NCBI RefSeq assembly: GCF_032444005.1
Contig: NC_091288.1
Span: forward strand, 203,484,001-203,548,000
DNA from: Ranitomeya imitator
Lineage: Eukaryota
Direction: 5' to 3'
DNA: 64,000 nucleotides
The position numbers and the translations under genes are program-made. The notes under the pieces were generated by a model. It was given only the letters and a program-made list of their open reading frames with translations. It did not search any database and was not told the origin of the DNA. Shown here one piece after another: positions 1 through 64,000 of this stretch (position 1 is the first letter of the stretch; every line of letters starts with the position of its first letter).

Positions 1-525
1 CCGACAACCTGCCATTGAAAGACTACAACCTCCCAGCATGCCCCGACAACCTGCCATTGAAAGACTACAACCTCCCAGCATGCCCCGACAACCTGCCATT
101 GAAAAACTACAACCCCCAGCATGCCCAGACAACCTGCCATTGAAAAACTACAACCCCCAGCATGCCCCGACAACCTGACATTGAAAAACTACAACCCCCA
201 GCATGCCCCGACAACCTGCCATTGAAAAACTACAACCCCCAGCATGCCCAGACAACCTGCCATTGAAAGACTACAACCCCCAGCATGCCCAGACAACCTG
301 CCATTGAAAGACTACAACCCCCAGCACGCCCCGACAACCTGCCATTGAAAGACTACAACCCCCAGCATGCCCCGACAACCTGACATTGAAAAACTACAAC
401 CCCCAGCATGCCCCGACAACCTGACATTGAAAAACTACAACCCCCAGCATGCTCAGACAACCTGCCATTGCAAGACAACATCCCTAAACAACCTGCCATT
501 ACAAAACTACAACTCCCAATATGCC
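1..525. repeat. 41-42 bp tandem repeat (ccgacaacctgccattgaaaRactacaacYcccagcatgcc), ~12 copies, cut by the window edge
   Basis: Periodicity read directly; the ORFs at 367 and 408 are offset by 41 nt and encode the same peptide start. Confidence 0.95.
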
Positions 526-1742
526 CTGACAGCTACATGCTGGGTGTTCTAGTTTTTCAACAGCTGGAGAGCCATAATTTTGGCGCCACTGCTTTCTATT
601 ACTTATGGGAGTGTCCAGGCATTAATTCCATTTTTTGCTGCCCTGGTCCGCTCCTCTATGACACAAGGTCTTCACTTTTATGCCTGCCAGTCTACACCCT
701 GCGATGTGACTAGGCTTCCTGCAAAGTAATTTAGCCATTGGGACTGTTTGCTAGAGGTGACCAGATGGGAGCAAACGGGAAAACCGCCTGCCATGAAGCA
801 GCAGTCTGGACGCCGGACCAGGTTAGGGTGAATGGAATTGCTAAGCTCCACCAGGCACACTGTCCTAGAGACGCCATTGTGCGCTGCGACTGACTGATGC
901 CCGGTTTGCACCGGGCGCATTAATAATAGGATACATGCACAATACCCACTGGGGGGCAAACAGCTGCCTCACTGCCCCGATTACTGCACATACCGGCTTG
1001 TCTCTCCACCCCGGGAAGATCAGACAAGAACCGAACCGTTTGGTGCCGAGGTGAACTCTGCTGTACTGGGATTTCTCGCAGGAGGGCGACACCAGTGATT
1101 ATTGGGCATGGGGCACACTAGAGCGGCCGCCTATGGGACGTGGCGCCTCCGCCATCAGGTGGAGAAACTTTTATGCAACCGGTTTTACTCAAAATGGAAA
1201 GAAAAGTTGCAGCAAAGTGTAAGTTGTGAGCAGAGGGCACATGGTGGGGAAGGTGACCTCAGGCACAGGGCATGGCACTGCCCATGGCACACAATGGGGG
1301 GCTACGCCTGGCATATGGCACTAGGAGGGGCAGGGGAGGCACAGCAGGCACACAGGCCTCACAGATGGCACATGCGCCGGCCACAGAGTTAGGACGTGCT
1401 CCTATAAAGGAGGGCATGCCGGGCAGCAGCAGGGGCACCACAGCAGGGAATGGCTATGGCAGCTGGCACAACAGACTAAAGGACAGGGCACCGAACAGCC
1501 GCAAATCTCAGCACTGCACAGAGGAGGAGAACACACCGCTCTGCCCTCGGGGGAACCGGTACTAACCGTCCTGGGACGCCATGATGATTGTGTACAAGTC
1601 GCCAGCGCTAGTGCTGCCGGGAAACTCACAATCACACGTTTTTTGGTCCTCTTCGGCAACCGTAGGCCTAACCAGAAGCGGAAGAATAGCTGATACCATA
1701 GAGACAAGGCTGATGCTAGAATGTACGGGCTACAAGTAGGTA

Positions 1743-1803
1743 TGACGTTTTGGTCACGTGGCCGTAGCTTCCGGTTTCTTCCAGAGCGCTGAGCCAGGAT
1801 GTT
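1743..1803 (+). promoter_or_regulatory. EARS2 core promoter / first exon region
   Basis: TGACG (1743), E-box GTCACGTG (1753-1760) and ETS-type CTTCCGG (1768-1774), followed by ATGTT|gtaagt, a strong splice donor at 1804. This motif cluster is typical of housekeeping promoters. Confidence 0.6.
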
Positions 1804-4800
1804 GTAAGTGTTCACAGCTGTAGACGCCATTTTGTTGAAGACTAAAGTCATTGACACATCATATAAATCTACAGTAAAATGGCTCCTGAAATGCGGACAT
1901 TTTTTGTTTTGTTTTCTAACCAGGCCAGTAATGATGCTGAAGCCCAGGTTTATGAGAAGGACATCATTTGGGGAGATGAGGCTTCTGTTAGGCAGAGTTC
2001 TGCTTCCAGCAGTGCGCCGGGGAACCAGGGGGTGTGCAGCAGGGCCACAGAAAGAGATTCGGGTGCGATTTGCTCCCAGCCCCACAGGTAAATTTACTGA
2101 CAGGACATATACGTCACATTAGTATATTAGCAGCTCTTCCCCTATAAGTGCAGGGCTAAACTACACACAGATTGTGTTGTAGTCTGTGTAACCATGGAAA
2201 CACATAGGTCTGCTCAGGAGCTGTATACACAAAAACATTCATTTTTTTTTATTATTATTATTATTTATTTTTAACCCCCTATCTGCACTGTGACATGATT
2301 AGTGGTAACATTCACATGGAGGGGGAGGGTAACTATAGTGGCCAGGACCCTGGGGTTTAGATGGGGCCCCCAGGAGTTCTCACAATTATTATACAGCTTG
2401 CATTGGGGCCCCTGAGCTTATGGCTGCACTGACCCCTGAGCTTATGGCTGCACTGACCCCTGAGCTTATGGCTGCACTGACCCCTGAGCTTATGGCTGCC
2501 CTGACCCCTGAGCTTATGGCTGCCCTGACCCCTGAGCTTATGGCTGCCCTGACCCCTGAGCTTATGGCTGCACTGACCCCTGAGCTTATGGCTGCCCTGA
2601 CCCCTGAACTTATGGCTGCCCTGACCCCTGAGCTTATGGCTGCCCTGACCCCCTGTATCTCTCCTGTGCTGCTGCTTCCTGCTGGTCTCTGATTCCGGAT
2701 CCTGTATGGACAGGCTGGGAACGATCGCTCAGCCAGTGACTGGCCGCAGTGGTGACCAGCAGGGAAGCATCAGAATGGGAGCTGCATAGGGATTGGTGAG
2801 TGAGAGTATTAATGCTTCATTTATTATTTGTTTAACCAGTCTTAGCCCATTTACTCCATTACATACCAATATCTATAGTGCAACTGAATGAAATTGTAAA
2901 AAAACAATTGATAAAGTTTTTTTTAAAACAAAAATGTAAAAAGTTTACAAAGTTTTAGGTCTCTTTCACACAACCGTGATCATTGGTCCAATCTCAGTGC
3001 GTCTCCCAACCAACATATATTTCTGTAAGGCGAGACGGGCGGTCAGTCCGTGCATTGTGCTCCGAGGTCGGACCGATGATCACGGGCATCTGAAAAATGA
3101 AAATGCGCCTGTAATCACCACATCTGCAACGACATAAAGTATTATTCCTATCTGCCCCCACTCTGTATTGTCGGATAGTGCTTATAAATACAAGCAATTT
3201 TGCAGTTTACTGCTTATTAAAATTGTCATCTGTTCTTGAGATATTAACACTTTTGTTTAACGCTCGTTGCCTTGGAGACCGACCACTGCTGTTAGAAGAA
3301 TATGCTCTTTTTTATTGAGCTTGTAAGCTCTGTACTGAAGCATGGCTAGGATCGCTGTAGAGCACTGATAAGCCTTCTTCCTGCAATGCTTACAAGCTGA
3401 ACAACAGCGGTGGTCGGTCTCCTAGACAACAACCTGAAAAGTGTTAACATCTCGAGAACGGCTGCAAATGTTAATAAGCAGTGAATTGCAAAAGTGCTTG
3501 TATTTACCAACTCTATCCAATAAAATATCCATCAATGAATATGGGAATAACCATTATTTAACCCACACATGGATGCTACACTCCGCCATTCCTTCATTGC
3601 TGTTTTGTAGCTATGAGTACAGCGCCCCCTCTGGTCATTACCATTCCCTTGCCTCCGTAGGATTTCTTCATCTTGGCGGCCTGCGCACTGCCCTGTACAA
3701 TTACCTGTTCGCTAAGAAACACGGAGGAGTTTTTATTCTTCGCCTTGAAGACACCGATAGAAGCCGCCTGGTCCCAGGTTCGGCGGAGGGGATCGAGGAC
3801 ATGTTGGAGTGGGCAGGTTAGACCGTCACTTTGGGTAGACAGTATTTTTTTTTTTTTTTTTAAATGAAAGGCAATCATGAAGCTAACTTCTTCTCTCCAG
3901 GGATCCCACCAGATGAGAGTCCTCGACGAGGAGGCCCTTACGGACCCTACGAACAGTCGCGGCGTCTGAATTTATATCATGAGGCGGTGCAAACATTGCT
4001 GGAAAGCGGAGCTGCTTACCGCTGCTTCTGTACGCCGCAGAGGCTGGATCTGATGAAGAAAGAAGCGCTGAGGAGCAGACAGACGCCCCGGTAAGAGAGC
4101 GCGCACTCTAGAAAGCTGGGTGCCATCAAATGTGAGTATCATTAGAGCTCGTTCGTGTAACCCAGCTGTCCCAAACTCCTGAATGACACCTCTGCATAGT
4201 TGTGTAACTCATCATGGTTGTCTTGCAGCAGCTAAGGGCATCTCGAGTGTCAACCCCTAGGGCAGCCATATTGGCCAGGACCCAGCTTTTCCTGTAGAAC
4301 AGATACGACTAAGAAACAACCAAGCTTGTGATTTGCTTTTTCTATGCTCTCGATATCTGAGACCGTTAAGTATGGGTCACCCATATCAGATTGGTCACTG
4401 TCCAGTTTTTAGCAATCCCACCATTCAGCTGATGAAAGGCACAGCGCCATGCGTTTGGTAGTGGTTCTGCCTGGTATTACAGCTCAGTCCTATTCACTTG
4501 TATAGGAGCAACCTGCAGTACCAGGGACAAATGCACGGCGCAATGAAGAGGCCACCGCACTTGGCCATAAGTCGACCTCCACCATTTTGCTAAGGAAAGA
4601 CAATTGATATCGAAAACCACTTTAAAGGGGTACTCTCATATGCAGAGAATGCACCATAGAAGCCTGATACCTGCACATGTGACCTTTACCTATGTGGTGC
4701 AATGGTCACGTGCTGCTTCCTTCTACATACACTTCAATGGAGAGCTGACCGTGCTTTTGTTAGATCTCTTTATTGAAGTGTACCAGGGGTCACGAAAGAA

Positions 4801-7800
4801 ATTGCATCCACTGTGCCTAAAATCTGCAGAGATCTTGGAAAACCCCTTTTAATTGATATTGTCGGAGCTTTGCAAGCGGCAGTGAATAGAGACTGCAAGT
4901 AATCAGGAATATCCTTCCTACAGTATGTCCGCTGCTTCCATCATGGCTTGTGACATTGCACATATTGAGGTATTATGCAATTAGGAAGGGGCTTATCCAA
5001 AATCCAGGTAGGAATCGGAAAAACCTTACTCTTGGAAGTATTCTTACAGTCTAGGCTGACTGTGGCACCGCAGCTCGCTGCCTCCCTTGCTGGACGTCCT
5101 CCGTGTTGTGGCAAGCCTTCCATTAAGCCATTATGTCACATGAACGTGTGACACCACATTTTTTCAAAACCTAGGGATTTTTCATGCTTATTTAAAGGGG
5201 TTTTCCAAACTTCGCCCAGATCTTGGAAAACCCCTTCAAGTGATAACTTTTGCTGCACTCCCAAGTATTGCATGTAGATGTCTAAAACTTGCAGTGCCCA
5301 TTAGAGATGAGCAAATACATTCACAGGAGCCTAGTCCAGCCGCCATGACAGTAGCCCTGCTAACCACCTCCTGCCTGGCAGAATTGCCCGATTATATTGT
5401 CTGGCGCGACATTATCATCACATGGTGGCGCACACACGACGTCGCTCCACGCCGACTAATCAAGAGGAGCCAGGTAGGAGGCAGTGTGCAGCGCCACCAT
5501 TTGGAATAGCGCCTGTTCATATTACATGTAGGTTTGCAGAAACGTTCGGACCATTTACTCTTTATAGTGATGTCCAGCTTTCCCCAACAGCAGATGTTGG
5601 GGGGAGCAGAATTGGGCAGATTACATTTCAGCATGCCCAATCTTTTGCTTCTGTGGAAAGTTGTCTGGCAGCGATATCTTTGCTTCTTCCTAGTGAGAGC
5701 ACATGCACGATTTGCCTAGATGAGTGTGCATGTGTATAGTGGGAGGTCTTGCTGGGAGTGAAGACTGCCGTCAGCTGTCAGGTCCCCCGATCCTGGGATG
5801 GTGCCCACCTTTACAGTCCACTCTGGGTAATAAAAGGGGGTCCTGAGTGGAGCGCCTCCGCCCCATCTAGGCGCAGCAGTTATACGGACCCTGATATATA
5901 AATGCCTCCATCTTTTATCTTTCTTTTCTAAAGCTACGACAATCGCTGCAGACATCTCACCTCGCATCAAGTGCAGGAAAATATGTCCAAGAATTTGCCT
6001 TTTGTGGTCCGGTTCCAGTTGCCGAGTGGCGCCCATTCCTTCCAGGACCTGGTTTACGGCCGGACACATCACGACGTGGCCAGTGTGGAAGGAGACCCAG
6101 TGATCCTGAAGGGGGACGGCTTTCCCACCTACCACTTGGCCAATGTGGTGGATGACTATAAGATGGCAGTGAGTCACGTCCTGAGGGGAGAAGAATGGCT
6201 GATCTCCACCACCAAACATCTGCTCCTGTACCGAGCCTTGGGCTGGCAACCTCCAGCGTACGCTCACCTGCCGCTCCTGCTCAACAAAGATGGCAGCAAA
6301 CTGTCCAAACGCCAGGGGGATATATATATCCAGCACTTCGCCCAGAGAGGATTCCTGCCGGACGCCATATTGGACATCATTACCAACTGCGGATCAGGAT
6401 TCGCTGGTAATAATGGAGCGCGAGCGCGGGCTCATTCCGTGCGGGAGAATCAGAGTCCAGGAAAGCTGGGTGACAACAATACGTAGCATTTTACCAGCAG
6501 CAATTTTGGGCTCACTTTTTCTTTCCAGCATTTACTTCCAGCAAACGTTTGATTTTCTGAGTCTATGCATTTATTTATTTTTTTATTTTAGCTTTTTAAT
6601 ATCATTTTAATATTTTTAAAAGCTTTTTTAACTGCTTTAACTTTATTTTTTGCGTCCCCCCCCCCCCCCTCTTTAGAGGTTACACAGTGTTCTGCAATAT
6701 ATTCATCCATCTATTTATCCACTTGTGTGTCCCTCTCCCTCCATCCCTCTCTGTCTCCCTCCATCCCTCTCTGTCTCCCTCCATCCCTCTCTGTCTCCCT
6801 CCATCCCTCTCTGTCTCCCTCCATCCCTCTCTGTCTCCCTCCATCCCTCTCTGTCTCCCTCCATCCCTCTCTGTCTCCCTCCATCCCTCTCTGTCTCCCT
6901 CCATCCCTCTCTGTCTCCCTCCATCCCTCTCTGTCTCCCTCCATCCCTCTCTGTCTCCCTCCATCCCTCTCTGTCTCCCTCCATCCCTCTCTGTCTCCCT
7001 CCATCCCTCTCTGTCTCCCTCCATCCCTCTCTGTCTCCCTCCATCCCTCTCTGTCTCCCTCCATCCCTCTCTGTCTCCCTCCATCCCTCTCTGTCTCCCT
7101 CCATCCCTCTCTGTCTCCCTCCATCCCTCTCTGTCTCCCTCCATCCCTCTCTGTCTCCCTCCATCCCTCTCTGTCTCCCNNNNNNNNNNNNNNNNNNNNN
7201 NNNNNNNNNNNNNNNNNNNNNNNNNNNNNNNNNNNNNNNNNNNNNNNNNNNNNNNNNNNNNNNNNNNNNNNNNNNNNNNNNNNNNNNNNNNNNNNNNNNN
7301 NNNNNNNNNNNNNNNNNNNNNNNNNNNNNNNNNNCTCTTTCTGTCTCCCTCCATCTCTTTCTGTCTCCCTCCATCCCTCTCTGTCTCCCTCCATCCCTCT
7401 CTGTCTCCCTCCATCCCTCTCTGTCTCCCTCCATCCCTCTCTGTCTCCCTCCATCCCTCTCTGTCTCCCTCCATCCCTCTCTGTCTCCCTCCATCCCTCT
7501 CTGTCTCCCTCCATCCCTCTCTGTCTCCCTCCATCCCTCTCTGTCTCCCTCCATCCCTCTCTGTCTCNNNNNNNNNNNNNNNNNNNNNNNNNNNNNNNNN
7601 NNNNNNNNNNNNNNNNNNNNNNNNNNNNNNNNNNNNNNNNNNNNNNNNNNNNNNNNNNNNNNNNNNNNNNNNNNNNNNNNNNNNNNNNNNNNNNNNNNNN
7701 NNNNNNNNNNNNNNNNNNNNNNNNNNNNNNNNNNNNNNNNNNNNNNNNNNNNNNNNNNNNNNNNNNNNNNNNNNNNNNNNNNNNNNNNNNNNNNNNNNNN

Positions 7801-10671
7801 NNNNNNNNNNNNNNNNNNNNNNNNNNNNNNNNNNNNNNNNNNNNNNNNNNNNNNNNNNNNNNNNNNNNNNNNNNNNNNNNNNNNNNNNNNNNNNNNNNNN
7901 NNNNNNNNNNNNNNNNNNNNNNNNNNNNNNNNNNNNNNNNNNNNNNNNNNNNNNNNNNNNNNNNNNNNNNNNNNNNNNNNNNNNNNNNNNNNNNNNNNNN
8001 NNNNNNNNNNNNNNNNNNNNNNNNNNNNNNNNNNNNNNNNNNNNNNNNNNNNNNNNNNNNNNNNNNNNNNNNNNNNNNNNGATTTATGTGTCCATCTACA
8101 TTCGTACATATATACATATCCATCTTGTAGCCTGTAGATGGGTTTCACAGGAAGATGACTGGGTCCTTGGGCAGACTCCCAGCTAGCATGGCAACCTGTC
8201 ACCAATCCCTTCATAGTTTCGGGGGAAGCAATGAGCTCCGTAATTTATGCCCCACTGGGAACGCGCCACTTATATTTAAGTAGTTAAGCAGCAACGATCG
8301 GAGCAAGCTCCGATCGCTGCTGTTATAGAGACAGGTGCCGGCTGTATATCTTCTGACCCCTCTCCATAAACCGACTCCCTCCTTAGGACATAATGCTACA
8401 CCCTGTGGAAAGAAATGTTTTGATCAGTGGGAGTCTTGGTCCTGAGAGGAATGGACAGAAGTTCTCAGATTGTGCTGAGCCTAAAGTCTTGGACCTGGAT
8501 TTCCACCGATCAAAACTTTGTTTTTTTTTTTAATTGATTAGCACTGATCCCCAGTACCAGACGGAGCCCATGGAGAAGAGTCACGCTGTTCTGGGAAAAA
8601 AAGGAGCCATGTTTTTCTAATGTTATAGAGCTGTTGTATCTGTTCCTATCATGTAGGCAATCAGGTCGGCCGGACTCTGCCTGAACTCATCCGGCACTAC
8701 AACCTGCGGAGCACCAGCACTCACTCTGCTCTCCTGGATCTGGAGAAACTCCCCGAATTCAGCAGGTAAATGTTATCTGCGGCGAGTGTCCAGTCTGTAA
8801 TATTCCTGACCCCCCCCCCCCCCCCCCCCGTGCCAGTGGATATAATCGCATACACCCCCACTCACTCTCTTGTAGGGTTCACCTCTCCCGGTGGATTGAG
8901 GGTGCTGACACCCGTGCGCAGTTGGTGGCACAGCTGCAGACACTACTGCAAGAGAAGTACAAGGATGTGACGCTCGATAAAGACTATATGGAGAAGATAC
9001 TGGTGCTGAGGAAGGTAAGAGGGCGCTCCTTTCATAATGTCATAAAGGGGTATGCCATCGAAAGCACTCCCGAAAAGCGAGGGTCCAACTTTTCCAACAG
9101 TCGCAGCAGATGGACCCCCATTTTCGTAGCATTGCCTAGGTGTAGAATCCTTTACAGCAGAGTACTCCTTTAATCCGGAATTGTATAATACAACACAGAC
9201 CTGTAATATAATGTGGAATTATTGGACACCGTTCACATGCAGCGACTTCGTTCCTGGCCGGTTTTATGTACCCACATTGATCTCGGCTCTTCTGGGCTCC
9301 TTCGTTAGACTTCAGCAGCCTGATTGATTTCTGTGGACAACGACACTACTTTTCCTATGCGCCATTCATGAGCCATCCTCAGAGTCTCCAGTCCTTGTAT
9401 TATGTTGGTGTAATGAAGCTTTTCTCCCGTTTTATCTTCTAGGGACATTTGAACTTGCTGACGGATCTATTGTCTCCAGATTACTCGTTTCTGTGGATCC
9501 GGCCGTCGGTGCCGCAGGAAGAACTGCAACGTCTGTCAAGTGAAGCCGGCGAGATCGGGAGTGTTGTGGTGCGGTGTGTATCATTGGCAGTGCTCAGTTT
9601 GGGGTTGTGCAGACAAAATGTCCTGTCCGACCTGACATCGGGCGCGGGGTGACGCCACTGGTTGAAGCGACCTTTGGAAACCCAGAGGGAATCGTCTTAT
9701 TGGAATGGCATGTGACTTGCTGGGGCGTCAGGTGGTTTCCTCTGCAGTAGTAGGATGTGTTGTCAGTTTCACTCACTTGTCCACGTGTCATTTTGATGTT
9801 TTTAGGATTCTGCAGAACAATCCCAAATACACCAGCCTGGAACTGCTAAGTAAAGAGCTGAAGAGCCAACTGCAGCGGCTGGAAGCCACGAAGTACAGCA
9901 CCTCCATGAAACTTCTCCGGCTGGTGCTCAGCGGGCTCGAGGTGCGGTAAAAGTCATTGCTGGCATTTACCAATTCATAGAATGCAAATACTCCTATACA
10001 ATAGGTGCAATCTGTACAGCCGCACAGGGGCCCAATAGGTAACAGCCCACTTTCATCTCCGAAGAAGGTAAAATTGGGCATTATGATGACCGCAAAGGGC
10101 CCATATACTGTTCCTGCGCAGGGTCCTCTTCTCTCTGCGTCCGCTCCTGCCCAAACTCATTGGCCAAGTGCATTAAATCTGTCCAATGTCGCATTAATAC
10201 ATCAATGTGTCACTGTCCGAGCACGGACCATGATGCCTGGACTGTCCGCTGGTCTACTGATCTACTATGAAGCTATCAAGTTCAGGTCACGAGACCCACG
10301 GACGGTCCATACTCGTGTGAATGTGACATTGTAGAAACCCCAGCATTCAGCTTTACTTTCTGAACAGTTACATAAAATGAGTTCTGGTTGCTTTGATCAA
10401 AAAGGCCATGTTACTTTCTACTAGACCGTTGCTAACGAGGGTGCAGGATGGGGTCATATTGTATGATCGAACCAAGCGGCGCCAGTAATGTATAATGCAG
10501 AATGACGAAGTAATGTCTTGCTGTAGATCGTTGGTAATTTCCACTTTTGTGTCCCCAATAATAGACATTTCCTTCCTTTCTCTCTAGACCGGACCGAGTG
10601 TGGCTGAGATGTTGATGTCGTTGGGACCGGAGGAGTCAATTATACGTTTGCAGAAAGCTTTGTCCGGCTGA
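1799..10671 (+). CDS. EARS2: Mitochondrial glutamyl-tRNA synthetase (class I aaRS)
   Basis: Exons: 1799-1803 (putative micro-exon), 1924-2087 (alternative ATGs at 1931, 1976), 3661-3816, 3901-4090, 5934-6406, 8657-8765, 8876-9014, 9443-9573, 9806-9941, 10588-10671 (TGA). All junctions are GT-AG and in frame. Motifs: [10 protein letters not shown]|FLHLGG (HIGH-like), [39 protein letters not shown] (KMSKS-like), and C-terminal GPSVAEM. About 509-528 aa depending on the start used. Confidence 0.97.
2408..2652. repeat. 24-bp minisatellite (atggctgcMctgacccctgagctt), ~10 copies, EARS2 intron
   Basis: Direct inspection; produces the artefactual (MAALTPEL)n ORF. Confidence 0.95.
5192..5239. mobile_element. 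Minimal T2/Kolobok-type MITE remnant (TIRs only)
   Basis: ttaa-AGGGGTTTTCCAA, short spacer, TTGGAAAACCCCT-tcaa. The inverted repeat 5195-5208 / 5223-5236 is a perfect 14 bp. Confidence 0.6.
6727..7567. repeat. 20-bp polypyrimidine minisatellite (tccctccatccctctctgtc)n, interrupted and followed by N gaps
   Basis: Direct inspection; lies in the EARS2 intron after exon 5934-6406. Confidence 0.97.
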
Positions 10672-12789
10672 ATGTGGAAACCCGACTCGAATTCTCCATC
10701 CTGTAAAATAATGTATTGAATTATTACTGATCCGCGGCCTCCGAGTCCTCACGACCCCAGTGACTGGAGCAGTTTGCACATATGTGGCTCTTTTATTCCG
10801 CTGTTAATATGCACTTGGCTGTAATGTTTTGTACAAATGAAAAAAAAAATGTAAATATCAGTCTTTAAAAAAAAAAATGGCAGATTTTTTTTATATTGGG
10901 GGGAAGGGATGTTTCATATTTTATTAAAAGCTAAACTTTAAAGGATTGTTCTGATTTACATAAATGATCACCTACCCAGTAATTGGGTGATAATTGTTCG
11001 ATCAATGAGGGTCCCACACCCACAAGACTGGACACTTGCCCCCTGCTTCTCCATACTAAGGCTATGGCACTAACAAACATAGTAGCGCAGAGCGGATGCA
11101 CTCCACTGTCTTTGTATCTTCACCACTCCAGACTAAGAGTGGACGAGTAAGGCGCACGCATGACCAGCCGCTCTATTTATCTCCCAGCCATGGTCTCATG
11201 ACTTGGGGGAGCTGGAGACATAAGTCCCCCCATTCCGGTCATTAGTGTGGGGGGGGGGTATGAGTTATGCAAAGTGGAATAGCTTAGATAATTTTCCACC
11301 AAACCCACTGCTCTCAGCAGGACCAGTTGACTAATGTGTTGGGGGGGGGGGGGGTCTTGACTTTTCCTGATGGAAGATATTGGCAGAAGGATTAGGCTGT
11401 TGGATTTTTACATGCCTGATCCTTTGCTGTCAGGGAGGATAAACCAAAGGCTTACTCCGTTCTCGCCATTCAGGACACATGGCCGAGCTGAGCACTCATG
11501 TATGGGGGTGTCGGGGGGCAAGCAATTGACCAGCAGCTCCATGGACTTGAATAGAGAGCGGCTTGCGCATGCTCAACCACCAATCGAGTCTTTGCATTGA
11601 CATGCGGTGGCGCTATTAGAGCAGACGGATATGACGGCGAGGAAATCCTCCTACATTTGCCGCTCTCACAATATGGCTTCCACTGCCACAGACCTCATTG
11701 ACTTTCTTCACAAGCCTCACATACAAGGATTCCCCCACAGTACTATACATTGTGACACCCGCACAGACCCCCTATGCATAATTTGACATCCCATAGCCCC
11801 CCACAAGGAGGCAAAAAAAATCTCTAGGTCTCAATCCTCTCCGATCACATCTTAGCGCAAATGACCCCCAAAGCGTTTACCATGTCTCTTCCCTGTCCCC
11901 TGAATGTAATATTGATGCCAGCACATCCAGCTTTCCAGGCGATGTCGGCAGGACCTGGGAGAGTTACCGTCTCCTCTCGGGGGCCGGGAGATGGCCCTTT
12001 TCTCCCGGCAGAGTTGGCAGGTATGGCGTCGGCTCTGGGACTGAGTGGAGGCTGCAATGTGTGACCACAAGGAGGGAGGCCATTCAATATAGTAATGTGG
12101 AGCAGAGTACTGTGTAGTATGTCCGGTCCGGGACATGCCCCTCCATTACTGAAGTGCGCTGGTTCAGGGGCGGCTGCACAATTCGCAAAATTCTTAGATT
12201 CAGAATATTTAAGAAGAGCAAAAAAAAGCAGAAGTGGTGTCAATGGGGGAGATAATGGGGCAGTGCTCATGCCCTGGGCCAGCGCCATTTGTACTGCGGA
12301 GAGCGTCGTATCCTGTGACAGCAGCAAACTATATACCTACGGCCTACAAGACCTCAGCGCCCAGGTGGTACAACGATATTCCAGCCCACCCTTACAGGGG
12401 TGAAGACTTAGTTTTTGTGGGGGTGCTGGCATTATTACTTGTGGCGGGGGCGTCATTACTTTCTAAAGGGGCATAATTGGTGGGTGCAATACCTGGCACC
12501 CCACTGATGTACAGGAGCCTTATATTATGGCCCAAAGTGACGACAGTCCTGTAAATCAGTACTGTAGAGACCCCATGTGTCACCTTTCAGGCACATGATA
12601 AAGCCATCGACCCAATGATAAATTGCTACTATTTTTGCCAAGCAGGTGGTGCTGATTTTCCATATCTAGGGGTATCTGTGCCTTATTCTTGGGAATATAA
12701 GGGTCTTGTACAATGCTGATGGCATTATCTGAACAAGGCTTTACAGCCCATAGAGAATCGCTGCAGATATCACAGACCAGTAGTAATAT

Positions 12790-13200
12790 ACAGCGACCAC
12801 CAGAGGGCGACGGAGTAGCGCCGCCCAACACAACACGGGATCAGGCTAGAGTGTGTCACGTGACTGGAACCTTTCTCCGCCTACACTGGCTCAGCCCGTT
12901 GGGTGTACCAAGATGGCTGCTCATCATAGCTTCCTGTGAGAAGACCAAGATGGCCGCGCTCATGGTTTAAGCCTTGCAGAGCGATGGATAAGTGACATTT
13001 TCGCCTGGAAACGTCTCCCGAGTGTTTGATTATTTCTAGGGCAGGTAAAATATCATTAATTCAGCATATGACCTGTAATACTTATTACTATGAGGATGAG
13101 TGAGTGTTAGGTGTGCATGTCTTCTAATTTACCATTACAAGGGTCCCTGAGTGCATGTTTGTTGTTTATACTGGAAATCAGTGCTGGGACTTGTAGTTCC
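12790..13200 (+). promoter_or_regulatory. TELO2 promoter / non-coding first exon region
   Basis: CTCF-like CCACCAGAGGGCG (12797-12809), palindromic E-box GTCACGTGAC (12855-12864), two YY1-type CAAGATGGC (~12909 and 12946-12957), a possible donor at 13044|gtaaaa, and a ZNF143/THAP11-type ACTACAAGTCCCAGC on the - strand (~13183-13198). The acceptor at 13635 precedes the ATG. Confidence 0.65.
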
Positions 13201-13654
13201 TCATACATTTAAGGTGTCGTCCCTTCTAACGCTTGTTGCTGTGGAATCGGACTGTGTAGACTATAAACTGTGTTTGCGCTACTTTTTACATATTCCTTCA
13301 TTTGCAGCCCAATATTATTTCTCCAAATTGGAAAAAAAAAAGTAATTTTTCCACTGGTTTTAATTTAAAATCTCCTGCTGTTTTATGTACACAGCTCCCA
13401 TGCGTTCTTATATGTTTCCATACTTTCAGTGCATCTGTCCTATACTTCTCTATAACATGTGGTCTGTCAGGGCGGACGGCGGGATCAGACCACGTAGGGC
13501 AGTGGCCACCAGCATGCAGAACTACAACTCCCATCATGCCCTGCAGCGGTAGTTTTGCACCAGTTTGAGGGCCATGACACGGGTTTGCTGTATGCGATCA
13601 TTACTCTGATCCTTGTGACGCTTTCTGTTTTGTAGGGTTAAAGGTTCTCAACAG

Positions 13655-16600
13655 ATGGATCCGGACATTCTTTCCGTGCGTTCTGCTCTCCAAGACATCA
13701 TGGCCGAATTACCCAAGATCAGTGATGGAGACCGACTGGTGGAGGTGCTGTCTGGTGCCAAGCGCTACCTTGGGGAAGGAGAGGACCCGGCGTCTGCTCA
13801 GGAAATTTCCGAATTCAACAGAACACATTACACTCCTTTCCTTAGGTTTTTGGTGGCTCATATGGGACCCCAGTGGTTTGACCTTTTGACGTCTGACCGT
13901 TTGGATCTATGGGATGTTTTTTTCTTAGATGGTCCAGCTGACCAGGCTTTCCTAGTACTGATGGACAGCTTGGTGAGAACAGGGTGAGTATATACGAGGC
14001 GGCTACAAAATGATCAGTTTCACACGTCCGACGTTCACCGCCCAAGTACAGACAATATTGCCCTGACCGTCCGCGGGTCTCCGGACCCCCGAACCAAACA
14101 GCCTTCTATATGCCAGTGATGCTGATGAGATCGGCAGACCCGCTGTCAGTCCTGACATTGTGATCCATACACAGATGAGAACATCAGACTTGTGAAACCT
14201 GCCCTAGACCTTGGCCACATGTTACGTTTTTGCCGTGCAGTTTGGAAGGGTAAAAAAAAAAAAATCGTACCAGAAAAGTGACAATTTCTAAATCACATGA
14301 ACGTGCTGCGTATTTGTTTTCCAAGCGGATTTTAACCATCAAATTTGCAGCGTGTCAATTCTTTCAGCGTTTTTTTTGCAGCGTTTTTCACTAATTCAAA
14401 TACATTGAAAAGAAAACAAAAGCGTCAAAATCATCCATATTTTACAATGTTTTTCCTCCTAAAACTCTTTTTTTGGCGCAGAACAATCTGCTGCAAATAC
14501 TCAACATGTTCACATATATAGGTCACCTTCATAGGAACATAAAATGCATAAAAGGAAGAGAATTCCCAGCATTTTCCCCTTTAATATCCCCCTCTGCTTT
14601 GCTCTTATTTTGACTGTTCTGAGAAGATGAACCATTTAGTTCCTCACAAATCTGTGCCTGGTTGTAAGACATCTGGCTGCAGCAGGAGCCTCCCCCCTTT
14701 TCTCGAAGAACATAAAGGCCAGACTATTTACTTGTATTGCTTATTTTTTCCTCCTTTGATTCCATTTTCAGACTGATTTCCATTCTTTCCATGCCATGTT
14801 CAGCTCCCTCCAGCACAACCCGCTCTGCTCTCATTCCAGGCCCTGCGTCCGCCTCGATCGCTGTATTCACGTGCTGGAGAAGTTCCTGCAGCGCGGAGCA
14901 CTCGCCGACGTCATCTGGGAGGTTTGTCAGCAGCAGCTGGAGGCGACACCGACTCCGATTTTGCATGAAGCCGTCCTGACGAGGATCTGCAGCTTACCCG
15001 ATCACCTGGCCAATTGTCTCCAGAAACACAATAAAGCCGCTTTCTACCCTAAAAACTATTACCCCCGTGTGGGGAACGCCATTCTGCGTGTACTACAGAT
15101 GGTTTCTGTATCCCTAAGAGGTGAGGGGAGACGTAAAGAAAATATATAGGTGTGAGAGTTACCAAAACTGGTGCAAAGAGAAGGTGGAGCAGATCACTGC
15201 CATCAGTTCCCACAGAGCTGATACCTGATCACCCGCATTAGTTTTGGCAAATCTCACCCCATCCCCCATTGTCTGGGCATTATAGGACTTCTCTGACTGA
15301 TGGAGCATATCGGGATGATCTGCTCTGCCGTGAAAATGAGGAATTGCTCTGTAACATCAGGAAGCTCACACTATTCTTTTTTTCTTAGATGGGAAAGGTT
15401 GCTCCATCTCTTTCGTATCTCAGGTCCTGGGTAAAGTCTGTATGCAGGGTCGGCAGCGTGAGTATCCTGGAGATGATTTCCTAACCACTGTAGTCCAAAA
15501 ACAAAAAAGGTGAAACAACCATTTTTCCATATGCCCTATTAGGTGATCATCATTGGGGTGGGACAGGGACTTATTCCTGGAAGTGGCAGCTGCAGTGGGG
15601 GTCTGATAATTGCAGCAACTCTCATATTTAAAGAGTTAACTGGGTCGTCCTATTTCGGTCACTGATTTTATACACATGGGATAGGTCACCAGTCACAAGA
15701 ACGACTGTCAGTGGAAAGTGGTTCGAGCTCCCATACAGATGAATGTAGAGAGCTGCACATGTGCGGCCACCTCTCCGCTGACATCGGACCATGATGGTGC
15801 CCACCCTTATCTGTCATACATTTCTAGTATGCTTTAGTGAATGAGATAGAAATACCCCTTTATGCAAAGTTTATGTCGGTATGTAAGAATTGTGAGGACT
15901 TGTATCTGATTGCAGAGGAGCTGTTTTCCGTACTGGTCCCTCGGCTGACCACGCTGGTCCAGTCGGACTGCATCTGGCAGAGGATGTGCTGGAGGCTGAT
16001 CGAGTCTGTCCCTGACAGGTGGATGGAGCCGGTGGTAACTGGGCTGGTTCAGTCAGCAGATGGGTAAGTGCCACATGTTTAGTTAGATCTGACCTGATGA
16101 TCTCTTTCTTTAATTAATGAAAATTATTTAGGTTCGTTAGGACTGTCTTATCACATCTTTATGGGCATTCCTATTAAAGGGTATGACCAACTTTGCAGCC
16201 ATTTTTGTATGGCTTTGACACATCTTAAGGACTCACGCAGACATCCATGAAATGGGGTCCACGGACGGACGGACGGACGGACTGTCTGACAACGAGTTTC
16301 CTGACCTGAACTCGGCAGCCTCTTATACGCCTAGGAGGCTGGTGAGATCGGATCAGGAGACCTGCGGCCAGTCCGTATTTCATGGACCACTGTATGAGCC
16401 CTAATTGGGGGGGGGAGCATCTTTTCTATATCGTTTTGATAACAAACAAAAAAATCTCCAACTGTGTTGTGTTTGCAGCTCTAATGCAGACCATTGTGTT
16501 GCCATGGTTACAGACTACAAACAGTTCCCGCGTAGTCTGATCCTACAGCCTCCTTTGTCGTTCTCAGGTCCGCGTCTCTCTCGCAGTTACTGGGAGATCT

Positions 16601-19600
16601 GGTGCTGAAGAATAAGAAGACGCAGTTCTTACTCACGCAGAAGATGCTGTTCCTGCAGTACGGTCTCAAGGTGATGATCGCGCTGCGCCCGCATCATTGC
16701 TCTAAGGAAGTCGCATCATTTGGGTTTTAAAGGTGTCTATTTTATTTTTTAATGTCCTTGTTAGAAAGAAATGCTGCAGAGCGTCCTGGGCTACCTGTCC
16801 ATGGAGAGCAGTCGCCGGCCATTACTGACGAAGGTAGGACTGAACAGGGGCGATAAGTAATGACTTTAAACTCCTTCCTACAAAATGCATCCGATCACCG
16901 CTGACCATGACGCCGGCGGCTCGAGCCGGGCACCTCTGTGTCCATCACATAGCCGGGACCGCCATGATGTGTCCATTGTAGGACAGCGAGCGGAGATCTT
17001 AAAAGTTTGATACAGAAATTAGAAAATTGTCGAACTTTCCATTACACTATAACTTTATATATTGTACATTCCCAGACTGTGAAGCAGCTCCTGGACGTGT
17101 GGTCGTCGGGCAGCGTGGTCAAGCACTCGCCGTACCCCCAGCTCCTCCACCTCAGCCGCTCCATTTTTATTTGCTTGTTTCTTTTGAACAAAGAAGAAAT
17201 TTCTGCCTGCAGACCGGGTACGAGCTCGTGAACCGCGGCCGCACCGTGTCCATATTGTTCTCCTTAGCAATGACTTTCCCTTCTGCTCCAGAGATGCTCC
17301 TGGCCCTGACGGCCGGGACTCGCCTGTATCTGGACAGCTCTGTTCCCCCCGTCAGATGTTTGGGCATGGTGGTCGCTGAGTGTCTGAGCCGGTACTTGGA
17401 GCCTGACGGTCCTACTCTGGCTTTCCAAGTAAGACTTTCTGTGGCTTTATTACCAAGGTCACTATCGTAAAAAGCAGAGAGACGGGGATTATTCCCAGCA
17501 TTGCAGGGTGGGGTACTATTGTCTGCAACACTGGGGGTCCTGCTATTTGTTATGTCCCCCAATTAGATTGTTGTGTTAAAGCCAAAAGTATATAGATATA
17601 AGACACATAAAACATTTACTCTCTGTGTACACACATTACTGATCCTGATTTACATCCTGTATTATACCCCAGAGCTGCACTCACTATTCTGCTGGTGCAG
17701 TCCCTGTGTACATACATTACATTACTGATCCTGAGTTACATCCTGTATTATACTCCAGAGCTGCACTCACTATTCTGCTGGTGCAGTCACTGTGTACATA
17801 CATTACATTACTGATCCTGAGTTACATCCTGTATTATACTCCAGAGCTGCACTCACTATTCTGCTGGTGCAGTCACTGTGTACATACATTACATTACTGA
17901 TCCTGAGTTACATCCTGTATTATACTCCAGAGCTGCACTCACTATTCTGCTGGTGCAGTCATTGTGTACATACATTACATTACTGATCCTGAGTTACATC
18001 CTGTATTATATTCCAGAGCTGCACTCACTATTCTGCTGGTGCAGTCACTGTGTACATACATTACATCACTGATCCTGAGTTACATCCTGTATTATACCCC
18101 AGAGCTGCATTCACTATTCTGCTGGTGCCGTCACTGTGTACATACATTACTGATCCTGTACTGATCCTGAGTTACATCCTGTATTATCCTCCAGAGCTGC
18201 ACTCACTATTCTGCTGGTGCAGTCACTGTGTACATACATTACTGATCCTGAGTTACCTCCTGTATTATCCTCCAGAGCTGCACTCACTATTCTGCTGGCG
18301 CAGTCACTGTGTACATACATTACATTACTGATCCTGAGTAACATCTTGTATTATACCCCAGAGCTGCACTCACTATTCTGCTGGTGCAGTCACTGTGTAC
18401 ATACATTACATTACTGATCCTGAGTTACATCCTGTATTATACTCCAGAGCTGCACTCACTATTCTGCTGGGGCAGTCACTGTGTACATACATTACATTAC
18501 TGATCCTGAGTTACATCCTGTATTATACTCCAGAGCTGCGCTCACTATTCTGCTGGTGCAGTCACTGTGTACATACATTATATTACTGATACTGAGTTAC
18601 ATCCGGTATTATACTCCAGAGCTGCGCTCACTATTCTGCTGGTGCAGTCACTGTGTACATACATTACATTACTGATCCTGAGTTACATCCTGTATTATAC
18701 TCCAGAGCTGCACTCACTATTCTGCTGGTGCAGTCACTGTGTACATACATTACATTACTGATCCTGAGTTACATCCTGTATTATACTCCAGAGCTGCGCT
18801 CACTATTCTGCTGGTGCAGTCACTGTGTACATACATTACATTACTGATCCTGAGTTACATCCTGTATTATACTCCAGAGCTGCGCTCACTATTCTGCTGG
18901 TGCAGTCACTGTGTACATACATTACATTACTGATCCTGAGTTACATCCGGTATTATACTCCAGAGCTGCACTCACTATTCTGCTGGTGCAGTCACTGTGT
19001 ACATACATTACATTACATTAGTGATCCTGAGTTACATCCGGTATTATACTCCAGAGCTGCACTCACTATTCTGCTGGTGCAGTCACTGTGTACATACATT
19101 ACATTACATTACATTACTGATCCTGAGTTACATCCGGTATTATACTCCAGAGCTGCACTCACTATTCTGCTGGTGCAGTCACTGTGTACATACATTACAT
19201 TACTGATCCTGAGTTACATCCTGTATTATACCCCCGACCTGCACTCACTATTCTGCTGGTGCAGTCACTGTGTACATACATTACATTACTGATCCTGAGT
19301 TACATCCTGTATTATACTCCAGAGCTGCACTCACTATTCTGCTGGTGCAGTCACTGTGTACATACATTACATTTCTGATCCTGAGTTACATCCTGTATTA
19401 TACTCCAGAGCTGCGCTCACTATTCTGCTGGTGCAGTCACTGTGTACATACATTACATTACTGATCCTGAGTTACATCCTGTATTATACTCCACAGCTGC
19501 ACTCACTATTCTGCTGGTGCAGTCACTGTGTACATACATTACATTACTGATCCTGAGTTACATCCTGTATTATACCCCAGAGCTGCACTCACTATTCTGC

Positions 19601-22600
19601 TGGTGCAGTCACTGTGTACATACATTACATTACTGATCCTGAGTTACATCCTGTATTATACTCCAGAGCTGCGCTCACTGTTCTGCTGGTGCAGTCACTG
19701 TGTACATACATTACATTACTGATCCTGAGTTACATCCGGTATTATACTCCAGAGCTGCACTCACTATTCTGCTGGTGCAGTCACTGTGTACATACATTAC
19801 ATTACATTAGTGATCCTGAGTTACATCCGGTATTATACTCCAGAGCTGCACTCACTATTCTGCTGGTGCAGTCACTGTGTACATACATTACATTACTGAT
19901 CCTGAGTTACATCCTGTATTATACCCCAGAGCTGCACTCACTATTCTGCTGGTGCAGTCACTGTGTACATACATTACATTACTGATCCTGAGTTACATCC
20001 GGTATTATACTCCAGAGCTGCACTCACTATTCTGCTGGTGCAGTCACTGTGTACATACATTACATTACATTAGTGATCCTGAGTTACATCCGATATTATA
20101 CTCCAGAGCTGCACTCACTATTCTGCTGGTGCAGTCACTGTGTACATACATTACATTACTGATCCTGAGTTACTTCCTGTATTATACCCCAGAGCTGCAC
20201 TCACTATTCTGCTTTTGGAAACATGCATGAGTCTAAGGGTATGTGCACACTTTGCGGATTTGGCTGCGGATCTGCAGCAGTTTTCCATGCGTTGTACAGT
20301 ACCATGTAAACCTATGGAAAACCAAATCCGCAGTGCACATGCTGCGAAAAATTCCATGCAGAAACGCTGTGGTTTATTTTCCGCAGCATGCCAATTCTTT
20401 GGGCGGATTCTGCAGTGTTTTACACCTATTCCTTAATAGGAATCCGCAGGTGAAAAAACGTAGGCGAATTCCACACAAAATCCCGCAGAAAACCCGCAGG
20501 TAAAACGCAGGGCGTTTTACCTACGGATTCTGCACAATCTGTACGGAAAAATCCGCAATGGAATCCGCAACGTGTGCACATACCCTAAACCTACAAATGT
20601 AAACTATTAATCTTTTATAGTATCAAGAAAATGAGGAAATCAAAGATCTGAAGTCTCTGCTGACTCCTCCCTCCGTCTGTGCAGAGGATCCTGCTGTGGC
20701 TGCGACGGTTACATCTGAGAGGTAAATGGATGACGTGGCGCCCACCTTGTTGGTTCCCCAGACCTCCTCATCCCGTGCTCATGTCTGTATATTACGGCTT
20801 CACAGCTCCTGCTCCACACCTGAGACGTCTAAGAATAATGACAAACCGGATGGAGGGTCCAAAGCGGACACCGGAGCGGACTCTGACCTGGATAGGTGCG
20901 TGATCAGTGGTGCACCAGCGTCGTAGTTCTGTGCATATATATCACAGCTGAAGAAGCGGTATTAATTACCGTGTATACCATATTTGACAATAATGTAGAT
21001 ATTAGTGGTAGCAAACTGGGCAATTGCACTGAGCCCTTTTTTTCTGGCGGCTCTCCAAGACACGGAACCCGAGGCTCAAACTAAAACCATCCAACATCAT
21101 GTAGCATTGTATAGCAGTATTCTTTAGGAATTTAATTGTAGTTTTATATGCAGCAATAACTATCAGGTAGTTGCTGCTTAGTCCTGCACTTCGGCTTGAA
21201 GGAATTTTACAAAACAGCTTCAACTCTGTTAGTTTGTTTTTTCCCATGAACAGTTCTCATCAAGTCCTCCAGCAATATTACTTTAGGACTTTCTCCTTGT
21301 AGTCCTGCCATGTACAATGGTGGACTCACTGAATATTAATATCTAATGTGAGAGAGACCTTTAGTTGCTTAGAAGTGACCTTGGGTTCCTTTGTGATCTC
21401 ACAGACTACTATACGCTTTGCTCTTGGAGTGATCTTTGTTGTCCGACCTCTCCTGGGGGAGGTAATAATGGTCTTCAATTTATTCTATTCTTGAAAATCT
21501 CTTTTGTTCGGGCCGTGATACACTTCCACAAACGTGAAGATCAAACGGTGATAGATCCCTGTTTAATTTCACCTTCAACTCGGGACTAATCACGCTCCAT
21601 AACGGGTGCCTGCGTCTATCGGCAGCGATCACTGATGGTGGCATTTAAGTGTACTGGTTTCCAGTGTGCCCTTGTACTGGTTACCATCGCAAGAAGCAAA
21701 TGGGCCGGACGTAATAGGAGAATTGTCATTTTCTCTATATACTGCCGCACAGTTTCGCAGGATACAGATCAAGCAATTTGTGCAAACACAGGTTTAAATC
21801 CCCTAAAGGGACTAAAAAAAGTTAATGCATTTACGTCTGCAGCTGCGGGGCCTTTTTTTTTTTTTGTGGCTTCCATAATGCTGAAACTGCAGGATAATGG
21901 ATCTGGTAGACCCCATTGTTGAAATGTGTCGTCTCATCATAAATAGGTTACTTTTCAAAGTAACTTTGTGATGATTAAAAATGCCACTCATGAAAAATCT
22001 GCCACTTTCTCAAGAACAAAGAGATTTTATATTTTGTTGCTTGTTGCCAAGTTACCGGCCACCTCTACTGTCTAGCAGTGGTGGCCGTATTCATAGGCTA
22101 GGAGAACACAGTATTATGTGGACTGTGTGGCAGTATTATCCTTTCAATGTATGGAGGTATTATGTGGACTGTATATGGCAGTATTATCCTTTCAATCTAT
22201 GGAGGTATTATGTGGACTATATGGCAGTATTATTCTGTCGGTGTATGGCGGTATTATGTGGACTGTATGGCAGTATTATCCTTTCAATGTATGGAGGTAT
22301 TATTTGGACTGTATGGCAGTATTATCCTGTCAGTGTATGGAGGTATTATGTGGACTGTATGGCAGTATTATCCTGTCAGTGTATGGAGGTATTATGTGGA
22401 CTGTATGGCAGTATTATCCTTTCAATGTATGGAGGTATTATGTGGACTGTATGGCAGTGTTATCCTGTCAATGTTTGGATGTATTTTGTGGACTGTATAT
22501 GGCAGTATTATCCTGTCAATGTATGGAGGTATTATGTGGACTGTATGGCAGTATTATCCTGTCAATGTTTGGATGTATTTTGTGGACTGTATATGGCAGT

Positions 22601-25600
22601 ATTATCCTTTCAATGTTTGGAGGTATTATGTGGACTGTATGGCAGTGTTATCTTGTCAATGTTTGGATATATTTTGTGGACTGTGTATGGCAGTATTATC
22701 CTGTCAATGTAGGTAGGTATTATTTAGACTGTATATGGCAGTATGGAGGTATTATGTGGACTGTATATGGCAGTATTATCCTGTCAATGTAGGTAGATAT
22801 TATGTAGACTGTATATGGCAGTATTATTGTCAATGTATGGAGGTATTATCTGGACTTTATATGGCAGTATTATCCTGTCAATGAAAGGCGGTATTATGTA
22901 GACTGTATATGGCAGTATTATCCTGTCAATGTATGGAGGTATTATGTGGACTGTATATGGCAGTATTATTGTCAATGTAGGTAGGTATTATGTAGACTGT
23001 ATATGGCAGTATTATCCTGTCAATGTATGGAGGTATTATGTGGACTGTATATGGCAGTATTATCCTGTCAATGTATGGAGGTATTATGTGGACTGTATAT
23101 GGCAGTATTATTGTCAATGTAGGTAGGTATTATGTAGACTGTATATGGCAGTATTATCCTGTCAATGTATGGAGGTATTATGTGGACTGTATATGGCAGT
23201 ATTATCCTGTCAATCTATGGAGGTATTATGTGGACTGTATATGGCAGTATTATCCTATCAATGTATGGAGGTATTATGTGGACTGTATATGGCAGTATAA
23301 TTTTTTCAATGTATGGAGGTATTATGTGGACTGTATATGACAGTATTATCCTGTCAATGTTTGGAGGTATTATGTAGACTGTATATGGCAGTATTATTGT
23401 CAATGTAGGTAGTTATTATGTAGACTGTATATGGCAGTATTATCCTGTCAATGTATGGAGGTATTATGTGGACTGTATATGGCAGTATTATCCTGTCAAT
23501 CTATGGAGGTATTATGTGGACTGTATATGGCAGTATTATCCTATCAATGTATGGAGGTATTATGTGGACTGTATATGGCAGTATTATTGTCAATGTAGGT
23601 AGTTATTATGTAGACTGTATATGGCAGTATTATCCTGTCAATGTATGGAGGTATTATGTGGACTGTATATGACAGTATTATCCTGTCAATGTTTGGAGGT
23701 ATTATGTGGACTGTATATGGCAGTATTATCTTGGAAGTGTACAAGTGGGCGGTATATAGTAGTATTATATTGATTCTAGCAGTATTTTTTGGGCACTGTA
23801 CAATGATATTCTGTAGTAGTATTATATTGGTAATCTTCCCTTATATCATTAGTGAGGACCATGTTTTTTTTTTATATCTCAGCCTGCTTCTGGCCTCCAT
23901 ATTTTTTTTTTTCCTTCCATTGATTTTTGTGCTGTATTTTTTATTCCCTGACCGTTGTCTCCTTATTCCCGTGGACAGTGATGATGACCTGTCTCCATAT
24001 GACATGAGCACCGACACCGAGCTGAAGAAAGGCAAAATTCCAGCATATATCCGGGACTGTATGGAAGGTGGGTGATCAAAGTGGAGTAGAAAAAAAATAT
24101 TTTGCTATCCTCGAAAGTAATGTTATATTGCTATGATATGACATCACATTCTCATTGGCGGGGTCCGACATCGGGGACCACTGACGCTTGCAGCCAGCGG
24201 TTGTTAAGGGATAATTGTGAAGGAGCTGCATTTTCTTAAGGATTAGTGATGGTCCCAGGAGTCTGTTCCCCGCTATTTAGAAAGTGCTGACGAGTGATGA
24301 GTGAACGGGCTCGATTAAGGTGTTATCTCAGCATGCTCCGGTGCTAACCAAGTGACTTTGGCATGCTCGAAAAATATGTTTGAGTCCTTGCGGCTGCTCG
24401 ACAGGCACAACATATGCAGCCGCCGGGACTTGCCGAAGACAGTTGTTGACAGCAAACACATCTCGTACGTGCTGAAGAATAGAAACACTTCCTAATAAAG
24501 TTCTAAAACTTTTTAATTAACAGCATGAATAAATTGGGTTTACCTATAATATTTTTTATATAATTTTCTATTTCCTTAGTGCTGCTTTCGGAAGATTTGG
24601 AAAAACTAGAGGTAACCATGGCCTCAATATCCAGCTTGATTCGATCAAACCCTTCTGCGACCAAAGAGGTAAAAATGGAGACCACGTAAGAAGACGTGAA
24701 AGAATAATGAGCAACGCAACCATGAGTGTGTGGTTCAAGGATAAATGCGAATGGTTCTATCTCCGGTAGGTCAGCACCGAGCTTGTCAAAATCCTCCTGC
24801 ACCTCGATGACCGCCCCGGCGTGGAGAATTTCCCACAGCTGAGATATGCAGCCATGGTGTCGGTCGCGGTTATTGATCCTGTACCCGTAAGTGTCTGCAC
24901 TCGTTACTTATCCATTAATATGTGGTTTGAAGTTGGGGAAAATCCCCTCTAAGCCCCTTCTGGCATCCTGCGTGGGGTGCTGATGAATGGGACAGAGCCT
25001 TCTCCACACATGGAGCCTGCCAGCTGTGCTGTACAGCCGGCGTCCACCTCTAACGGCAGCTACCGCAGCGGCGGGATGGACCCCTTTAAAAGCCATTGCC
25101 AATCTATGACAGCGTTGTCTGCATGCAATCGCGGTGGGACGATGTGAACCCCTCTCTCACTTCTTCCAAGTTTAAAAAATAAAGTAAAATATTAAAAGTT
25201 GGCATCGCTGCATCCATACCGTTCTTCCATCACAACTAAACCTTCCTCATTTTTTTTCCCCCCCCCACAGGTGTCTCAGTATCTCACCGGAGAATTCTAC
25301 TCCTTAAACTACAGCCTGCGACAGCGGATGGATATATTAGATGTACGTCCGTCCTATTGTTTCCTGTTGCTGTGTCCCCAGCTGCGGTGCAGTCTAATGT
25401 GTCTCCATGGTGACAGACTACAAACAAACCTCCTGTGTTGTCAGATTCCACAGTCACGCTCCCGTCCATTTGTCCCCTACAGATGACGGCAGTGTGACTG
25501 CAGGATGGGGCTAACGTAGTTCATCATGGAGACGCCTGGATCTGCTGTCATTTGCAAAGTTGCAGGATATTGTCGATGCTTAGGGACAATGCACAGGGGA

Positions 25601-28600
25601 TTGGTTGCAGAGGTAATGTGGCGGGATTTATACAGAGAGGCTTCTCCTCTTACATCAGGTTTTAGTGGCTGCAGCTAAGGAGCTGGCGGAGGCCCCAGAG
25701 GCAGCGACGGGGGAAATCCGGCCTTCAAGGAGCCCACAAAGGAAAGTGAAAGATGACGCACCCGTGGACTGGAGGAAACTTGTAGAAGAGAGGATTGCAA
25801 ACAAGACCAGACGCTTCGCCAAGGTGGATACAACATGAGTATTGTGTGGGATAGTTCTCCTGAATGTCTATATGCAGAGAGCTCCCCCTAGTGGTGACTG
25901 CAGACATAATAATCTTATCCTGAATCTCTATATGCAGAGAGCTCCCCCTAGTGGTGACTGCAGACATAATAATCTTATCCTGAATCTCTATATGCAGAGA
26001 GCTCCTCCTAGTGGTGACTGCAGACATAATAATCTTATCCTGAATCTCTATATGCAGAGAGCTCCCCCTAGTGGTGACTGCAGACATAATAATCTTATCC
26101 TGAATCTCTATATGCAGAGAGCTCCCCCTAGTGGTGACTGCAGGCATAATAATCTTATCCTGAATCTCTATATGCAGAGAGCTCCCCTAGTGGTGACTGT
26201 AGACATAATAATCTTATCCTGAATCTCTATATGCAGTCAGCTCCTCCTAGTGGTGACTGTAGACATAATAATCTTATCCTGAATGTCTATATGCAGAGAG
26301 CTCCCCCTAGTGGTGACTGCAGACAGGTATAATCTTATCCTGAATCTCTGTATGCATAGAGTTCCCCTTAGTGGTGGCTGCAGACAGAATCTTATCATGT
26401 ATCTCTGTATACAGGGAGCTCCCCCCCGTGGTGACTGCAGGCGGACATAATAATCTTACCCTTAATCTCTATATGCAGAGAGCTCCTCCCAGGGTGGCTG
26501 CAGACAGAATCTTATCATGTATCTTTGTATACAGGGAGCTCCCCCTAGTGGTGACTGCAGACAGACAGAATAATCGTACCCTGAATCTCTATAAGCAGAG
26601 AGCTCCCCCTAGTGGTGACTGCAGACAGAATCTTATCCTGAATCTCTATATGCAGAGAGCTCCCCCTAGTGGTGACTGCAGACATAATAATCTTATCCTG
26701 AATCTCTATATGCAGAGAGCTCCCCCTAGTGGTGACTGCAGATATAATAATCTTATCCTGAATCTCTATATGCAGTCAGCTCCTCCTAGTGGTGACTGCA
26801 GGCATAATAATCTTATCCTGAATCTCTATATGCAGTCAGCTCCTCCTAGTGGTGACTGCAGACATAATAATCTTATCCTGAATGTCTGAATGCAGAGAGC
26901 TCCCCCTAGTGGTGACTGCAGACATAATAATCTTATCCTGAATCTCTATATGCAGAGAGCTCCCCCTAGTGGTAACTGCAGACATAATAATCTTATCCTG
27001 AATCTCTATATGCAGAGAGCTCCCCCTAGTGGTGACTGCAGATATAATAATCTTATCCTGAATCTCTGTATGCAGTCAGCTCCTCCTAGTGGTGACTGCA
27101 GACATAATAATCTTATCCTGAATCTCTATATGCAGAGAGCTCCTCCTAGTGGTGACTGCAGACATAATAATCTTATCCTGAATGTCTGTATGCAGAGAGC
27201 TCCCCCTAGTGGTGGCTGCAGATATAGTAATCTTATCCTGAATGTCTATATGCAGAGAGCTCCCCCTAGTGGTGACTGCAGACATAATAATCTTATCCTG
27301 AATCTCTATATGCAGAGAGCTCCCCCTAGTGGTGACTGCAGGCAGAATCTTACCCTGAATCTCTGTATGCAGAGAGCTCCCCCTAGTGGTGACTGCATAC
27401 AGAAATTCAGGATAAGATTCTGTCTGCAGACAGCTCCCCCTAGTGGTGATTGCAGACAGACGGATTCTTATCCTGCATGTAGCGTCCTCTAATGGTGGTT
27501 GCATAAATAAAGCTTATAACTCGGTGTTGTGCAGTGTAATGTTTTGGTCTGTCTATATTTTTCACTGTAGGGTCAAAAAAGTACCACCCCAGCGTCCACA
27601 CCAAACAGATTTCATGGAGTTGTTGGTCACTTCTTCTTTCCACTTATACAGAATTATGACCGGTAAGATATCCACATAAATTTTATGTTTTTCTTCATTT
27701 TTCCACCAAAAGTTAAGGAATGTTATTTAATTTGGTCCAGTGACGGAGGTGTGGTCAGATAAGTAAGAAAACTGGTACAAGGAAAAAGTTGATTACCACT
27801 GCAGCCAATCACATTGCTTCTTTAAGGTCTTGTAAAACAAGATCTGCAATTTGATTGGTGGCTACTTTTTGTCTTGAGCCATCTTTGATGCGGAGCTTCG
27901 CTATCTTGTCTTCCGAGCCTCACATGCGCATCTAGCATCTGACCATTAAGGCAAGTGATTGGCTGCAGCGGTATATGATTCTTTCTTTTCTTTTTTTTGA
28001 CCATTTTTTTTAATACTTCTTTCCAGGCCCATCGTGACATTTGACCTCCTGGGGGAGGATCGTCTGATCCTTGGCCGACTAGTTCACACGTTGGGCATCC
28101 TGATGCATCTGGCATTAAATGCTACGGTAGTGTATACGTGTGCGGGGGATACGGGCGGGCTGAGGGAGTGACATCCGGCTCATATACGTGTATACGGGGG
28201 GCTGATGCCCTCACTCTGCTCTTGTGTTTCCCAGATTGCTTCTCAGATAGGGAAGTCGTTGCTGGAGTTTGTCTTGGTCCTTCGCCTTCATACTGACCCG
28301 TAAGTGCGTAATAAGTCCATATATCGCCCATACATAGCGCAATCACATGTAAGTGATCGGCTTTATTTTACGTCTTGTTTTACAGCTTTGTGAGACAGGG
28401 TCTCCTCTTCTGTGTCTCCACCATCCTTCTAAGTGTTCCCTGGGAGCGACTCATGACCGACATGTCTGAAGAGGTGCTGGAAATGAAGTGCTGGTTGGCA
28501 GGTGAGATGGATGACACAGTATCATAAAGCATGGGCAAGTCTCAATGCATCCTATACAGTCACCCTGGTCAGGCGTTCAGTCCGATCCTCCATGACAGGT

Positions 28601-31600
28601 GGTCTTCACTTCTGCGCCAGTAATTCTAGCTGCTTCTTGGACTTAATAGACCCCATAAAGTCGTAATAAAATTCAGGAACCCCCATGATGACGGTGAAAG
28701 ATTGACGGGAGCAGAAGTGAAAATTACCTGCGACAAAGGTCTGGACTGGGCCGCAAATCACTTCGCCCAACTCTAATCTTGTGTTGTTGCTTCCTCTCTA
28801 TCAATACTATGTAGACACAGATTAAAATAAAATCTGTAGCAGCCGGCTCCCCCTAGATAACAGAAACCATGGAAAGTCTACTTCTAAAGCAGATAGATGA
28901 AGCTGCAACCCATAATGAGGTCCTGGTTATGGGGGACTTTAACTACCCGGATATTAACTGGGAAACAGAAACCTGTGAAACCCATAAAGGCAACAGGTTT
29001 CTACTAATAACCAAGAAAAATTATCTTTCACAATTGGTGCAGAATCCAACCAGAGGAGCAGCACTTTTAGACCTAATACTATCTAATAGACCTGACAGAA
29101 TAACAAATCTGCAGGTGGTCGGGCATTTAGGAAATAGCGACCACAATATTGTACAGTTTCACCTGTCTTTCACTAGGGGGACTTGTCAGGGAGTCACAAA
29201 AACATTGAACTTTAGGAAGGCAAAGTTTGAACAGCTTAGAGATGCCCTTAATCTGGTAGACTGGGACAATATCCTCAGAAATGAGAATACAGATAATAAA
29301 TGGGAAATGTTTAAGAACATCCTAAATAGGCAGTGTAAGCGGTTTATACCTTGTGGGAATAAAAGGACTAGAAATAGGAAAAACCCAATGTGGCTAAACA
29401 AAGAAGTAAGACAGGCAATTAACAGTAAAAAGAAACCATTTGCACTATTAAAGCAGGATGGCACCATTGAAGCTCTAAAAAACTATAGGGAGAAAAATAC
29501 TTTATCTAAAAAACTAATTAAAGCTGCCAAAAAGGAAACAGAGAAGCACATTGCTAAGGAGAGTAAAACTAATCCCAAACTGTTCTTCAACTATATCAAT
29601 AGTAAAAGAATAAAAACTGAAAATGTAGGCCCCTTAAAAAATAGTGAGGAAAGAATGGTTGTAGATGACGAGGAAAAAGCTAACATATTAAACACCTTCT
29701 TCTCCACGGTATTCACGGTGGAAAATGAAATGCTAGGTGAAATTCCAAGAAACAATGAAAACCCTATATTAAGGGTCACCAATCTAACCCAAGAAGAGGT
29801 GCGAAACCGGCTAAATAAGATTAAAATGGATAAATCTCCGGGTCCGGATGGCATACACCCACGAGTACTAAGGGAACTAAGTAATGTAATAGATAAACCA
29901 TTATTTCTTATTTTTAGTGACTCTATAGCGACAGGGTCTGTTCCGCAGGACTGGCGCATAGCAAATGTGGTGCCAATATTCAAAAAGGGCTCTAAAAGTG
30001 AACCTGGAAATTATAGGCCAGTAAGTCTAACCTCTATTGTTGGTAAAATATTTGAAGGGTTTCTGAGGGATGTTATTCTGGATTATCTCAATGAGAATAA
30101 CTGTTTAACTCCATATCAGCATGGGTTTATGAGAAATCGCTCCTGTCAAACCAATCTAATCAGTTTTTATGAAGAGGTAAGCTATAGGCTGGACCACGGT
30201 GAGTCATTGGACGTGGTATATCTCGATTTTTCCAAAGCGTTTGATACCGTGCCGCACAAGAGGTTGGTACACAAAATGAGAATGCTTGGTCTGGGGGAAA
30301 ATGTGTGTAAATGGGTTAGTAACTGGCTTAGTGATAGAAAGCAGAGGGTGGTTATAAATGGTATAGTCTCTAACTGGGTCGCTGTGACCAGTGGGGTACC
30401 GCAGGGGTCGGTATTGGGACCTGTTCTCTTCAACATATTCATTAATGATCTGGTAGAAGGTTTACACAGTAAAATATCGATATTTGCAGATGATACAAAA
30501 CTATGTAAAGCAGTTAATACAAGAGAAGATAGTATTCTGCTACAGATGGATCTGGATAAGTTGGAAACTTGGGCTGAAAGGTGGCAGATGAGGTTTAACA
30601 ATGATAAATGTAAGGTTATACACATGGGAAGAGGGAATCAATATCACCATTACACACTGAACGGGAAACCACTGGGTAAATCTGACAGGGAGAAGGACTT
30701 GGGGATCCTAGTTAATGATAAACTTACCTGGAGCAGCCAGTGCCAGGCAGCAGCTGCCAAGGCAAACAGGATCATGGGGTGCATTAAAAGAGGTCTGGAT
30801 ACACATGATGAGAGCATTATACTGCCTCTGTACAAATCCCTAGTTAGACCGCACATGGAGTACTGTGTCCAGTTTTGGGCACCGGTGCTCAGGAAGGATA
30901 TAATGGAACTAGAGAGAGTACAAAGGAGGGCAACAAAATTAATAAAGGGGATGGGAGAACTACAATACCCAGATAGATTAGCGAAATTAGGATTATTTAG
31001 TCTAGAAAAAAGACGACTGAGGGGCGATCTAATAACCATGTATAAGTATATAAGGGGACAATACAAATATCTCGCTGAGGATCTGTTTATACCAAGGAAG
31101 GTGACGGGCACAAGGGGGCATTCTTTGCGTCTGGAGGAGAGAAGGTTTTTCCACCAACATAGAAGAGGATTCTTTACTGTTAGGGCAGTGAGAATCTGGA
31201 ATTGCTTGCCTGAGGAGGTGGTGATGGCGAACTCAGTCGAGGGGTTCAAGAGAGGCCTGGATGTCTTCCTGGAGCAGAACAATATTGTATCATACAATTA
31301 TTAGGTTCTGTAGAAGGACGTAGATCTGGGTATTTATTATGATGGAATATAGGCTGAACTGGATGGACAAATGTCTTTTTTCGGCCTTACTAACTATGTT
31401 AGTGGCAGCAGCAGAAAGAGATTTTTTTTATTACTCACCTACTGCTCTGCAAATGGGAGCCAGTGGTTTGGGAACTNNNNNNNNNNNNNNNNNNNNNNNN
31501 NNNNNNNNNNNNNNNNNNNNNNNNNNNNNNNNNNNNNNNNNNNNNNNNNNNNNNNNNNNNNNNNNNNNNNNNNNNNNNNNNNNNNNNNNNNNNNNNNNNN

Positions 31601-33601
31601 NNNNNNNNNNNTCTAAGGGTCACTTCCATCTTTCTGTCTGTTCTTCTGTCTGTCTGTCACGGAAATCCCAATTCGCTGATTGGTCGCGGCAAAACAGCCA
31701 CGACCAATCAGCGACGGGCACAGTCCGGCGGCAAAATGGCCACTCCTTACTCCCCACAGTCAGTGCCCGCTCTATACTCCCCTCCAGTCACCGCTCACAC
31801 AGGGTTAATGGTAGCGCTAACGGACCGCGTTATGCTGCGGTGTAACGCACTCCGTTACTGCAGCTATTAACCCTGTGTGTCCCCAACTATTTACTATTGA
31901 TGCTGCCTATGCGGCCTCAATAGTAAAAAGATCTAATGTTAAAAATAATTAAAAAAATAGTTATATACTCACCGTCCGTCGGCCCCCCGGATCCAGAACA
32001 GGCTTTTCCCGCTCCTCGCGATGCTCCGGTGACCGCTCCATGCATTGCAGTTTCGCGAGATGATGACGTAGCAGTCTCGCAAGACTGCAATGCACTCTTG
32101 GGACCGGAGGGCGCAAGGAGCATCAGTAAACGCTTCGCCTGGATCCGGGGGCCAACGGAGGGTGAGTATATAACTATTTTTTTATTTTAATTCTTTTTTT
32201 TAACAGGGATATGATGCCCACATTGCAATATACTATGTGGGCTGTGCAATATACTGCGTGGGCTGTGCAATATACTGCGTGGGCTGTGCAATATACTACG
32301 TGGGCTGTGCAATGTACTACGTGGGCTGTGCAGTATACTGCGTGGGCTGTGCAATGTACTACGTGGGCTGTGCAGTATACTGCGTGGGCTGTGCAATATA
32401 CTGCGTGGGCTGTGCAATATACTACGTGGGCTGTGCAATGTACTACGTGGGCTGTGCAATATACTGCGTGGGCTGTGCAATGTACTACGTGGGCTGTGCA
32501 GTATACTGCGTGGGCTGTGCAATATACTGCGTGGGCTGTGCAGTATACTGCGTGGGCTGTGCAGTATACTGCGTGGGCTGTGCAATATACTGCGTGGGCT
32601 GTGCAATATACTATGTGGGCTGTGCAATATACTATGTGGGCTGTGCAATATACTATGTGGGCTGTGCAATATACTACGTGGGCTGTGCAGTATGCTACGT
32701 GGGCTGTGCAATATGCTACGTGGGCTGTGTTATACACTACGTGGGCTGTGTTATATACTACGTGAGCTGTGTTATACGCTACGTGGGCTGTTATACACTC
32801 CGTGGGCTGTGCTATATACTACGTGGCTGTGCTATATACTCCGTGGGCTGTGTTATGTACTACGTGGCTGTGCTATATACTACGTGGGCTGTGCAATATA
32901 CTGCGTGGGCTGTGCAATATACTGCGTGGGCTGTGCAATATACTGCGTGGGCTGTGCAATATACTGCGTGGCTGTGCAATATACTGCGTGGCTGTGCAAT
33001 ATACTGCGTGGCTGTGCAATATACTACGTGGCTGTGCAATATACTACGTGGCTGGGCAATATACTACGTGGCTGGGCAATATACTACGTGGCTGGGCAAT
33101 ATACTACAAGGCTGTGCTATTTACTACGTGGGCTGTTATATACTAGGTGGCTGTGCAATATACTACGTGGCCGGCCGCAAACAATCAGCAACAGGCGCAG
33201 TCCGGCCGCGAATTGGCGCGGGATTTGAACCACGCTTCGCTAATTGTTCGCTGCCAGCCGGATCCTGTGTATTTAAGGTATTATTCTAAAATCTTCATAA
33301 ATAAACTACATACATATTCTAGAATACCCGATGCGTTAGAATNNNNNNNNNNNNNNNNNNNNNNNNNNNNNNNNNNNNNNNNNNNNNNNNNNNNNNNNNN
33401 NNNNNNNNNNNNNNNNNNNNNNNNNNNNNNNNNNNNNNNNNNNNNNNNNNNNNNNNNNNNNNNNNNNNNNNNNNNNNNNNNNNNNNNNNNNTAGATATAG
33501 CAGAGACTGACGCTGATGAAGACTGTCGTCGTCTTGCCGTGAGTGGCCTGCTGCTAATGGAGAAATTACAGAGTAACCTCCAGGCATCACCCGACGTCTG
33601 A
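13655..33601 (+). CDS. TELO2: Telomere length regulation protein TEL2 homolog (TTT complex subunit)
   Basis: Exons: 13655-13983, 14840-15120, 15389-15457, 15916-16063, 16568-16670, 16765-16833, 17076-17217, 17292-17428, 20621-20721, 20806-20895, 23979-24067, 24580-24668, 24770-24886, 25271-25342, 25659-25823, 27571-27662, 28027-28126, 28235-28299, 28386-28501, 33495-33601 (TGA). Total 2481 nt = 826 aa, all in frame. Recognisable motifs: [26 protein letters not shown]|[65 protein letters not shown] at ~33838 and ~33858. Confidence 0.96.
17623..20212. repeat. 86-bp satellite, ~30 copies, TELO2 intron
   Basis: Unit acattactgatcctgagttacatcctgtattatactccagagctgcactcactattctgctggtgcagtcactgtgtacatacatt; the ORF track repeats every 86 nt. 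Confidence 0.97.
20237..20585. mobile_element. PIF/Harbinger-type MITE
   Basis: TIRs GGGTATGTGCACAC / GTGTGCACATACCC flanked by TAA on both sides (20234-20236, 20586-20588). Confidence 0.85.
22109..23730. repeat. 46-48 bp minisatellite (gtatggaggtattatgtggactgtatatggcagtattatcctgtcaat), ~34 copies, TELO2 intron
   Basis: Direct inspection. Confidence 0.95.
25858..27475. repeat. 60-bp satellite, ~27 copies, each with a CTCF-like motif on the - strand, TELO2 intron
   Basis: Successive 60-nt lines are in register; unit tgaatctctatatgcagagagctccccctagtggtgactgcagacataataatcttatcc. Confidence 0.96.
28850..31401 (+). mobile_element. 5'-truncated CR1-clade LINE in the last TELO2 intron, sense orientation
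   Basis: Partial APE endonuclease ([23 protein letters not shown]) plus a full RT ([40 protein letters not shown]). C-terminus [10 protein letters not shown]...RRLRGDLI...TRGH is CR1-typical. 3' UTR ends in ...cttactaactatgtta, a CR1-type tail. Confidence 0.95.
28869..31304 (+). CDS. CR1 ORF2 reverse transcriptase, N-terminally truncated (811 aa, no stops)
   Basis: ORF track and the motifs listed for the CR1 element; expression is not demonstrated. Confidence 0.8.
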   Translation: MESLLLKQIDEAATHNEVLVMGDFNYPDINWETETCETHKGNRFLLITKKNYLSQLVQNPTRGAALLDLILSNRPDRITNLQVVGHLGNSDHNIVQFHLSFTRGTCQGVTKTLNFRKAKFEQLRDALNLVDWDNILRNENTDNKWEMFKNILNRQCKRFIPCGNKRTRNRKNPMWLNKEVRQAINSKKKPFALLKQDGTIEALKNYREKNTLSKKLIKAAKKETEKHIAKESKTNPKLFFNYINSKRIKTENVGPLKNSEERMVVDDEEKANILNTFFSTVFTVENEMLGEIPRNNENPILRVTNLTQEEVRNRLNKIKMDKSPGPDGIHPRVLRELSNVIDKPLFLIFSDSIATGSVPQDWRIANVVPIFKKGSKSEPGNYRPVSLTSIVGKIFEGFLRDVILDYLNENNCLTPYQHGFMRNRSCQTNLISFYEEVSYRLDHGESLDVVYLDFSKAFDTVPHKRLVHKMRMLGLGENVCKWVSNWLSDRKQRVVINGIVSNWVAVTSGVPQGSVLGPVLFNIFINDLVEGLHSKISIFADDTKLCKAVNTREDSILLQMDLDKLETWAERWQMRFNNDKCKVIHMGRGNQYHHYTLNGKPLGKSDREKDLGILVNDKLTWSSQCQAAAAKANRIMGCIKRGLDTHDESIILPLYKSLVRPHMEYCVQFWAPVLRKDIMELERVQRRATKLIKGMGELQYPDRLAKLGLFSLEKRRLRGDLITMYKYIRGQYKYLAEDLFIPRKVTGTRGHSLRLEERRFFHQHRRGFFTVRAVRIWNCLPEEVVMANSVEGFKRGLDVFLEQNNIVSYNY
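31612..33342 (+). mobile_element. Non-autonomous Helitron-like element, both termini lost in N gaps
   Basis: Starts tctaagggtcacttcc...(ctgt)n and ends tattctagaatacccgatgcgttagaat[gap]. These match the 5' and 3' subterminal sequences of the copy at 51.5-52.0 kb. Confidence 0.7.
32230..33170. repeat. 21-bp minisatellite (gtgggctgtgcaatatactgc) inside the Helitron-like element
   Basis: Direct inspection; produces artefactual 7-aa repeat ORFs. Confidence 0.95.
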
Positions 33602-34343
33602 CCCTCTGAGCGGATGTATGGCTGACATGGAAACATTCCAGCGTCTGCATTATCCAATATCCGCTTCATACAATCTCCAATAATCCGGCACATGGGATTG
33701 GGACAGTGTTGGATGCCAGATGAGCTGTAATCCCAGAGTTTTGCTATATAATCTGTATCTTATTGGTTATGGATTAACCACAGGAGACGAGAGACGGATG
33801 AAACTGAGAACATGACGTTACCCGTATGATTATGTGAAATAAAGACATTTTCTACTAAATAAAGAAAATCGTCATTTTTTTTTTCTAAATTTTTTTAGGG
33901 GGTTACTATTACATAATCGTTGGTTGTCGCATGTTTCCGTTATCAAATGCTCATTTTAATACCTCTTACAGCCACTCTGACATGTAGTTTGCACAGTAAG
34001 TACACCAGCCTCATCAGGTCCAAGAGATGTACCTAATAATAATGTATTAGCATTACTTTGTATTAGAGAAATCTGTTGACAGATCCACTTTTAAGGGGTA
34101 ATCGCTTCTGCTTCAGGAGGTGAGCGGGGCCCTGGACAGGAGCCCTGAGATCTGACTCCTTTCTGTCCAAGTTTTTGTACCCGCAGATTTTTTATTTTTT
34201 TTTTTAATCTACATGCTGCCTTTTATTTTAAGGTCAAAATTTGATCTGTGTTTGCAGATTTTTCAATCCATGTCAATTTCGCCGGTTTTTTGTGTGCGTC
34301 GTTTTCAATTTGCGTATCTTGCCTATAGACCTAGGTGGCTTAA

Positions 34344-34660
34344 AGGGACACTGTCACCTGAATTTGGAGGGAACAATCTTTAGCCATGGAGGCGGGGTTT
34401 TGGGGTGTTTGATTCACCCTTTCCTTACCCGCTGGCTGCAATATTGGATTGAAGTTCATTCTCTGTCCTCCGTAGTACATGCCTGCACAGTGCAATCTTG
34501 CCTTGCACAGGCGTGTACTATGGAGCACAGACAATAAACTTCAATCCAATATTGTAGCCAGCATGCAGCCAGCGGGTAAGGAAAGGGTGAATCAAACACC
34601 CAAAAACCCCGCCTCCATGGCTGAAGATTGTTCCCTCCAAATTCAGGTGACAGTGTCCCT
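34344..34660. mobile_element. T2/Kolobok-type fold-back MITE
   Basis: TTAA on both sides (34340-34343, 34661-34664). Terminus AGGGACACTGTCACCTGAATTTGGAGGGAACAATCTT matches its reverse complement at the other end; the arms are near-complementary over more than 100 bp. Confidence 0.9.
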
Positions 34661-35333
34661 TTAAGTTTGCACGAAAAAATATCTGATCTGATGCAGATGA
34701 GAAGAAATATAAAAAAAAAAAAGTTAAAAATATAGAATATACTCCACATTGTGAGTGATTTCCACCGTCCTAGCAGGACTTCCATGCTGGTTTCGCCACA
34801 TTCTGCTCCTCAGGGGCTCTAGCGGTCACATGCAATGAAATGTTACTTGAAGGGGTCGTGGTGGAAGTCGCTAATTTGCAACATGATTTTGTGTAGATTT
34901 GCTGCAGAAGTGTTTTGATTAAATCAACAAAGTGTGAACATACTCTAATAAAGAAAAGCGGCTCTAGATTTCTTATATTCATTGCTAATAAAAGCATTTA
35001 TTAAAGCAGACCTGTCGGGAGAGATGAGCGGACTTCCTAAACACCCATGATGGTCAGAGGTGACCATAATTTTGGCTGCATAATGTAGCACACATTAACG
35101 GAAGTAAAGGCAATAATCCTCGTGTTTCCGAGACACGGCTGCATTTTCTCCTGCGTCATCACTTCTGCATATTTTGCTTTCATTTTTAACTGGTAGAACT
35201 GGAAATATGAGTCCTTGTGACTTATTTCCCGGGTTTAATGGTTGACGCCTCTGGAGTGAGTGCAACAGGAGATCTGCGTTGGATCCGGTATTGCCAGCCG
35301 CTGTTATCGGTCTTTTGATTGATTTTTGCCACA

Positions 35334-36587
35334 ATGGAGTCGCTGAACGCCGAGCTGATCTGCCCCATCTGTCTGGACCTCTATGATGACCCCGTGATGC
35401 TGAGCTGTGGGCACAACTTCTGCCAGGAGTGCATCAATCATGCCCTGGATTTTCCCAATGGATCTACAGACTTTAAATGTCCCGAGTGCAATGCAGTGTT
35501 TCTCCGACGTCCTGCCCTGCAGCGAAACCTGAAGCTGCGAAACATAGTGCAGCACCTACAAAGGGCTTCTCGCAACAATCTACAACGTTCTCTCTTGGAG
35601 CTACGCAGGGAGCAAGATGCCACCGAAAAAAGGCTTCATGGCCTCAACGAACAGAAAAGTCAAATTCAGGAAAGCTCACAGGCTCTGGAAATCGTCTTAA
35701 ACACATTTTTTACCATGATCGAAAAAGATATCAGGAGATCCCGGAAGATTGTTCTGGGGGAAATCTCTAGGAAAAAGGAGCACGCGCTGGTGCAGGTCTC
35801 CAAATTAATGGAGGAGCTGGCGTTAAGGAAGCAGGAGCTGTCCAGGAGGGTACATGAGACGCAGGAGCTGCTCCTCGTGGGCGGTCCTGTAGTGATGTCA
35901 CAGTTGGAGCCTGAAATAGAGGACGGGAAATTGCGAAGTGATAGCGCTGCAATTTTTTGGGATGAAACGCCCATCAGTTTGACTTTTAAGAAGTGCTTGT
36001 CCGGCGTGGTTCATATGTTTTCAGAATTAATTCAAATAATGCCCGAGCCAAAGACCTTGGACATAATCCTGGATGTAAACACCGCCTGTAAGGATATACA
36101 CGTATCGCCTGACCGCAGATCCGCCTCCAATATCGGCGCCCACCAGGGGCATCCAGAGGGGCCGGAGCGCTTTACCATCTGCCAGCTTCTGAGCACCTGT
36201 AGCCTTTCAACGCAGAGTTATTGGAAAGTGGATGTCAGTAAAGCCGAGGAATGGATTATCGGAGTGGCTTACCATAGCATGGGCCGGAAAGCGCTGACCA
36301 GTGACGCCTACATAGGGTACAACAACAAGTCGTGGGGTCTGGAGTGCCGCCAAAGCCTTTCTGCCCTGCATAATAACGTGAGGCAAGAAGTGACCGTCAA
36401 CTCTCCCGTCAAGCTGCTCGGGGTGTATGTGAACTATGAATCCGGACTAATATCGTTTTATCGGCTCAACAATCAATTCAGACACTTGTTTAGCTTCTCT
36501 GCCACCTTCACCGAGAGACTTCACGCTGCCTTCTGCGTGTTCCCAAATGGTTGCATAACAATCCGAAAAAGGAAGAGGGATCGTTAA
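35334..36587 (+). CDS. Intronless TRIM-like E3 ligase: C3HC4 RING, coiled coil, PRY-SPRY (B30.2); no B-box; 417 aa
   Basis: Good Kozak gccacaATGG. RING CPICLDLYDDPVMLSCGHNFCQECI...CPEC; linker PALQRNLKLRNIV; PRY ILDVNTACKDIHVS, PERF; SPRY YWKVDV, WIIGVAY, IGYNNKSWGL, LGVYVNYESGLISFY, HLFSFSATFTERLHAAF. Confidence 0.9.
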   Translation: MESLNAELICPICLDLYDDPVMLSCGHNFCQECINHALDFPNGSTDFKCPECNAVFLRRPALQRNLKLRNIVQHLQRASRNNLQRSLLELRREQDATEKRLHGLNEQKSQIQESSQALEIVLNTFFTMIEKDIRRSRKIVLGEISRKKEHALVQVSKLMEELALRKQELSRRVHETQELLLVGGPVVMSQLEPEIEDGKLRSDSAAIFWDETPISLTFKKCLSGVVHMFSELIQIMPEPKTLDIILDVNTACKDIHVSPDRRSASNIGAHQGHPEGPERFTICQLLSTCSLSTQSYWKVDVSKAEEWIIGVAYHSMGRKALTSDAYIGYNNKSWGLECRQSLSALHNNVRQEVTVNSPVKLLGVYVNYESGLISFYRLNNQFRHLFSFSATFTERLHAAFCVFPNGCITIRKRKRDR

Positions 36588-36899
36588 ATGTGTCTATGCC
36601 CAAAATTATACCCCCTTTCCAACTTTTCCTATGGACAGCATACACTTTTGGATAAGATGTGTCCCTGTAATAGTCCTGGTGGTCTAGAGTAGTTGACCAT
36701 TGGTTCATAGGGGCTCTGTCTCCTTTATAAAAGGTGTGGCAGCAGTACGATTCATATCATTTAACCACAGGGTCAGAGGGGGGAATTTTGGGCCAAATCT
36801 AGTTTTTCTACCCCTTTACACAACATTTTTAAATGCTGTACCCACCTCATGTTTGTACAGAATAATCTCTCCTGTTCTGTGCACATATAGCACCGCCAT

Positions 36900-37810
36900 T
36901 TTATGCATATAAATACTGCTGCAATGCTATACACATACTGTAAATACCACTGCTATGCTACATACACACTATTACATTATTTAAAAAATGCTCTTGCCCC
37001 ATGTGTGCATAAATAATGCTGTTCTGCCATACAAATCTTATAAATACTACTACGATGCTATATGTACAATATTACATTACCAAAAAATAATGTTGCCCTA
37101 TGCGTAAATAATGCTTCTATGCCAACTGTAAATATAACTGCTATACTGTACGTATACACAATATTACATTACCTAGCAAAAAATTGTCCCATATATGCAT
37201 AAATAGCGCTGTTGTGCCATACACATACTGTAAATACCACTGCTACACTATAAACACAATATTACATTGCTTAAAAAATACCGTTAACCCATATACTATA
37301 TACCGTAAATAAATAATGCTGCTATGCCATACACATACTGTAAATACCACTGCTACGCTATACACACAATATTACATTGCTTAAAAAAAATACACTTGCC
37401 CTATACTGTATAAATGCTGCTATGCCATAATCCAATTATAAATACCACTGCTATACTGTATACACTATGACACTACCTAGCACAAAACTTGCCCCATATA
37501 TGCATAAATAGTCCAGCCATGACATACGCATACTGTTACGCTATATACACTATTACATTGCTTAAAAAATACTGCTGCTCTATATACTGTATACATAAAT
37601 AATGCTGCCATGCCATAAACCAACTGTAAATACCACCGATATGCTATAAACACAATATTTTATTATCTAAAAAAAACTGTTGCTCCATATATGCATAAAT
37701 AATGCGGCTATGCCATACACAAACTAAATATCACTGCTACACTATATACACAGTATTATATCACTTTAATACTTTTGCCCTCATTATGCATGCATAGTGC
37801 TGCTATATTG
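36900..37810. repeat. Degenerate AT-rich tandem repeat (gctatgccatacacatactgtaaataccactgcta...attacattgcttaaaaaa)
   Basis: Recurrent motifs about every 100-125 bp. Confidence 0.7.
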
Positions 37811-38513
37811 TGATTCTACCGACTTTTATGTCCTTTGGGAAATTTTGAGGTCATGAGAGGGTAAAAAATGATCTTACCGCAACCATGTATGCATCATTAT
37901 TCTGTGTCAGCTCTTATCATTGAATGAAGACAATGTTGAATCATGCATTGCAATTTATTTCATTCCTTCTCCATTCATTGTCTGTTCATCTTCTGTGATC
38001 TCTGTCACTGCTTATGCAGAGCACAGCAGTCAAGATGAGTTTGTTATTGACTGCTGCGCTCTGCATAGGCAGTGATCAAGATGACAAAGCTCAATTCATT
38101 ATGCTGAGCTTTGTCATTTCTGCTGCTGCATATACAGATCGCTGCAATCAAGGTGCGCTTGTCATCCGGCTGCTGTGCTCTGCATAGGCAATGACCAAAA
38201 TGACAAAGCTCAATTCATATACTGTGCTTTATTTGGTTTGCTACCCCTATAGAGCGCAGAAGTCAAGATGAATATGTTATCAGCTGCTGTGCTCTGCATT
38301 AGCAGTGACCAAGATGACAACGGTCAATATATTATACGGAGCTTTGTCATTTTGGTTGCTTCCTCTGCAGAGCGCACCCGCAGATGACAAACTCATGCCA
38401 CCTTCCGTGCTCTGCATAACCTCAGTCCGTAACCAGATATCATATATGATAACATATAATCCGGTAACTGTCATCACACAACCGCACTTGCTGTTGTAAT
38501 TAATAGCTCATTG

Positions 38514-38555
38514 CCTCCCCAACATGTTTCGCCTAACCAGCTTCATCAGGGGTTT
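38514..38555 (-). ncRNA. Minimal type-I hammerhead ribozyme motif
   Basis: Minus strand reads CCC-CUGAUGA-A-GCU(GGUUA)GGC-GAAA-CAUG-UU-GGG: canonical core, stem II of 3 bp, palindromic ACAUGU stem III, stem I of 3 G-C bp, GUU cleavage triplet. Confidence 0.7.
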
Positions 38556-39349
38556 AAGATAAAATTGTGAGTGAGCCCAGTCTCTTGGATGAAAAGCCCC
38601 CACGCCTGAATGGTCTCAAGAAGCTTTACTGTTGGCAGACACAAGACTCATTGTAGAGTTCAGCTCTTCTTCTCCGGACAATCATTCTTCCAGATGTCCC
38701 AGACAGTCTGAAGGGGGCTTCATCAGAGAAAATAACTTTGTACAGGGATTGAACTGCAGAGATATAGGCTTATGAAACCACAATTCTGGCATTTTGATTA
38801 TTTTTCTGATTATTGCAATTACTGTAGGAGTTAATTAATTTTATATATTGAAAGACCAGACTGGAGGCAGAGATATCAAATATGTTTATTTTTTAATCTT
38901 TAATGAAAGGGAAAAGGTGTTGCTAAAATCCTATTTATTTTTTACACCTTTATTTTTTACTGTGTAGAGTGCAGCAGTCAAATCTTCACAGCTGCTGCCC
39001 TCTGCACACTGACTCCGCTCTGCTCAGTAAACGTGAGGCCTCATTCAGACATAACGTTGCCTGTGCGAAGCGCTTCAAAGATGGCTGTCACTAGTTACTG
39101 GGCTCTGTACATCAAATCTGAAGGTGCTGAGCTCTGTAGCCAGTGACAATGTCATCCCTTGTCTGATGTGCTCTGCATAGGCAGAATTAAAGGCTCATTC
39201 GGAAGTCCGCGGTGCATCTTGTCTGAATGAGGCTTTACATTGATGGAGCTGAATCCGTGTTCAGAGCACTGCAGTGTGAGGATTACTCAGCTAAACTCTG
39301 AACACTAGAAGCGACAGCGCTGGTGAGAACCCATTGGCCAGCCTGGTAT

Positions 39350-40780
39350 TGTACTCCTAATGCCAGACTACCAACCTGTTCTCACCGCTATGAGAAGAAG
39401 TTACCGTTGAGGTGACGTCCTACAGCTTGGTAGCCGGGTATTAGTACTACAATGTCAGGCTGCCCAACATGTTCTCACCGCTGTGAGAAGAAGTTACCAT
39501 TGAGGTGACATCTTCCAGCTTGGTAGCCGGGTACTAGTACTACAATGTCAGGCTGCCCAACATGTTCTCACCACTGTAAGAAGAAGTTACCGTTGAGGTG
39601 ACATCCTCCAGCTTGGTAGCCGGGTACTAGTACTACAATGTCAGGCTGCCCAACATGTTCTCACCACTGTAAGAAGAAGTTACCGTTGAGGTGACATCCT
39701 CCAGCTTGGTAGCCGGGTATTAGTACTACAATGTCAGGCTGCCCAACATGTTCTCACCACTGTAAGAAGAAGTTACCGTTGAGGTGACATCCTCCAGCTT
39801 GGTAGCCGGGTACTAGTACTACAATGTCAGGCTGCCCAACATGTCCTCACCACTGTAAGAAGAAGTTACCGTTGAGGCGACATCCTCCAGCTTGGTAGCC
39901 GGGTACTAGTACTACAATGTCAGGCTGCCCAACATGTCCTCACCACTGTAAGAAGAAGTTACCGTTGAGGCGACATCCTCCAGCTTGGTAGCCAGGTACT
40001 AGTACTACAATGTCAGGCTGCCCAACATGTTCTCACCACTGTAAGAAGAAGTTACCGTTGAGGTGACATCCTCCAGCTTGGTAGCCAGGTACTAGTACTA
40101 CAATGTCAGGCTGCCCAACATGTTCTCACCACTGTAAGAAGAAGTTACTGTTGAGGCGACATCCTCCAGCTTGGTAGCCGGGTACTAGTACTACAATGTC
40201 AGGCTGCCCAACATGTTCTCACCACTGTAAGAAGAAGTTACTGTTGAGGCGACATCTTCCAGCTTGGTAGCCGGGTACTAGTACTACAATGTCAGGCTGC
40301 CCAACATGTTCTCACCACTGTAAGAAGAAGTTACCGTTGAGGTGACGTCCTCCAGCTTGGTAGCCGGGTACTAGTACTACAATGTCAGGCTGCCCAACAT
40401 GTCCTCACCACTGTAAGAAGAAGTTACCGTTGAGGTGACATCCTCCAGCTTGGTAGCTGGGTACTAGTACTACAATGTCAGGCTGCCCAACATGTTCTCA
40501 CCACTGTAAGAAGAAGTTACCTTTGAGGTGACATCTTCCAGCTTGGTAGCTGGGTACTAGTATTACAATGTCAGGCTGACCAACATGTTCTCACCACTGT
40601 AAGAAGTTACCTTTGAGGTGACATCTTCCAGCTTGGTAGCCGGGTACTAGTATTACAATGTCAGGCTGCCCAACATGTTCTCACCACAGTAAGAAGTTGT
40701 TACTGTTGAGGTGACATCTTCCAGCTTGGTAGCCGTGTATTACTACTACAATGTCAGGCTGACCAACATGTTCTCACCAC
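39350..40780. repeat. 93-bp satellite, ~15 copies
   Basis: Unit aatgtcaggctgcccaacatgttctcaccactgtaagaagaagttaccgttgaggtgacatcctccagcttggtagccgggtactagtactac; successive starts at 39451 and 39544. Confidence 0.96.
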
Positions 40781-41031
40781 TGCTGCGCTGTGTGTATACC
40801 TCCTATCACTGCTCGCACCTTCTGCCACTGCTCTAAGCAGTGACACATGATATTGTAGCTCAGTGCACAGCGCTGGGCTACAATAACATGGAGCCAGGAA
40901 TGGGCACAGTTCACAGCTGGTAGGGCAACAGTATAGGAGATGTGGTCAGTGTCTAATCGCAGTCTCCTAACGCCTGGGTCTGCTGTAATTGTGACCGTGG
41001 ACGCTCAGTGATCGCCTTACAAGCCACCACC

Positions 41032-41190
41032 ATGGACTTGTTCCAGCCAGCTGTAGTGATCGACAATGGATCAGGGAACATCAACATTGGAACATCAGCA
41101 GATCTAACACGGCTCTTCTCTTACCAAAATATTGTTGGCCTACCAGACTACATTGTACTGATAGGAGCCGGACACATAGACCGGTACTGA
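41032..41190 (+). pseudogene. Actin/actin-related gene 5' fragment (52 aa, then stop)
   Basis: gccaccaccATGG start. MDLFQPAVVIDNGSGNINIG...SYQNIVGLPDYIVLIGAGHIDRY aligns with actin AALVVDNGSGMCKAG...[24 protein letters not shown]. Confidence 0.7.
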
Positions 41191-41619
41191 AAAAACTACT
41201 ACCAGAGATATCCGAGATATCCGTGTCCATGTGTGCGTGTTGTGTTTCATACGTGTGCCATATGTGTGCTGCCTGTGTGCCACATCAGTATCACATGTAC
41301 CGGCGCCTAAGAAAAATCGGCCCAGTTTATGCTGTTCTTAGGTGCCGGGTGCTGAAGGCAGCTCACATCTTGTCCCCTGCTCTGCCTGCGATCAGCACGA
41401 GCAGAGGACAATGTTGAGAGATGTATTCAAGTGTAAAATTAAGAATAAAAGAAAAAAAAACACATTATAGTCACCTTAACACCTACTCTCCTAAAGCCAT
41501 TGTCCCGTGTAAACAAAAAAAAAGAAGACAACATCCCTCATCTGTCCGAAGTTGAAAGAATCCATAGTGTCCCACGCCGTAATGCTTCTGTGCGACATTT
41601 GCTCATCAGCATGAGCGGT

Positions 41620-42060
41620 GGCCGGAGCAGCATATGGGGGGTATGGAGAGTAGCAGTGTGGAGGGTAAATACTATGGAGGGGCATCTTGTGGGGAACAGT
41701 GTGGAGAGGAGCAGCTTTGGGGGCACAGTCTGGAGAAGGGCAGCTTGTGAGGGACAGTATGGCGAGCGGATGCTTGTGGGGTGCACACACAGTATGGAGA
41801 GAGGAAGCTTGTGGGGGACAGTAGTGAGAAAGCACAGTGTGTGGGGGACAGTATTGAGAAGGCACAGTGTGTGGGGGACAGTATTGAGAAGGCACAGTGT
41901 GTGGGGGACAGTATGGAGAGCAGCAGCTTGTGGCAGACTGAATGGAGAGGGGCACTGTGGTGTGTAGAGGACAGTATGAAGAGGGAGCAGTGTGGAGGTT
42001 CAGCATGAGGATAAAAAGTGGAGAGAGGAAAGCATGAAGTGGGGATGGTGTGAAGGCCAT
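41620..42060. repeat. G-rich degenerate minisatellite (~30-bp gtgtgggggacagtattgagaaggcacagt core)
   Basis: Near-exact copies at ~41808-41895 with degenerate flanks. Confidence 0.75.
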
Positions 42061-42284
42061 AATTCATAAAGGGTCAGTATGGAGGTTATAGTTCATAAGG
42101 GTGGGGGATATTGTTCATAAGGGCAGATGGTGTAGTGGTTACTTAAGGTTTGACAGTGTAAACGTTACAGCTCATAAGTGGGAATAGTGTGGTGCTCATA
42201 GAAAAACTGTATGGTGGTTATAGTTTATATGGGGGGATGGTATGGAGACAATGTTTTAAAGGAGGACAGTGTTGATCTGGTGAT

Positions 42285-43090
42285 GTGTTCATGTACTGAT
42301 GGTGGTTCTGGTGCTATTCTAATGTACTAATGATGGTTCTGATGGTGTGTTCATGTACTGCTGGTGGTCCTGGCGCTATTCTAATGTACTAATGATGGTT
42401 CTGATGGTGTGTTCATGTACTGATGGTGGTTCTGGTGCTATTCTAATGTACTAATGATGGTTCTGATGGTGTGTTCATGTACTGATGGTGGTTCTGGTGA
42501 TGTACTAATGATGATTCTGGTGCTATACTAATGTACGGATGATGGTTCTGCTGGTGTGTTCATGTACTGATATGATGGTTCTGGTGTTGTACTGATGATG
42601 GTTCTGGTGCTATACTAATGTACTGATGATGGTTCTGATGATGCGTTCATGTACTGATGGTGGTTCTGGTGATGTACTGATGATGATTCTGGTGCTATAC
42701 TAATGTACTGATGATGGTTCTGCTGGTGTGTTCTTGTACTGATATGATGGTTCTAGTGTTGTACTAATGATGATTCTGGTGCTATACTAATGTACGGATG
42801 ATGGTTCTGCTGGTGTGTTCATGTACTGATATGATGGTTCTGGTGTTGTACTGATGATGGTTCTGGTGCTATACTAATGTACTGATGATGGTTCTGATGA
42901 TGCGTTCATGTACTGATGGTGGTTCTGGTGATGTACTAATGATAATTCTAGTGCTATACTAATGTACTGATGATGGTTCTGCTGGTGTGCTCATGTACTG
43001 ATATGATGGTTCTGGTGTTGTAATGATGATGATTCTGGTGCTGTACTACTGTGCTGATGATGATTCTGATGATGTGTTCATGCACTGATG
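42285..43090. repeat. Composite TG-rich minisatellite (gatggttctggtg / gtactgat modules, ~60-bp higher-order unit)
   Basis: Direct inspection. Confidence 0.9.
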
Positions 43091-44176
43091 ATGTTTCTGG
43101 TGCTGAATTCCCCCATTAGAAATAAATACATTAAAAATGTTATTATATATGGCCACATCCATAAATGTTTGATCTATCAAAACGTTCAAAATGTAAAACT
43201 GATTAGCTTGTATGGTAAGGGACAAGAGAGATCATAATACCAGAATGTTTTTTTTTTTTTGTCACCTTTCTTCCCTTAAAAAGTGATCAAAATATCATAC
43301 GTACTACCCCAAACTGGTATCAATAAAATCATCAGCTCACCATGCAAAAAAAACAGAGCCCTTTTGCAGCACCATAAACAGAATATTAAAAAGGTGTTAA
43401 AAAATTGCATTACAAACCCAACTTTTTTTTTTTTTAAATATCTGAAAGTTTGATATTGCTGCAATCGCACTGACATGGAAAATCATATTCACGGGTCATT
43501 TTTACCATACAATGAATACTTTAAAAGTAAACCCCCAAGAAACGATGACGTAATTGGATTTTTTCACAGCAGGTTTATATTGTACTGCGGGAAGGGGCGC
43601 CATTTAAATTTTTGCCTCAGGCAGCAGAGAAATTACAGTCAGCCCTGCAGTACCACACAATGTCCAGCAAAGGGAGCCCTTGGCTTTCATATTACAGACC
43701 TGTTCAGTAGTCTCCCCATGGCACAGAATTGTAGAGTCATGCACTCATATAGATATGTTCTGTGGGCATGAACTGAGAACACACAGATTTTATGCAAAAT
43801 GTGCCCTAACTAAATATATTTGAGGAGTGCAGACAGCAGAATATATATATACACACACGCACGCACGCACGCACACACGCGCACACACACACGGTGAAAT
43901 AACCATCCAATCTACATAGGCAAAAAAAATCAAATCAAACCAGAGATGCCCATAAGTTAAGTTATGTGCAATAATGACAAATGACACCGGCAAAAAAAGG
44001 ATAGAACACATCAAGAAAGAGAGGAACAAAAAGCCACGAAAAGTCCTGACACCAGCTGAAATCTATCAGTAATTAGAAAGCAATCCTGCCACTTAGTGAA
44101 AAATAATATCACATGGTTCAACTGATGGCCTGTAAAAAGGTGGCTCATTACCAAGGGGCAACACGAGAAACATCTC

Positions 44177-44462
44177 TTGTTGGGTAAAACCAGTCAGCTG
44201 TCTCAATACCTTTGCAACCTTATTGTTGCAAAACAGTGATGGAATTGGTTACAGAAGAATTTCAAAAGGTTCCAGTGACCACTGTTGGGGCCATAATCCA
44301 GAAGTGGAAAGAACATAATTTTACAATAAACCGGCCATGGCTAGGAGCTCCCCACAAGATTTCAGACAAGATTTATCACAAGGCTTGTTCAAGAGCCAAG
44401 GACCACCTGTGGAGAGATATAGAAAGACATGGAGTCAGCAGGTACAATTGTTTCAAAGAACA
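44177..44462 (+). mobile_element. Tc1/mariner transposase N-terminal remnant (frameshifts and stop)
   Basis: GKTSQLSQ..NLIVAK / VPVTTVGAIIQKWKEHNFTINRPWLGAPHKISD / QEPRTTCGEI*KDMESAGTIVSK, matching the paired-like HTH region of Tc1 transposases. Confidence 0.85.
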
Positions 44463-45110
44463 ACGCCATTGTCCCCAGAAGTTATGGTTAGAGCTGAGTC
44501 ATTTGTGGAGGGTGAAGAACCCTGGTGCAGAGCAGGATGGCTGGAAACATAAAAGCCAGGACCATAAATGACAAAATGGCTATAAACTGCCCGCTACATG
44601 TAGTAAGGGGTCCGGGCGCAATCACAGGATGAAGGATCCCAGAAATGGGAGCCACTAACAACAGTCACATCGTTATATCCGTAAATGTCCGATCTACCAA
44701 CATATAAAATGAATTAACCCGTACGTTAAACGCTGAAAGGGAACAAAATAGGAAAACGCCAGAATTGCTGTTTTTTGGTTGCTGCACTTCTCCCAAAAAG
44801 ATGCAATAAAAAACGTATTTTGCTGCTAAATGTCCCGCAGAGATGAGCATTTTTTAAAGTAAATTTTTCGATAATTTTGAAATAATATCAAATTTCGACA
44901 TTTTCTACAATTTTGCTACAATTTTAATTATAGAATTACGTAAAATTGTAGCAAACTGCAAAATTAAATATTATTGTGAAACTTCCCAAAACTTTACTTT
45001 AAAAAAAAAAGTTTCCATCCCCCTCCACCTGCAGAGGACACACCAGGCTGCTCTCCGCCACAGAGGAGGGGTCTGCAGACAATACCTTTAAACGGTTGAA
45101 AAATCTCCGC

Positions 45111-45288
45111 CATCTGATTGGACGCTGCGAGAACAGGGTACCTGGCAACCGACAACCAATCAGATGTCAGAGTTCTGTTTAAAGGACTAAGCTCCCTGGG
45201 GAGGTAAGGTGGCAGAGGCTGCAGCTCAGTGTACAGAGGGATCATTTGTCAGAGGACATCGGCCCCAACCGGCTAGTCTCTCCCCGAG
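45111..45288 (+). promoter_or_regulatory. Candidate promoter / non-coding exon upstream of foxj1.2
   Basis: Inverted CCAAT boxes CATCTGATTGG (45111-45121) and CCAATCAGATG (45156-45166) flank the X-box-like GGTACCTGGCAAC (45137-45149). Strong donors GAG|gtaagg (45203) and GAG|gtaaga (45288) follow. Confidence 0.4.
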
Positions 45289-46189
45289 GTAAGATCTCCA
45301 TATGCTCTACTTGGCTTTTATGCAATTTTAGCTTTTCATCACTTTTAGATGCCTAGTGCAATGCTTCCTAGAGAAGTGAGAATGCTTCCATAACTGGGGA
45401 GGAACTACAAGTCTCAGCATGTTGGACACACTTAATGCGAGCGTTAACCTTAAGGATGCAACACAACCCCCCCCCAAAAAAAAAAAAAAAGATAAAATGA
45501 CAAATTCAGCTCTGCTACATCTGTATAGATAAAAGTGCATAGATGGTATAAGGGTGTTATAGGGCCGGGGTCGGGGGGCATCATGGGTTCGGAGGAGCGT
45601 TGGACACCTGTTTGCTGATCAGATTTCCAGGTGATTTGATCCTGTCACACACATCCCAGGGGAGCGTCACCTCCTGCACATCACCTGTTACAGGGAAGAC
45701 CGCCGGACACAGGCGGATACGCCTCTGCTATATCATCACCATTGATCCTCACATCAAAGGACAAAATCCTCAACTTTCCCCACTTTTCACGAGCGAGGCA
45801 CCTTTTTTTTTTATAGAAAGTATTATATATCTTTAGCTTTCTGTACTGTCCCGGTGCACGGAGGTAGCAGAGCTGAGCTTGTCATCTGGCACACAGCGTT
45901 GTGACGCCGAGATGTGGCGTCTGTGATAATGCACAGCAATGTCATGTATCTGTATACTCATTTATTACAATACTCTAGTGAGCAGCCTGGAAGAAGTGCA
46001 CAACACATTCAGCTCAGCTACATCTGAACACTACAAGTACCATTCTCTTGTTACATTGGCTGTAATACAAACCGCTACGATACTGTACCCTGCCATCATG
46101 ATATTATGTAACACATTGTGCTGCTATCACATGGACCATCACACTTTACTACTACTATATCACCCTGTAATACCACTACATCTTACTAG

Positions 46190-48915
46190 CATGTCACACC
46201 GTAATACTATATGTTACTAGTGTATAAAACTGTAATACCACTATATCACACTGTAATACTATGTTACTAGTGTATAAAACCGTAATACCACTATATCACA
46301 CCGTAATACTAGTATATGTTACTAGTGTATACAACCGTAATACCACTATATCACACCGTAATCCTATCATATGCTACTAGTGTATAAAACCATAATACCA
46401 CTATAGCACACCATAATACTATCATATGTTACTAGTGTATAAAGCTGTAATACCACTATATCACACCATAATACTATCATATGTTACTAGTGTATAAAAC
46501 CGTAATACCACTACATCACACCATAATGATATCATATGTTACTAGTGTATAAAACCGTAATACCACTATATCACACCGTAATACTAGTATATGTTACTAG
46601 TGTATACAACCGTAATACCACTATATCACACCGTAATCCTATCATATGTTACTAGTGTATAAAACCATAATACCACTATATCACACCATAATACTATCAT
46701 ATGTTACTAGTGTATAAAACCGTAATACCACTACATCACACCATAATGATATCATATGTTACTAGTGTATAAAACCGTAATACCACTATATCACACCGTA
46801 ATACTAGTATATGTTACTAGTGTATACAACCGTAATACCACTATATCACACCATAATACTATCATATGTTACTAGTGTATAAAGCTGTAATACCACTATA
46901 TCACACCATAATACTATCATATGTTACTAGTGTATAAAGCTGTAATACCACTATATCACACCATAATACTATCATATGTTACTAGTGTATAAAGCCGCAA
47001 TACCACTATATCACTCCATAATGCTATCATATTATACTAGTGTATAAAGCCGTAATACCACTATATCACACCATAATACTATCATATGTTACTAGTGTAT
47101 AAAACTGTAATACCACTATATCACTCCATAATACTATCATATGTTATTAGTGCATAAAGCCGTAATACCACTATATCACACCATAATGCTATCATATGTT
47201 ACTAGTGTATAAAGCCGTAATACTACTATATCACACCATAATGCTATCATATGTTACTAGTGTATAAAACTGTAATACCACTATATCACTCCATAATACT
47301 ATCATATCTTACTAGTGTATAAAGCCGTAATACCACTATATCACACCATAATACTATCATATGTTACTAGTGTATAAAGTCGTAATACCACTATATCACT
47401 CCATAATGCTATCATATGTTACTAGTGTGTAAAGCCGTAATACTACTATATCACACCATAATGTTATCATATGTTACTAGTGTATAAAACCGTAATACCA
47501 CTAAATCACACCATAATACTATCATATGTTACTAGTGTATAAAGCCGTAATACCACTATATCACTCCATAATGCTATCATATGTTATTAGTGCATAAAGC
47601 CGTAATACCACTATATCACACCATAATACTATCATATCTTACTAGTGTATAAAGCCGTAATACCACTATATCACACCATAATACTATCATATGTTACTAG
47701 TGTATAAAGTCGTAATACCACTATATCACTCCATAATGCTATCATATGTTACTAGTGTGTAAAGCCGTAATACTACTATATCACACCATAATGCTATCAT
47801 ATGTTACTAGTGTATAAAACCGTAATACCACTAAATCACACCATAATACTATCATATGTTACTAGTGTATAAAGCCGTAATACCACTATATCACTCCATA
47901 ATGCTATCATATGTTATTAGTGCATAAAGCCGTAATACCACTATATCACACCATAATACTATCATATGTTATTAGTGCATAAAGCCGTAATACCACTATA
48001 TCACACCATAATGCTATCATATGTTACTAGTGTATAAAGCCGTAATACCACTATATCACACCATAATAATATCATATGTTACTAGTGTTTAAAGCCGTAA
48101 TACCACTATATCACACCATAATGCTATCATATGTTACTAGTGTATAAAGCCGTAATACCACTATATCACACCATAATAATATCATATGTTACTAGTGTTT
48201 AAAGCCGTAATACCACTATATCACTCCATAATGCTATCATATGTTATTAGTGCATAAAGCCGTAATACCACTATATCACACCATAATACTATCATATGTT
48301 ATTAGTGCATAAAGCCGTAATACCACTATATCACACCATAATGCTATCATATGTTACTAGTGTATAAAGCCGTAATACCACTATATCACACCATAATAAT
48401 ATCATATGTTACTAGTGTTTAAAGCCGTAATACCACTATATCACACCATAATAATATCATATGTTACTAGTGTTTAAAGCCGTAATACCACTATATCACT
48501 CCATAATGCTACCATATGTTACTAGTGTGTAAAGCCGTAATACCACTATATCACAACATAATACTATCATATGTTATTAGTGCATAAAGCCGTAATACCA
48601 CTATATCACACCATAATACTATCATATGTTATTAGTGCATAAAGCCGTAATACCACTATATCACACCATAATACTATCATATGTTATTAGTGCATAAAGC
48701 CGTAATACCACTATATCACTCCATAATACTATCATATGTTACTAGTGTATAAAGCCGTAATACCACTATATCACACCATAATGCTATCATATTATACTAG
48801 TGTATAAAGCCGTATACCACTATATCACACCATAATAATATCATATGTTACTAGTGTATAAAGCCGTAATACCACTATATCACTCCATAATGCTATCATA
48901 TGTTACTAGTGTGTA
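46190..48915. repeat. 55-bp satellite, ~49 copies, with degenerate flanks extending to ~50300
   Basis: Unit catatgttactagtgtataaagccgtaataccactatatcacaccataatactat. Confidence 0.96.
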
Positions 48916-51522
48916 AAACCATAATACTACTATATGACACTGTATGACTACCATATCACACTGTAATACTATCATATCATTCATAATACAATCATATTAA
49001 ACTGTAATGCTACCATATCATACCTTAATACTATTATATTACTATGCAATGCTAACAGTCACACTGTAATACTATCATATTACACCATAATGCTATCATA
49101 TCACACAGTAATGCTATCATATGGTGCATCACACTTCACAACTATGTCATCCTGTAATACCAGTACATCTTACTAGCATGTCACACTGGAATACTATATG
49201 TTACCAGTGTATAAAACCGTAATACCACTACATGACACCAAAATGCTATCATATTTTTCTAATATATAAAGCTGTAATACCACTATGACACTGTAATACT
49301 ATCACATCACACTGTAATACTAACATATCACCCATAACATTATTATATTAAACCGTAATGCTACCATATCACCCCTTAATACTATTATATTACTCTATAA
49401 TGCTAACAATCACACTGTAATACTATCATCACATACCATAATACTATCATATTACACCGTAATGCTATCATATCACATAGCAATGCTATCATATCACACC
49501 TTAATGCATGGTGCATCACACTTTACTACATCTATGTCAACCTGTAATACCATTGCACCTTACTAGCATGTCACACCGTAATACTATCATATCTTAATGA
49601 TTAAAACTGTAATACTAACATATCTTGTTAGTGTATAAAACTGTAATACTGAATCAAACATAACACTATGATATCACACCGTAATGCTACCATATCACAC
49701 TGTAATACTATTATAGCAGACAGCAATGCTACCGTATCACACTGTGATACTATTATGATACACCGTAATGCTACCATATCCTAACAATTTATAAAGCCGT
49801 AATACTATCATATCACACCATATTGCATCATATGGTGCTCCACACTTTACTACAACTATGTCAACCTGTAATACCATTGTATCTTACTAGCAGGTCACAC
49901 AGTAATACTGTCATATCTTACTAATGTATAAAACCGTAATACTAACAAATCTTATTAGTGTATAAACCAGTAATACTATCATATCACACTGTAATACGGT
50001 CACATCTCGCTCGTGTATCCCACCTTAATGCCGTATCTTACTATCACTGACGGACACACAGAAGAGGGCCCCTGAGCAGGAGTGATATATGGGCCCTTTG
50101 CAGTCCAATAGTTCATCATAATGCACCAATAGTATGTCAGCCCCTGCCCATTACCGTATTACACCGTAATACTATAAAATCACACCGTAATCGTACCATA
50201 TGCCATTATCATATCACATGATGCAACTATACCCATCCAGTGTCTGATCATGTAACGTTATCATCTTACTACTATATCCCGCCATTATACCATACTATCA
50301 TATCATACCATTATGTCATCATATCCATGGCGGACAATGCTGAGACAGCGGTACGTGGGCCTCTATATTTTCAATAGCTCTTCATCAATTGCCACCAGGA
50401 TATGCCAACAAGCATAAAATCCATCAGTAAATGTGAGCTGTAAAATCCATGACCTCTGCCCCTTATACAGTGTCCTCCTTTATTAACTTCTAGTTAAAAT
50501 CCATGACCTCTGCCCCTTATACAGTGTCCTCCTTTATTAACTTATATTTGTAATGTGCAGATACACAGGAAACTAGGTTATATCCCGATCAGATCTGATT
50601 ATCCCACCCTCTTACTTTCATGTCTTACTATTATGTCCGACTATTACCTCCGCCTGACAGGACCCTATAATAGGATATTCGACCCTTATAATTTAGCGGT
50701 TCCTGGTTACAAGCTAGGAAAGGGTTTGCATTAGCGTGAATATGTAACACTGCTCCTTGGGTGACCTGAGCACGCGCGCGGGCTGCACGAACAAGCGCTA
50801 TTTGTTCTGAGCACGTTTGAACAAATAGTCCCTGGGGTGAGGTCTTGGGGGAGGTGGTGCCGCGGTGACTGTGCCCATTGCGGGATATTATCCGGCTATA
50901 TTTACTGTCATTAGGGAAGAGGCAGCTAAATGCAATGCAAACAGCAAACAAGTGGGGACAGAGGCTTGAACAAAAGGCATGCAACCAGCCTGCTATATAT
51001 GATGACAACCTATAAGTTAATCCAGTTTATGAACACCCTTCTGTAAATTAACCTAAGCTGCAATACCACATGCAACCTGCAGACAGGAGGGCGCTGTTTG
51101 TTTTTTTTTTTTTTTTTAAATGGTGGAAAATCTCTTTAATTAAATTTAATTAAATTTGCGACTATTGGTAACTGTGCATACGCAACGTATAATACGAAAC
51201 TCTCCCTCCAGTTTCTCCGGTACCAAGGCCTGGACGCCACTGTGGCCCTATGGGGCCCCTCTGTGTTCTTATGACACATGAGCAAGTTGAGTTAATGATT
51301 ACCATATCTCTGATATAAATAACTTAAATCGTCATCATGATAAATAGATTAAGGAAATTATAATAATTCCTTAAAGTGATTGCCCATGTTAGGAAAACAT
51401 TTTTTTGGTAAGAAGGATCACAGAAAATGATAAAGTGGTCATAGCGTTTAACACTATTTGGATCCCCCCCAAAGAATATTGCAATCTACATGGTGCATCC
51501 ATTCATCACCCACTTTATATCA

Positions 51523-51552
51523 TTTAGAATATAATTGCCTAAGGGTTTTTCC

Positions 51553-51583
<31 letters not shown>

Positions 51584-52040
51584 CTGGAAATCCCGGCTCT
51601 CTGATTGGTCGAGGCCGCCAGGCCTCGACCAATCAGAGACCGGCACAGCATCGACGTAGAAATCCCGCGTCTCTGATTGGTCGAGGCCGCAAGGCCTCGA
51701 CCAATCAGCAACGGGCACAGCGACGATGATGTCATAAAGGACGTAGAAATCCCGCGTCTGATTGGTCGAGGCCGCCAGGCCTCGACCAATCAGCAACAGG
51801 CACAGCGACGATGATGTCATAAAGGACATAGACATCTCACGTTTCTGATTCAGCGACGGGCACAGTATCGACGTAGATGTCATAATGGTTGCCATGGCGA
51901 CGATGATGTCATAAAGGTTGCCTCGACCAATCAGTGACGGGCACAGTCTGCCGCGAATTCTGGAATCATCATTGTCCATATACTACGGGGACATGCATAT
52001 TCTAGAATACCCGATGCATTAGAATCGGGCCACAATCTAG
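51523..52040 (+). mobile_element. Non-autonomous Helitron-like element
   Basis: 5' ataattgcctaagggtttttcc(gtct)n. 3' hairpin CCCGAT-gcattaga-ATCGGG followed by ccacaatCTAG, the canonical Helitron 3' end. Internal tandem units contain 16-bp CCAAT hairpins. Confidence 0.8.
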
Positions 52041-52057
52041 TTTAGAATATTCCTTAA

Positions 52058-52415
52058 AGGGGCTGTCCACTACCTACAAGAAAAAAAGGTTAAAAATGGC
52101 ACTGGAAGAAAAAAATAATAAAAATGATACTCGCCTAACAATCCGCCGCTGGTCCCGTTCAAGTCTTTACTTCCTGTTCCCTCTGGACAAACAGGAAGTG
52201 ACTGCTCAGCCAATCACTGGCCACATCAGCTTTATGCCTCAGCTTGTGATTCGCTACCTCGGTCACATGTGCCTGTGTAATGATGTACATGCTGCGGCAG
52301 GAATTTAAAGAAAATAGGGGGTCGGACAGTGTCTGAATGGGGTGGAGAGGACAATATTTTTTTTGGAACCCATTATGAAACTTACAAAAAAAAATAGCAG
52401 AAGTGGACATCCCCT
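52058..52415. mobile_element. T2/Kolobok-type MITE
   Basis: TTAA at 52054-52057 and 52416-52419; TIRs AGGGGCTGTCCACT / AGTGGACATCCCCT. Confidence 0.8.
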
Positions 52416-52774
52416 TTAAAATATATTAAAGTAGCATCATTCACGCATATGGACTGCAGTCGCATGGTACAGTGACCTGGGCATGCATGCAAGGAATTCA
52501 GGTTTGTTTTGGAAGTAATGATGATGGGAGCTGAAAGATGATTTCACACATCCCTGGTTTTCTTATACTCCATGACTCAGAAGAGTCATGTAACACTGTT
52601 CATCCTAAGCCTCCTGGTTCATGCAGACCTACTGAGATAGTTACACATATGGAACAAAAAAATAAAAATAAGGACCATAGATGAACATAGATGGTCATAT
52701 GCCAACAGCTAGGTCTTACTAAATAACTTTGATGCCTTTATTGCAGATCTGCCATTGGCCCTTTCCAGGGGACC

Positions 52775-55451
52775 ATGCCTGTTCTTTCTTCCAACCATCA
52801 AACTTCTCACATGGAGAAGGACAACATTCGAGAAGATGACAGCTTAACCAACCTACAGTGGCTTCAAGACTTTTCCATTTGGAGCTCAGACTTGACTTCA
52901 TTTGCTATTTCTTGTCCTCCTGCAACGAACAAGACCCAAGGTCCGTGTAGCCCTCCAGCTGGAGATACAGCCTCCTTCCAGGCTCCTCGTACAGGGAAAC
53001 AAAGGTCCAACAACGGATCCAATGCCTGGCCGTCTTTACCGTCTTCTGGACCAAATCCTATGCAGGAAGTGGATTATAGAACAAATCCTAATGTTAAACC
53101 GCCATATTCGTATGCCACCCTCATATGCATGGCTATGGAGGCCAGCCAGCAGAGAAAACTGACCCTGTCCGCCATATACAACTGGATCACCCAGAACTTC
53201 TGTTACTATAGGCATGCTGACCCAAGCTGGCAGGTAAGATATGTTCACTATCTAGTTGGAGGTCCTAGCAAGAGGGATAGCCTGAGCTGCCACCTACCTT
53301 GTCCATACCTTATGTGGTCCGCGGAGTCACCACAGTCAGGTATGACTGCTACCCAAAGGTCTAGTAAACCATATTGTGGCCATCAAAAGTGAAGTAAGTT
53401 AAGGCCTACTTGGTTTTAGGACTGGTACCAGCTCAAGCTTTCCCAGTATCAAGGATGATTGAAGTGTATGAGTGTGTATGTTGTAGATGTAGGTATGTGG
53501 TAGAAGACCAAGGGTAGTCCTGTAATCAGAAAGGTGTCCCCCATAAGAGCTTGTTTATACTATTTTTTGCTGAGTTTTTTTAATGGAAACTGAGCAGAAA
53601 CTACAATTTTTTGAGGAGTTTTGTGTTTTTGAGGAAAATTTGGAGAGTCACATCTCAGTTTCTGCTCCAAAATCTCTTTAGAAAGCTTAGTGTGAGCATA
53701 CCCTAACTGTTCCCTGAAATAAGCCCCCAATCTGTTCCTTATCATTTCGTCCACATACATTGCATAACTAGTTTTCTCCCAGACCTTCCAATTCAAAACT
53801 CTAGAAACTCGACGTAAAGTCCTCTAACGGGTCCCTTAAGGACTTATATATCTGGTTCATCTGTACCATTTAATGGCGCTACTTGTACAGGATCAAGGTA
53901 GGACCTGATTTGAAAACTTGAGGATCAGCAAATCTTAGCTATATGTCTAAATGAGAAGACGGAGATTGAAATGGTGATGATTGACATGAAGTTTAGGATA
54001 TTGATGACCCGAAGTATCTGCATACAGAAGGTAATAGCTATAGGACAAAGGTAACTGACCTTCCCTAGTGACAGGAGATGTAACGCAATAATTGAGAGTC
54101 ATATCATGAGGTAAAGACACATTTTTGAAGCCCCTTCAGATGTGGTTGCTAATTCTGCATCCCCTATAATTACATCCCCATCGGGCAGCACTATGGACAT
54201 AGACTATCTTGCATAGCCTGAATTTTTGGTTATGCTTCTTCCTAGAAACATATCCTAGGATATTATTACATCTGTCTTTTTATTTGGTTTTGGCCCAGAG
54301 AGCATCGGTTTCTACTCTTACGTCTTGATAGGACATGAAAGCATGAAAGGACCTCGGTGTAAAGGGCATAAGAGGAGTTTTGTATGGAGGAATCAATGAC
54401 CTGCTCATGTTGAGATGGGAATCCTCCTGTGATTACGGCACATTGCATTATTCATGACTAGCCTCATCTTTTGGTGAGGTCCTTGCCAGGTGTCCTTCTG
54501 TAGTTAACAGTAGGCTACCAGCCTGGCTTTGAGAGGCAGCTGCATAATGGAGCACTTTGTCCTGCCGGTAAGGGACACCTGAGCAGGTATGGTGTGGGGG
54601 ATGACAGAGATGATGGGATCATTCATCTAATTTTCAGTAGTCATACTCCATTAACCAGACCTGAGGTAGGCAACGTGTTGCACAAATTGTGGTGGGTCTA
54701 CACATCTTACTACGGAATATGCATAGACCTGTACATTAGAGTGCCTGTCTCATCATTCTTTCCATTTTCCATACATTAGTTTTTTTTCCCATTTCAGAAT
54801 TCCATCCGGCACAACCTCTCTTTGAATAAATGCTTCATGAAAGTCCCCAGAGGAAAAGATGAACCTGGGAAAGGTGGATTTTGGCAGATGGATCCTCGTT
54901 ACGCTGATATGTTCGTGAATGGAGTATTGCGAAGGAGAAGGATGCCAGCTTCTCATCTTGACCCTCCAAGGTGCAGCAACGTACCGATCCACCATCCCTA
55001 CCAGTCATCTGTTCGACCAAATAACCGCCAAAACCCAAATTCTTCTTGCAGTTACAAGCAGCTAAGGAGGCAAGAGAAGCCCAGTCCTGTTTTGCCGGCC
55101 CTGAGGTCACAGGAACGACATGGGGACAATTTCTTGTCTTCTGAAAGTGATCATCTGCGTGGAAGCAACTTTGATGACCTTGATCTGCAGACAGCTTTAA
55201 TATCAATGTGGTGGGAAGAAGACATAGGACCTTCTGGGGTCAATGCCTCAGTTGTGAACACTTCCAATTTGGAAGTGTCCCATCAGGAACCTGCCATAAT
55301 GGATAGCCAATGGTTCCTGCCTACTGACCACCATCCAACTTGGCAAGAGTTGAAAGAGGAACCTGTGGCGAATCAGTGGTTCATAGACAATGGTTATGTC
55401 GAAGATGTTTTGTATGAGTGCCCACCATGGGAAAGGGCTGAGACATTATGA
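52775..55451 (+). CDS. foxj1.2: Forkhead box J1-family transcription factor (foxj1.2 / foxj1b-type), 370 aa
   Basis: Exons 52775-53233 and 54798-55451. FoxJ1 N-terminal motif [15 protein letters not shown]. Forkhead domain [23 protein letters not shown]...[24 protein letters not shown]|[33 protein letters not shown], with the phase-0 intron in WQ|NS. Acceptor at 52746 lies upstream of the ATG; AATAAA at 55614. The paralog assignment (J1.2 rather than J1) rests on length and divergence from memory. Confidence 0.88.
53547..53703. mobile_element. Degenerate Harbinger-type MITE in the foxj1.2 intron
   Basis: TAA on both sides; imperfect TIRs gagcttgtttatact / agtgtgagcataccc. Confidence 0.45.
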
Positions 55452-58400
55452 CCTGTCGACCGGAAACACAAGCCTTAAAGCAGCTTATGGTTGGATTTCA
55501 GATTGTAATGACTGATGTGAAAAAAAACCTGGAACTGAGGACCTTTTCAGGCCTTTGGTCTCCTTGACCTTTCATGGTTGGAAAGTTGCATTTGAGGTGG
55601 GTCTTAGGGTCTAAATAAAGCTCACATTGTTAAGGATATGAGTCCATTCGGATCACCAAAAACTAATGGACCTTAGCCATATGACGACACACGGATCTCT
55701 GCAGGTTTTTTTTTGTATTCCAGGCCTGGACTTTAGGCCTTTTTTTTCATCCTGCACTAATGCGATATCACTACTTCAGAGAACTTGAAGGTCACAGCCA
55801 TTATATTACATCAAGCAGAAATATATTTTTACAAATCCTTTAAAATGATAGGTTATATATGAACAACGCGGAGATCTATATGGAGAGCAAATATCATAGA
55901 CTTTATGTTGACAGTACATGGATTTCATATGTGATGTGAAGGATAGTCAGATCTAGATATGAGGCCTACGAATCGGGCCCATCTGACATATGCAAAAATA
56001 AATGAAACATAATTAAACAGTGTCCTTTTGTTTTTTTTTCCTGGAGGGTTTAATGTTTGTTTGTTTTTGTTATCGTTTGCGAATAGGATTTTTTGTATAA
56101 AAAATAGAAAAAAGGGCTGTTTTACTTTTATTTCCTGTCAGCAACAGCACCACTTTTGCCCACAGTCTGTACCTGGTACTGCAGCTCAGGGCTATTCAAG
56201 GAAATATTGCAATACTGCTCTCAACCCACCGACAAGAGTGGCGCTGTTTCTTGAAAATAACTTTTTTGTTTTCTTTTGAATCGCATACAACTTTTTAAAG
56301 CTTTAGTGCTTCTGACTAATAACTGATTATATCTTTGTGCTCCAACGGAGGGGGAATATGAAGGCGATTTATGATGGCTGAGGCTTATCTCTGGACACCA
56401 ATGCACTCTGTAATAGGACAACCCCGCACCTACCATAAACGCATAATGCAAGTGAACGGGGTCACATTGCAGTCGGTAACGTACCACCGCATGCAAGTCG
56501 CAAAAAAGTTAGGAAAAGTTTGATTTTTCACAATGTATTTGTCGCGGTATTTTGTGTGTCGCTATACACCTGTACTATTCTGCATACAGCGTAGTTTGGC
56601 AGCGTGGTTTGTATCGCAGCAAAAATCAACATGGACATATTGGTGTCTTTCTATGTGGCAGAGGGGCCATTGGGACCCCTCCAGCAATGACACCAGGGTA
56701 CCACTGCTACTTTCCCCCCTAACTATTGTTATTTCTGAATTTTTTTATTAGAATCAGGGCCGGCTTTGTCGTTAGTTTATGCCTGGTATTGCAGTATTCA
56801 CCTCAATAGGGCTGAGCTGTATTACCTAACACAACCTATAGATAACGGTGGCGCTAACGAACAGGATGCTCAAGGAAGGGCAGCATACAAACTTAAAGTT
56901 TTCTATTTTTTTTTACATTTTTTGTTTTCAGACTGCTCTTCACTGTGGGTAGCTAATAGTCCCATATACCAAGGTCTGAGGACAGGGTATGGGAACCTCC
57001 CAGGCGAGCACAGTCCCATTTTATCAGGTTCCCTGTGTAATCCTAGATGTCTGTGTGATTAGCTCAGCAGATGACAGCTCATTATTTCCAGCAGGGGCTC
57101 AGTTTCCCGTGGTATAATTACACAGGAGGGAGGGAATGAGGTGTAGGAGTCAGAGCTGGATATAAGGCACCATGTCACCCCCGTGACCTCACATTTAATG
57201 AGACTATGTGGGAGTCAGATAAGGTTGGCAGACCCCAAGTATGCGAGTGTCTGAACCTATAGGTTATCGGTGGTCTTTATCTGCGTCTCAGTCCATGCAC
57301 TTGACTATGTTATCCATCAGTCATAAAAAAAAACTCCCTTCATGGTCAACAGGTCATGTCAGATCAGGGAAGAAATATGGATGTGCACACTTCACTTCCT
57401 ATGTATGGGAAGATTTGACATATAATTCTCTTTATTCACAGATGAATTAATCGTCCTGTATAGTATATTCCATGTGCCTTCACTATTTCACACATCCACA
57501 TTTCACGGCCCGAGTGCGGAACGCGATGTACGGACCGGCCGCCGGTCTCCTGGCCTGAACTCAACAGCCTCATAGGTCTATATGTTTGGGTCAGGGTTCC
57601 AGCGGCCATTTTGTACATCGTGGTCCGTAGTAGTCGGACCATAATATACAGAGATGTCTGAGGCTGCGAGAGATGGTCACGGCCATGTTGATTTCCAGGC
57701 CTTACTACATGGTTTCCTAGGTGACCCGCCACAGAGTGTTTCCTCAGGCAATTCGTCACCCACTCCTGCCTCCACTCCACCAATTCTCCCACAACTGATA
57801 AGTCCAGGGCTAACAAATATATAGACCAAAACATCCTGCTCACACACCTGTGCTAAAAAACACTCCCATATTTACACTTTCTTTTGCCCCTCTAAGCCAT
57901 GTTGTGGCCCTGCACTTCAACACCACTACTTCTAAGTCAGCGCGGGGCGTTTTCTGGTCCCAAACAGACGTTTAGGTCAGGAGGTCAGCGCTATTATGAC
58001 AGAATATGGCTGCACATCACGACCCACCAATCCCTGAACTCTAGAAAAATGGTGGAATTACTGCAAAATAGTTTGGCAATGTGAATGAATTGTGACTTTT
58101 TCCCTCAAAAAGGGAAAATTTAAGTAGTTTTTGAGTCACGCTAAGGTCGGCTGGACATATACCGTTTTTTTTTTTTCTTGTATGGGAAAATTTTTTCCTC
58201 ATGCATCTTTTTTTTCAGTGTGCTGGACCCATTTTTCGTCCATGTGTCAGTTTTTACAATCGTTGTTGCATCAGTTTTTCACGTATATATAAGAAAAAAT
58301 CTTAGCTTCTCCTACCCATTAAACTTCTGCATGCTATTGTGTTTTTTTTTTTCCTGGGGATATTGTCTTGCATTGATGAGTTAAATAAACCAGACAAAAA

Positions 58401-59207
58401 AATAAAAAAAACCTGATGTGTGAAACCAGCCTAGGCTATTTTCACACATCCGTTTTTCGCCGTCAGGCGCAATCCGGCGAATTGTGAAAAAAACGGATCC
58501 TGTGAATTATGCCGCCAAATCCGTTTTTTTTTTCCCATAGACTTGTATTACCGCCGGATTGCACCTGATGGCCTTCCGTTTTTCAAAAACTTACTTGAGT
58601 ATTTTCGGTGTGCTCGAAAAATATGTTCGAGACGAAGCGGCTGCATGTCACACGGTAGTTTGACACCCGCTACACATGCAGGGATTGCCTAATAGGTAAT
58701 CCATGTATGTGTAGTAGCTGTCAAACAGTCGCGCGACATACGGACGTGGGGACTTGAGCATATTTTTCTAGCACGCCGAAATCCTCGATTATCATTCAAG
58801 CAAGCTCTCTCATTGCTGATTCAAGTCTATGGCGGAAATTTGCATATAAAGTGCATATTTACTACCAGATATATTGACATGCTTAGGATTTTGAAAACAA
58901 TGCCCCACAGGTTAATTTCTGCTGCGTAAAAAAAAAAACACAGTGGCATGAAATTTATAAAAAACTGGAACTGTAATATGCTCCATTTTAGGTTTTTTTT
59001 TCATGCACACAAAAAAAAAAAAACGGGCCCAAATACTCATTGTTTCAATAATAGAAACCTTCTCCAAAAATTCTTGACAAAAACTGGCATTTCCTGAAGC
59101 GCTTTCCACTTGACTGTGGAGCACTTTTCATCGGATTCCAGTGTCACGGCCCAACCCTTACCAGTTCTTCCATACTGGTCTAGAACTGGTATACCGGATA
59201 CCATCCG

Positions 59208-59576
59208 TATGTGCACACGTTGCGGATTCTCTGCAGATCCGCAGCGTTTTTTGCGGTGCAGAAACACTGCAGATCCGCAATTGATTTACAGTACAATGTA
59301 AATCAATGAGGAAAAAAAAATGCTGTGCACATTTTGCGGAAAATTCGCTGCGGAAACGCTGCAGTTTAAAAGAAGTAGCGTGTCACTTCTTTTTTGTGAA
59401 TCTGCAGCGTTTTTGTACCCATTCCATTATAGAAAACCGCAGGGGTAAAAAACGCAGCAAATCCGCAGAAAAAAACGCAGCAAAAAACGTGACAAATCCG
59501 CAGGTGCGTTTTGTGCCAGGAGGCAGAATCCGCACCAGAAATTCCTAAGGCTAATCTGCAACGTGTGCACATAGCC
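59208..59576. mobile_element. PIF/Harbinger-type MITE, same family as 20237-20585, left TIR clipped
   Basis: TATGTGCACACGTTGC ... GCAACGTGTGCACATAGCC-taa, with internal tgcggatt/aatccgca repeats. Confidence 0.8.
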
Positions 59577-60244
59577 TAATTTGAGACCAAGATAACTCAC
59601 TCTGATGTAAGCAGGAACGTCTCCCCTGGTGAAATGGATCTCGCGGGCATGTGTGGCACCGCTCCCTCACTAACACACAAGCTGTGAGCAAACACAAGCT
59701 CGATAAATATTCCAAGACTGAGTGAATTATTAATTGGATCCCGTCACCTGGCAAGGACCTGTCACGCACCTGTCGGCCCCACACTCATCCCTCCGCTCTG
59801 TAATGTGCTCTCATCTCAACTTACCCCATAACATGGAGGCTGACGCAACAAACTCTTCACTGTGGGTAAATTAGCATAGTAGTAGGCCATCAGGTCCCAC
59901 CGGTGGCTAATATCTAGGCTTCTCTTAAATTGGGTACACGCCGTGACACCAACGATTGCAGACAGGTCAAGATGTACCAGCTGCTGATGGCGTCATGTTA
60001 AGACATAGTATTCAGCCATTTTCATAATGGCAGGTGTAATTATTCAACATAAGCCTGGGGCCAATACGTGAGGCTTATATATAGTATTTGTTATATACAG
60101 ATTGTCAAACGCAAAAACAAATCCCTAAACTCTAGACTGCAAAATAAAACTTATTATAGCATCCTATTAACAGTGAGGAACTAGAGTACAGTGAGGCATA
60201 AAAGAGTACCAATATTAACACATTATAACTCCACTATAGACCCA

Positions 60245-60283
60245 TTCCCCTGAGGAAGCTGGTCAGGCGAAACATGTCGGGAG
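60245..60283 (+). ncRNA. Minimal type-I hammerhead ribozyme, apparently intact
   Basis: UUCCC-CUGAGGA-A-GCU(GGUCA)GGC-GAAA-CAUG-UC-GGGAG. Stem I UUCCC/GGGAG is 5 bp, stem III is the palindrome ACAUGU, the triplet is GUC with predicted cleavage after 60278. Confidence 0.75.
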
Positions 60284-60342
60284 ACACTATAAGATTCTTT
60301 TAACACCATATGCAACTGTATCATGCATGACTAACAATCTAA

Positions 60343-60530
60343 GGCCGGGGTCACACTTGCGTGTGCAATGCGAGAAACTCGCATCAATGCCCAGCACTGC
60401 CGCTGGCACTTGGAATTGTAGGGTTCAGCTGCAAATACATGCAGCCGCATGCTCCGGTCCTGAGTGCCGGCGGCAGTGCCGGGCATTGATGTGAGTTCCT
60501 CGCATTGCACACGCAAGTGTGACCCCGGCC
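60343..60530. mobile_element. PIF/Harbinger-type palindromic MITE
   Basis: TIRs GGCCGGGGTCACACTTGCGTGTGCAATGCGAG / reverse complement, with TAA duplication at 60340-60342 and 60531-60533. Confidence 0.92.
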
Positions 60531-60589
60531 TAAATGTGATACTGTTTATGGACTGCAGCCATCCATGTTATTGATATAGTATCACCCCC

Positions 60590-60630
60590 TATCTTAATGT
60601 TTCGCCTAGCCAGCGTCCTCAGGGTGGTCT
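60590..60630 (-). ncRNA. Degenerate hammerhead motif
   Basis: Minus strand CCC-CUGAGGA-C-GCU(GGCUA)GGC-GAAA-CAU-UA-AGAU; core intact, stems I and III damaged. Confidence 0.5.
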
Positions 60631-60920
60631 ATAACGTACATAATACGGTATTTAGCCATTTTCATAATAACGACAGGTGTGATTATTTAACATAAGCCCA
60701 GAGCCAATACGTGAGGCATATATATATATATATATATACACTGTATATACATATATAGCATTTGTTATATACAGATTGTCGAATGCAAAAATCCCTAAAA
60801 ATTAGACTGTAAAGCAAAACTTATTTTTTTTTATCCAATTAACAGTGAGGGACTAGAGTACAGTGAGGCATAAAAGTATACTAATATTAACATATTATAT
60901 CATCACACCATTATAAACCC

Positions 60921-60960
60921 ATGCCCCTGAGGACGCTGGTCAGGCGAAACATGTCAGAGA
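60921..60960 (+). ncRNA. Hammerhead motif with disrupted stem I
   Basis: GCCC-CUGAGGA-C-GCU(GGUCA)GGC-GAAA-CAUG-UC-AGAGA; core, stem II and stem III intact, stem I mismatched. Confidence 0.55.
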
Positions 60961-60969
60961 GGTTATGAA

Positions 60970-61107
60970 TAGTGATGAGCGAATATACTAGTTACTCGAG
61001 ATTTCCTAAGCACGCTTGGGTGTCCACCGAGTATTTTTAGTGCTCGGAGATTTAGTTTTCTAAACTCTCAAGAAATCTCGAGTAACGCGTATATTCGCTC
61101 ATCACTA
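60970..61107. mobile_element. hAT-type MITE
   Basis: TIRs TAGTGATGAGCGAATA / TATTCGCTCATCACTA; 8-bp TSD gttatgaa / tttatgaa (7 of 8 match). Confidence 0.88.
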
Positions 61108-61210
61108 TTTATGAATGATTCTTTCAACAGCATGAGACTGAATCAAGCATGACAAAAACAATCTAAATGTGATGTGCAGTCATCACATTTATTTTATATT
61201 TTATTACCTC

Positions 61211-61250
61211 CTATCCTAATGTTTCGCCTGACCAGCGTCCTCAGGGGGAT
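61211..61250 (-). ncRNA. Degenerate hammerhead motif
   Basis: Minus strand AUCCCC-CUGAGGA-C-GCU(GGUCA)GGC-GAAA-CAU-UA-GGAU; core and stem II intact, stem III loop no longer palindromic. Confidence 0.5.
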
Positions 61251-64000
61251 GAGTCTACAAAGGATCTATGAGATCTTAATATTGGCACTCTTTTATACCC
61301 TCCGATTAATATAGTACTTATATTTACTGTCTAGACTTCAGGGCCTTTTTTGCCTGTTTATAACAAATGTTTTAGCTTACGCCCACCTAAACCTGCTATT
61401 ATTATTCTGCTTACATATGGTAGGCAGCCTCTGCCATATTACAGGTGGAGCAGAATGTATTGATACAGGCAGCAGGCACCGTGTCCATCCCTTTAGGTCA
61501 GTCAGACAATATCGTGTGACGTGACCACGCGACGGTAATTTCCCGATCTCTTCCTTGTGTTACACGTAAAGAATAAAGCCACGTAACCTCATCTTTCAGT
61601 CGCGCGCAGATCGGGTGTCGGGAGGGTTAACCCTTTTACAGCCGAGCTGGGTGTAAGGAACTATCACTTGTGGTATTGGAAGGAGTTTTTTTTGTTGACT
61701 GGTAGAAGCTGCTGGGGTTTGTAGTCCCACAGAGAGATATTAACAATCTTTATGGTCACTTTAATGGTTGTTACTGGTGGGTGCCCGGATTGGGGTAGCA
61801 AATTTTATGGCACTATGTATAAAAAGGTGCACCATATGGTCCCATTAACCAGGTCCTTCCTGGCCGCCAATATTCCATAATACTGCTAATCCACTGGCAG
61901 CAAAGGGCTCGGCCATTCTGAACAGGTCCATCAAGTTTTTAACCCTTCGTACCATCACCTAGGAATGTTCGGCATGATCCGACCTGCCCGGGTGGTGGAC
62001 AGCCCCCCTTCGAGTCTTTCTTTGATACCTCCTAGGGCATTGTGACTGGCAGGGACACAACGTGCACTATCACCTGGGCCTGCCGAAACATGTCCCCTTG
62101 TGTCACCACATGCATTCCTCCACACATAGGCTTAACTGTTTGATGGCCAGAGGTCCAGTGTAAATGTCGCAAATCTGTACAATTCTGGGGGGGGGGGGGG
62201 ACTTAGGTTTTATTCAGACGGAAGCATCTTGCTTCCATATTACAGCCGCAAATCCTGGCCAGACTGCGCGTTTATCAAAATCGCCTTTCTGCCCTTCTGT
62301 GAAAATCAGAGCGTACTTGGATGTCCAATTTTTTCACAGACCCATTAACTTGCAATTTAGTCCTCCAAGGCAGCGGGACCGAGACAGGTTTACTTCGGCG
62401 CTGGTGATGCCATATCGGGCATTCTGGGGTCCTCTGACACTTACTAGCCCCCTGCCACGTCATGTGCGGCTGGTGAGTGACCATTGTGCCCCCAATACCA
62501 GGCAGAGGGAGTCTACACGGTTCAATTTTAATAAACACATGAGCTCAAAACCGGCCATGCAAGTCTATGGGTCCGTAAAAAAAAATAAATAAAAATTGGA
62601 CTGCACTCGGATGACATCAAAGCGTGGTCCGATTTTCACAGATCGTCAATATGGAGAAGGTGCAGAAACTTATTTTTCTCTCCTTGTACTAGAAAAACTG
62701 ATGACACTCGGACCACACTCTGGTCAGAATAATTGATGCGTTTTTCTCCTACGTGGAAAATACTGACAACGTTAATGAGCCCTGAATGAGATATCTGAAA
62801 TCTCATGCACATTGCTTATTTTATTTCCTTCCAGATTTGTAGCAATTTCAGCCTCTTTCACCTATTTTAATAGGGAAAAAAAACACATTAAAAAATGCAT
62901 CAAAATACAAGACGACGTGTTTTTCCTAACAACGCATAAGTATTTGCAACAGAAAAAAAAAAAACTAAAAGTGGGCAAATACCCTTACACAGATGATCTT
63001 ATCCCCAAAAACAGCGCCACCTCTGTTCACAGGTTGTGTTTAGTATTGCAGATGAGCTGCAGTGCTACAAGATTGCTCCATATCTTCTCCTAAGCTGTAA
63101 CGCGTGTGCTCCCCCTCGTCTACAAAGGCATCGGTATAGGAGATACTCGGCGTGGAAGGGGGTTTGTTAGTATAGGGAAATTGCACAACTAGCAACTCCT
63201 TAAAGGCGCCGTATAAATCGAACAGAAACTGGAACGCAGCGCAAGTCCTCATAGGAGCGGTCATGATGCCTTGCAATGCTCCTAGGGGCGGTCAGGACCA
63301 CTTTTTAGATGAGACCCCATCAATGGCCAGGAAACAATGGTTCTAATATACTTTATTATTTGTCAACACTTTTGTCATAAATAGAAAACATCCAAAGGGT
63401 TTCACAATGACTGGTGCAGCGATGGCGCAAAAAGCAACCAAAATGTTGTGTACGCACACTCGATCACCCACGCACACTGTATAACCTGACATACAAGACA
63501 CACGTATTCATGTACAGCTAGGCGGGGGCAGAAATACCGGAGAAGTGTCTCGCGCCCTAGATTTACAGAATGACAACTGGTAGGATTCTTATATCATGTG
63601 CAATTAAAGTGTGCAATACACTACACACACAAAACCATATGATGGAGAACGGCCGCACAGTCCGTACACCCAGGACCGATGCAAAGCAGAACATACCGAT
63701 ATCCCGAGACATTGCTGAAAGTTTACCAAACATTGGACAGAAGTTGTGGTCTGGACGCCAAAACGGAGGATCAGAAGTTCCCCGCCCGGTTCGGCTTTCA
63801 TATACTTTCAATGAAGCCTCATTTTTCGAGTTGGAGGTCAGATGAGCTCTTATGTTCTCTCATTTATATGTGCAATCAAAATATAGGACGCGTGAAAAAG
63901 TTTTGTGAAAGTGCAGAAACTTTAAAGTTATTTGTCCAGTTTTTTTTTTTATGTCCTCCATATGATGTGAATCCCCTCCGTCCAATGTCAAATCGAGCAC

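What the first reader, a model, noticed from the sequence alone, without database searches (positions are those of the whole stretch)
60005..61365. Tandem unit carrying hammerhead ribozyme cores on both strands (+,-,+,-)
Seen: four CUGAGGA-N-GCU..GGC-GAAAC cores at ~60250 (+), ~60615 (-), ~60930 (+) and ~61235 (-). Subtracting the two later MITE insertions (191 and 146 bp) from the core-to-core distances (677 and ~622 bp) gives a ~480-bp monomer with one ribozyme per polarity facing each other, and the array ends in an inverted copy of the 5' segment. Established: minimal type-I hammerheads with a palindromic stem III occur in Penelope-like element pseudo-LTRs, non-LTR retrozymes and newt satellite 2, where tandem copies self-cleave as dimers to release monomeric or circular RNA; these are usually single-polarity. 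Inference: this is either an inverted-pLTR Penelope derivative or an ambisense retrozyme-like family whose monomer could be processed from both strands, as in symmetric rolling-circle RNAs. The shared stem II sequence favours inverted duplication of one ribozyme.
Basis: partly seen in the sequence, partly recalled or inferred. Interest (0 to 1): 0.8.

Follow-up and report, generated by a model that had tools for sequence, protein, structure and literature searches.

The report
Decayed hammerhead retroelement, inverted and duplicated
Four hammerhead-ribozyme motifs really lie here on alternating strands, but they are the worn remains of an old Penelope-type (retrozyme-like) mobile element that was laid down as a tail-to-tail inverted pair and later duplicated; only one motif still looks able to cut, so this is an ordinary fossil and not an RNA processed from both strands.

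Summary
Observation confirmed. Four identical-format hammerhead cores lie at 60250(+), 60599(-), 60927(+) and 61221(-). None is expected by chance. The two MITE sizes (191 and 146 bp with their target duplications) and the roughly 480-bp period are correct.

Interpretation only partly supported. The motifs fit the minimal Penelope-type hammerhead of Cervera and de la Peña 2014: a bulged base after A9, a G10.1-C11.1 pair and a palindromic ACAUGU helix III. Only the copy at 60245-60283 keeps every element. The second plus copy has lost helix I. Both minus copies share a lesion that removes the GUC site and the palindrome.

The plus and minus copies are homologous over about 150 nt but are far more diverged (K about 0.35) than the two plus copies are from each other (K about 0.15). 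The "monomer" is therefore best read as a later duplication of about 450 bp of an older tail-to-tail pair. The meeting point of the pair coincides with the element's natural 3' end, shown by a solo copy at 38.4 kb.

No reverse transcriptase or GIY-YIG ORF is linked. Read depth is about single-copy. The locus is shared by two other sampled organisms, where core CpGs decay. One likely RNA data set shows no coverage.

Earlier notes of this scan report many hammerhead retrozymes elsewhere in this genome. This is a known kind of low interest.

The parts
60005..60555 (+). Plus copy E1: 5' segment, hammerhead and an 86-nt 3' region (excluding the MITE1 insert). It is interrupted by MITE1. The left limit is only where homology with E2 begins.
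60245..60283 (+). Hammerhead of E1, the only copy with all elements: CUGAGGA, bulged A, helix II (G-C, C-G, U-G), GAAA, palindromic ACAUGU, GUC, 5-bp helix I. Predicted cleavage is between 60278 and 60279.
60343..60530 (.). MITE1, 188 bp, with 92-nt inverted arms and a TAA target duplication at 60340-60342 and 60531-60533 (Harbinger-like). It is a later insertion from a very high-copy family.
60553..60558 (.). Centre T1 (CTGCAG) of the tail-to-tail junction. Homology of E1 with the solo copy at 38.4 kb ends exactly at 60555.
60556..60647 (-). Inverted copy D: a short tail, a dead hammerhead core (60599-60622) and about 25 nt upstream of it. It is cut off at the duplication junction 60647/60648.
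60648..61177 (+). Plus copy E2, about 85-87% identical to E1. It carries a (TA)n expansion at 60710-60757 and is interrupted by MITE2.
60922..60960 (+). Hammerhead of E2. The core, palindrome and GUC (C17 at 60955) are intact, but helix I is lost (AGAGAG in place of GGGAG).
60970..61107 (.). MITE2, 138 bp, with an 8-bp target duplication at 60962-60969 and 61108-61115 (hAT-like). It is absent from the orthologous contig of organism C.
61165..61190 (.). Centre T2 of the second tail-to-tail junction: a perfect 10-bp hairpin stem with a 6-nt loop.
   Evidence: (I8)
61178..61382 (-). Inverted copy C: a short tail, a dead hammerhead core (61221-61244) and about 140 nt of the 5' segment with a 28-nt gap. 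It is 5'-truncated.
   Evidence: (I2, I3, I7)
38423..38555 (-). Solo 5'-truncated relative F: a hammerhead with canonical CUGAUGA and a GUU site, plus about 100 nt of 3' region. It sits next to a Tc1-like fragment and defines the family's 3' end.

Best explanation
This is a fossil, non-coding insertion of a Penelope-like-element (PLE) type hammerhead element. It is either the ribozyme-bearing terminal (pseudo-LTR) part of a PLE or a non-autonomous 'retrozyme' derivative of one.

Shown:
- Two copies of the same element lie tail to tail (E on the plus strand, C on the minus strand).
- They meet at the element's natural 3' terminus, 86 nt downstream of the ribozyme cleavage site, with a small palindrome at the junction.
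- The two plus copies E1 and E2 pair with each other, and the two minus copies D and C pair with each other.
- Two unrelated MITEs then inserted, one in each unit.

Inferred:
- The inverted pair arose by PLE-style reverse transcription at the tail of a resident copy. This could be priming on both DNA strands or homing to the tail, or else self-priming at a 3' hairpin.
- A segment of about 450 bp, running from 60005 into the inverted copy, was later duplicated in tandem, giving the order +,-,+,-.
- When the family was active, tandem or neighbouring plus-sense hammerheads would have paired through the palindromic ACAUGU helix III and cut after GUC.
- Today only the E1 motif is intact. Its only partner, E2, has lost helix I, and the minus motifs cannot form a cleavage site.
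- In a plus transcript each ribozyme would also be locked in a long hairpin with its inverted partner.
- The locus is therefore most likely inert and evolving neutrally.
For: - Motif: all five copies have an extra base between A9 and 10.1, and a G10.1-C11.1 pair. The three copies E1, E2 and F have a palindromic 15.1-16.1 hexamer. These are the features listed for PLE min-HHRs in PMC4209133.
- Opposite strands: that paper also reports dual min-HHRs about 100-700 bp apart on opposite strands.
- 3' end: the 3' region of E1 aligns to solo copy F with z 6.2, and the alignment stops exactly at the palindrome centre, 60555. A terminus 86 nt past the cut site matches internal reverse-transcription initiation about 85-92 nt downstream of the cut site in an anole PLE (PMC11167929).
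- Architecture: tandem plus inverted insertions, and palindromes at inverted junctions, are described for PLEs. Tail-to-tail is the expected outcome of 3' self-priming on a sense template (PMC8557442; PMC3846280).
- Order of events: K(E1,E2) is 0.14-0.17 against K(E,C) of 0.34-0.36. D and C are 82% identical over 61 ungapped nt and share the ACAUUA lesion.
- Age and neutrality: depth is about single-copy at 80% likeness or more. An orthologous locus exists in organism B (with both MITEs) and in organism C (without MITE2). G10.1 shows CpG-type changes in two cores of organism C.
- Coding capacity: no reverse transcriptase or GIY-YIG ORF lies in the flanks or elsewhere in the window.
- Folding: hairpin z is -4.9 for unit 1 and -10.5 for unit 2.
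Against: - No autonomous PLE or other close family member could be retrieved, so the PLE link rests on motif type, 3'-end geometry and architecture, not on sequence homology to a PLE.
- Rfam hammerhead models do not recognise the motif.
- No target-site duplication flanks the whole structure.
- The tails of the inverted copies (37-41 nt) align only weakly to the plus-copy 3' region (z 1.8-2.6), so the exact nature of the tail-to-tail junction is uncertain.
- Absence of RNA rests on contigs of a single run that is only guessed to be RNA.
- No cleavage assay exists.
Confidence: 0.75

Rival explanations
1. Ambisense retrozyme: a ~480-nt monomer with one working hammerhead per polarity, processed from both strands as in symmetric rolling-circle RNAs.
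For: Cores of identical format lie on both strands at a regular period. At the moment of inverted duplication both polarities must have carried an intact motif.
Against: Both minus cores have ACAUUA in place of ACAUGU, and UAA or UAG in place of GUC. Their helix I is 1 bp. The lesion is shared, so it predates the duplication. Plus-minus divergence (K about 0.35) is far greater than plus-plus divergence. The composite is about single-copy. Core CpGs decay in organism C. No RNA coverage was seen in the one likely RNA run. Self-complementarity would sequester both ribozymes.
Confidence: 0.04
2. A true retrozyme array: the two units were made at insertion by rolling-circle or template-jumping reverse transcription of an RNA that already contained the inverted segment. 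They were not made by a later DNA-level duplication.
For: Tandem head-to-tail copies are the normal product of PLE and retrozyme insertion (PMC4209133, PMC7229834, the 2026 preprint). The unit length is within the reported range of 51-972 bp.
Against: There are only two units. The first unit is cut off inside the inverted copy, while the last unit carries a longer inverted copy. The left limit of the unit is defined only by the duplication itself. No other copy of the composite is seen at 80% likeness or more. The data do not separate the two routes.
Confidence: 0.15
3. An exapted ribozyme: the intact E1 hammerhead, about 4.8 kb downstream of the forkhead coding ORFs and on the same strand, acts in the host transcript, for example in 3'-end processing.
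For: E1 keeps every motif element while its three neighbours decayed. It is sense to the forkhead ORFs at 52775-55451.
Against: A minimal hammerhead of this type needs a second palindromic partner to cut. Such motifs show low activity even as dimers (PMC4209133). One survivor out of four is unremarkable. No RNA contig covers it. No conservation test was possible.
Confidence: 0.04
4. Chance motif matches in AT-rich repetitive DNA.
For: Rfam hammerhead models give no hit.
Against: There are 0 matches in 100 shuffles against 5 observed. Features not in the search pattern recur: a palindromic helix III, GUC or GUU, a complementary helix I, and a shared 3' region.
Confidence: 0.01

Closest known systems
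Minimal hammerheads (min-HHR) of metazoan Penelope-like elements (Cervera and de la Peña 2014, PMC4209133)
   Same: The open ends lie in helix I (type I). There is an extra unpaired base between A9 and 10.1, a G10.1-C11.1 pair, a short helix I (5 bp), and a 1-2 bp helix III inside a palindrome, implying action as a dimer. The motifs are dispersed and mostly single or truncated. Pairs on opposite strands 100-700 bp apart are reported. About 9,000 motifs are reported in a frog genome.
   Different: Helix II here is only 3 bp with a 5-nt loop, whereas 6-8 bp is typical of the families described. No PLE ORF is linked at this locus.
Non-LTR retrozymes of animals (Cervera and de la Peña 2020, PMC7229834; Li, Clavereau and Pollet 2026 preprint)
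   Same: Both are non-coding, carry a type I hammerhead in direct repeat units of a few hundred bp, occur in amphibians, and are thought to derive from PLE pseudo-LTRs.
   Different: There are only two units, and each unit contains an inverted dead copy of the ribozyme segment. There is no evidence of circular or linear monomer RNA. The copy number is about one. The repeat is more simply explained as a local duplication.
Complex tandem/inverted insertions of Penelope-like elements (Arkhipova et al. 2013, PMC3846280; Craig et al. 2021, PMC8557442; Frangieh et al. 2024, PMC11167929)
   Same: Both have 5'-truncated inverted copies adjacent to direct copies, a palindrome at the inverted junction, and a 3' terminus some 90 nt beyond the ribozyme cut site.
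   Different: The older junction here is tail-to-tail, which those papers call the less frequent arrangement. The head-to-head junction (60647/60648) is probably a by-product of the duplication.
Newt satellite 2 and salamander hammerhead repeats
   Same: Both are amphibian type I hammerheads with a weak, palindromic helix III that cut as dimers.
   Different: Those are long single-polarity satellite arrays that are abundantly transcribed. This is a two-unit, mixed-polarity, decayed single locus.

Membership tests
Hammerhead ribozyme, Rfam models (Hammerhead_1 and relatives) | Score at or above the family's gathering threshold with the covariance model | tested here: not met
   No hammerhead hit at gathering score on the window. 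None at E<=10 on 2.5 kb, nor on 76-nt and 91-nt queries around E1 and F.
PLE-type minimal hammerhead (Cervera and de la Peña 2014) | Conserved core boxes CUGANGA and GAAA at the right spacing | tested here: met
   Present in all five copies.
PLE-type minimal hammerhead (Cervera and de la Peña 2014) | [quoted passage not shown] | tested here: met
   Bulged A or C followed by G...C in all five copies.
PLE-type minimal hammerhead (Cervera and de la Peña 2014) | Palindromic 15.2-16.2 / loop 3 allowing a dimeric helix III, followed by a cleavable NUH triplet | tested here: inconclusive
   Met in E1, E2 (ACAUGU + GUC) and F (ACAUGU + GUU). Not met in D and C (ACAUUA + UAA/UAG).
PLE-type minimal hammerhead (Cervera and de la Peña 2014) | Helix I of about 4-5 bp flanking the core | tested here: inconclusive
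   E1 5 bp, F 3 bp, E2 0 bp, D 1 bp, C 1 bp.
PLE-type minimal hammerhead (Cervera and de la Peña 2014) | Self-cleavage | not testable with these tools
   No assay was possible. Published min-HHRs cut weakly, and only as dimers.
Penelope-like element | ORF with a telomerase-like reverse transcriptase and a GIY-YIG endonuclease | tested here: not met
   Pfam scans were run on 10 of the 53 window ORFs of 110 aa or more, and on 10 of the 17 ORFs of 65 aa or more in 56.5-64 kb. They found only a LINE-type reverse transcriptase at 28.9-31.3 kb, a TRIM-like ORF and forkhead exons. The element is at most a non-coding fragment or derivative.
Penelope-like element | Tandem and/or inverted repeat architecture with 5' truncation, and a 3' end set downstream of the ribozyme | tested here: met
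   compared with the descriptions read.
Non-LTR retrozyme | Head-to-tail tandem units, each with a type I hammerhead, non-coding | tested here: inconclusive
   There are two direct units with plus-strand motifs 677 bp apart (486 bp without MITE1). The unit also holds an inverted copy, and the repeat may be a secondary duplication.
Non-LTR retrozyme | Expression as linear and circular monomer RNAs | tested here: inconclusive
   No RNA run was listed as holding the stretch. One run guessed to be RNA has depth 0 on the element. Only contigs were available, so ends and circles cannot be seen.
Non-LTR retrozyme | Multi-copy family in the genome | tested here: not met
   Summed contig depth on the element is 9-24 against a baseline of about 9-10, and about 1e5 on the MITEs, at 80% likeness or more. 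Only one diverged relative lies in the 64-kb window.

The most novel reading that the evidence does not exclude
Homology between the inverted and direct copies stops at ...GAAACAU, 3 nt from the predicted cleavage site, and the direct copy ends exactly at the family's 3' terminus. One event could therefore have made the inverted arm. Reverse transcription would have primed at the 3' hairpin or tail of a sense RNA, then switched template onto the 3' end of a self-cleaved RNA. If so, the locus would record both in vivo hammerhead cleavage and the rarely documented tail-to-tail (sense-template self-priming) route of Penelope-type insertion.
Probability: 0.12. Interest if true: 0.45.

Novelty: new member of a known kind. 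Interest (0 to 1): 0.15.

Why it matters
It matters little on its own. The locus adds one dated, decayed example of a hammerhead-bearing Penelope-type insertion in a frog genome. It shows how alternating-strand ribozyme motifs can arise without any ambisense biology: an inverted pair formed first, and a local duplication followed. Its modest value is as a worked case. The solo copy fixes the element's 3' end 86 nt past the cut site, in line with the internal initiation of reverse transcription shown biochemically for an anole PLE. The tail-to-tail junction with a central palindrome is the less common PLE arrangement. It also warns that motif scans for hammerheads on both strands will flag such fossils.

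Tried and rejected
1. Rfam at gathering and at lax E-values found no hammerhead family hit, only weak miRNA-like hits on the MITE hairpins. I take this as a limit of the models for minimal motifs, not as evidence against the motif.
2. I scanned public collections for the core pattern to obtain more family members. The strict pattern gave 0 hits in metagenomes. The looser pattern gave 3 hits in metagenomes that lack the palindrome and helix I and sit in prokaryote-like contigs, so they are chance. Viral contigs gave 0.
3. A search for RNA runs listed none. Only contigs could be laid, so transcript ends, strands and circles could not be examined.
4. A target-site duplication around the whole structure was not found at 6 bp or more.
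5. Plain minimum-energy folding of the 57-nt motifs, alone or as dimers, does not return the hammerhead fold and is uninformative for minimal motifs.
6. I first read the coincidence of the E1 and E2 5' ends as evidence for an RNA-mediated origin of the second unit. I rejected this because that 5' end is defined only by the E1/E2 homology itself.
7. I considered that the 37-41-nt tails of the inverted copies are homologous to the plus-copy 3' region. The alignments are not significant (z 1.8-2.6), so this is left open.
8. A look-up of earlier scan notes by sequence came back blank.
Full report
**What is there**

Reading 59700-61700 and a pattern search confirm four cores of identical format. 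They are CTGAGGA, one base, an 11-nt hairpin, then GAAAC. They lie at 60250-60273(+), 60599-60622(-), 60927-60950(+) and 61221-61244(-).

A fifth, related core with canonical CTGATGA lies at 38526-38549(-). One hundred dinucleotide-preserving shuffles of the window gave no match. A looser pattern gave 6 matches against 0.05 expected.

MITE1 is 60343-60530, 188 bp with 92-nt inverted arms, flanked by TAA on both sides. MITE2 is 60970-61107, 138 bp, flanked by an 8-bp duplication (and the ruler). Removing 191 and 146 bp from 677 and 622 bp leaves 486 and 476 bp.

Short-read contigs of the same organism cover every junction without a difference. Contigs of a second organism cover them at about 95-97% identity. 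The arrangement is therefore real DNA.

**What kind of hammerhead**

Rfam's hammerhead models do not score any copy. There is no hit at gathering score, none at E<=10 on 2.5 kb, and none on a 76-nt query around the best copy.

The motif does match the minimal hammerhead defined for Penelope-like elements by Cervera and de la Peña (PMC4209133). That definition comprises:
- the core boxes;
- a G10.1-C11.1 pair;
- a short helix I;
- a helix III reduced to a palindrome, so that two motifs must pair to form an active dimer.

A feature table computed for the five copies gives the following.

| Copy | Strand | Core | 15.1-16.1 hexamer | Triplet | Helix I |
|---|---|---|---|---|---|
| E1 | + | 60250-60273 | ACAUGU, palindromic | GUC | 5 bp |
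| E2 | + | 60927-60950 | ACAUGU, palindromic | GUC | 0 bp (AGAGAG where E1 has GGGAG) |
| D | - | 60599-60622 | ACAUUA, not palindromic | UAA | 1 bp |
| C | - | 61221-61244 | ACAUUA, not palindromic | UAG | 1 bp |
| F | - | 38526-38549 | ACAUGU, palindromic | GUU | 3 bp |

All five copies have the bulged base and the G-C closing pair. E1 spans 60245-60283, with predicted cleavage after 60278.

By the accepted rules only E1 is intact. Its only possible dimer partner, E2, is damaged. The same paper reports that even bona fide motifs of this type cut weakly in vitro, and only as dimers.

**Anatomy of the repeat**

With the MITEs removed, unit 1 (60005-60647) and unit 2 (60648 onward) align along their whole length.

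Each unit consists of three parts:
- a plus-strand copy with a 5' segment of about 245 nt, the hammerhead and a 3' region;
- a small palindrome;
- an inverted copy.

The inverted copy is short in unit 1: D runs from 60647 back to 60556. It is long in unit 2: C runs from about 61382 back to 61178 and covers about 140 nt of the 5' segment. The minus-strand cores are therefore not an independent ribozyme. They are part of an inverted copy of the same element.

The solo copy F at 38423-38555(-) fixes the element's 3' end. Its 3' region aligns to that of E1 with z 6.2. The alignment runs from the first base after the cut site to exactly 60555, the centre of the palindrome, although 20 further bases were offered.

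The plus copy therefore ends 86 nt after its cleavage site, and the inverted copy starts there. The two copies lie tail to tail.

**Order of events**

- The two plus copies differ by K = 0.14-0.17.
- Either plus copy differs from C by K = 0.34-0.36.
- D and C are 82% identical over 61 ungapped nt and share the lesion that destroys the cleavage site.

The pairing (E1,E2) and (D,C) means that a block holding both orientations was duplicated after the inverted pair had already diverged and the minus motif had already died.

The left limit of the "unit" (60005) is known only from the E1/E2 homology. Nothing therefore requires an RNA-mediated origin of the second unit. A local duplication of about 450 bp, with its junction at 60647/60648, is enough.

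MITE1 and MITE2 each sit in one unit only, so they came later. MITE2 is absent from the contig of a third organism, which joins 60966 to 61132 with 21 nt. Both MITEs are present in the second organism.

**Evidence that the locus is old, rare and unconstrained**

- At 80% likeness or more, summed contig depth on the element is 9-24, against about 9-10 on the unique flanks and about 1e5 on the MITEs. The composite is therefore essentially single-copy.
- Within the window only F is related.
- In the third organism, G10.1 is changed by a CpG-type transition in both the E2 and the C core (60935 G>A and 61236 C>T). This is expected of neutral decay.
- No run was listed as holding the stretch as RNA. 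The one run guessed to be RNA covers the MITEs but has depth 0 on the element. This is weak evidence, because only contigs were available.
- A plus-strand transcript of either unit would fold into a long hairpin in which the ribozyme pairs with its inverted partner (z -4.9 and -10.5). That competes with the catalytic fold in both polarities.

**Link to Penelope-like elements**

No reverse transcriptase or GIY-YIG ORF was found among the ORFs scanned (10 of the 53 of 110 aa or more in the window, and 10 of the 17 of 65 aa or more in 56.5-64 kb). The only reverse transcriptase is a LINE-type ORF at 28869-31304. The element is thus non-coding here.

The PLE link is by resemblance, on four counts:
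- the motif type;
- the report of dual min-HHRs on opposite strands about 100-700 bp apart in PLE-rich genomes;
- the "complex tandem/inverted" architecture with 5'-truncated inverted copies, and palindromes at inverted junctions;
- the position of the 3' end.

On the last point, in the anole element studied biochemically the cut site is 26 nt into the ORF and reverse transcription starts at +111 to +118, that is 85-92 nt further on. The enzyme nicks and extends both DNA strands.

[quoted passage not shown] Earlier notes of this scan call the genome a poison frog and report many hammerhead retrozyme and PLE insertions elsewhere in it. I did not re-test those.

**Verdict**

The [quoted passage not shown] reading is supported.

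The ambisense-retrozyme reading is not supported. The minus motifs are dead and share a lesion that predates the duplication. The composite is unique at this level of similarity. The period comes from a later duplication.

What remains open is how the tail-to-tail pair was made: homing to the tail of a resident copy, or 3' self-priming. It is also open whether the end of inverted homology, 3 nt from the cleavage site, reflects a template switch onto a self-cleaved RNA. The short, diverged tails do not allow a decision.

This is a new, decayed member of a known kind, and its interest is low.

Noticed in passing
window 38423-38555 (-): A solo, 5'-truncated relative of the element. It has a canonical CUGAUGA core, palindromic ACAUGU, a GUU site and about 100 nt of 3' region. 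It lies directly downstream of a Tc1/mariner-like transposase fragment.
   Followed up: partly
window 34790-34813 (-): Another CUGAGGA...GAAAC match with different stem II letters and no clear palindrome or helix I. It may be a decayed motif of another family, or chance.
   Followed up: no
window 28869-31304 (+): An uninterrupted 811-aa ORF with endonuclease/exonuclease/phosphatase and reverse transcriptase domains. It is a LINE-type element with an open reading frame still intact.
   Followed up: partly
window 35319-36587 (+): A single 422-aa ORF with RING, TRIM coiled-coil, PRY and SPRY domains. It is a TRIM-family gene or retrocopy without introns over this span.
   Followed up: no
window 52775-53392 and 54822-55451 (+): Two ORFs that together carry a forkhead domain.
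   Followed up: no
window 60343-60530 and 60970-61107: Two MITE families with summed contig depth near 1e5 in three sampled organisms. Both are also present in contigs of a run guessed to be RNA. MITE2 is absent at this site in organism C, so it was active after that split. Both give weak miRNA-precursor-like Rfam hits because of their hairpins.
   Followed up: partly
window 6680-8214: ORFs of 467-499 aa are open in several frames on both strands over the same 1.5 kb. This points to a stop-free simple or low-complexity repeat.
   Followed up: no
window 38000-38450 (-): Repeated blocks with recurring 'tgcagagcac' and 'gacaaagctc' motifs, probably a short tandem or foldback repeat. They abut the 3' end of the solo hammerhead copy.
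   Followed up: no
window 60710-60757: A (TA)n and mixed AT microsatellite expanded in unit 2 only. Short-read contigs break there.
   Followed up: no
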